This document shows, in pieces, positions 1 to 40,219 of a stretch of DNA of 40,219 bases. The notes beneath the pieces are model-generated. The model was not told the origin of the DNA. It ran no database searches and saw only the letters and a program-made list of their open reading frames with translations. The translations under genes were made by a program, and so were the position numbers. Position 1 is the stretch's first letter. Every line of letters starts with the position of its first letter. Source of the stretch: an uncultured archaeon (lineage in GTDB: Archaea > Altiarchaeota > Altiarchaeia > IMC4 > QMZM01); NCBI GenBank assembly GCA_964549685.1, contig CAZJVE010000010.1, forward strand, positions 1 through 40,219. Direction: 5' to 3'.

Positions 1-657
1 GCGCAGTCAATTGCTGCCATGGCCTACGGAACGGAGACCATAAATCCAGTCAGCAAGATTATAGGGCCCGGAAACGTCTACGTGATGGCAGCGAAGATGC
101 TCGTCTACGGCAAAGTAGATATTGACAGCCCTGCAGGCCCCTCAGAAATCCTGATAATAGCCGACAAGTCAGCAAACCCGGAGTTCATCCAGGCCGACCT
201 TCTGGCGCAGGAGGAGCACGACCCGGATGCACAGGCCGTGGTGGTTACGGACTCTGAAAAACTGGCAGAAAAGATTGATGGAACCGTCGTCTTAACAAAA
301 ACTATAAGCGAATGCATAGAATTCGCAAACGACTACGCTCCAGAGCACCTTGAGATAATGTGCAGGAACCCGGAAAAGGTCTCGCAGAAGATTAGGAATG
401 CGGGGGCAATATTTCTCGGCGATTATTCTCCTGTGGCCGCGGGGGACTACTGCTCCGGCGGGAATCACGTCCTTCCCACTGCTGGAGCCGCGAAATTCTC
501 TTCCAGACTTGGGGTTGATGATTTCCTGAAGAAGGTCTCTGTCCAGAACCTGAGCAAGGAGGGTCTGGAGAGATTGAGAACTTCAGTAGAGAAGCTCTCC
601 GATGCCGAAGGCTTCAAGGCGCACAGGGATTCCATTAAGGCCAGATTCAAGGAATGA
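1..657 (+). CDS. hisD: Histidinol dehydrogenase, 5'-truncated by window edge
   Basis: Motifs [47 protein letters not shown]. The frame is open from base 1 ([10 protein letters not shown]). Confidence 0.96.
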
Positions 658-661
658 TGTA

Positions 662-668
662 TTTTAAT
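662..668 (+). promoter_or_regulatory. Putative archaeal TATA box for a leaderless transcript
   Basis: TTTTAAT about 24 nt upstream of ATG 692, with no SD motif. Confidence 0.45.
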
Positions 669-691
669 CCAAGATTCCAATTCTTTACAAG

Positions 692-1891
692 ATGAAAGAG
701 GAGATTGAGCTTCGGGGCCATATAATTGATTCTCTTATTCTCCCGAGAGTGCTGGATGCCATAATGGATCTCAAGGGGAATTTTCAGATTCTTCAGCTCG
801 ACGTGGGCAAGACCAAGACTGATGAAAGCTATGCCAAGATTCTCGTTGACGGCCCTGCGGAGCTGTTTGATGAGCTGGAGAGGCTCGGCGCGCTGCTGCC
901 CAGAGAAGAGGTGAAGACCGAGGCGGCTCCGGCGGACAAGGCACTTCCGGATAAGTTCTATGGGACTACGCATCATCCGACCTCTGTCTATCTTGGCGGG
1001 AACTGGACACCGGTACAGGAGCTGGAGATGGACTGCGTCATCGTCATTGACGGCAACAAGGCGGTCTGCAAGAGGCAGGGGCTGGTCAAGAAGGGCGAGA
1101 ATGTTGTTGTAGGGCTGAAGGGCGTCAAGGTGGAGGCCCCGCAGCGCTCAAGAGAACCGACCGACATCTTTGGCTTCATGTCCTCGCAGATTTCTCCCGA
1201 GAAGCCGATAAACTCACTCATCAAAGACCTTGCAAAGGAGATGAAGAAGCTCAAGGACAATAAGGGATTCATCATCCATGTCGTTGGAACAGCGATGGCG
1301 CATACCGGGGCAGACAGGGCCCTGGCAGAATTGATAAAGATGGGCTACGCCCAGGCAATCTTCACAGGAAACGGATTTGCCGTCATGGATGTCGAGAAGC
1401 AGCTCTTTGGAACGACTCTCGGGATGGACGAGAAGACAGGCAGGGTCCTGAAGAGGGGCTACAAGAGCCACCTCGTTGCCATAAACGAGATTCATAAAGC
1501 AGGAGGGATAGAAAAGGCGGTCGAAAAGGGGGTCCTCAAGGACGGCGTCCTCTACAACTGCGTGAAAAAGAAGGTTCCCTTCGTCATCGGGGGCTCGCTC
1601 AGGGACGACGGTCCATTGCCAGATACAATAACGGATGTTATGGAGGCGCAGGACGAAATGCGAAAGCATGTCCAGGGCGCCGATATGTGCATGATTTACG
1701 CATCGATGCTGCATGGAATTGCAACCGGAAACATGCTTCCCTCCAAGGTCAAGACAGTCGCCATAGACATCAATCCCTATGTGGTTACAAGGCTGCAGGA
1801 CCGGGGCACGACGCACGCCCTGGGCATAGTATCCGACCCCGCAGTGGTTCTTCCGATGCTGGTGCAGGAGATTAAGAAGCTGGAGAAATAG
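692..1891 (+). CDS. TIGR00300 / LOR-SDH-like family protein (ornithine cyclodeaminase-like, related to the ArgZ/AgrE C-terminal module)
   Basis: N-terminal ELRGHIIDS, then MDCVIV, FGFMSSQISPEK, GSLRDDGPLPD, MLHGIATGNMLP and VTRLQDRG, all typical of this family. Confidence 0.85.
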   Translation: MKEEIELRGHIIDSLILPRVLDAIMDLKGNFQILQLDVGKTKTDESYAKILVDGPAELFDELERLGALLPREEVKTEAAPADKALPDKFYGTTHHPTSVYLGGNWTPVQELEMDCVIVIDGNKAVCKRQGLVKKGENVVVGLKGVKVEAPQRSREPTDIFGFMSSQISPEKPINSLIKDLAKEMKKLKDNKGFIIHVVGTAMAHTGADRALAELIKMGYAQAIFTGNGFAVMDVEKQLFGTTLGMDEKTGRVLKRGYKSHLVAINEIHKAGGIEKAVEKGVLKDGVLYNCVKKKVPFVIGGSLRDDGPLPDTITDVMEAQDEMRKHVQGADMCMIYASMLHGIATGNMLPSKVKTVAIDINPYVVTRLQDRGTTHALGIVSDPAVVLPMLVQEIKKLEK

Positions 1892-1950
1892 AATTCTAGC
1901 AGATATATTAAATTCTTGAATATTTCCCTCTTGATTCTGATATAATTAAC

Positions 1951-2024
1951 GGGCCCGTAGGGTAGTCTGGACATCCTTGGGGACTTCGGATCCCTAGACC
2001 TGGGTTCGAATCCCGGCGGGTCCG
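1951..2024 (+). tRNA. tRNA-Arg(UCG), intronless, CCA not encoded
   Basis: Cloverleaf: acceptor GGGCCCG/CGGGTCC, D arm GGGT..ATCC with A20, anticodon stem GGGGA/TCCCT with loop CT-TCG-GA, T arm CTGGG-TTCGAAT-CCCGG, discriminator G73. Confidence 0.95.
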
Positions 2025-2025
2025 T

Positions 2026-2697
2026 TCAATCTAATTTCTTCAACGCCCTCTCAACAGCGTTCGCTGTATTATGCGCCGAGAAGTGCAGCAGCGTATCCCC
2101 GGTCGTGTTGTCGAATTCCATGGAGGCCATGCAGGGATAATTATTATTCAGGAGCCCCGCCTTTATCGCTGCTCCCTCGACATTCGTCCCCGGGAGGTTC
2201 TCTGCAACGAAACTGGCGCAGCCGCAGGGGGTGTCTCTCTTTACCGTAACATTCTTTATGAATCCGCCCTCGACCTCGATTTTGAATTCGGGCAGGCCGA
2301 AGTGTTTTGCAAATTCGTCGATGAGGGGGTTGCCCTGCTTTACCAGGGTGCAGAAGGTTCTGGGGAAGGCGGAGGGGATTTCAAGTTCTTTCTCTATCTG
2401 CCTCCTGAGCCCGGGCTGCAACCAGAGGCCGTCGACTGCGACTATGGCTGCCTTGGCCCCGGCCTTCTTGGCGAGGAGAGGGAGCAATTCAATTTTTTTA
2501 GAGTTTTGAATCAGAAATAGAATCAAATCCGCTGCTGGAATTTCCTGGGGGAGGAATTCCTCAGGGTTGTCGGTGAGCTGCGGAAGTTCGATGTCAAGGC
2601 TCATGGATTCGAATTCCCAGTCGTCGGGGCCGTTGTCCCTGACCCAGTTCAGAATCCTCCTGCCGTACTCGTCATCGGCCAGAGCAAGAATTTTCAT
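2026..2697 (-). CDS. DUF166 family protein
   Basis: Motifs D-x-PEEFLP, FPRTFCTL, FG-x-PEF, RDTPCG, YPCMASM, D-T-LLH. Start placed at ATG 2697, just after the NifU stop. Confidence 0.8.
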   Translation of the reverse strand: MKILALADDEYGRRILNWVRDNGPDDWEFESMSLDIELPQLTDNPEEFLPQEIPAADLILFLIQNSKKIELLPLLAKKAGAKAAIVAVDGLWLQPGLRRQIEKELEIPSAFPRTFCTLVKQGNPLIDEFAKHFGLPEFKIEVEGGFIKNVTVKRDTPCGCASFVAENLPGTNVEGAAIKAGLLNNNYPCMASMEFDNTTGDTLLHFSAHNTANAVERALKKLD

Positions 2698-2701
2698 CCT
2701 A

Positions 2702-2926
2702 CTACTCAACAGATTCAACCGCCTTAATCTCAGGGATGTTGTCCTTGAGCGTGGCCTCTACGTAGTTCTTCAGCGTCATCTGGGACATGGGACAGCCAGC
2801 GCAATGACCCTGCAACCTCACCTTCACGGTTCCGTCATCGGTAACCTCAACCAGCTCTATGTCGCCGCCATCGGCCTGCAGGGCCGGCCTGATCTTCGCA
2901 AGAATCTCTTCAACCTTTTCTTTCAT
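2702..2926 (-). CDS. NifU/NfuA C-terminal domain Fe-S carrier protein
   Basis: IRPALQADGGDIELV and LQGHCAGCPMSQMTLK (CxxC). Confidence 0.93.
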   Translation of the reverse strand: MKEKVEEILAKIRPALQADGGDIELVEVTDDGTVKVRLQGHCAGCPMSQMTLKNYVEATLKDNIPEIKAVESVE

Positions 2927-2962
2927 AGTTTATATCAGTGGTATTAAGTTTATATAAGTCTG

Positions 2963-3226
2963 TTAGGGCTCTGTCTCCTTTTTCTTCTCTTTATCTGCGC
3001 CCTTCATCTTTTCGTAGAGCCCCTCACTAAGGCATTTCTCGGCATACTTGCACCATTCTAGGCAGGACTCTACATCGTTATAGATTGTGAAGCCACACTT
3101 GCCACACTTCGCACTCTCATCTGTAGAAAAGAGTTCCACCTCCGCACCACACTCCGGGCACTCTTTCAGTACAATCGTGGGCCTGAATACGGTGTCTGCT
3201 CCGGGGCATCTGCCCTGCGTTGTCAT
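2963..3226 (-). CDS. Small Cys-rich Zn-ribbon protein
   Basis: CPG..CPECGAEVELFSTDESAKCGKCG..CLEWCKYAEKC. ATG 3226 avoids overlap with the upstream gene. Confidence 0.75.
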   Translation of the reverse strand: MTTQGRCPGADTVFRPTIVLKECPECGAEVELFSTDESAKCGKCGFTIYNDVESCLEWCKYAEKCLSEGLYEKMKGADKEKKKETEP

Positions 3227-3239
3227 TTTCTCTGGAGTA

Positions 3240-3488
3240 TTAATCACTGATTCCGTATCTCTTCCTGTCCCTGAGCTCCGCCTTCTTTCCATCGTTCCAG
3301 CCCCCGACATTCTGGTAGTAGCCGGTAATCCGGGAATAGTGCTGGACGGGCCTTCCCCTGTAGGGCAATCTGGCCTCGTGCTCCCTGGCGCATTCCTCGG
3401 AGCATACTACGACACTCTCGTCCAGGTTGGATTGGAGGAACTCTCCTATCTTTTCCTTTCCGCAGACTATACAGTTAATTTTTCCCAT
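3240..3488 (-). CDS. Stand-alone class III RNR (NrdD) C-terminal glycyl-radical domain with an N-terminal CxxC...CSxxC metal-binding motif
   Basis: YSRITGYYQNVGGWNDGKKAELRDRKRY matches the NrdD R-x-x-G-Y radical loop and W-N-x-GK-x-x-E tail. Only 82 aa. Confidence 0.85.
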   Translation of the reverse strand: MGKINCIVCGKEKIGEFLQSNLDESVVVCSEECAREHEARLPYRGRPVQHYSRITGYYQNVGGWNDGKKAELRDRKRYGISD

Positions 3489-3490
3489 TT

Positions 3491-3511
3491 TAACTATCTT
3501 TTTTATAGTTA
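3491..3511. promoter_or_regulatory. Inverted repeat TAACTAT-N7-ATAGTTA, candidate operator
   Basis: Perfect 7-bp arms immediately upstream of the NrdD-like start, in a divergent intergenic region. Confidence 0.4.
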
Positions 3512-3623
3512 CTATGTATATAATATTATATTAATAAATATGCGGTGGTTTCCTTTTAGATAGTAATCTATTTAAAAGACGTAACCAATATGTAAGAGGC
3601 GATTGAGATAAAGAGGTGATAAA

Positions 3624-3845
3624 ATGAAAGTACCAAACGATGAGGAAACTATGAAGAAGTGTATATGTATGAACTGCCCGAGCCACAATGAGTGCATGAA
3701 GGGGAAAATGGAGGGATTCTTCTGCGCGAAGGATAAGGCAACCTGTGAATTCGATAAGGTGGGATGCGTCTGTGGAGAGTGTCCCATAACAGGTGAATTC
3801 CAGTTGTCTGGCGGCTACTGGTGCGAGGCGGGCATTGCCGAGTAA
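3624..3845 (+). CDS. DUF2769 family Cys-rich small protein
   Basis: CICMNCPS..C..FFCAK..C..GCVCGECPI..YWC, with SD GAGGTGA upstream. Confidence 0.8.
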   Translation: MKVPNDEETMKKCICMNCPSHNECMKGKMEGFFCAKDKATCEFDKVGCVCGECPITGEFQLSGGYWCEAGIAE

Positions 3846-3847
3846 AC

Positions 3848-3877
3848 GGGTGGGTTTAGCTCACCCTTTTACTTTTT
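3848..3877 (+). terminator. Hairpin plus T-tract, putative terminator between convergent genes
   Basis: GGGTGGG-TTTAG-CTCACCC followed by TTTTACTTTTT. Confidence 0.5.
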
Positions 3878-4147
3878 CTTAATTCTCACTTGCCAGACTG
3901 CCAGTCCAAGAAGAGAAACGAGAATCACTGCTGCTGTTGATGTGAAAGACGTTATCGGCATCGAGAGGTTCTTGTCGCCGAAGTAGAGAATGAACTGCGG
4001 TGTTAGGCCGAGAATCATGCCGACGCCGAGCCTTTCGGCTATGTCGAGGTCCTTTTTTGGAAATAAGGCAAGGCTCAGCAAGACTCCCGGAACCATCACG
4101 ATGAGAATCATGCCGATTGCAACTGTTGATATGGTAATTAAATCCAT
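3869..4147 (-). CDS. Small 3-TM membrane protein (DUF1616 N-terminus-like)
   Basis: VPG..L..ALFPKKDLDIAERLG..LGL hydrophobic pattern. Confidence 0.65.
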   Translation of the reverse strand: MDLITISTVAIGMILIVMVPGVLLSLALFPKKDLDIAERLGVGMILGLTPQFILYFGDKNLSMPITSFTSTAAVILVSLLGLAVWQVRIKKK

Positions 4148-4175
4148 GTATAGGAATTGGGATTCATTAAATAAA

Positions 4176-5222
4176 TTAAAGCATATCCAGCAGAAACCTC
4201 GGGGAATTCAGGAGCAGCCCGAATGTGAAGGAAGGATTCCTGAGTAGGGATGAAATCGACCTTGAGGCGAGGTCCATGTCGCCCCTTTTCTCAAGGCTCT
4301 CCCGGTGGTCGTTGACCATGGAGAAGAGCCGGTCCGTGTTTCTGTTGGAGAGCCTGTCGAGGAAGTTCCTGACAAGGAGATGGAGCCGAAGCTCTCTTCC
4401 TATATCTGCCCTCCAGAGTTTTTCGTAGTCTTTTTTGCAGGCGTGTCTTGCTGCCAGGCCGCCCATCACGACTCCGCCCCCGGTGGTTGCTTTCACATGG
4501 CCTGCTGAATCCCCCAGCGTTATGAATTTACCGTGGTCGGTCTTTATCCAGGGGTTATAGAGGGGGATAGTACCATAATTCTTTTTTAATATTTTTGAAT
4601 TTTTTATCCTTCCCTCCTGTCTCAGTTCCTTCACGAATTTATCAAGCCGCGGTGTCGGGTTCTCCCTGGCGCACAGCCCGACCCTGCAGTAGTCCCCTGC
4701 AGGAATTATCCAGGAGAAGAAACCGGGGACGTTGAAATGCAGCTCGACAAAGTCCGGGTCGCAGTCGACCTTCAGGTCGTACTGCGCTCCGAAGAGGAAT
4801 TTTTTTGGCAAGTCGAGGTCGAGTTTCCTGTGGAGCTGGTAGTTGGTTCCGGTAGCGAGAATGATTCTGTCTGCCTTGAGATTGTTGAGGTCGTCAATTC
4901 TTTCATTGATGAATTCAACACCAGAATCCACCGCAGAATTCAGGAGGTCCTCATCAAATCTCTGTCTGTCGACGACGTAGGCCTTGTCCTCCTTTGCCTT
5001 GATTTCAAGAAGTTTCTTTGAAGGAGAATATATTCTTGCCCCGCTGACTTTATTCAGGAATTCTGGTTTTATTCCAAGCCGTTCCATGCCTGAAATGCTG
5101 ATGAGGCCGGCGCACTGGACGGGCTGTTTCCTGTGCTCTTCATAGAGAGTGACGTCGTGCCCTTTGGAATGTAAGGCAGCAATGCAGCCTGCCGGGCCAG
5201 CTCCTATTATAGAAATCCTCAT
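4176..5222 (-). CDS. Geranylgeranyl reductase family FAD-dependent oxidoreductase
   Basis: IIGAGPAG, PVQCAGLIS, DR..FD, FSWIIP, LGDSAGHVKATTGGG. Confidence 0.88.
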   Translation of the reverse strand: MRISIIGAGPAGCIAALHSKGHDVTLYEEHRKQPVQCAGLISISGMERLGIKPEFLNKVSGARIYSPSKKLLEIKAKEDKAYVVDRQRFDEDLLNSAVDSGVEFINERIDDLNNLKADRIILATGTNYQLHRKLDLDLPKKFLFGAQYDLKVDCDPDFVELHFNVPGFFSWIIPAGDYCRVGLCARENPTPRLDKFVKELRQEGRIKNSKILKKNYGTIPLYNPWIKTDHGKFITLGDSAGHVKATTGGGVVMGGLAARHACKKDYEKLWRADIGRELRLHLLVRNFLDRLSNRNTDRLFSMVNDHRESLEKRGDMDLASRSISSLLRNPSFTFGLLLNSPRFLLDML

Positions 5223-6301
5223 TTCTCTCTAAGGTCAATGGTATCCATGGCATCCGGTCCAGTCGATATCAGAGATGCCTTGATTCCGATGCCCGATTCG
5301 ATCTTCTTTACATGGGCCTTTGCTCTTTCTGAGAGTTTCTCATACTCAGTAACCTTATAGCATTCTGGGAAAATCTTGTCCAGGCATGCGATGACTATGT
5401 CGGTCGCTCCGTTGACCATGGCGGAGTATTTTGCAAGCTCTATGTCGAAGTCCCCGATTCTTCTCCTTCGCTGGGTTACCGTTCCCTTCTCCCCGAGATA
5501 TTCAGCCAGGGTTTCATTCACGCTGCCTTCATCTATGCCCTTGTCCTTGGCGTCCTGGAGAACCTCCTTCCACAGGGGATAGTTGTCTATATTCTCCTCG
5601 GTTATCAGGGTATCGAGGGCACCCTCGCCGACCCTTGTTGTGTAGGCCTTGTAGATGACCATTACTCTATCAACCTTCGTCGGGCCTATGCCGATATCAA
5701 CAGCAGCCATGGAAGCAGAGGTGTCCTTTGATGTTACAAAAGGATAGGTGCCGTAGAAGAGAGAGAGGCCAAAGCCCTGGCTTGCTTCCAGGAGGACCTC
5801 CTTGCCAGCATCTATGGCAGAATTTACCTCAAGAGGTACATCAGCTAAAAACGGCTCCAGTTCAGGAATGTCCTTTGCTAGCTTTGCAGTCCTGTTTGCC
5901 CTCTCGGCATTGGCGGGACCGCAGCCACTGCCTGTGGTTCCAACCTTGTCCTTCAGGAACGAATTGGACGAGTCCTCTGTCCTGTGCTTTTCCTCTATGA
6001 TTGCGCATCTCTTGTCGAGGAAGATTCGACCCTTTATCCCCGTCACATCGACCTCCTTAAGGAATACCTCCGGATTTACCAAGACTCCTGCTCCAATCAT
6101 CAGTCTTGAGCTGTCGTTCACGAAACCGCACGGGACCATCCTCAGTCCGAATTCCTTCCCGTCCTTGTAGACAGTATGCCCGGCATTTGGCCCGACCCCT
6201 GCCCTTGCAACGATGTCCGGTTTGTCCTTTATGGCAAGGTATGATACTATCTTGCCCTTTCCCTCATCTCCAAAGTGTCCGCCTGTTATGATTGTTACCA
6301 T
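5219..6301 (-). CDS. purA: Adenylosuccinate synthetase (short archaeal form)
   Basis: FGDEGKGK, GPNAGHT, GTTGSGCGP, YPFVTS, TRVGEG, GTVT-x-RRRR, STGP. Confidence 0.96.
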   Translation of the reverse strand: MVTIITGGHFGDEGKGKIVSYLAIKDKPDIVARAGVGPNAGHTVYKDGKEFGLRMVPCGFVNDSSRLMIGAGVLVNPEVFLKEVDVTGIKGRIFLDKRCAIIEEKHRTEDSSNSFLKDKVGTTGSGCGPANAERANRTAKLAKDIPELEPFLADVPLEVNSAIDAGKEVLLEASQGFGLSLFYGTYPFVTSKDTSASMAAVDIGIGPTKVDRVMVIYKAYTTRVGEGALDTLITEENIDNYPLWKEVLQDAKDKGIDEGSVNETLAEYLGEKGTVTQRRRRIGDFDIELAKYSAMVNGATDIVIACLDKIFPECYKVTEYEKLSERAKAHVKKIESGIGIKASLISTGPDAMDTIDLREK

Positions 6302-6303
6302 TT

Positions 6304-6648
6304 TTATCTACCGTAGTCATCTTCCAGTCTCACTACATCCTCAGGATGATATGTGCTTACCTCGATGATAGTAACGTCCTCCTCCGGAACAAGACGATGA
6401 ACGTCGCCAGGGTTTAGGGTTATGGAGTCGCCCTCCTCCAGGAGAATCTCCTCCTTATCGCCCATTATCCTCAGCCTTCCCTTGAGGACATACATCGTCT
6501 CCTTCTTCTCCTTGTGATACTGGAGGCTTGAGCGCTCTCCTTTCCTAATCTCAAGGATTTTTCCCAGGTATTCCGGCTCCTCTGCCAGCCATATCTCCCT
6601 GCCCCAGGGCTTCTCAATGATTTTTGGCTTCCTTGATTTCATATTCAT
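6304..6648 (-). CDS. Cupin domain protein (mannose-6-phosphate isomerase type II C-terminus-like)
   Basis: EKPWG, SLQYH..K.E, HRL, EVST, DVVRLEDDYGR. Confidence 0.85.
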   Translation of the reverse strand: MNMKSRKPKIIEKPWGREIWLAEEPEYLGKILEIRKGERSSLQYHKEKKETMYVLKGRLRIMGDKEEILLEEGDSITLNPGDVHRLVPEEDVTIIEVSTYHPEDVVRLEDDYGR

Positions 6649-7318
6649 TTGCCATTGATGTGGAAATTCCGGCTCCGATAACCTCGATTCCGGAGTCGAC
6701 CAGCCTGAATTCCAGCCTCGCCCCTTCGGGCATGAACTTGTGCTTCCTCAGGATTGCTGCCCTTGAATTTTCGTTCTTTTCCAGCTCTATCATAATCTTC
6801 GACCAGTATTTCGTTATGTCCCCGCCAACCGGGGTTATGCCACCGGTCTCTATGTTCACATAAACCTGATTCGTGAGCAGTACTGGGATGTTGAATTGCC
6901 TTGCTATCCTGAGAAGCTGGGCCAACTGCCTGCCGAGACCCTTTATGTCCCTGTCCTCCTCGAGGCGATAGAGCATGGCTATCGAATCTACAATGACTAG
7001 GGATGCCTTCGAGCTCTCAACCACGTCGTGGAGCTTTTTTATGGCGACCTTCTGCTCGTCGAAGTCTGTAGGCTCGATTAGAACTACGTTCTCAAGGATG
7101 CTGTTGAGTCTGTCTGGGGCTATCTGCTCGAGCCTCTCGACAGAGAACCCTCCCTCGGGGTCGACGTAGATTACCTTCCCCTCTCGGGTGGCATTTGCCG
7201 TTGCGAGCAGGGCCAGGGTCGTCTTGCCTGAAGCCGGAGCACCATAGATGTGCGTCAGGTTCCTTTCAATGAGGCGGCCACCAAGAATTCCATCGAATTC
7301 CTTACTAATGCCTACCAT
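6614..7318 (-). CDS. radB: DNA repair and recombination protein RadB
   Basis: Walker A GAPASGKT, DPEGGFSVER, VDS, TNQVY, and the RadB-specific LRKHK (KHR-like) motif. Confidence 0.92.
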   Translation of the reverse strand: MVGISKEFDGILGGRLIERNLTHIYGAPASGKTTLALLATANATREGKVIYVDPEGGFSVERLEQIAPDRLNSILENVVLIEPTDFDEQKVAIKKLHDVVESSKASLVIVDSIAMLYRLEEDRDIKGLGRQLAQLLRIARQFNIPVLLTNQVYVNIETGGITPVGGDITKYWSKIMIELEKNENSRAAILRKHKFMPEGARLEFRLVDSGIEVIGAGISTSMANEYEIKEAKNH

Positions 7319-7346
7319 ATTAGATAGTTAGAATTAGCTGTTTAAA

Positions 7347-8429
7347 TCACCCAGCGTACTTTTCATACAGCTCCTTGCAGATTTCCCTGAGGTCATCCCT
7401 AGCATGCATGCCGCTCTTCTCGAAGTACTCCTCTACGAGGTCTTTGCTGATTTCAATCCTCTCGAGGCTCTTGAACTCCTCCTCGGCCGAGGGGACTATA
7501 TTGACATCGAGGATTTTGAAGCCCTGCTCCTGGCTCCAGTTGTGCCTGAGGTCGAAATAGTCCCCCTCCAGCTCGACGTTTATCCTGATTTGGAGGCATT
7601 CGGTCCTGCCCCTGTTGTCCTTTATGATGTCCTCGATAGTCTGGTTGACATCCTCTGGTTTCATGCTGCCCAGATTCCCTTTAACCGAGTCCATTATTGC
7701 TGACTTTACAGGGATGAACTCAACCTGGTTGAAATTCCTCAGGGTAATGAATCCTGTGGGATTCTCAGCCTCGTTGAAGCTTATTCTCTCAGTAGAACCA
7801 ACATAGTAGGATGGAGTTACGTCCATAAGTTCCTTTATCTCCTGGTGTTTATGGACATGACCAGAGAGAATGAGGTCGAATTTTCCTGCGGCTTCTCTGA
7901 GAACCTTAAGCGAGAGCTCGAACGGGCTGAGATAGCGCTCTATGCCATGGTGCAGGCACAGGATGTCGTAGTCATTCTTCTCGAACCCCGAGATTTCCGC
8001 TAATTTCTCCTCCGCGAGCTTTCTGCTCCGCAAGTATTGGAAGCCGTGGACTCCGACCCTCTTTCCATCAAGGTTCAGGGTGATATGAGGATTATCAGTG
8101 CTCAGGACATGGATGTTTTTATGCAAGTCAGAAAATATCGGCGTATATGCGGTCCCGAGATGGCCCTCAATCTCGTGGTTGCCGATGCATACAATAACCT
8201 GGGTTTTTTCTGCAAGCTCAATCAGCTTCGTTATCAGGGTGTGGAGGCTCTTTGGCTCAGGCCTTGGATGGTGTAGCAAATCACCGCCAAAGATTATCAG
8301 AGAGGGATTTAGCTCCATTGCCTTGGAGATTGCATCCCTGAAAGAATTCTCGTAGTCCAGGAGCCTCTGCTTCTTCATCCGGTGTCTGTAGCCGAGATGG
8401 CTGTCCGAGATGCAGCAGATGGTTGTCAT
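7347..8429 (-). CDS. mre11: Mre11/SbcD-family DNA repair exonuclease
   Basis: Metallophosphoesterase motifs SDSHLG, GGDLLH, GNHE, LHH, GHVH, and YVGSTERISFNE. Confidence 0.85.
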   Translation of the reverse strand: MTTICCISDSHLGYRHRMKKQRLLDYENSFRDAISKAMELNPSLIIFGGDLLHHPRPEPKSLHTLITKLIELAEKTQVIVCIGNHEIEGHLGTAYTPIFSDLHKNIHVLSTDNPHITLNLDGKRVGVHGFQYLRSRKLAEEKLAEISGFEKNDYDILCLHHGIERYLSPFELSLKVLREAAGKFDLILSGHVHKHQEIKELMDVTPSYYVGSTERISFNEAENPTGFITLRNFNQVEFIPVKSAIMDSVKGNLGSMKPEDVNQTIEDIIKDNRGRTECLQIRINVELEGDYFDLRHNWSQEQGFKILDVNIVPSAEEEFKSLERIEISKDLVEEYFEKSGMHARDDLREICKELYEKYAG

Positions 8430-8962
8430 TACTCCTTAGTGCAGTCCTCACAGAGAAGCCTTCCGTTCAGGTTAATGAGATTCTCGGAGTAGTTGCCGCA
8501 GACCTCGCAGATTCCGGATATTGTTCCAGCTGGCGAGGATATGTCTGCGATGTCCCACTCCGCATGCTCCTTTATGAGTGTGTGAACAGCCGGCTCTACG
8601 CTTACCAAATCGAAGACCGTGATGATTCCGACTATGTTGTTGCTCTGAGTTACCACAAGCCTCTTGACGTCATTCTCCCGCATCATCTTCGTTGCGTCGT
8701 CTATGTCCTTCTCAGGCGATATCGTAAGTAGTGGAGAGGTCATTACATCCGTTACGGATACTGTCTTGGGGTTCTTTCCTTCGGCCACTACGTTCACGAT
8801 TATGTCCGTGTCGGTCACCATGCCGACGCCCTTGCCATTGTCTATCACAATCACGGAGTCTATGTCGTTCTTCTTCATTATCTCTGCTACTCCGCTTATG
8901 CTCTCCTCAGGTGGTACGTAGATAACTCCCCTTGTCATTGCATCTCCAACACTCAGTTCCAT
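8429..8962 (-). CDS. CBS-pair protein with C-terminal Zn ribbon
   Basis: Two CBS repeats (V.DAMT.., V.DVMTSP) followed by GICEVCG..LLCEDC. Confidence 0.88.
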   Translation of the reverse strand: MELSVGDAMTRGVIYVPPEESISGVAEIMKKNDIDSVIVIDNGKGVGMVTDTDIIVNVVAEGKNPKTVSVTDVMTSPLLTISPEKDIDDATKMMRENDVKRLVVTQSNNIVGIITVFDLVSVEPAVHTLIKEHAEWDIADISSPAGTISGICEVCGNYSENLINLNGRLLCEDCTKE

Positions 8963-8974
8963 TTTTATCCTCTC

Positions 8975-8988
8975 TATAGATATCTATA
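8975..8988. promoter_or_regulatory. Perfect 14-bp palindrome TATAGATATCTATA in a divergent promoter
   Basis: Lies in the 49-bp gap between the CBS/mre11/radB operon and tgtA. Confidence 0.4.
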
Positions 8989-9011
8989 AGAACCGAGTTT
9001 AAAAAACCACG

Positions 9012-10700
9012 ATGGGGAAATTGAGTTTCGAGGTCCTGCACAAGGACATTGCAGCCAGGATTGGAAGGCTTGAGTTGAATGGTAAGAGGATAGAAACCCC
9101 CGCCCTGATGCCGGTCTACAACCCAAAGAAGCCGCTGATTTCGACGAAGGAGTTGCAGGGGGAGTTCAATTCAGATATCCTGATGACGAACTCATACATA
9201 ATTCTCAAAGATAAGGAGTTGAAGGGAAAGGTTCTGAAGAAGGGAATTCACAAGCATCTGGGATTCGATGGCCTGATAGCAACGGACTCCGGCTCCTATC
9301 AGCTGATGAGCTACGGCAATGTTCTGACAACGAATGAGAAGATTATAAAATTCCAGGAGGAGATTGGCTCGGACATTGGCTCCTTCCTTGACATCCCGTC
9401 CATGCCGGATGCGTATAAGCCCAGGGCGGAGGAGCAGTTAGGCACTACGCTGGAGAGGGCAAAAGAGGCAACCAGCGCCGGCTTTGTAGTAAACGCAGGG
9501 ATTCAGGGTTCAACCTATCCCGACCTGAGGAAGAGGGCGGCAAAGAGCATCGGAAAGGACTTCAAGCTCTGCGCAATAGGTGGCATAGTAAAGCTGATGG
9601 AGGACTACCGCTTTGCTGACCTTGTCGACATCATAGCTACTGTAAAGAAGAATTTACCAGCAAACAGAGTGGTCCATGCCTTCGGGCTGGGGCATCCCAT
9701 TTCATTTTCCCTGGCCGTTGCCATGGGGTGCGACCTCTTCGACTCCGCGGCCTATGCCCTCTATGCCCATGGCAACAGATACATGACAGAGAACGGGACG
9801 AAGAGGCTCGAGGAGCTTGAATATCTGCCCTGCTCCTGTCCGGTCTGCAATAAACACGGAATTGGGCTGAAGGAATTGCCCGAGGAAAAGAGAATCAAAG
9901 AGCTGGCAAGGCACAATCTCTATGTGACTAACGAGGAGCTTAGCAGGGTAAAGGAGGCGATAAGGGAGGGGTCGCTGTGGGAGCTGCTCAGCATAAGGAC
10001 CAGGGCGCATCCTGCTCTCCTTGACGGGCTGAGGAGGATGCTCAAGCACAAGAGGTGGCTTGCGAAATTCGACCCCATCAGGAAGAAATCGGCCTTTTAT
10101 TCCTTGGGCCCGGAGGCAAAGCACAGGACCGAAGTAGTTAATGTAAAGTCAAGGATAAAGAGAATTTCCTCAAATGATATGATTGAGATTCCACCCTTTG
10201 GAAAGATTCCAAGTGAAATTTCAGAATTATATCCCTTCCATTCCCCAGGTAATAAAATTCCGGATTTGGATAAAGTGAGGGGAATAATAGATTATCAGTT
10301 TGGAGAGGGTGCCGGTGAATTAATTCCCAGCAGAGTCAGGATAAAGAAGTCCCGCAAGACGAAGAGAATCAGGTGGATTTACGAGGGGAAGGAGCTGATT
10401 GCATCGGTCAGGGCCTCGGACCACTTCATAATCCCGAAGATGAAGCTGGCCGGGAAGATAAAAGACAGGTTCGAATTCCCCAGGAACAGAGTGGTGATTC
10501 ACGAGGACGCCATCCCCTTCGTCAGCGAGAAGAAGAGCGCCTTCGCGAAGTTCGTCACGAGAATAGACCCCGAGCTGAGGCCCGGGGACGAGGTTCTCGT
10601 TGTTGACAAGGACGACAACCTGATAAGGACCGGGACCCTTGTCCTCTCTCCAGCCGAGGTGAAGGACTTCGACAGGGGCCCGGCGGTGAGGGTAAGATGA
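9012..10700 (+). CDS. tgtA: Archaeosine tRNA-guanine(15) transglycosylase with C-terminal PUA domain
   Basis: ARIG, ETPALMPV, TNSYI, TDSGSYQ, HAFGLGHP, DLFDSAAY, Zn site CSCPVC..HNL, PUA motif FAKFV..LRPGDEV. Confidence 0.96.
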   Translation: MGKLSFEVLHKDIAARIGRLELNGKRIETPALMPVYNPKKPLISTKELQGEFNSDILMTNSYIILKDKELKGKVLKKGIHKHLGFDGLIATDSGSYQLMSYGNVLTTNEKIIKFQEEIGSDIGSFLDIPSMPDAYKPRAEEQLGTTLERAKEATSAGFVVNAGIQGSTYPDLRKRAAKSIGKDFKLCAIGGIVKLMEDYRFADLVDIIATVKKNLPANRVVHAFGLGHPISFSLAVAMGCDLFDSAAYALYAHGNRYMTENGTKRLEELEYLPCSCPVCNKHGIGLKELPEEKRIKELARHNLYVTNEELSRVKEAIREGSLWELLSIRTRAHPALLDGLRRMLKHKRWLAKFDPIRKKSAFYSLGPEAKHRTEVVNVKSRIKRISSNDMIEIPPFGKIPSEISELYPFHSPGNKIPDLDKVRGIIDYQFGEGAGELIPSRVRIKKSRKTKRIRWIYEGKELIASVRASDHFIIPKMKLAGKIKDRFEFPRNRVVIHEDAIPFVSEKKSAFAKFVTRIDPELRPGDEVLVVDKDDNLIRTGTLVLSPAEVKDFDRGPAVRVR

Positions 10701-10948
10701 AAAAGCTGTTGCCAACAGACAAGGGAATCCAGTGGTATCTTGAGCAGATGCAACACCACGTGGAAGAGATAGAAGAGCTTCTTGGCAAAGACGATGAGAT
10801 TTACAAAGGCACTGAGACCTGCAGGGAGCATGCGAGGATAGAATCCTATGACCTTATCGTTCTGATTGCTGAGGCATTTGAGATGCCTGAGATTCTCGAA
10901 TCCGTGCCGGATGAGATAATCGAGAGGTTTAACCGGAAGAGGGGATAA
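10697..10948 (+). CDS. Small acidic protein, possible MazG/HisE-like all-alpha NTP pyrophosphatase
   Basis: ATGA overlap with tgtA; EExxE...ExxD pattern (VEEIEEL...IESYDL). Confidence 0.5.
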   Translation: MKKLLPTDKGIQWYLEQMQHHVEEIEELLGKDDEIYKGTETCREHARIESYDLIVLIAEAFEMPEILESVPDEIIERFNRKRG

Positions 10949-10997
10949 GGCGTAGTGCCTAAGTTTTATACTCTCCTTCCCTAACAAATAATCCAGA

Positions 10998-11159
10998 ATG
11001 GTCTTTGTAAGAGAAAAAAAGGTTAAGGGAAAGACCTACTACTACTTGGTAAAATCTGTCAGAGAGCGCGGGAGAGTAAGGCAGAAAAACATCCAGTACC
11101 TGGGCTCCGAGAAGCCGTCTGAGGATGAGATTAGAAGGCTTAGAAAGAAAGAGGACTAA
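10998..11159 (+). CDS. 53-aa basic protein not in the ORF track, resembling the N-terminal beta-hairpin of IS1634-type transposases
   Basis: Hand translation MVFVREKKVKGKTYYYLVKSVRERGRVRQKNIQYLGSEKPSEDEIRRLRKKED*. TTTTATA box at 10964-10970. Confidence 0.7.
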   Translation: MVFVREKKVKGKTYYYLVKSVRERGRVRQKNIQYLGSEKPSEDEIRRLRKKED

Positions 11160-11539
11160 TCCCTGGCCTCCAGGACAATCCTCCTGCCCCTGAATTCTAC
11201 AAATGTCAGGTTGCCGCCCTGCTTAAGCTGCGGCATAACCTCCGGAAGGACATCAGCCTCAAAGACCTCGTAATCGTCCATCGCCATAGCCTGGATTCTT
11301 CCGTCGCTTGCGGGGGAGATATATTGGCCGAGTCTCCTCACTATCTCCAGGTCCTCAAGCCGCTCATGGCCGGACTTGGTTACTGTGTCCCTGGCTCCGT
11401 CCAGGAGACACTCCAGGTCAATCTTCGTTATGGTATGGCTGTGGCTGCCCATAACCTTGGCACTTATGTTCCTCACCCTGTAGGGCTTGTCCTTATGCAC
11501 TATGTAGTCGCCCTTCCTCAGCTTCTTGACTTCGATCAT
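11156..11539 (-). CDS. Divergent aIF5A (eIF5A/EF-P family) homologue lacking the hypusine lysine
   Basis: EV..L..G.YI....P.RV, then GSHSH where GKHG is expected, then Q..IS....IQ.M.MDDYEVFE. Length of 127 aa matches aIF5A. Confidence 0.8.
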   Translation of the reverse strand: MIEVKKLRKGDYIVHKDKPYRVRNISAKVMGSHSHTITKIDLECLLDGARDTVTKSGHERLEDLEIVRRLGQYISPASDGRIQAMAMDDYEVFEADVLPEVMPQLKQGGNLTFVEFRGRRIVLEARD

Positions 11540-11558
11540 AGGTTATAATATTATTTCC

Positions 11559-13247
11559 TTACTTTTTATCAGGACCGGTCATTTTTGGTGCAGCAGGCTT
11601 TGGCTTTTCTCCCTTGGATTTCTGCCTCCTGCGGAAGAGGTAATACCCTGCAACGACAACGGCCAGGCCTATACCTATAGTCATCAGATTGCTGCCCCCT
11701 ATGCCCTGGGAAACCTCGAGCGTCATAGTCTTGCTGTAGATCAGGACATCATCATCCTTCGTGCAGCGAATCTCTATTGGAACTATATGTGGCTGTGCTG
11801 CTGCATTGTCTTCGACCCTGTATGCTATGGATGCAATTCCAGTTTCCCCTCCACCAATATCTCCAAGATATGCCGACTTGTCATCAAACTCGAAGGGCTG
11901 GTCCCTCTTCTCCAGCACAATCAGGGTTACCCCCTCACACTTGCTGCCGACATTGCTGACGGTTATCTGGGCAAGACCCTTCTGGGATGGCTGTGTTGAT
12001 GAGGCATCTACAGAAATCTCGAAGCGCGGGTGCTTCAATATGTCCAGAGTGTATGTTATTTCGTCATGGGCGGGCTGGCTGTTCACCTCATAGTCGAGGG
12101 CAAAGGTGATGTTGGTCTGCTGTGGTTCTATGTCTTCCTCAACATCGGCATAGAAGGTAAAACTCATTGAGCCACTGCCCTTGATTGTCCCTACCTCCTT
12201 GGTCTGTATGTAGCTGCGGGCATTCTTTAACGGATAGGTCGGCTGGAAAGTGACCTTCACATTCTTTATTTGCTCAGTGCCCTGGTTCTCTACATTGCCT
12301 GTAAATTCCACGTCTTCATCATCGCTGTGGATTTCTGCAGGGTCTGTTTCAAAGCCAGTTATGGTAAGCTTGCGGTCACCAACAACCTTAAACCCGATGT
12401 AGAATACGTCAGTATGCTCAGTGCCGCTGTTGTCTTTGTATTCAGTGGTTAGAGGTATAGTATAGGCTTTAGATTCAACATCTTCATCAACATGGAATAC
12501 CCCTTCAACAACGCCAGTGCCACCGGCAGGAATATCTCCTATTCTCTTCTTGGTTATGCCGATTACACTGAAAACAGAATAGAGTTCTGCATTAATGGCT
12601 GTGTTTTCCACTGACCCATCAAGCGGCATGCCAAGATACGCGCTTATATCCAGAGCGTCGCTTTCCCCTGTGTTTTCAAAGGTCAGTCTGACCGTGACGT
12701 CATCTCCAGCATTCAACTCATCCCTGTCCGAAAAATAATCGACGAGTTCAAGCAGGCTCCCGCTGGTTACCTCCACAGGAATAATCCAGTTGCTTGTCTC
12801 CTCCTCTATTTTCAGGTCGCCGCTGCTGTCGTAGCGGCTCTCGTCATAGGTCAGGTACAATGTGAGGTAGTGAGTCCCTACCCTCGCATCGTCATAAACC
12901 TTGATGTAGGTCGCTATGCGGGCGCTTGCTCCGGGATTTATCGCCCCAAGGAACCATCTGCCTCCCGAGTTTATACCACCTCCACTGGGAACCTTCGTCG
13001 ATATATCGTCCGTGGTGGGTATATTGGCGCTTACTTCTCTGGCCGGCAAACCACCAGTGTTGGTTATCACAATGTACAGGGGCTCTATGTCGCCGGGCTC
13101 CAGGCCGGATGGCACTATGGTCTCGTCGTAGTCTATAACCAGCGCAGTCGGCGTCTCCGTCTGCGCAGCGTTAAACGTTGCAGCAATGAGAATAGTAAAA
13201 AGCACCATCCCCAAAATCCTTGTTCTTCCGTATGTTTTGTTTTTCAT
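11559..13247 (-). CDS. COG1361 S-layer-like, Ig-fold repeat membrane-anchored protein
   Basis: Signal peptide, repeated 'l.pGd...l.l.N.G...A' Ig units, C-terminal TM and basic tail. Co-oriented with the RND pair. Confidence 0.8.
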   Translation of the reverse strand: MKNKTYGRTRILGMVLFTILIAATFNAAQTETPTALVIDYDETIVPSGLEPGDIEPLYIVITNTGGLPAREVSANIPTTDDISTKVPSGGGINSGGRWFLGAINPGASARIATYIKVYDDARVGTHYLTLYLTYDESRYDSSGDLKIEEETSNWIIPVEVTSGSLLELVDYFSDRDELNAGDDVTVRLTFENTGESDALDISAYLGMPLDGSVENTAINAELYSVFSVIGITKKRIGDIPAGGTGVVEGVFHVDEDVESKAYTIPLTTEYKDNSGTEHTDVFYIGFKVVGDRKLTITGFETDPAEIHSDDEDVEFTGNVENQGTEQIKNVKVTFQPTYPLKNARSYIQTKEVGTIKGSGSMSFTFYADVEEDIEPQQTNITFALDYEVNSQPAHDEITYTLDILKHPRFEISVDASSTQPSQKGLAQITVSNVGSKCEGVTLIVLEKRDQPFEFDDKSAYLGDIGGGETGIASIAYRVEDNAAAQPHIVPIEIRCTKDDDVLIYSKTMTLEVSQGIGGSNLMTIGIGLAVVVAGYYLFRRRQKSKGEKPKPAAPKMTGPDKK

Positions 13248-14410
13248 TTTTTCAATACCTCCTTCAACCTTATTTTTTGCGTATGCGGTTGTATGTATCG
13301 TATATAGATTATCATCAGTGAGGGAACGACAGTAACGGCAGCCAAAAAGGAGCCGAATACGCCCAGGCTCATAATTCTCGCCATATCAGCCAGAGGAGTA
13401 AGCTCCCCCATGCTCATGGCCTGGAATCCTACAAGCGCTGTGATGGTGGTGGTCGACATCGGAAACACAACGTTTGCAAGGGTTTCAGCAAGAGCCTCGT
13501 CAGGCCTGCCGAGACGCCTGAATTCCTGGCGAAAGCGGGTTATCGTCTGTATGCCGAAATCGATGCCGATGCCCATAATCATAGAGGACACTCCTGAAGT
13601 GTTCATAGTAAGGTCCTGGCCCAACGCGGCCCACATGCCCATGCTCCAGGTTGTTCCAAAGACGATGGTGAATATCGGCAGGATGCCATAGGCAAGGCTG
13701 CCCATAACAACCAGAACAACAGCAAGAATGCCAAAGAAACTGAATTGCATGACTCGGGCCATGTCTGGTTCTATCAACTGGTTTAATTCAACATTTTCTG
13801 GAATCGTTCCAATCATGAAGGGCGTTGCACCCGGCGGTCGTTCTGTCTGGACCAGTATGACATCAAGCTTGTCGTACAGTATATCATCATCCACGTCGGG
13901 CAGAATCTCGGCCTTTATGAGTAGCAGGGCGTGGTCATCACTCAGGTACAGGTCAAGGGTGGGATTTTGATTCCAGAGGTCCTGGCTACGCTTGACAGAT
14001 TTGGGCAACGTGCCTCCATTGCCCTCGCGCAATAGACTGGCAGCACTGGTAACGGAAACTACCTCGTCCAGAGTCTCCAGCTTCTCGTGGAGAGTCCATG
14101 CATAGGCTATCATCCTCGGGTCAAGGTTATCTCGTATTTCGTTGGACTTTGCCACGCGGGGGTCAACCTCAATAGCAACTGTAATTGTGTTCAACCCCCC
14201 GAATTCGTCCCAGATTTTCTCTATAGATACGACGACCGGCCGGTTTGCCGGGAGGAAGTCCTTGTCTCCCTGAGGCACTATCTCAAGGGTGCTTTGCAGC
14301 TGTGCCGCGACAACGGTTATGAGAAGCGCTATGGCCAGCATTATGAATGGATGGGCCGCGATGAAATGGCCATACCTGCGCATTGCGTGCTTGAACTGCT
14401 CCCTATTCAT
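13244..14410 (-). CDS. RND/MMPL (HAE3-type) transporter, half-size subunit 2
   Basis: 1 TM, extracellular loop, 5 TM; GIGIDFGIQ..RF..E motif. Confidence 0.88.
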   Translation of the reverse strand: MNREQFKHAMRRYGHFIAAHPFIMLAIALLITVVAAQLQSTLEIVPQGDKDFLPANRPVVVSIEKIWDEFGGLNTITVAIEVDPRVAKSNEIRDNLDPRMIAYAWTLHEKLETLDEVVSVTSAASLLREGNGGTLPKSVKRSQDLWNQNPTLDLYLSDDHALLLIKAEILPDVDDDILYDKLDVILVQTERPPGATPFMIGTIPENVELNQLIEPDMARVMQFSFFGILAVVLVVMGSLAYGILPIFTIVFGTTWSMGMWAALGQDLTMNTSGVSSMIMGIGIDFGIQTITRFRQEFRRLGRPDEALAETLANVVFPMSTTTITALVGFQAMSMGELTPLADMARIMSLGVFGSFLAAVTVVPSLMIIYIRYIQPHTQKIRLKEVLKK

Positions 14411-15555
14411 TTTGTTTCTTTATCACCACGATGAGTTAGTCTCCCGGCTAGAATGATGAATGCCGGGTTGACAAATAATGCGACTACCAGGCAGCTTGCG
14501 ATGCCCAGGGCCAGGGTCGTTCCAAGGTCCTGCATCATGGGCATGATGCCCAACCTGAGAGAGCCAAAACCGACCATGGTAGTTATACCAGAGCCAAGGA
14601 TGGCAGTGCCCACACCAGGGACAGCCACGGTGATGGAATCCAGCTTGCTTTTGCCCTTCTGCTCGCGTTCCTCCATGTAGCGCTCAACAACGAAGACGCC
14701 GTACTCCACCCCTAAACCAAGAATCATTGCCCCGACCGCCACGGTAGCCACCGACAGCGGGATGTCAAGATGCCCCATGGAACCGAGAGTCCAGGTCAGC
14801 CCCAGTGACAGTGGAATGAAGACCAGAACGCCTTTGTAGATGCTCCTCTGCAGTATAACCAGGAGGATTAAGATGATAGCAGCCGCCAAGAGCGTAGTAT
14901 AGACCGCATCACTCCACAATACCTCAGCTATTGTATTCTCAAGAGGTGGACCCCCAGTGATGGTAAGCTCAACACCAGGCGGTTTGGCTACGCTGTCGAT
15001 GTTGTCCTGGACGAGGTTGGTGAAGGACTTGACCGCCTTCTCGCCGCCGCCGACATTGGAGTAGATATAGAGAACGGTGATGGAGTAGTCCTTGTTGAAC
15101 ATGCCGTCCGAACCCGGGATTGCAGCCAGTGCCGTTTTAACGCCCGACAGAGACTGAGGAATCCCATAGGGAAAGAAACTACCCGCACTCAGAACCCTAT
15201 CAATCTTTGGTTCGGCCTGCAGCTGCTCCTGCAGCTCCACGAGCATCTGCATTACCCTGGGGTCGCGGATGTCGGTGGGCCTGTTTGCTATGTCGACTCC
15301 ATAGTCAAGTTCCACCACCACAAGAACCAGGTCAGAGCCGCCAAAGCGGCTGTCTACCTTATCCCCGTTTATGAAGACCGGTACGTCCGGGGGCATCATC
15401 TTGTCAAAGTTGGTCTCCATGTAGACGTTGCCCAGCCCCTGCACCATGAACACAGTAATGAGAAGTGACGCTAGCACTATGTGAACGTGGTACCTGTACT
15501 GTATTTGCGCCATCCGTTCCAGGATTTTTTCAAGCGACATTTTGAAATGCTTCAC
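14407..15555 (-). CDS. RND/MMPL (HAE3-type) transporter, half-size subunit 1
   Basis: FGGSD, DIRDP, GLGVEYG...ERY.EER and TTMVGFGSL motifs. Confidence 0.88.
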   Translation of the reverse strand: MKHFKMSLEKILERMAQIQYRYHVHIVLASLLITVFMVQGLGNVYMETNFDKMMPPDVPVFINGDKVDSRFGGSDLVLVVVELDYGVDIANRPTDIRDPRVMQMLVELQEQLQAEPKIDRVLSAGSFFPYGIPQSLSGVKTALAAIPGSDGMFNKDYSITVLYIYSNVGGGEKAVKSFTNLVQDNIDSVAKPPGVELTITGGPPLENTIAEVLWSDAVYTTLLAAAIILILLVILQRSIYKGVLVFIPLSLGLTWTLGSMGHLDIPLSVATVAVGAMILGLGVEYGVFVVERYMEEREQKGKSKLDSITVAVPGVGTAILGSGITTMVGFGSLRLGIMPMMQDLGTTLALGIASCLVVALFVNPAFIILAGRLTHRGDKETK

Positions 15556-15609
15556 AATATTTATATTCTAACAAAAAAAGTCAAACGATGCTGAAGAATA
15601 TCGGTTAAG

Positions 15610-16392
15610 TCAGTCGGCAGAGCCTATCTCATAGACGTTGCATTTATTCTTCTCTGCTATTTCCCGGATTCTTTCATAATCCCCGGGTGAAACAGCAACC
15701 AGAAAATTGTCCAGATTTCTTGTGGTCGATACTGGAATGCTATCATCAAGAGTGAATTTCAACCCGGATTTCTTTTCCATCTCATGGGCCGCTGAGACGA
15801 TGCCTCCCTTCGTCACGTCCTTGGCGGCATGGATCTCAACATTCTTGATAATATCAAACCACGTCTTGAACATGACCTTCGCCTTCTCAATCCTCTCCTC
15901 TTGTTCGCCCCAGAGCGGCTCGCCTATCAACAGGAGGATGTCTCCCTTCTTCGCGGTTGAGTCCCTGATTGGCTCATCGGTCAGCAGCTCTCCCACTATA
16001 GTCAGAGAGCACCTCGGCTCAGTCTCCTCAAAAAATGTGTTTCCTCCAAGAATTGGAATTTTCATCGCGAGGGCCTGCCTCTTCAGGCTCTGTATCATTT
16101 CCCTTATATCGGCTTCCGTCCCGATGACTGTATCCAGAGCGAACAGCGGCTTTGCACCCTTCACAACCACATCCGTTGAGGCGTGAATCAATGCAGACTT
16201 CATAACCATCCTCTTCACATATGCTCCGTCAACCGAGACAATTAGCTTCTTCCCTCCAAACTCAACTGCAACTGAATCGTCCCAGTCCCTGATGCCCATT
16301 AATGGCTTTGCCATGGAATCCATCTCCAGCAGCTCGTCCCTCAGCCAGAGAATCGATTCGACGTGCTTTTTGATAAGTTCCTTGTTATTCAT
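15610..16392 (-). CDS. AIR synthase-related (PurM/ThiL/SelD/HypE fold) protein
   Basis: DWDDS, VSVDG, TDV.VKGAKP, ILGGNT, AAKDVTKGG. Confidence 0.8.
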   Translation of the reverse strand: MNNKELIKKHVESILWLRDELLEMDSMAKPLMGIRDWDDSVAVEFGGKKLIVSVDGAYVKRMVMKSALIHASTDVVVKGAKPLFALDTVIGTEADIREMIQSLKRQALAMKIPILGGNTFFEETEPRCSLTIVGELLTDEPIRDSTAKKGDILLLIGEPLWGEQEERIEKAKVMFKTWFDIIKNVEIHAAKDVTKGGIVSAAHEMEKKSGLKFTLDDSIPVSTTRNLDNFLVAVSPGDYERIREIAEKNKCNVYEIGSAD

Positions 16393-17155
16393 CTCGCCCC
16401 TCCACGTCCAGGCAGACGTGCGAAAAACCCAGACCCTTGAATTCCTTTATTATTTTCTCTCGATTATTCAGAATAATTTTGAGTCTATCCCTCTTTACCT
16501 CAATCCTTGCAATACCGTCGTGGTCCCTCACCCGCAAGTCTCTGATTCCCATCTTCTGCAGGAATTCCTCGGCCTTTTCTATTCTCATCAGCCCCTCTTT
16601 CGTTATCGTCTCTCCAGTGGGAATTCTCGTTGCCAGGCAAGTCATCTCCGGTCTGTCGAAATTCCTCAACCCGAGCTTCCTTGAAAGCCCCCTTACATCC
16701 TGCTTGCTGATTCCTGCCATCGCCAGCGGGCTCAGAACCCCTAATTCCCTCAGCGCCTTCAGCCCGGGCCTCCTGCCCCTGGCATCATCGGCATTCGTTC
16801 CGTCCATTAGAACTGCGCCTTCTTTTTCCGCAAGCCCCATGAGAATTCCCATTATCTTCCTTTTACAGTAGTAGCATCTATTTTGAGGATTCCCTGTAAA
16901 GTCTTTGTTCTTCAGCATCCGGTATTTTATCACTCTATGGGGGATTCCGATAGCCTTCGCCATTGCCCTGGCCTCCTTCAGCTCCCTCCTTGGAACCATC
17001 TCGCAGTCTATTGTGACTGCCATGGCATCCCTGCCGAGGGCTTCCTTTGCCACCCCGGCCAAGAGCGAACTGTCGACTCCTCCCGAGAAAGCGACCAAAC
17101 ATCGTTTATTGTCTTCTAAAATCCCCTGAAGTTTTTTATGTTTTCTATCCAGCAT
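16385..17155 (-). CDS. larE: ATP-dependent sulfur transferase LarE (TIGR00268 family)
   Basis: PP-loop AFSGGVDSS, N..NRCYYCK, DGTNADD..RPG..A, CLATRIP, RVRDH..IARIE. Confidence 0.9.
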   Translation of the reverse strand: MLDRKHKKLQGILEDNKRCLVAFSGGVDSSLLAGVAKEALGRDAMAVTIDCEMVPRRELKEARAMAKAIGIPHRVIKYRMLKNKDFTGNPQNRCYYCKRKIMGILMGLAEKEGAVLMDGTNADDARGRRPGLKALRELGVLSPLAMAGISKQDVRGLSRKLGLRNFDRPEMTCLATRIPTGETITKEGLMRIEKAEEFLQKMGIRDLRVRDHDGIARIEVKRDRLKIILNNREKIIKEFKGLGFSHVCLDVEGRDE

Positions 17156-17171
17156 CTTAATTTATAAGGAA

Positions 17172-18425
17172 ATGAGCGCAGAAAACAAGACCTCCAGGAT
17201 TAGCGGCTTCTACAAGCTTGGTATCAAGGGAAGGATGAAAAAGGTCAGGAAGTTTGCCGAGCTTGGCGACGAGGAAGTGAAGATTCTCCAGGAGAAGGGA
17301 ATCTCGCTGAAGGAGGCTGAGAGGATGATTGAAAATGTCATAGGAAAGGTTCAGATTCCCCTCGGAATAGCAACGAATTTTCTGATAAATGATAAGGATT
17401 ATCTGATTCCCATGGCCACCGAAGAGCCTTCGGTGGTTGCTGCGGCAAGCAACGCCGCGAAGATGGTTAGAGAGAGCGGCGGTTTTAAGGCAAGCAGCGA
17501 CGAGCCGATAATGATTGGGCAGATTCAGCTAACAGCAAAAAAGCCCGAAGAGGCAAAAGAGAAAATCCTTGTCAATAAGGAGAAGATTCTCTCGCTGGCC
17601 AACGAGCAGGACTTCGTCCTCGTCGACCTCGGGGGCGGTGCAAAGGACCTTGAGGTAAGGATTCTGGATAATGGAATGCTTATCATCCATCTCCTCGTCG
17701 ATGTAAGAGACGCCATGGGCGCCAATGTCGTCAATACGATGTGCGAGCACGTCTCCCCTCTCATTGAAGAGGTAACCCATGGCAAGGTGCATTTGAGGAT
17801 TCTCTCTAACCTGGCTACAAAGAGAATGGCAAGGGCCGAGGTCTCAATAGCCGCAGATGCTCTTGGAGGCCCGGAGACGGTGGATTCAATAATTCTCGCC
17901 TATGAATTCGCAAACTCCGACCCTTACAGGGCCGTCACCCACAACAAGGGAGTAATGAACGGAATCTCCGCAGTTGCTCTTGCGACAGGGAATGATACAA
18001 GGGCGGTAGAGGCGGGGATTCACGCCTACGCCTCCCTGGAGGGAGAATACAGGCCGGTAAGTCACTGGAGCAAGGACAATAAAGGAAACCTGACCGGAAG
18101 GATTGAAATCCCACTCGCTGTCGGGACCTTTGGGGGAGCCACGATGAATCCCATTGCAAAGGCAAACCTGAAAATCCTAGGGGTAAAGACCGCACAGGAG
18201 TTAGCCGAAGTAATGGCCTCCGTCGGCCTGGCACAAAATCTGGCTGCCATAAGGGCCCTCTCCACCGAAGGAATCCAGAAAGGCCATATGTCCCTGCACG
18301 CGATGAACATTGCAGCGATGGCAGGGGCAGAGGGAGAGCAAATCAACAAAATCGCGGAAATTTTAATCAATGAAAACAATATAAAGGTCAGCAGAGCAAA
18401 AGAGCTCCTGGAGGAAAAGAAATGA
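17172..18425 (+). CDS. mvaA: HMG-CoA reductase, class II (bacterial type)
   Basis: [53 protein letters not shown]. Confidence 0.95.
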
Positions 18426-19549
18426 GTACGCATAAGATAGCCCTCATACCGGGCGACGGAATCGGCCCTGAGATTATCAGGGAGGGGAGGAAGGTCATAG
18501 ACACTGTTAGCGAGATAGACGGCTTTGAGATTAACTGGACGGAGTATCCAATGGGGGCGGACCACTACCTTGAGACCGATGAGTTAGTGACTGAGGATAC
18601 CATGGAGGAAATGTCCTCGATGGACTCCATATACCTTGGAGCTCTTGGCGACCCCAGGATGAAACCAGGCGTTCTGGAAAAAGGAATCCTCCTGACCATG
18701 AGGTTCTACTTCGACCAGTACGTGAATCTGAGGCCGATAAAGCTCCTGGAGGGCGTGTGGTGCCCGTTAAAGGACAAAACCCCCAAGGACATCGACTTTG
18801 TCGTCGTAAGGGAGAATACGGAGGACTTTTATGTTGGAATAGGGAATAGATTAGACTCAGGCAAGAGCCAGAATCATCTGGAGGTGCTGAGAGAACTATA
18901 CACGGTAAAGTTCGACCTCGACATTGAGAATGACGATGAGATAGCCTATCAGATTGGCGTAATGTCCAGGAAAGGGGCGGAGCGTGTCATAAAATACGCC
19001 TTCGAGCTTGCAAAGAAGAGGGGCGATACAAAAGTAACGGCTGTGGACAAGGCGAACGTCCTTTCATACATCTACAACTTCTGGAGAGAGATTGTTGAGG
19101 AAACGAGCAGCCAGTATCCAGATATTGAGCATGAATTCAACCTGGTGGATGCGATAACGATGTGGTTCGTGAAGAACCCGGAATGGTTCCAGACCGTTGT
19201 CACTCCAAACATGTTCGGCGATATAATAACTGACCTTGGGGCGATGATTCAGGGCGGGATGGGTCTTGCTCCCGGAGGCAACATCAACCCGGACGGAATA
19301 TCAATGTTCGAGCCGATTCACGGCTCAGCCCCGAAGTATAAAGGCATGAACAGAGCAAATCCATTAGCTACAATCTGGGCAGGGGCCCTGATGCTCGATG
19401 AGATTGAGGAGGGTGAATCGGCCAAGAAGATTATAACGGCCATCGAGGACATCCTGAGGGAAGGCAAGGTCAAGACAAAGGACCTCGGCGGAGAGAACAC
19501 GTGCTCGGACATGGGCGATGCGGTAGTTGAGAAGCTGAAGGCTGAATAA
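18422..19549 (+). CDS. leuB: Isocitrate/isopropylmalate dehydrogenase family, probably 3-isopropylmalate dehydrogenase
   Basis: [46 protein letters not shown]. Exact substrate is uncertain. Confidence 0.8.
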
Positions 19550-20490
19550 TGGCAACCAAAGCATCAGCGCCAGGGAAGGTAATCCTTCTCGGCGAACATG
19601 CAGCAGTCTACGGAAACCCCGTCCTTGTAGCCACGGTCAACCTCAGAACCTATGTAACCGTCAGCAAAAGGGACGACGATAAATTTACTTTAAACAACAA
19701 CGCTACCCAGATAGAGAATCTGGAATTCACTCTTTCTGACATCCCAAAGCTGAAAAAGGAGTGGGGCACCCTCCTTACTGCAGAGTGTCTGGAGAAGACC
19801 TTCGCAAAGATTGGCAAGCATTCCGGCCTAGACATCCGGGTTACTTCCGAAGCCCCCGTCTCTTCCGGGCTTGGGAGCTCTGCCTCTGCTGCAGCGGCAA
19901 TGGTACTGGCAATCTCTAAGGAATTCGGCCACGAACTCAGCATGGAGGAGATAGCGAACCTCGCCTGGGACATCGAGAACATTGTCCATGGCAAGTCCTC
20001 GGGAGTCGACCCCTTCTCCGTAACCTTCGGCGGAGTTCTCAGGTATCAGAAAGGAAAGTTCAAGAAGCTGAAGGTGAAGAAGTATCCAAAGATTACGATA
20101 GGCAATACTGGCGTCATATCCAACACAGGGGATATCGTCATGGACGTCATGAGGGTGAAGGACGAATTCCCGAAGTTCTTCGAGAATTACCTGGAAGCAA
20201 TGGTTCACGTTGTCGACTACGGTCAGAAGTTCCTTGAGAAAGGCGACATCAAGAAGCTGGGCAGCATAATGAACGTCAACCATGGCCTGCTGTATTCAAT
20301 AGGCGTTTCCTCTCCGGAGCTGGACAGAATTGTCTGGGCGGCAAGGGAGAACTCCATAGGCTCAAAGCTTTGCGGCGCAGGAAGAGGCGGGATAATGATT
20401 GCCCTCGGCGATGCCAGCAGGCAGATTGAAGAAGCCGGCGGCTCTGTTGTCAAGACGGAAATCTGCGATGAGGGAGTCAGGGTCGAGTAG
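19549..20490 (+). CDS. mvk: Mevalonate kinase
   Basis: APGKVILLGEHAAVYG, P..SGLGSSA, HGKSSGVD, KLCGAGRGG. Confidence 0.93.
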   Translation: MATKASAPGKVILLGEHAAVYGNPVLVATVNLRTYVTVSKRDDDKFTLNNNATQIENLEFTLSDIPKLKKEWGTLLTAECLEKTFAKIGKHSGLDIRVTSEAPVSSGLGSSASAAAAMVLAISKEFGHELSMEEIANLAWDIENIVHGKSSGVDPFSVTFGGVLRYQKGKFKKLKVKKYPKITIGNTGVISNTGDIVMDVMRVKDEFPKFFENYLEAMVHVVDYGQKFLEKGDIKKLGSIMNVNHGLLYSIGVSSPELDRIVWAARENSIGSKLCGAGRGGIMIALGDASRQIEEAGGSVVKTEICDEGVRVE

Positions 20491-20494
20491 TTAT

Positions 20495-21412
20495 TTATTT
20501 TTTTACGCATTCATTTCCTTCATCCAGAATATTTAATAGAAAACTCCCCATTTCAGTTATAGACCATTTGGGATTTCTATTATTACCTTCGTTTCTGATC
20601 AGATTTTTTTTCTTAAGGCGAACAAAATACTCTCGTCTAAATCTCGATCTTATTTTGCCGAATTCCTTTTTTCTTTCTTTTTCCCTTTTTCCACGTAATT
20701 CATCAATCGCTTTCCTATCTTGATCATCACATATATTGTCTTTGGCTAAGGAATATATTATATTTTCTTGAGTGGTGCCTGCAGGATATTCGTCAATAAT
20801 TTTCAATGTAGATATGAATTTATCCTCAAGCGGTTTAATGTCAAAATTCTTGAGTTCTTTTATGGTTCCACTTTCGGGCCTCAAACCAATACTCAGAGGT
20901 GGATATTTTTTATGATCACTGGCCCCATCATTATAATCACAAATTCCATTTTTAGAGTTATAGAAACTGCAGTCCCTACCATATTTTTCTTCTGAATATT
21001 TTTCAGGTCGCACATAATAGGGAGTCCCCCCATACATCAAACACGCTAAAGTGCCTGCAACCGCAGATATTTTACTTCCTGTAGAGATATTTACATAAAC
21101 ATCATTTTTATCAACTTCTATTTCTTTCCTAATCAAAAAACACATTTTAGACATCATAGTTTGCAAATCAAAAAAATCTTCCTTAGAACCAACAGATATA
21201 GGATCTACTTTTGGGACTCTTGTTTCTAGTATTTTCCTAGCCTCTTGTAAACAATGATGGGCTCTCTTTTCCTTTCTTTCCAAAACTTCATCGTGTGTTA
21301 GTAGGTATACCAAATCTGCAGCTCCGTTTTCTTCTAAAAAAATTGGCTCTGTGACTCTTTCTATATCGTATCCAATAGGGACTATATGTACCTTCTTTTT
21401 AACAATCTTCAT
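20495..21412 (-). CDS. DUF6293/HFX_2341-type regulator: CARF-like Rossmann domain plus C-terminal winged HTH
   Basis: VHIVPIGYDIERV..P, VYLL, VYVNISTGSKI...GTLAC, PYYV.PEKY; wHTH end L.KKNLI..G....W.ITEMG. Confidence 0.8.
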   Translation of the reverse strand: MKIVKKKVHIVPIGYDIERVTEPIFLEENGAADLVYLLTHDEVLERKEKRAHHCLQEARKILETRVPKVDPISVGSKEDFFDLQTMMSKMCFLIRKEIEVDKNDVYVNISTGSKISAVAGTLACLMYGGTPYYVRPEKYSEEKYGRDCSFYNSKNGICDYNDGASDHKKYPPLSIGLRPESGTIKELKNFDIKPLEDKFISTLKIIDEYPAGTTQENIIYSLAKDNICDDQDRKAIDELRGKREKERKKEFGKIRSRFRREYFVRLKKKNLIRNEGNNRNPKWSITEMGSFLLNILDEGNECVKK

Positions 21413-21413
21413 T

Positions 21414-21441
21414 TTGTCGTTATTGTCGTATTTGTCGACAA
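21414..21441. promoter_or_regulatory. Three phased TTGTCG repeats ending in the palindrome TTGTCGACAA
   Basis: ttgtcgt-ta-ttgtcgt-at-ttgtcgacaa directly upstream of the regulator start. Confidence 0.5.
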
Positions 21442-21496
21442 GATAGTATATATTGATTGATTTCGAGTTATGATGTTGATTGAGTTCAGTCTATAG

Positions 21497-21519
21497 ATGT
21501 CAATTTCACTTATTGACAT
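21497..21519. promoter_or_regulatory. Inverted repeat ATGTCAAT-N7-ATTGACAT, candidate operator
   Basis: Perfect 8-bp arms between the divergent regulator and nuclease genes. Confidence 0.6.
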
Positions 21520-21545
21520 GATATTAGACAAAGAACTATAAATAC

Positions 21546-21836
21546 GTGGTAAAAATGAAATATGTAGTAAGAAAGGTACAAAGGATTTTGGACGGAGACA
21601 CCTTTATGGTGAAAAAAAAGATTTTAGGAAGCCAGTATGTACGGCTTGCTAATGTGAACACCCCTGAAAAGGGGAAACGAGGGTGGGAAAGAGCGATGCA
21701 TATCTTAAGGGGGATGATTGGGGGGAGGGAGGTAGTCATAATACCTGTTTCCAATGATAGATATGGACGAGTTGTTGCTGAGGTTATCAGACGAGGGACA
21801 AACATAAATAAAAGAATGCGAGCATTAGGGTACTGA
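21546..21836 (+). CDS. Minimal thermonuclease (staphylococcal nuclease OB-fold), no signal peptide
   Basis: V.RILDGDTF, VRLANVNTPE, DRYGRVVAEV, IN..M...GY. The C-terminal helix is absent. Confidence 0.85.
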   Translation: MVKMKYVVRKVQRILDGDTFMVKKKILGSQYVRLANVNTPEKGKRGWERAMHILRGMIGGREVVIIPVSNDRYGRVVAEVIRRGTNINKRMRALGY

Positions 21837-21837
21837 G

Positions 21838-22038
21838 GTGATAAAAATGGTAAACTCCCTTAAGATATTTGGGATTGGGGCAGCAGTAGGTACCTTAGGT
21901 ATTCTAGCTCTGCTCCTGATAGCGTTGCTGTCTATAGGCGAATCTGGATTTGCATTGATGGTTCTCCTATTAATTGGAGTCTTTGTCGTAGGAGGAGCAA
22001 TTGCTCTGGTGCTGAGAAGCGGCAGATACATATTTTGA
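21838..22038 (+). CDS. 66-aa two-TM membrane protein
   Basis: SD GAGGTG upstream, 1 nt after the nuclease stop, two hydrophobic helices. Confidence 0.7.
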   Translation: MIKMVNSLKIFGIGAAVGTLGILALLLIALLSIGESGFALMVLLLIGVFVVGGAIALVLRSGRYIF

Positions 22039-22052
22039 CAGGAAATAGGATA

Positions 22053-22187
22053 ATGGCGAATATAGATATAGGCACTGGATTTGGAGTGATAACGTTGGCT
22101 TTGTTCCTCTCTTGGATGGGAGATAAGACAAAGAAAGCTGCTTTGGTGCTTTTATTGGGTTTAGCTTTGGTGCTTTTACTACAATAA
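22053..22187 (+). CDS. 44-aa two-TM micro-protein not in the ORF track
   Basis: Hand translation MANIDIGTGFGVITLALFLSWMGDKTKKAALVLLLGLALVLLLQ*. AGGA upstream. Confidence 0.55.
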   Translation: MANIDIGTGFGVITLALFLSWMGDKTKKAALVLLLGLALVLLLQ

Positions 22188-22240
22188 GGTAAAGTATGTG
22201 AAAGGAATGCCGTATATCAATATATTGTTAGGGTTAATGC

Positions 22241-23131
22241 TCACTCCGTCGTAACCTCACACCCATCTGCAGTAACTATAACAGTATGCTCGAATTGACT
22301 CACAATGCCTTTCTCCTTTTCATGAAGAACGGGATATGCCTTCAGGATTCCGTCCTGGACCAGGTTCCTGAGCGCGAGGCTGAGTCTGAGCGGGCTTATC
22401 TTCTTGCTGAACCAGCGCTCTGCAAAGGGAAGCTCCTTCATCGGCTCAATCTCCTTCAGCAGGGCTCTTGCCTCCCGCATCCTGGTCGGCCTCTCCTCCA
22501 GGAGCGAGAATATCTCCGCCTTCTTTGACTCTATGACTCTGCCGTAGCCGTCGGTTGCAAAGGGTTCAATGGCTAAAACCATTCCCTCCTCGACCTCCCA
22601 GTCGTAAGGGACCTTGATGTTCGGAACGGAAAGGCCTGCATGAAGATCGTACTGCTTTACCTCATGACCAGTCAGGTTCTCTATGGGCTTGTAGCCCGCA
22701 TCAGTGATGGTTTTTTGGACTATGTCTCCGATATCAGATACGGAGGTTCCGGGCTTTATGAGAGAAATGGCGTTCTCCAATGCAAGTTCGTTGACCTCGA
22801 GCATCTTGCCGTAATTTCCTGACAAATCCACCGTGTAAGCAGTATCAGCGATAAAACCGTCGATATGGACTCCGAGGTCGACGGAGACTACATCTCCGGC
22901 CTGAATCAGCGTCTTGTCCTGAAAGCTTGGAGTATAGTGAGCAGTAATGTCATTGATGCAGACATTGGTCGGAAAGGCGAGCTCTCCTCCCTTTTCCCTG
23001 ATTTTGGCCTCAATCTTCTCTGCAACCTCGAGTATGTTTGCGCCTTCCTTAACCAGCGCCCTGCTCCACTCTCTAACATCGGAGGATATCTTCCCTGCCT
23101 CCCTGTAGGCTTTTAGCTCCTTCTCGTCCAT
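22241..23131 (-). CDS. map: Type II methionine aminopeptidase
   Basis: AFPTN, AHYTP, DLGVHIDG..ADTA, NLTGH, AIEPFAT, SQFEHT. Confidence 0.96.
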   Translation of the reverse strand: MDEKELKAYREAGKISSDVREWSRALVKEGANILEVAEKIEAKIREKGGELAFPTNVCINDITAHYTPSFQDKTLIQAGDVVSVDLGVHIDGFIADTAYTVDLSGNYGKMLEVNELALENAISLIKPGTSVSDIGDIVQKTITDAGYKPIENLTGHEVKQYDLHAGLSVPNIKVPYDWEVEEGMVLAIEPFATDGYGRVIESKKAEIFSLLEERPTRMREARALLKEIEPMKELPFAERWFSKKISPLRLSLALRNLVQDGILKAYPVLHEKEKGIVSQFEHTVIVTADGCEVTTE

Positions 23132-23165
23132 AATAAATACTTTAATCCAACATATTTATGTCAAT

Positions 23166-23816
23166 ATGGAAAGCGCGATTTGGATTGAACTGAAGAACGT
23201 TGTCGGAGCCCTGAACAGCGTGAGCGAGGTTATAGCACAGTACAAAGGGAATATAACCGGGATAGAACACATCGGCACTGGAAAGACCGTTCACATGTAT
23301 CTGGAGATGGAGGGGCTTAAGAACCTGGACAAGCTCATCAAAGACCTGGAGGGACTGGATATTGTGGTCTCAATCAGCACCGTTCCCGCCTTCAGTGATA
23401 TTTACGGTAAGAGAGTGATTGTCATCGGTGGGGGGGCTCAGGTGGCTGAGGTTGCAAAGGGTGCAATTTCTGAGGCAGACAGGCACAATCTTAGAGGGGA
23501 GAAGATTTCCGTCGATACAATCCCGCTGGTTGGAGAGGAGCATATAGCAGAGGCTGTAAGGGCAGTGGCAAGGCTTCCCAGGGCGAAGATTCTGATTCTT
23601 GCCGGCTCCATCATGGGAGGCGAAATCACGAAGGCCGTGAAGGAGATACAGAAGGAGGGAATCCTCGTGGTTTCATTGAAGATGGCCGGCTCTGTGCCGG
23701 AAGCAGCCGACCTCATAGTCTCCGACCCGATTCAGGCAGGGGTTATGGCTGTGATGGCAGTAGCCGACACAGCGAAGTTCAGGATAGACAAGGGAAAAAA
23801 GGGTAAGGTGTACTGA
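23166..23816 (+). CDS. ACT domain plus DUF5612 protein (conserved archaeal)
   Basis: N-terminal ACT (GAL..V..VIA...GNI); IYGKRVIVIGGGAQVAEVA.GAISEADRHNLRGEKISVDT. Confidence 0.85.
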   Translation: MESAIWIELKNVVGALNSVSEVIAQYKGNITGIEHIGTGKTVHMYLEMEGLKNLDKLIKDLEGLDIVVSISTVPAFSDIYGKRVIVIGGGAQVAEVAKGAISEADRHNLRGEKISVDTIPLVGEEHIAEAVRAVARLPRAKILILAGSIMGGEITKAVKEIQKEGILVVSLKMAGSVPEAADLIVSDPIQAGVMAVMAVADTAKFRIDKGKKGKVY

Positions 23817-24649
23817 TGACAAAGATTCCGTTCAGAAAGATGCATGGGACAGGGAATGATTTCATCCTGGTTGATGAATTCAATCATATCCTAGTTCCTG
23901 AGGAGAAGAAGCCGGAGTTCGTGGCAAGAATCTGCAAAAGGAACTTTGGAATCGGGGCTGACGGCATGATATTCGTGCAGCACTCCAACGAGCTGGATGC
24001 CAAATTCTCGTTCTATAACCCTGATGGAAGCAAGGCGGAGATGTGCGGCAACGGAATAAGGTGTTTTGCAAAGTACGTCTACGAACATACATTGCTGCAG
24101 GAGAAGACCCTGGAGGTCGAAACGCTGGCAGGGAAGATAGTGCCCGAGCTCACTGTAGTGGATGGAGTCGTCACTGAAGTGAGAGTGGACATGGGCCGGC
24201 CTGAGGTAGGATTCGTGGATAAGGAGATTGAAGTAGAGGAGGATTCATATAATGTTACTTCAGTGAGCATGGGGAACCCCCATGCAGTTCTCGTTTATGA
24301 TGATGTTGATGCAGTGGATGTTGTAGGTATCGGGAGAGCCATAAGGAATTTCACTGGGGAATTCCCCAGCGGAACGAACGTGCATTTCGTCCAGAAAATT
24401 AAAGATGGTGAATTCAAGATTCGTACTTATGAGCGGGGTGTCGAGGGCGAGACTCTTGCCTGCGGCACTGGGATTTCTGCAGCAGCAGTGACAATCTGGC
24501 TCAAGAAGCTCTCAGGTAGGAAGGAGTTTCTGTTCCATGCAAAGGGCGGGGACCTAAGGATAGAGCTGAATGTTGATGGTAAAAAAGTCAGCAAGGTATT
24601 CCTCATCGGCCCCGCGGAAGATGTCTTTACCGGAGAGGTAGAGTTATAA
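23816..24649 (+). CDS. dapF: Diaminopimelate epimerase
   Basis: [44 protein letters not shown]. Confidence 0.96.
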
Positions 24650-25411
24650 TCTTACAGGAATTCCTTTCTCTTTCAGATACTTCTTTACCTCGGGAATCGG
24701 ATATTCCTCGTAGTGGAATATCGATGCTGCCAATGCTGCGTCGGCCTTCCCCTGGGTAAATGCTTCTAGGATGTGCTCCGGCTTTCCGACTCCGCCGGAT
24801 GCTATGACGGGGATGTTGACTGCCTCGGAGATTGTTCTTGTCAGCTCCAGGTCGTAGCCGTCCTTGGTCCCGTCCCGGTCCATGGATGTGAGAAGAATCT
24901 CTCCCGCTCCCAGCTCCTTGACCTTCTTTGCCCAGTCGACTGCATCGACCTCGGTTCTCTCCCTGCCGCCGTAGATGTAGCACTTCCAGGAATCCCCCTC
25001 TCTCTTAGCATCGATTGCGACCACAATGCACTGGTTGCCGAATTCCCTGGCGCCTTCTGAAACCAGGTCAGGGTTCTGGATTGCTGCCGTGTTTATTGAA
25101 ATCTTATCCGCTCCAGCCCTAAGAATCTTCTTCATGTCATCAGTACTTTTAATTCCTCCCCCCACGGTCAGGGGGATGAAGACCTCCTTGGCAGTCTCCT
25201 CGATGACGTGAATCATGGTCTCCCTCCTCTCATGAGAAGCAGTTATGTCAAGAAATACGAGTTCGTCAGCGCCTTCTTCAGAATATCTCCTGGCTAGTTC
25301 TGCGGGCTCTCCGGCATGCTTTATCTGCTTGAATTTGATGCCCTTCACGACCCTCCCCTCTGGGACGGAAAGGTCGCAGTCCAGGCACGGGATGATTCGC
25401 TTTGTTAGCAT
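24644..25411 (-). CDS. hisF: Imidazole glycerol phosphate synthase cyclase subunit
   Basis: [48 protein letters not shown]. Confidence 0.97.
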
Positions 25412-25412
25412 C

Positions 25413-26396
25413 CTACTTTTTACGGAACATCTTCCGGAGCTCTGCCCCTATCTTCTCTATCTGAAGCTCCTTGTCCTCCTCTCTCATTTTGCTGAGGTTT
25501 GGAAGGCCCTGCTTGTACTCGTTAATCCACTCCTGCGCGAACTTGTCGCTCTTTATGTCGGCAAGAATCTCTTTCATCGTCTCTCTGGTCTGTTCAGTTA
25601 TTATCCTCTCGCCCCTCGTCCTCCCACCGTATTCGGCAGTATTGGAGACGCATCTCCACATATATTCAAGACCGTCTGCCTGTATCAGGTCGGTAATCAG
25701 CTTCAATTCATGGAGCGTTTCGAAGTATGCAAGTTCGGGCTGATATCCTGCTTCAACCAAGGTATCGAAGGATGCCTTTATCATCTCGGTGACCCCACCA
25801 CATAAATCGACCTGCTCACCGAATAAATCGGTTTCTGTCTCCTCTGTGAAGGTGGTTTCAAGCACGCCGGCCCTTGTAGAGCCGATGGCCTTTGCAATCG
25901 CGAGAATCCTCTCCTTCGCCTTTCCACTGGAATCCTGTTCTACGGCAATCAGCGCCGGAGTTCCAAATCCGTCCTGGTAGGTCTTCCTGACAAGAACCCC
26001 TGGCCCCTTTGGAGCAACCATCATCACATCCACGAATTCGGGCGGCTTGATGGCCTTGAACCTTATGTTAAAGCCGTGGGAGAACATCAGAGCATTGCCC
26101 TCCTTGAGGCCGTTCTTTATCTCATTCTCATAGACCTGCGCCTGCACCTCATCCGGAATCAGGATATGGATTATGTCTGCCTTTTCGGCTGCCTCCGCTA
26201 TGGGAAGGGTCTCGAAGCCGTCCTCTTTTGCCTTATCAAAGCTCGCATCGCTCACCGAGCCTATAATCACGTCAAGACCTGAGTCCTTCATGTTCTGCGC
26301 CTGGGCAGAACCCTGGTTCCCGTAACCTATAATCGCAATCTTCAGCCCCTCAAGGACCGACAAATCCGCATCGTCATCATAATAAACCTTTACCAT
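25413..26396 (-). CDS. ilvC: Ketol-acid reductoisomerase
   Basis: [42 protein letters not shown]; SD GAGGTGA. Confidence 0.97.
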
Positions 26397-26459
26397 TTTT
26401 TTCTCACCTCGCAGATAAAGTATATTGTATTTATCGCTAAAAATGGACTATAGTATAAT

Positions 26460-28007
26460 ATGAAGAGGCTGACCCTCTATCTGCTGATAGCCTTGGCACT
26501 GCTTTCTGTTGCCGTGTGCCTCAGGGAGCCGGGAATTCAGGATGATTCATCTCAGGTTGTTGCTGCAGCAACAAGTCCCCAATGGCCTCAATTCGGCTAT
26601 GACATTGCCAATGCTGCACAAAGCCCGTACACGGGGCCGCAGACGAATACATTAAAGTGGGATTTTCAACTTAATGGCTGGGGGAATTCGGCGGTTATAG
26701 ATGCGAACGGGACAGCGTATGTAGGTACGAACAGGGGCACTCTTTATGCGATAAACACGGACGGTTCTGAGAAGTGGAGCTTCCAATTGTCAGCTATAGA
26801 TGATGTTACGGGCCTAGACGACCAGGCCTACGGCACCATTAGCGGCCTCGCTTTGGGTTCGGACGGGACAATTTATCTTGGGCGGTCGCTTGGGCAAACC
26901 CAAGAAACCCAAAACACTCAAAATCAGAGACATCTGTATGCCTTCAATCCCGGCGGCAGCCAAGAATGGAACTTTTCAGTTGGAACTGGGGATATCACCA
27001 CCAACATTAAGGTTGCTTCAGATGGCACAATCTATTTTGGCACCCTGAAAGGGTTTAACGGGGGCAATACAACCCTTTATGCTGTAAATCCTGACGGCAC
27101 AGAGAAATGGTCAACCCTGCTCAGCCAGTCAGCAAGGATTTCATCCCCCGCTATTGCCAGTAACGGTACGATTTATGTGGGAAGTGAGAAATTTGTAGCG
27201 CTGACTCCCCAGGACGGTTCTGTGGAATGGGAATATAATATCCAGACTCCAACAGGGACAACCTTTGCTCCAGCCGTGGCAAGCGATGGAACGATATATG
27301 CTGCAGTGGCACAATGGGCGGATAATGACAGCAATAAAATCTTTGCCCTCAATCCAGATGGTACTAAAAAATGGGAACTAAGCGTAGGGACAATAGAAAC
27401 ATCCCCTGCCATCGCCTCGGATGGGACCATTTATGTTACCTCCTGGGTTGCGGCTGACTCTGACCCGGCCGTAAATACCGGCCTAACGGCCATCAGTCCC
27501 CAGGGCAGTGTAACATGGTCCTACGGACTTAATACAACCTATCCAGATTACCCCAGCATTTATGTGGGATGCGATTCTTCTCCCATTATTGGGGCTGACG
27601 GTATCATCTATTTTGGGTCAGACGCAGACAATATCTATGCCGTCAATCCTGATGGTACAACAAAATGGATTTTTACTGAAGGGGAATGTGGAGTAGACAC
27701 TTGTCTCTCAGAGTTTGACAATTCCCCTGCTATAGATGCAGAAGGTACATTGTATATCTGCCATGCCGGCGGTCCGGGAGCGAATGATACACATAGATGC
27801 TATGCGATAGGTGATGGTGGAGGGACGACGACCACTACAACGTCCACGACCACTATCTCAGATGAATGCGAGATAACTGGCGATTTCTATCCGTGCGACG
27901 GAGAGGTGAGTCTGGCGGAGGTTGTGGACATAGTCAGCAACTGGCTGAGCGGTCTCGCAGAGCTTGAGGAAGTGATAGAAGCGATAAATAACTGGGTAGG
28001 GGGCTGA
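26460..28007 (+). CDS. Secreted PQQ-like beta-propeller protein with Thr linker and C-terminal dockerin-like module
   Basis: Signal peptide; WPQFG; repeats SPAIASDGTIY..LYA.NPDG..KW; TTTTTTSTTT; ECEITGD..PCDGEVSLAEVVD. Confidence 0.88.
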   Translation: MKRLTLYLLIALALLSVAVCLREPGIQDDSSQVVAAATSPQWPQFGYDIANAAQSPYTGPQTNTLKWDFQLNGWGNSAVIDANGTAYVGTNRGTLYAINTDGSEKWSFQLSAIDDVTGLDDQAYGTISGLALGSDGTIYLGRSLGQTQETQNTQNQRHLYAFNPGGSQEWNFSVGTGDITTNIKVASDGTIYFGTLKGFNGGNTTLYAVNPDGTEKWSTLLSQSARISSPAIASNGTIYVGSEKFVALTPQDGSVEWEYNIQTPTGTTFAPAVASDGTIYAAVAQWADNDSNKIFALNPDGTKKWELSVGTIETSPAIASDGTIYVTSWVAADSDPAVNTGLTAISPQGSVTWSYGLNTTYPDYPSIYVGCDSSPIIGADGIIYFGSDADNIYAVNPDGTTKWIFTEGECGVDTCLSEFDNSPAIDAEGTLYICHAGGPGANDTHRCYAIGDGGGTTTTTTSTTTISDECEITGDFYPCDGEVSLAEVVDIVSNWLSGLAELEEVIEAINNWVGG

Positions 28008-29333
28008 CTATCTTGCAATGCCGCCCAGCCTGGAGAAGAATTCATTTATCACGGCTGATGTTTCCTTGGGGTTCCTGTTCAGAATCTCGACCCCGAAGCA
28101 GATGCTCTTCTTTCCGGGGCCTATCTGGCTTCCGGTATAGACGTCCTTTATCTCGACCCCGATTATGTCTCTGTCATAGCTCCGGAGGAGCTTTGCGATG
28201 AATCTTCCATTGATGCTGTCGTCGAAGGCAAATGAAAAGTCCCTCTTCACGGTGCCGAATTTCTTGGCCAGGGATTCGACTACCTCATCGTCGGGAAGAA
28301 TCTGGATATTCGATATTTTCAATTTCGATTCCTTTCCTGAATCCTCGATTATGACCTCCTCAGGCGTTACGTCTTTTACTGTGCCGTAGTGAATCTTCCC
28401 CGAGTAGATGTGTTTCAGGCATATCCCGCTGCCGATGGAGTTCTTGAGGCAGTCCAGTTCTGAGATTAGAGAGTATATGGCCTTGTCAGAGCGCCCCATT
28501 GCAGACTCCACATCACCGAAGTGCTTCGCGGCCCGGGACATTGTGGCTATGAACTTCTTCTCGTCCCCGTCCTTTACTGTCTCGTTCAGTTCCTTTGCGG
28601 CCTTGAGGAAGGCATCATGTACTTCCAGAACGCGGGGGTTCTGCATCTGTATCGATGCATATAGCTCGGGGTTCTGGCCGATGATTCTGCCGACTATGTC
28701 CAGCATCAGTTCATAGATTGGCGAGGAGAACTTCCTGGACTCCTTGACATCGAGGTCCAGTTCCTCTAGCGTCTTTCCTATGGAGATGTATGCGAAGTGG
28801 GTGAGGCCCTGAACGACCGCCATTATCCGGTCATGTTCCTCAGGGGTGGATTCGTAGATTCTTGCCTTGTGCCTGCTGAGGAATTCTTTAAACCAAGTGA
28901 GCCATGTCTTGCCTCTAACCGGAGTGAGCACGAAGACCTGCCCTTCTAGTGTTCCGACCCTGTGGCTGAAGACTGGATGTGTTCCAAGAATCTCAACTCC
29001 TTTGTTGCAGAATTCCTTCATTGCCTTGCAGGGCTCCTCCTTTATGGAAGTGACATCCATGAGGAGAGCGCCCTTCTTTACTGTGGGGGCGACCTCCTTG
29101 ATGACATCGAGTGTGTGGTCGATGGGTACGGAAATCATGACTATGTCAGCGCCTTTTGCGGCCTTCTTGTTGTCCTTGACGTATTCGGCTCCCAACTCCT
29201 TGGCCACGTTTTTTCCCTTAATCTCGCTTGGCCCGGAGATTGTTACAGAAAAACCCTCCTCCTTGAACAGTTTTGCGAAGAAAGCGCCCATGCCGCCGTA
29301 GCCACCCATAATTGAAATCTTTTTCTTAGCCAT
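28008..29333 (-). CDS. tyrA: Prephenate dehydrogenase with C-terminal beta-barrel and FDX-ACB-like domains
   Basis: GGYGGMG, DVTSIK, THPVF, EEHDRIMAVVQGLTHF; C-terminal KRDFSF..DVYTG..I.PGKKSICF. Confidence 0.9.
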   Translation of the reverse strand: MAKKKISIMGGYGGMGAFFAKLFKEEGFSVTISGPSEIKGKNVAKELGAEYVKDNKKAAKGADIVMISVPIDHTLDVIKEVAPTVKKGALLMDVTSIKEEPCKAMKEFCNKGVEILGTHPVFSHRVGTLEGQVFVLTPVRGKTWLTWFKEFLSRHKARIYESTPEEHDRIMAVVQGLTHFAYISIGKTLEELDLDVKESRKFSSPIYELMLDIVGRIIGQNPELYASIQMQNPRVLEVHDAFLKAAKELNETVKDGDEKKFIATMSRAAKHFGDVESAMGRSDKAIYSLISELDCLKNSIGSGICLKHIYSGKIHYGTVKDVTPEEVIIEDSGKESKLKISNIQILPDDEVVESLAKKFGTVKRDFSFAFDDSINGRFIAKLLRSYDRDIIGVEIKDVYTGSQIGPGKKSICFGVEILNRNPKETSAVINEFFSRLGGIAR

Positions 29334-29407
29334 GCATTATAAATTAAAAGAATAGATTATTTAAGGCATCGGTAGGCAATTTTATCTTCTTAAACTAAAT
29401 ACATAAG

Positions 29408-30352
29408 ATGGATTTTTCGAGGTTTGATAATCATTTTGGAGAGGTCGACTCGGAGATTGAAAGGCTCCTCAGCGGGGAGCCGGAAAAACTCTACAGGGCC
29501 GCGAGGCATATAACCTTTGCAGGGGGGAAGAGAATAAGGCCATTGCTCTGCATGCTTTCGTGCGAGGCATTAAACTGCGATAAGAAAAATGCAGTAAAAA
29601 CCGGCGCTGCAATAGAGATGATACATACCTTTACTCTCGTTCATGACGACATAATGGACAGGGACCACATCAGGAGGGGCGTTCCCTCCGTTCATGAGGA
29701 ATTCGGCGAAACGACCGCAATTCTGGCTGGAGACTTGCTCTTTTCCAAGGTTTTTGAAGTGAGTGACACCAGAGCGGTGGGAATTCTCGCCCATGCCGCG
29801 GCAGAGATATGCGAGGGGCAGGAAATGGACATGGAATTCGAGGAAAGAGAAGATGTCTCAGAATCCGAGTACCTGAAGATGATAGGGAAGAAGACCGCCG
29901 TGTTACTGGAGGCTGCCACGAAAGCGGGGGCGATTCTTGGCAATGGAGATGAGGGGCAGGTTTCGTCTCTTGCAAAATTCGGGCGTTCTCTCGGGATGGC
30001 CTTCCAGATTCACGACGACATCCTTGGAGTTACAGCAGATGAGGAAAAGCTAGGAAAACCAGTGGGTAGCGACATAGTGGAGGGCAAGAAGAATCTCGTG
30101 ATGATAAAGGCAAAGGAGCTTTTGGCCGGCGATGAGGCAGAGGAATTCACTGGAATTCTCGGCAGTGGTAAGGAGTCGCAAATCCAAAGGGGTATCGAGC
30201 TGATAAAGAATTCCGGCGCTCTGGAATACTGCATGGAGAAGGAGAAGGGCTTTATGGATGATGCAATAAATTCACTGAAGGATTTGCCTGATACAGATGC
30301 AAAGAAAAGCCTTCTTGAGATAGCAGACTTTGTAATAAGGAGGGATTCATAA
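29408..30352 (+). CDS. idsA: Short-chain polyprenyl (GGPP) synthase
   Basis: GGKRIRP, FTLVHDDIMD..RRG, GQEMD, KTA, FQIHDDILG, GKPVGSD. Confidence 0.93.
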   Translation: MDFSRFDNHFGEVDSEIERLLSGEPEKLYRAARHITFAGGKRIRPLLCMLSCEALNCDKKNAVKTGAAIEMIHTFTLVHDDIMDRDHIRRGVPSVHEEFGETTAILAGDLLFSKVFEVSDTRAVGILAHAAAEICEGQEMDMEFEEREDVSESEYLKMIGKKTAVLLEAATKAGAILGNGDEGQVSSLAKFGRSLGMAFQIHDDILGVTADEEKLGKPVGSDIVEGKKNLVMIKAKELLAGDEAEEFTGILGSGKESQIQRGIELIKNSGALEYCMEKEKGFMDDAINSLKDLPDTDAKKSLLEIADFVIRRDS

Positions 30353-31200
30353 TGAAGGCCGTAATTCCAGCAGCAGGACGGGGAACAAGATTCCTGCCCG
30401 CAACAAAGGCGCAGCCCAAGGAGATGCTCCCCTTGATAGACAAACCGGTAATCCAGTTTGTTGTCGAGGAGGCAGTAGCATCGGGAATAGATGATATCCT
30501 GATAATTACTGGAAGGGGGAAGAGGGCCATCGAGGACCACTTCGACAAGTCCTTCGAGTTGGAGAATATCCTAGAAAGGGATGGAAAGACTGACACTCTG
30601 AAGGAGGTGAGGGACATCTCAGATTTGGCTGACATTCATTACATCAGGCAGAGGGAGCCGAAGGGACTCGGTAATGCAATCTACTATGCAAAGAAGCACG
30701 TGGGCGATGAACCCTTTGTGGTTCTTCTTGGAGACGATATCATCTCCTCTGATGTTCCTTGCACGAAACAGCTGATTGAATACTATGAGAAGTACAAGGC
30801 CCCGATAATTGCCGTCAACAAGGTTGAAAAGGAGACGATAGAGAGCTACGGCGTTGTTGACGGGGAGCTCGTGGAGGACCGGGTCTATAAAGTCAAGGAC
30901 CTCGTGGAAAAGCCGAAGCCGGAGGATGCGCCCTCGAATCTTGGCATAACAGGGAGATATCTTCTTACTCCAGACATCTTCGACGCCATAGATAAGACGA
31001 AACCGGGGAAGGGAGGCGAAATCCAGCTTACTGATGCATTAAAAATCCTCAGCCAGGAGAGGGATATGTATGCATACGACTTTGAGGGCGTGAGGTATGA
31101 CCTCGGCAACAAGGCTGACTACATAAAGGCCACCATAGAATACGCCCTCAGGAGAGACGAGTTCAATGGCTGGCTGAAAGAATATCTGAAGGGCCTGTGA
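30352..31200 (+). CDS. galU: UTP--glucose-1-phosphate uridylyltransferase
   Basis: AVIPAAG.GTRFLPATKAQPKEMLP, EDHFD, LVEKP, GEIQLTDA. Confidence 0.95.
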   Translation: MKAVIPAAGRGTRFLPATKAQPKEMLPLIDKPVIQFVVEEAVASGIDDILIITGRGKRAIEDHFDKSFELENILERDGKTDTLKEVRDISDLADIHYIRQREPKGLGNAIYYAKKHVGDEPFVVLLGDDIISSDVPCTKQLIEYYEKYKAPIIAVNKVEKETIESYGVVDGELVEDRVYKVKDLVEKPKPEDAPSNLGITGRYLLTPDIFDAIDKTKPGKGGEIQLTDALKILSQERDMYAYDFEGVRYDLGNKADYIKATIEYALRRDEFNGWLKEYLKGL

Positions 31201-31222
31201 CTGGTAGTTGAAGAGCCCGTGA

Positions 31223-31921
31223 TTAGTAGTGCTCCTGCGGTTTGTTGAGAAATCCAAGAATATCAGGTACTTCTTTGATTATATCATAAATCTGCTTGAA
31301 TTCGTTCAAACCAAAGCTGTCGAGCTCTCTGGGTGCCAGTTTTCTGAGTTCGGGAAGGTTTTCGTAGTTCTTATTTCCTATGAACCTGCCGTCGGTAAGC
31401 TCGAAGTAAGCCCCGCCTTTCTTCTCGATAATCGGGCCGTAGTTTGATTCAAACTCCGTGCTAACGAAGTTCGCCATCCTCAGCTCCTGGCTGGATGGGT
31501 TTATCGCTATGTGGCAGTAGTTCGGCGGTATTACAACCTTGTCGCCCTTCTCCGCCCTTACTATGATGACCTCGTCTTCCTTCTGGAGGAGGTAGTGGGC
31601 CTCGCCTTCCAGTACCTCATAGAGCTCAGGATAGGGGAGCGAATTCGCAGGGACCGGGGGATGGCAATGGCCCTTGGTCTTTACGAACTCTTTACCGAGA
31701 TTCATCGGGGGGATTATAGTTATGTCGTATCTGATTTTCTCCTTCTTCATGGCTTCCCTGTCCTCGTCGCTGAGGGCAAGGTCCCGGTACATGTAGTAGA
31801 GCTCGAATTCCCCGGGACTCTGAACGGAATCTAACCATTCCCTGTCATAGATGACATCAAGCATGTCGCTGAGCCTCCTGATGTTGGGTTTAAGAGCATG
31901 GCCTCCAAAGCTGAATTCCAT
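31223..31921 (-). CDS. pgiA: Cupin-type (archaeal) glucose-6-phosphate isomerase family
   Basis: LYYMYRD, RYDIT.I, E.VKTKGH.H, YPELYEV..G, IPPNY.H..IN, G.AY. Confidence 0.85.
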   Translation of the reverse strand: MEFSFGGHALKPNIRRLSDMLDVIYDREWLDSVQSPGEFELYYMYRDLALSDEDREAMKKEKIRYDITIIPPMNLGKEFVKTKGHCHPPVPANSLPYPELYEVLEGEAHYLLQKEDEVIIVRAEKGDKVVIPPNYCHIAINPSSQELRMANFVSTEFESNYGPIIEKKGGAYFELTDGRFIGNKNYENLPELRKLAPRELDSFGLNEFKQIYDIIKEVPDILGFLNKPQEHY

Positions 31922-31982
31922 ATTGATTAAGAATAGGAACTAGAGCATAAAGAATTTATACCAGAAGCCCACAGTTATAATT

Positions 31983-32267
31983 ATGAAAGGCGAGGATGTT
32001 TTCATATTTATGGCCTCATCGGCTGGCATATGGGTCATGCTGGAGTTCCTCACCTTCGTTAGTTATGGGGGTCTCTTTCTGATGACTGAGGTAACATTGC
32101 CCATATCCATTGGCGCCTCAGTACAGATAACCATGCTCTGGCTGGCCCAGCACATGCCAAGCAAGGACGAGAACCTCAAGCTGAGGAGGGACCTTAGAAT
32201 GGTGAAGCTCAACATCCTGAACGCGAATTACAGCAGGTTCAACCCTTATCCGCACTTCTTTTCATGA
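31983..32267 (+). CDS. Hypothetical small membrane protein
   Basis: TTTATA box at 31955-31960, two hydrophobic segments, host-like codons. Confidence 0.55.
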   Translation: MKGEDVFIFMASSAGIWVMLEFLTFVSYGGLFLMTEVTLPISIGASVQITMLWLAQHMPSKDENLKLRRDLRMVKLNILNANYSRFNPYPHFFS

Positions 32268-32853
32268 TTCCAGTCAAGGTCTCCTCTTCGATGTCCAGGT
32301 CGAATTCCTTCTTCATTTCAGACCTCAGTTCCCCGGCACTCATCTCCGGGTTTTTCTTGAGAATTCTTCCTGCCAGATTCGAAAGGTCCTCGTTCAGGTT
32401 CCATGGGAGGATAATCCATTTCCACTCCTGTCTGTCCTCGGCATAGAAATCAGGAGTGAATTCAGATTGTGATTTATGGAGAAGGGTCGCAGTCTTAATC
32501 TCGGCGGGTTTTAATTCCTTGAGATGATTGATGGATACTTTGATGCTATCTCCTGTGTCTGTGAGGTCGTCGACGAGGAGGACTCTCTTGTCCTCTATGC
32601 TACCATGAAGCGGAACCTTCAACTCCGACCTCCCGGACTTTGTTGCTGTTATGCCCCAGTGCTCCACCTTGAGGGCAATGAGGTCCTTTATTCCCAAGAG
32701 GTCGGAAAGATTCATGGCAGGGACCAGGCCGCCCCTTATTATCGCGATTATGATGTCTGGTTTGAAACCGGATTTCTTCATCTTTTCCGCAACGATTTCC
32801 GAGAGCTCCCTTGCATAATCCCATGATATGAGCTCGCACTTGAATTCCTCCAT
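32239..32853 (-). CDS. Purine phosphoribosyltransferase (hypoxanthine/xanthine-guanine type)
   Basis: SW.., PD.IIAI.RGGLVPA..LSD, PRPP loop VLLVDDLTDTG, WIILPW. Confidence 0.88.
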   Translation of the reverse strand: MEEFKCELISWDYARELSEIVAEKMKKSGFKPDIIIAIIRGGLVPAMNLSDLLGIKDLIALKVEHWGITATKSGRSELKVPLHGSIEDKRVLLVDDLTDTGDSIKVSINHLKELKPAEIKTATLLHKSQSEFTPDFYAEDRQEWKWIILPWNLNEDLSNLAGRILKKNPEMSAGELRSEMKKEFDLDIEEETLTGIMKRSADKG

Positions 32854-32885
32854 GATTAATATTTGTATTTCAATAGTTTAATGAA

Positions 32886-33584
32886 ATGGCCATCGGCATA
32901 ATCGGCGGTACATCCCTATTCGGCACGGAATTCTTCAAGGGCTTCAAGGAGGGGTGGGTTGAAACGGAGCACGGCAAGGCCTACCTCCTGACAAGTGACG
33001 GGGCAGTCTTTATACCCAGGCACGGCAAGGACAAAAAGATTCCCCCGCACAGGATAAACCACAGAGCGAACATCAAAGCCCTGGAGATGAGAGGCATCAG
33101 GAAGGTGCTCGGGATAAATTCAGTCGGCAGCCTTAAGAAGGAGTTGAAGCCGGGCTCGCTTGTGGTTCCTGACGACTATATCGCTCTCTGCAATATCCCG
33201 ACCTTCCACGACGAGGAGATTGTGCACATCACCCCGGCCCTGGATGAAGGGCTGAGGCAGGAGATAACAAAGGTTGCAAAAGAGATGAGCATCAAGATAA
33301 TACCCGAGGGAATCTATTTCCAGTCAGCGGGGCCAAGGCTTGAGACCAAAGCAGAGGTCAGGTTCATGGCTAACTTTGCAGACCTTGTAGGTATGAGCCT
33401 CGCCTCTGAAGCAACGCTTGCTCAGGAGCTGGGGATTGCCTATGCGAGCATCTGCTCGGTCGATAACTATGCCAATGGCATTGTTGATGGGGAGCTGGAC
33501 TTCGAAAAGGTAGTTGAAGAGGCGTCCAAGAACAGGGTGGATTTGAAGAGATTGCTGCTAAGGTTAATTGAAGAGCTGAAATGA
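32886..33584 (+). CDS. MTAP-family nucleoside phosphorylase, probably 6-oxopurine / methylthioinosine-specific
   Basis: IGIIGGT, PRHG....PPH.IN.RANI, GPRLETKAE, VGMS; DNYA in place of the MTA-specific TDYD. Confidence 0.85.
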   Translation: MAIGIIGGTSLFGTEFFKGFKEGWVETEHGKAYLLTSDGAVFIPRHGKDKKIPPHRINHRANIKALEMRGIRKVLGINSVGSLKKELKPGSLVVPDDYIALCNIPTFHDEEIVHITPALDEGLRQEITKVAKEMSIKIIPEGIYFQSAGPRLETKAEVRFMANFADLVGMSLASEATLAQELGIAYASICSVDNYANGIVDGELDFEKVVEEASKNRVDLKRLLLRLIEELK

Positions 33585-35032
33585 AAGAGAGAATTATATT
33601 TATTGGAATTCTAATGCTTTCCGTTTCTGCCAGCGGATATTCGCACTTTGCGTTCATGCCCGCTGAGGGAGCATACGAGGAGTCTGCGGCCATTGGAGTC
33701 TACTGGAGCAGGCCGCACCCCGGACCCTTCATATGGGGCTATGTTGAGACAAGCGAGGGAGTCTATAATTGGACTGTGACTGATGAATACGTCATGGAGT
33801 CCCAGAGCTACGGCTTTGACCTTCTAGTCACCATCTGGCCCTTTGCCGATTGGGACCAGCAGAGCTGCCATTCCTACAGCGAATGCCAGGGGGAGGGCTT
33901 CGAGCCCAATCCACAGGAAGACGACCCGGGCATTCCGATGTGGAGGTGCATGCCCTGCAATCTAACAGCGTATGAGAATTTCGTAAAGGCCATGGTGGAG
34001 AGGTATGACTACGACGGCGTGAACGACATGGAGAACCTGAGCAGGAGGATAGAGTTCTGGGAGGCCTCGAACGAGCCATCCATGCAGGGGGAGGGGCTGA
34101 TATTCTTCACAGGTACTTCGCAGGACTATCTCGACCTGCTGAATTCCACCTACCGGGCGGTTAAGGAATCTGATATCAATGCCTCTGTCCTGCACGCCGG
34201 GATGGCTGGTTTGTCGACTTATGATATGGATGTCAGGGACTTCTGGGACCCCATCTACAGCAGGGCCTCGGAGTTCTTTGACGTTGCAAATATTCATTCC
34301 ATAGGCACCGGAGGGGAGCACCTCTGGATTCCTGAGATGTGGGAATTCATGCAGGACCATGGCGTAAATAAAACCCTTTGGGTTACTGAAGTACAATACA
34401 GCAGCGAGGGTATCGGGAGAGAAGAGGGCAGCGTCACGGACGACGAATGGGCCCAGGCCATCGTCAGGAGCTTTGTCTATGCCCTGGGCAACGGGGCCAA
34501 CCGGCTCTTCTATGTCGCTCTCCAGGGCAATCCCGGAGAGGATGGTCCGGAGCTGATGGAGAAGGATAAGACCAAGAAGCCGGCCTATAATGCATTCGGA
34601 ACGATGGTGGAGCAGATTGACTACTTCGAAAGCGCCGTTAAGTTTGATAACGGCACCTACAGGTTCATGGTCGGGGGCAGTCAGGTAGCTGCTCTCTGGG
34701 GCTCTGGGGGAATTCCCGCCAGCCTGAATCTGACAGGGAACGTGACCGTTACAGGTATCAACGGAAGCGAACAGATCATGGATGCCTCGGTGGTCTCCCT
34801 TACAGACAGCCCTGTCTTCGTAAGTCAGGGGGCGGTTACCACAACCACGACAACAAGCAGCACGACAACGAGTAGCACAACGACTATCACAGGGGAATGC
34901 GAGCTTATGGGGGACAGCCAGCCGTGCGGGGACGTAACCCTGGCAGAGGTAGTCGACCTCATAGGTCTCTGGGGAAATGAACAGGCATCTCTGGACGATG
35001 TGATTGACCTTATCACGGCATGGGCCTCTTGA
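33581..35032 (+). CDS. Secreted clan GH-A glycoside hydrolase-like protein with Thr linker and C-terminal dockerin-like module
   Basis: Signal peptide; W..VE...G.YNW..D; acid/base WEASNEP; nucleophile WVTE; KPAY; TTTTTTSSTTT; ECELMGDSQPCGDVTLAEVVD. Confidence 0.85.
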   Translation: MKERIIFIGILMLSVSASGYSHFAFMPAEGAYEESAAIGVYWSRPHPGPFIWGYVETSEGVYNWTVTDEYVMESQSYGFDLLVTIWPFADWDQQSCHSYSECQGEGFEPNPQEDDPGIPMWRCMPCNLTAYENFVKAMVERYDYDGVNDMENLSRRIEFWEASNEPSMQGEGLIFFTGTSQDYLDLLNSTYRAVKESDINASVLHAGMAGLSTYDMDVRDFWDPIYSRASEFFDVANIHSIGTGGEHLWIPEMWEFMQDHGVNKTLWVTEVQYSSEGIGREEGSVTDDEWAQAIVRSFVYALGNGANRLFYVALQGNPGEDGPELMEKDKTKKPAYNAFGTMVEQIDYFESAVKFDNGTYRFMVGGSQVAALWGSGGIPASLNLTGNVTVTGINGSEQIMDASVVSLTDSPVFVSQGAVTTTTTTSSTTTSSTTTITGECELMGDSQPCGDVTLAEVVDLIGLWGNEQASLDDVIDLITAWAS

Positions 35033-35068
35033 TGAGTTTTACCGAATCTTTCCAATAATAGAATTAAG

Positions 35069-36319
35069 ATGAGCATTCTAATCAAAGACGTACTGCTGGA
35101 CGGGAAGGAGACCTCCATCTACATCAAGGGGAATTCCATCGCTGAGATTGGAGGGAATTCACAGGCCGACGAAACCATCGATGGAAAGGGGATGGCCGCC
35201 CTGCCCGGGCTGATTAATACGCATTCTCATGCAGCCATGACCCTGTTCAGGGGTTATGGAGACGATATGAAGCTCCAGCAATGGCTCGAGGAGAAGATAT
35301 GGCCGATTGAAGGCAAGCTTACCGAGGATGATGTCTACCAGGGAGCGAGACTGGCTTGTTTGGAGATGATTAAGTCAGGAACAACCTGCTTTAACGACAT
35401 GTACTGGCATCTTCCAGGGACTGTTAAGGCCGTTGAGGAGATGGGAATCAGGGCGGTGCTGAGTCCGGTTTTCATAGACCTCTTTGATGATAAGAAGAGG
35501 GAGGATGCGATAAAGGAGCATACGAAGCTTCTGATGGATGTCAAGAAGACGGACTCGGAGAGAATACTTCCTGCGCTGGGCCCTCATGCCCTCTACACGG
35601 TATCAAAGGAGGGCCTTCAATGGTGCAGGGAATTCGCCGAGAAGGAGGACATGCTGATTCACTTCCATCTGGCTGAGACAGAACAGGAGAACAAGAACTG
35701 CGTTGAGAATAACGGGAAGAGACCGGTCGAGTATCTGGAAGACACTGGCTTCCTCTGCGACAGGGTTGTTGCTGCCCACTGTAACTGGCTTAATGAAAAG
35801 GATATGGAGATTCTTGCCAAGCATGGTGTGAAGATAGCCCACAATCCTACCTCAAATATGAAACTGGCAACAGGAGTGATGCCCTACCCGGAGATGGTCA
35901 AAGCGGGGCTTACCGTTTCTCTGGGAACCGATGGCTGCGCCTCAAACAACAGCCTGGACATGTTCGGGGAGATGAAATTTGCTGCTCTGTTGCAGAAATC
36001 CGCGAGGAACGACCCGACTGCGATGCCTGCAGGGGAGGCGTGGGAGATGGCGACGATTAGCGGGGCAAGAGCGCTCGGGCTGAACGCAGGGGTTATCACG
36101 GAGGGGATGCTTGCCGATATAATACTAGTAAATTTAAAAGGTGTGGAATTTACTCCGAATCATAATCTAATCTCGAATCTCGTCTATTCAGCCAATGGTT
36201 CCTGCGTTGACACAGTAATCTGCAACGGGAGCATTCTGATGCAAGGGAGGAAGGTCAAAGGCGAGGACGAGATAATCCAGAAGGCGAGCGAGGTTGCGAT
36301 GAATCTCACGCAGATGTAG
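35069..36319 (+). CDS. mtaD: 5'-methylthioadenosine / SAH / 5'-deoxyadenosine deaminase (amidohydrolase)
   Basis: PGLINTHSHAAMTLFRG, GTTCFNDMY, H.HLAET, HNPTSNMKLA, GTDGCASNNSLD. Confidence 0.9.
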   Translation: MSILIKDVLLDGKETSIYIKGNSIAEIGGNSQADETIDGKGMAALPGLINTHSHAAMTLFRGYGDDMKLQQWLEEKIWPIEGKLTEDDVYQGARLACLEMIKSGTTCFNDMYWHLPGTVKAVEEMGIRAVLSPVFIDLFDDKKREDAIKEHTKLLMDVKKTDSERILPALGPHALYTVSKEGLQWCREFAEKEDMLIHFHLAETEQENKNCVENNGKRPVEYLEDTGFLCDRVVAAHCNWLNEKDMEILAKHGVKIAHNPTSNMKLATGVMPYPEMVKAGLTVSLGTDGCASNNSLDMFGEMKFAALLQKSARNDPTAMPAGEAWEMATISGARALGLNAGVITEGMLADIILVNLKGVEFTPNHNLISNLVYSANGSCVDTVICNGSILMQGRKVKGEDEIIQKASEVAMNLTQM

Positions 36320-36322
36320 ATA

Positions 36323-36329
36323 TTTATAT
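36323..36329 (+). promoter_or_regulatory. Putative TATA box for a leaderless transcript
   Basis: TTTATAT about 23 nt upstream of ATG 36352. Confidence 0.5.
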
Positions 36330-36351
36330 CTGCTCGGACTAATCCTTAACA

Positions 36352-36822
36352 ATGAAACCGCTGAAGAGCATCCTGTCAAGAGTGAGGTGGAATGTCGTCC
36401 TGGGAATCATAGCAGCGATTCTGATTGTTGCGCTGTTTGCAGTCGTGCTGGTAACAATGAAGCCGCTGGATTCCGGCCTGAAGTGCAAGAAAGACATATG
36501 CATCAGCTCCAGAGCCGACCCGGGCACCATCAACCTAAGAGATGAGAGTACCATCTGGGTCGAGGTCAAGAACAGCGGTCCCGATGAGCTGAGGATTGAT
36601 GTAAATCTCGAGACCTACGACCCGAAACTGACATTCATAAGCAACAGCAACCAGACGGTCTATAAGGAGATTAGAATCGGGCCGGGTGAGAGCAGGAAGC
36701 TCGATTTCCCAGCAAGAATCAACGCCATGTACGGGGGCGACTACAGAATAGATGTGACGGTCTCCTATTCTTATGGCCAAATAGAGGACAAGGTGACTCT
36801 GAACGTGAGGGATCAGATTTAG
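36352..36822 (+). CDS. Membrane-anchored Ig-like (CARDB-like) hypothetical protein
   Basis: N-terminal TM; P..I.....STI.VEVKN.G..IGPGESR..F..GDYRI.V. Confidence 0.7.
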   Translation: MKPLKSILSRVRWNVVLGIIAAILIVALFAVVLVTMKPLDSGLKCKKDICISSRADPGTINLRDESTIWVEVKNSGPDELRIDVNLETYDPKLTFISNSNQTVYKEIRIGPGESRKLDFPARINAMYGGDYRIDVTVSYSYGQIEDKVTLNVRDQI

Positions 36823-38165
36823 AACTTTCTCTTTCTTGACTCTTTAATCCTGTCCAGCTTCCTGAAGGCGTTCTCTGCCGCGATGGCTATGGCGTTATGC
36901 TCAGGGGTTAGCGGAGGGGTGTAGCTGTATTTCAGCTTGGTAAGGTCGTTAATCTCGGCATGCATGCAGATTGCAAATGCCAGAAGGTCTATCTTTTCTG
37001 CAACCCCTGCATAGCCGGCTATCTGTCCCCCTATGATTTTATGGTTCGATGCGTCGAAGATGAGCTTCACATGGATGTCCTTCGCTCCGGGGAAATATTC
37101 CGCCTTTGTCTTAGCCGCTGCATGCCCGGTTACTGTCCCAATATCCATCTCTTTTGCATGGCACTCTGTCAATCCAGTCCTTCCGATTTCGAGGTCGAAT
37201 ACCCTTAATGACATGGAATTCAGCACCCCCTCTATGGTTGCAAAACCTCCAACGGCGTTGGTTCCTGCCGCCGTTCCCTGCCTTATTGCCGATGTGCCAA
37301 GCTGGCTGAGGGTGTGCTCCCCTGTCACGAGGCAGTGGGTGAATGCACAGTCTCCCGCAGCATATATTCCATTGATGCTGGTTTCCATCCATTCATCTGT
37401 CTTTATTCCGTTGCAGGTTTCTATCCCTGCCTTCTCCGCTAGCTCTGTGTTTGGCTTCACCCCTACGCCGAATACAACAAGGTCAGCGGGAATTTTTTTC
37501 CCCCCAGCCAGGACCGCCTCGACGGAATCCCTGCCGAGAATCTTCTCCGCCTTCTTTCCGAGAACAAGATTAATCCCCTTCTCCCTCAGTTTGTCCTCGA
37601 CCATGGCCGAGAAGTCGGGGTCAAAGGGCATTGCAAGTATGTTGGGCAATAACTCGACGAGAGTAACCTCAAGCCGTCTGTTTCTGAGGGATGCTGCGGC
37701 CTCAACCCCAACAGCGCCGCCGCCGATGACTACTGCACTCTTTGACTTCTTTGCTTTCTCGAGAATTCTCTTCGCGTCCTCTATTTTTTGCAGAGAATAT
37801 ACTCCATCAAGGTCCGCCCCGGGCATTGGAGGTATGCAAGGAATTGCTCCGGTCGCGAGAACCAGTGACGTGTAGCCGAATTCCTTCCCTTTCTTTGTCT
37901 TAACCAGCTTCTTTTTGGTGTCTACGGATACGGCTTCGTCGATGACGCAGCTTATGTCACTCTGCTTGCAGATTTCCTCAAGGCTGTGGGAGATTTTATC
38001 GAAGGAGTCTATCTCCCCGGAAATGACGAATGGGAGAGAGCAGGGCGAGTAGGAGAGCGTCTCATTGGATATTATCGTTATGTTCGCATCTCCGTTGTGG
38101 CTCTTTGCCTTCAGGGCCGCGGTGAGTCCAGCTCCTCCTCCGCCGATGATAACAAGGTCGGACAT
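36819..38165 (-). CDS. NADH oxidase / CoA-disulfide reductase family flavoprotein
   Basis: GGGGAG, redox Cys in SYSPCSLP, LATG, second dinucleotide motif GGGAVG.E, YAAGDC, C-terminal YTPP. Confidence 0.9.
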   Translation of the reverse strand: MSDLVIIGGGGAGLTAALKAKSHNGDANITIISNETLSYSPCSLPFVISGEIDSFDKISHSLEEICKQSDISCVIDEAVSVDTKKKLVKTKKGKEFGYTSLVLATGAIPCIPPMPGADLDGVYSLQKIEDAKRILEKAKKSKSAVVIGGGAVGVEAAASLRNRRLEVTLVELLPNILAMPFDPDFSAMVEDKLREKGINLVLGKKAEKILGRDSVEAVLAGGKKIPADLVVFGVGVKPNTELAEKAGIETCNGIKTDEWMETSINGIYAAGDCAFTHCLVTGEHTLSQLGTSAIRQGTAAGTNAVGGFATIEGVLNSMSLRVFDLEIGRTGLTECHAKEMDIGTVTGHAAAKTKAEYFPGAKDIHVKLIFDASNHKIIGGQIAGYAGVAEKIDLLAFAICMHAEINDLTKLKYSYTPPLTPEHNAIAIAAENAFRKLDRIKESRKRKF

Positions 38166-38198
38166 ATAGTATAATATGTGCGCTGGGGAATAAAACCA

Positions 38199-39788
38199 TT
38201 AGAGCTGTTGTTGTTCTTGCTGTTTTTTCCTTCTCCTATAGATAAGCAGCAGAGTCAGCAATATCAGCAGTAGGAGTAGTATGCATAACCTGAAGAGGTC
38301 CCCAGTGTTTATCCTATTGCCGAATATAACCATACCTACTGGTGCGGCTATGGTCGGGGTTGTTGAGGTTATTGTGGTTGTGGTTTCCCCTATTATGATG
38401 GTCGCTGGTACTGTTGAGGTTGTCAGAGTTGTCTTGGGCTTTGGACAGGGTTTTTTGCAGGGTCCACCGCAGTCTACTCCTTCTTCGCCCTGGTTCTGTA
38501 TTCCGTCCTTACATGAATGGCAATCTTTGCAGGGTCCATCGCAGTCTACTCCGCCCTCGCAGCTGCCATCGTGGCAATTCTTGATGCCGTCATAGCAGGA
38601 TTCTCTGAGGTAGTTGAAGCCTCCGCCCCCTCCACCGCCACCTCCTCCACCGCCACCTCCGCCCCCAGAGACGGTTGTGGTGGTTGAAACGCTGGTGGTT
38701 GTCACTGCTACGGATGATAATGCACTTACAAATCCGTTCTTAATTACAATAACCGTTATTGTTCCTGCCTGTGTCGGAGTTACCTCGAGGACTGTTGTTC
38801 CGTTGGCGTCTGTTAATGCCGAGGTGTTGGTTATCCCTGCCCCAGTGGCTGAGACATTGGCTCCCGAGATGTTCTCTCCCGAGGATAGGTTTGTTACGGT
38901 TACCGTCAGATTGTATGTGATTCCTGCAGACATGTTGGTCGGTGAGAGAGTGATATTCATTTCCTGCCCTGCAGGTATGGTCGTGGTGGTTGAGGTTGAG
39001 TTTGTTGACTCGCAGACGTCAATAAAGGACGCCCAGCCGTAGTTTGGACCCACATCAGGAACACAGGTGGTTCCGTTGATGCAGTCCAGGTCTGAATCGC
39101 AGTCTCCTTCTCCCGGATTGCAGGTGCAGTTCTCGTTGCAGTAGTCCTCGTCTCCTAGCTGGACTGTGTGGCAGGTTGATATGGTGGTGGTTGTTGAAAT
39201 GGAGGTTGTAGTTGTTGACTCGCAGACGTCAATAAAGGAGGCCCAGCCGTAGTTTGGACCCACATCAGGAACACAGGTGGTTCCGTTGATGCAGTCCAGG
39301 TCTGAATCGCAGTCTCCTTCTCCCGGATTGCAGGTGCAGTTCTCGTTGCAGTAGTCCTCGTCTCCTAGCTGGACTGTGTGGCAGACAGCTATGGTTGTTG
39401 ATGTTGTTGTGATGGTGCTGGTGGTTGAGGTTGGGGTTGTGCTAGTGGTTGATGTCAAGGTTGTGGTGGTGCTGGTGGTTGAGGTTGAGGTAGTTGTGCT
39501 GGCATTCATTATTGCACTGGTGTTGAACCATCCGGAATTAAAGGTATAGCTGGACGTTGCGGCCATATCATTGCTCCCCTGCTGACAGGTCATGGTGAAC
39601 CTTGAATCATAGGAGGAGGTTACTCCGTTCTCTCCGGCTGCTCCAATGTGGAAAGCGTCTATTGTATATGAGGGGGTTTCTGCTTCAAAGGAGGATGCAG
39701 AATGTAGCGTAAATAGCATTAAGAATATGGATACCAGTATGAGTACTTGTCCCCCAAAAATGCCTCTCTTCTTTTTCATCTGTGACAC
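38199..39788 (-). CDS. Membrane-anchored mosaic surface glycoprotein (Thr linkers, Cys-rich repeats, Ig-like domain, poly-Gly, C-terminal TM)
   Basis: Signal peptide; two copies of CHTVQLGDEDYC..GEGDCDSD..DVC; CxDGIQNQGEEGVDCGGPC repeats; many NxT/S sequons; TM followed by RRRKK. Confidence 0.85.
   Translation of the reverse strand: MSQMKKKRGIFGGQVLILVSIFLMLFTLHSASSFEAETPSYTIDAFHIGAAGENGVTSSYDSRFTMTCQQGSNDMAATSSYTFNSGWFNTSAIMNASTTTSTSTTSTTTTLTSTTSTTPTSTTSTITTTSTTIAVCHTVQLGDEDYCNENCTCNPGEGDCDSDLDCINGTTCVPDVGPNYGWASFIDVCESTTTTSISTTTTISTCHTVQLGDEDYCNENCTCNPGEGDCDSDLDCINGTTCVPDVGPNYGWASFIDVCESTNSTSTTTTIPAGQEMNITLSPTNMSAGITYNLTVTVTNLSSGENISGANVSATGAGITNTSALTDANGTTVLEVTPTQAGTITVIVIKNGFVSALSSVAVTTTSVSTTTTVSGGGGGGGGGGGGGGGGFNYLRESCYDGIKNCHDGSCEGGVDCDGPCKDCHSCKDGIQNQGEEGVDCGGPCKKPCPKPKTTLTTSTVPATIIIGETTTTITSTTPTIAAPVGMVIFGNRINTGDLFRLCILLLLLILLTLLLIYRRRKKQQEQQQL
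39002..39384. repeat. Intragenic direct repeat, two 173-bp copies with a 210-bp period
   Basis: 39002-39174 versus 39212-39384; the only mismatch I found is synonymous (39030 c / 39240 g). Confidence 0.92.
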
Positions 39789-39815
39789 CCTGGTCTTTTC
39801 ATCATCCCTGCCCTA

Positions 39816-40219
39816 CTAACAACAGCGTACATATGCCGTAACTGCGTTCCCTTGTGCGGAATAGCAGACAAATCCATTACCACTAGGATTGCCATCACAC
39901 ATGTTGGCAGCAGGGCATCTACAACCGCCTCCAGTCATAGTACCACTGGAGCATGTTGCAGTAACTCCTGGTCCCGTGGCATGTGGCCCAGATGTTCCTG
40001 ATTGGCTATAGGTATTGCAGGATAATGTTCCTGGATCTCCTGCCGGTCCTTGTGGGCCTTGTGGTCCTGTGGCTCCTTGTGGTCCCGTTGCTCCAGTGGC
40101 TCCTGTAGCGCCTGTATCGCCTTTTGCTCCTGTAGCTCCCGTATCGCCCTTGTCTCCCTTGTCGCCTTGTGGCCCCTGTGGTCCTGGGACTGAGCCTATG
40201 CAGCCGGTGGAGTCACATA
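39816..40219 (-). CDS. Collagen-like protein, 3' part (runs off window; not in the ORF track)
   Basis: Hand translation ..CIGSVP, then about 17-18 Gly-X-Y triplets (GPQ, GDK, GAT..), then [29 protein letters not shown]. Confidence 0.88.

Follow-up and report, generated by a model that had tools for sequence, protein, structure and literature searches.

Two proteins encoded in the window, i.e., the 40,219-nucleotide stretch of an Altiarchaeota genome (contig CAZJVE010000010.1) to which all positions below refer, have unrelated bodies and nevertheless end in similar tails, and this shared tail is a genuine protein family, of about 46–50 residues, that has no counterpart in Pfam or NCBIfam and is new to both. 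The module is rather likely to be a generic protein-protein docking tag, derived from dockerin, that binds a genome-specific partner shared at the surface. The module would probably have arisen from dockerin as two tandem 17-residue loop-helix (F-hand) units. Thr-rich and probably glycosylated linkers join it to the C-termini of varied Sec-exported proteins, and it would hold the tagged proteins on a common cell-surface partner, as dockerin does.

The first gene (26460..28007, + strand, an ORF of 515 aa) encodes a secreted PQQ/BamB-like beta-propeller, the body of which matches the PQQ_2/BamB-like propeller of Pfam with an E value of 6.3e-19. A signal-peptide-like hydrophobic segment was detected by Kyte-Doolittle analysis at residues 1–26 (26460..26537, +), and a Thr/Ser-rich linker, TTTTTTSTTT, was read from the translation at 27825..27854 (+). 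Module copy 1, delimited from its first Cys to its last Trp by comparison of the tails and by translation (CEITGDFYPCDG...INNW), lies at 27867..27995 (+) and consists of a Cys-stapled loop, helix 1, a degenerate second loop and helix 2. The second gene (33581..35032, +, an ORF of 483 aa) encodes a secreted GH-clan-A-like protein, with a signal-peptide-like N-terminal segment (33581..33649, +) in which residues 5–23 are hydrophobic by the Kyte-Doolittle scale, a Thr/Ser-rich linker, TTTTTTSSTTTSSTTT, at 34838..34885 (+, from the translation) and module copy 2, CELMGDSQPCGD...ITAW, at 34898..35023 (+), delimited like copy 1 and scoring 84.7–91.2 bits against the family profiles. Both ORFs and tails are as the preliminary description of this DNA gave them, with identical translations. 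Its observation that a Thr linker is followed by nearly the same module in both proteins was confirmed by a single BLASTP comparison of the 68-residue tails (23/47 identities, 49%; E 2e-13), a likeness far beyond chance. It was also correct in that neither protein has a transmembrane anchor, since the hydropathy scan revealed no second transmembrane segment in either of them, the N-terminal signal-like segment being the only hydrophobic one.

The body of the second protein has no Pfam match. Its neighbours in the ESM Atlas are clusters of the GH5/GH39/GH42 type (score 0.91, a lead only), and about one third of its homologues, among the best 120 of the 169 found, carry a precomputed PF02449 match. 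Of these 120 homologues, 118 stop where the linker of the window protein starts, and the module is present only in the two that are most similar to it, at 80% and 58% identity. This points to a tag that was joined to a pre-existing body.

An HMM built from the two tails found 23 copies of the module in 22 ORFs of the 1.17-Mb genome, which is 85% complete. In 19 of the 23 the copy ends no more than five residues from the end of the ORF; one of the other four opens a tandem pair, and three are internal, lying between Thr linkers and followed by 88 to 606 residues. Of the 22 proteins, 17 have a signal-like segment when read from the first ATG, two when read from a GTG or from an ATG further on, and two more across a frameshift or N-gap, while the contig ends within the remaining one. 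Among the cargoes are S8 and C25 peptidases, NosD/beta-helix, LamG, FG-GAP, PKD, LTD and cupredoxin domains and further families, as well as 23 CarboxypepD_reg repeats. A profile search of a library of 1.84 billion proteins returned 781 cluster representatives at E<=1e-3, of which 297 also reach E<=1e-10; among the best 150 matches the module lies within ten residues of the C-terminus in 137 and is non-terminal in 13. Tandem doubles, two residues apart, are common among the library and genome copies. All carriers found come from four genera of one Altiarchaeota family, with 6–27 copies per genome. The many tagged secreted proteins expected in the preliminary description were thus found, albeit with the three internal copies the position is not strictly C-terminal. 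Likewise, the module is not confined to the two window genes, its positions are not random, its carriers have signal-like segments and are not cytoplasmic proteins, and it does not match an already characterised Pfam or NCBIfam family, any of which would have spoken against that description.

Another feature of the family is the uniformity of the copies within a genome. In genome G000, 24 of 25 copies are of subtype A (LxEV[IV]D...LxDVID), and in two further genomes of the same genus all copies inspected are of subtype B (DFELL...DFDLL), i.e., 16 of 16 fetched from the 17 of G001 and 6 of 6 in G002, so that the subtype changes between genomes of one genus; in these two the subtype was called by reading the sequences by eye where the motif pattern failed. 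Since the copies within a genome are only 25–58% identical and yet share one subtype, recent gene conversion is unlikely, and selection by something common to the copies is indicated. One subtype per genome suggests a shared partner.

The preference for the C-terminus also bears on a different explanation, namely that the tail is a sorting or export signal, possibly cleaved, that is read by a lineage-specific machinery which carries Sec-exported proteins across the outer envelope or fixes them to it, comparable to those of the T9SS C-terminal domain or of sortase/archaeosortase; we regard this as unlikely. Altiarchaeota have been reported to possess two membranes. The position of the module in 137 of the best 150 library matches and in 19 of the 23 genome copies, its restriction to signal-peptide proteins, and a subtype that varies by genome, as co-evolution with a sorting machine would produce, are all consistent with such a signal. 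In addition, no PGF-CTERM signal above the cut-off and no exosortase-family protein were detected in the 85%-complete genome, and therefore another anchoring route is needed; the exosortase negative is weak, since the model used was positive in only one of 14 control genomes. However, a sorting signal accounts poorly for the three internal copies, for the 13 non-terminal library matches and for the common tandem doubles; the module has no hydrophobic or transmembrane segment, and a well-folded acidic two-helix domain with calcium-loop ancestry is unlike known sorting signals. No candidate machinery was found either. As for the archaeosortase type in particular, the tails have no hydrophobic segment, and the best PGF-CTERM match of the genome (13.7 bits, below the cut-off) is located elsewhere.

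The internal duplication claimed for the module is evident in 209 gap-free copies, where segments of 15 residues, compared with those 17 residues further on, show 48% identity, versus 3–11% at the nine other offsets between 10 and 19. The first loop is of the canonical DxDxDG.V...E form in 70 of 269 copies and of a Cys type in 182, the latter including both window copies, neither of which is canonical. Because paralogues carry the canonical DxDxDGxVxxxE, the C-x3-GD-x2-PC motif of the window copies can be recognised as a derived calcium loop, in which Pro and Cys occupy the calcium-ligand positions 3 and 5. The loop Cys probably pairs with another Cys about nine residues upstream, as a disulfide or as a metal staple; given the presumably anaerobic life of the organism, a disulfide outside the cell is the less certain. 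Both cysteines are present in 211 of the 243 copies with enough N-terminal coverage, neither in 22, the upstream one only in nine and the loop one only in one; these copies are related, so the counts do not translate into a probability. Glu at loop position 12 (267/269) and the two Trp residues (266/269 and 262/269) are almost universal; an invariant Trp closes each helix, and the helix positions are nearly all conserved between copies on unrelated cargoes. In all copies position 3 of the second loop is an invariant Trp and position 5 varies; this loop is never a calcium loop, retaining only Gly6, a hydrophobic position 8 and an acidic position 12.

These features also allow the module to be viewed as a metal-dependent cap that merely stabilises or solubilises the C-terminus, or as a binder of a non-protein ligand such as calcium, another metal, a glycan or a mineral surface, which we consider quite improbable. 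The canonical calcium loop in 70 of the 269 copies and the very acidic composition seen in the alignments would suit it, and so would the fact that no partner was found. On the other hand, 182 copies have lost the ligand positions 3 and 5, and neither the conservation of the helices across unrelated cargoes nor the switch of subtype from genome to genome is easily explained by stability alone. Moreover, long flexible linkers separate module and cargo, so the module cannot cap the fold of the cargo.

The AlphaFold2 model of 27846..28004 (pLDDT 90.3) consists of two antiparallel helices, residues 23–34 and 40–52, with no helix entering the loop. When this model was compared with 48,161 chains, dockerins filled places 1, 2, 7, 14, 16, 18, 46 and 48 among the 50 chains listed, with 6kg9 at Z 3.8 (rmsd 3.2 for 47 residues), 2ozn_B at Z 3.8 and 2vn5_B at Z 3.3 (rmsd 2.3 for 44); all structural Z values are below 4, and unrelated helical hairpins score as high; Foldseek gave no match at E<=0.001. 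At the sequence level, the weak Pfam match seen most often is EF-hand_1, in 6 of the 23 copies (E 5.5e-4 at best), and a profile search of the PDB retrieved EF-hand proteins (E 1.1e-4 at best) together with a single chain that bears a dockerin, 5n5p_B (E 0.026). The module shares with the EF-hand (PF00036) the 12-residue DxDxDGxVxxxE loop and its exit helix; in contrast, it is extracellular, has no entering helix, in most copies lacks ligand positions 3 and 5, and falls under the Pfam cut-off. It was not assigned to the EF-hand family, given that 70 of the 269 copies show the loop consensus, no helix precedes the loop, and the single whole-protein match to EF-hand_1 scores 17.5 bits, below the cut-off of 25.4.

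Positional homology to a dockerin is seen in a giant protein (L012) of the window genome, which has a cohesin followed by the module at its C-terminus. This region aligns with a protein of a relative that has a cohesin followed by Dockerin_1 (44.1 bits), with 33% identity over 178 residues (E 8e-16). The alignment continues across the junction and so brings the first loop-helix of the module into register with that dockerin's first F-hand. When the profile of the family was compared with that of 20 canonical dockerins from Altiarchaeota, the match was weak (23 columns, P 0.0055, probability 6.7%). Canonical type I dockerins, which in Altiarchaeota relatives also stand next to cohesins, and the module have in common a duplicated F-hand logic, a first loop of the GDxNGDGxV type (in a quarter of the module copies), a C-terminal position after a linker on secreted enzymes, and the presence of cohesins in some of the same genomes; the module differs in being about 17–20 residues shorter, without a linker helix and without a Pfam match. 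Dockerin proper (PF00404) was rejected as an assignment. With the Pfam Dockerin_1 model (cut-off 22.9 bits) the window tails gave no match at E<=1 and the 23 copies none at E<=10, the sole Dockerin_1-like stretch of the genome (21 bits) being a domain of its own that follows the module in L001; likewise, two calcium loops are not found, since 70 of the 269 copies have a canonical first loop and none has a canonical second one. From the features of PF00404 the module retains the internal loop-helix duplication, with a period of 17 residues and not 22, and the location at the C-terminal end of linker-joined secreted proteins. One recent report names the dockerin repeat segments as 22-residue (PMC12270676).

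A closer parallel in size is offered by natural truncated dockerins. According to the same report, on the group 2 dockerins of Ruminococcus flavefaciens (RfDoc2), single-repeat dockerins of about 40 residues bind cohesin tightly, two per cohesin, and in the RfDoc2 complex the two lie antiparallel, side by side (PMC12270676, J Biol Chem 2025). As described there, RfDoc2 (PDB 9GVB) and the module are both about 40–50 residues long and have a calcium-type loop, a helix, a loop and a helix, and a protein of the RfDoc2 group also has a cohesin-like module. Unlike RfDoc2, compared by its description, the module is archaeal, its helix 2 is a true duplicate of helix 1, both helices finish with the invariant Trp, and most of its copies exchange the calcium ligands for a Cys pair. 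The Gly-Arg cohesin-recognition pair described for RfDoc2 at loop positions 10 and 11 is not present in the module, where L (152/269) or D (98/269) stands at position 10 and F, S or A at position 11; this pair, which in the RfDoc2 type goes with homology to group 4 dockerins, thus does not support placing the module there.

The side-by-side arrangement in the RfDoc2 complex is also what would be expected if copies of the module paired with each other, in trans or in tandem, into a four-helix double F-hand that forms dimers or a mesh and needs no receptor. The recurrent natural doubles and the homogeneity of subtype within a genome, which mutual recognition would select, argue in the same direction. 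EF-hand-type units normally act in pairs. Against this, the module is already internally duplicated and is modelled with confidence as a lone hairpin, and we give self-association a small chance of being correct.

If, as we favour, the module docks onto a shared partner, cohesins are candidates to consider. The search for cohesin-like partners proposed in the preliminary description did yield three Pfam cohesins in the window genome, versus 23–25 modules, but all three are within module-bearing proteins (L001, L012 and L015) that have no membrane anchor. A Pfam cohesin was found in five of the nine other module-bearing genomes; none was detected in G007, which is 97% complete and has 26–27 modules. 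Cohesins together with canonical dockerins occur in two genomes of the family that lack the module, and the canonical dockerins of this lineage could be the true partners of the cohesins. Being so few and so unevenly distributed, cohesins cannot be the general partner, and that they serve as the partner in some genomes is doubtful; a receptor that is not recognised at present, or another copy of the module, is more likely. The analogy with the cellulosome remains conjectural, given the unanchored cohesins of the window genome and the module-rich relative without a detectable one. From the original proposal of a compact, lineage-specific docking tag, the dockerin/F-hand-like character, the restricted distribution and the mostly C-terminal location after Thr linkers on many unrelated signal-peptide proteins have held up, while no scaffold or S-layer receptor was found and dockerin proper did not pass the Pfam and calcium-loop comparisons.

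A more specific version of the docking hypothesis can be put forward tentatively, in which a calcium-independent, Cys-stapled mini-dockerin would have replaced the classical dockerin and would, in each genome, plug 6 to 27 different secreted enzymes and adhesins onto an envelope receptor other than a cohesin. If this were true, the tag and the receptor of a hitherto unknown archaeal display system would co-evolve fast, so that sister species of one genus differ in tag subtype, and an S-layer-like protein, the outer membrane or an appendage would be the candidate receptor. Among archaea, non-cellulosomal proteins of Archaeoglobus fulgidus carry a cohesin and a dockerin, with canonical two-loop dockerins present in few proteins. 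The two cases resemble each other in their archaeal, non-cellulolytic context and in the combination of a cohesin with a dockerin-like module in one polypeptide (here L001, L012 and L015); unlike the A. fulgidus pairs, the module described here, probably a shortened derivative, has spread to 6–27 copies in each genome that carries it.

Two genes of the window encode secreted proteins with unrelated bodies and a common C-terminal module. The first (26460-28007, plus strand, 515 aa) encodes a PQQ/BamB-like β-propeller (Pfam PQQ_2, E 6e-19), and the second (33581-35032, plus strand) a protein of 483 aa with no Pfam match; both lie among housekeeping genes, e.g., dapF, hisF and ilvC-like ORFs. Each product has a signal-peptide-like hydrophobic N-terminus and no other predicted transmembrane (TM) segment. 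Translation and comparison of the tails placed a Thr/Ser run (27825-27854 in the first gene and 34838-34885 in the second, both plus strand) before the module (27867-27995 and 34898-35023, plus strand). The two tails, whose sequences are as transcribed in the preliminary description, have 49% identity across 47 residues (E 2e-13), confirming its claim that a Thr linker and a nearly identical module end two unrelated secreted proteins. The label of GH-A protein given there to the second product is plausible, since the ESM-Atlas neighbours of its body are GH5/GH39/GH42-type clusters (score 0.91, a lead only) and many homologues of this body carry a precomputed Glyco_hydro_42 match. A total of 169 homologues of this body were found, from sources that include Thermoplasmatales, Dehalococcoidia and Hydrothermarchaeaceae, and identity is mostly 35-45% among the 120 listed. 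In 118 of these 120 the end point coincides with the start of the linker, and the module is found in only two of them, the closest ones (80% and 58% identity). As these homologues show, the module is a tag joined to ready-made bodies.

An HMM of the two tails was compared with the six-frame translation of the source genome (1.166 Mb in 27 contigs, approx. 85% complete, the window being contig C10). This search detected 23 copies in 22 ORFs, all of them above the HMMER inclusion threshold, and thus the family extends beyond the two genes; contig C6 has an ORF with a further weak copy at an internal position. Compared with 1.84 billion cluster representatives, a profile built from the 23 copies matched 781 proteins at E ≤ 1e-3, of which 297 reached E ≤ 1e-10. 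The strictly C-terminal placement that had been expected holds for most copies: 19 of the 23 stop at most five residues before the ORF end (a contig end cuts one of the 19), and no more than 10 residues separate the module from the C-terminus in 137 of the best 150 library matches. However, of the remaining copies one opens a tandem pair, and three are internal, between Thr linkers, with 88, 395 and 606 residues after them. The tagged cargoes include S8 subtilases, a C25 peptidase, NosD/β-helix, LamG, FG-GAP, PKD/TIG and LTD domains and a cupredoxin domain; a further tagged protein, longer than 3364 aa, contains 23 CarboxypepD_reg repeats. A signal-like segment is present at the first ATG in 17 of the 22 tagged proteins, and two more have one if a GTG or a later ATG is taken as the start, in agreement with the proposal that the module belongs to secreted proteins. 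In the locus L016 (C3:66845-70117) the signal peptide and the first domain lie in a different, upstream frame, indicating a frameshift that is either real or an assembly error; in the LamG-like L009 (C8:53872-55285) a run of N (an assembly gap) in the Thr linker separates the body from the module, and one of the 22 proteins is truncated by a contig end. No recurrent neighbour of the tagged genes stands out on contig C2, where housekeeping genes are interspersed. A tag so placed on exported proteins might also act as a sorting or export signal, a reading that we consider improbable; were it correct, the module would be a pointer to an unknown archaeal export or attachment machine.

The anatomy of the module was derived from 269 copies in 252 library proteins. 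The core consensus is C-x-L-x-G-D-x-P-P-C-G-x-V-x-L-x-E-V-[IV]-D-x-I-N-x-W-x-x-G-x-A-x-L-x-D-V-I-x-L-I-N-x-W; Glu is found at loop position 12 in 267 of the 269 copies, and the two Trp in 266 and 262. The first loop shows the plain DxDxDG.V...E calcium form in 33 copies, the same form with Cys at position 4 in 37, a 'PC' form in which the ligand positions 3 and 5 have become Pro and Cys in 169 (this is the form of the window copies), and other Cys forms in 13, the loop being truncated or otherwise different in 17. Where the upstream and the loop Cys were compared (n = 243), both are present in 211 copies, neither in 22 and one only in 10. Because the two residues occur jointly or not at all, the pair fits a staple, either a disulfide or a metal site, that would replace calcium. 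A cap that confers stability or holds a metal is a further reading of the module, which seems very unlikely to us. The internally duplicated helix previously reported was recovered at an offset of 17 residues, with 48% identity versus 3-11% at other offsets. The second loop retains Gly6, a hydrophobic position 8 and an acidic position 12, and its position 3 is the invariant Trp of helix 1; therefore, the second half is a degenerate F-hand that begins within the end of helix 1, without a linker helix. AlphaFold2, using 62 natural copies, predicted helices at residues 23-34 and 40-52 (pLDDT 90.3, pTM 0.70); for a natural tandem double, with a shallow alignment of 11 rows, the mean pLDDT was 64.4 and the pTM 0.38, with both loops below 50, and this model has no bearing on the packing of two copies against each other.

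The comparison with dockerins gave a divided result. None of the 23 copies matched Pfam Dockerin_1; among the NCBIfam families nothing was obtained below E 0.016, and dockerin_GC matched one of the 23 copies at E 0.13. Foldseek against the PDB gave no match at E ≤ 0.001, with the dockerin 5m2s_B appearing only at E 6.2; a second structural look, covering 43 chains, listed no dockerin, and hhalign against 20 canonical dockerins of Altiarchaeota relatives aligned the first 23 columns only (P 0.0055, probability 6.7%). Since the module does not pass the tests that define the dockerin family, we do not count it as a member. On the other hand, in a Foldseek-independent search of 48,161 chains, dockerins were found at ranks 1, 2, 7, 14, 16, 18, 46 and 48 of the best 50, but with Z values of 2.8-3.8, level with unrelated hairpins. 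A PDB profile search returned EF-hand proteins and 5n5p_B, a chain of a cohesin-dockerin complex (E 0.026). In the ESM Atlas the best neighbours of the module are nameless short-protein clusters (0.91, with recognition below the usual mark), and a named family, Dockerin_1, first appears at rank 17 (score 0.82, a lead only). Further evidence comes from the giant protein L012, at whose C-terminus a Pfam cohesin (32.8 bits) is fused directly to the module. This region is 33% identical over 178 residues (E 8e-16), spanning the junction, to a 247-aa protein of a relative in which a homologous cohesin is fused directly to a Pfam-recognised Dockerin_1 (44.1 bits). At the junction '...VTVGSVCTLLGDESPCGVVSLAEVVDYITLW' of L012 stands opposite '...VTVGA---LVGDINGDGSVSIFDLVLMGQAW' of the relative, whose canonical dockerin likewise has helices that end in Trp. 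The dockerin-rich structural ranks, the EF-hand and 5n5p_B profile matches, the junction alignment and the Trp-ended helices provide good evidence that dockerins of the lineage itself gave rise to the module by shortening.

The nearest described counterpart is found in R. flavefaciens, whose 'naturally truncated' dockerin of group 2 has approx. 40 residues arranged as calcium loop, helix, loop and helix, and binds a cohesin with high affinity in a 2:1 ratio of dockerin to cohesin (PMC12270676). Dockerin-like tags for the docking of secreted proteins are known in kind; what is new is the form, i.e., a linkerless 17-residue double F-hand, mostly Cys-stapled, archaeal, present in 6-27 copies per genome and with a genome-wise subtype. 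No description of the module was found in Pfam, NCBIfam or the literature searched, which did not extend to subscription journals.

The lineage-specific character attributed to the module was upheld. The named strong matches in a collection of 5.8 billion proteins are all Altiarchaeota, and the public loci encoding close copies, searched with a narrowed alignment of the module, are in 4/4 cases titled Candidatus Altiarchaeota, Altiarchaeia or Altiarchaeales MAGs. Of 21 further genomes that represent species of the same family, nine carry the module at E ≤ 1e-6, and the module-bearing genera are four (2/2, 4/4, 2/2 and 1/1 genomes), with 6 to 26 copies per genome; it was detected in 0/39 genomes searched from other families of the phylum, an absence that is to be read as "not found in those searched" because many of the genomes are incomplete. 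Desulfobacteraceae or Planctomycetes are the names given to three weak matches (P0246, P0248 and P0252; E 1e-5 to 2e-4). The ESM-Atlas clusters nearest to window 34877-35029 are nameless short proteins labelled Candidatus Hydrogenedentota, which are bacterial. Bacterial relatives of the module may exist, or the bacterial-named matches may be due to chance or mis-binning.

Two subtypes of the module were recognised: A, with L-x-E-V-[IV]-D ... L-x-D-V-I-D, and B, with D-F-E-L-L ... D-F-D-L-L. In the source genome 24 of 25 copies are of subtype A, the exception being the first tandem copy of L004. In two genomes of the same genus, G001 and G002, subtype B was assigned by reading the sequences, four copies being one residue off the pattern, to 16/16 copies fetched of 17 and to 6/6, respectively; only this genus was fully sampled, other genomes being covered by a biased subset. 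The giant protein, too, has subtype B in its G001 and G002 orthologues, which over the C-terminal 220 residues are otherwise 75% and 67% identical to L012. The canonical calcium loop changes along with the subtype (12/16 copies in G001 versus 7/23 in the source genome). Recent gene conversion among the copies is unlikely, because those within a genome are only 25-58% identical to each other. The joint change of a whole set of tags on unrelated proteins would be expected under selection by one common binding partner or by mutual recognition, and speaks for a shared partner. Mutual recognition would make the module a self-association unit, which we regard as unlikely. The subtype switch between sister genomes is a natural experiment on evolving tag-receptor specificity.

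Altiarchaeota are presumably anaerobic and are reported to have two membranes and hami. The mechanism proposed here starts from what was observed: N-termini that resemble Sec-type signals, long linkers rich in Thr, a compact, acidic two-helix module at the end of the protein, and many different cargoes. The tagged proteins would be exported, the Thr-rich linker would act as a glycosylated spacer, and the module would dock non-covalently on a shared envelope partner. Calcium in the canonical copies, and the Cys pair in the others, would keep the first loop rigid, and binding would take place, as it does in dockerins, through a face made up of the two Trp-capped helices. We think that the module is probably a docking tag of some kind. 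If so, it would represent a third natural answer to the dockerin design problem, at half the normal dockerin size, with a linkerless internal duplication and with most copies apparently independent of calcium. Docking would then be the chief means of surface retention for proteases, glycosidases and adhesin-like proteins in a little-known uncultivated lineage, and the module would offer a handle on the Altiarchaeota envelope receptor, while protein engineering would gain a natural affinity tag of very small size.

Cohesin is a possible, if rather doubtful, docking partner. Cohesin-dockerin proteins are present in Archaeoglobus fulgidus. As to the cohesin-like partners named in the preliminary description, the source genome has three Pfam cohesins, in L015 (42.7 bits), L012 (32.8 bits) and L001 (29 bits in the genome search); all three lie within module-bearing proteins, none of which has a membrane anchor. 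L001 (C2:84437-89740) is a secreted S8 subtilase of 1768 aa, with a cohesin at approx. aa 1315-1446 (40% identical to that of L012) followed by a Cys-rich domain, the module at aa 1629-1680, and a separate C-terminal, near-canonical two-loop dockerin with extra cysteines at aa ~1703-1748 (21 bits, just below the Pfam cut-off). Cohesin, mini-module and classical dockerin are therefore found within one polypeptide. A Pfam cohesin was detected in 5/9 other module-bearing genomes versus 2/12 module-less genomes of the family, and the latter two also carry canonical dockerins. G001 and G002 have a cohesin and no Pfam dockerin, so the modules are the sole dockerin-like elements there, a pattern that lends mild support to cohesin as the partner. 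No cohesin was found in G007, a relative that is 97% complete and has 26-27 modules, and modules are in excess everywhere (0-3 cohesins versus 6-27 modules per genome). Small proteins composed of a signal peptide, a cohesin, a Thr linker and the module occur in the large collection, e.g., P0170 (250 aa); if the module binds cohesin, such proteins would polymerise or serve as adaptors. The complex predicted for the L001 cohesin domain and the module scored 0.02 against a mark of 0.32, in a run without controls, and speaks neither for nor against binding.

A Pfam search for a receptor among 15 untagged signal-peptide proteins of the source genome, the majority of which are predicted to have a TM segment at the C-terminus, revealed no cohesin and no obvious receptor; these proteins have propellers, FG-GAP, CarboxypepD_reg, CARDB or VWA domains, or no match. 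Directly downstream of the tagged L009, L128 (C8:55320-56003) encodes a protein of 227 aa with a signal peptide, a small β-rich domain, a Ser/Thr stalk of approx. 90 residues, a C-terminal TM anchor and a KRK tail, and no Pfam match. Its product is a possible candidate for the membrane receptor.

Other features were observed in the window. A gene at 11559-13247 (minus strand) encodes a type-I membrane protein of 562 aa with a signal peptide, DUF11/CARDB/NEW3-like Ig domains, a C-terminal TM segment (residues 515-534) and a basic tail, i.e., a surface protein with a TM anchor in place of the tag; a small ORF at 36352-36822 (plus strand) shows a weak DUF11 match and a TM segment at the N-terminus. 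The G+C content is 39.7% in 20001-22000 versus approx. 50% elsewhere, and a stretch of approx. 830 bp without ORFs (21413-22240) separates a gene of the HFX_2341_N family from one for an M24 peptidase; no Rfam match was found in this stretch, which includes one 23-bp two-copy repeat (21453-21500). Regarding the relatives, the classical cohesin-dockerin pair is absent for this phylum from the literature searched. Single proteins, small or giant, of several Altiarchaeota relatives combine a canonical Dockerin_1 with a directly fused cohesin, the loci being G009:C126:9308-9856, G009:C22:177-737, G019:C76:11180-11698 and G014:C28:54177-54812.
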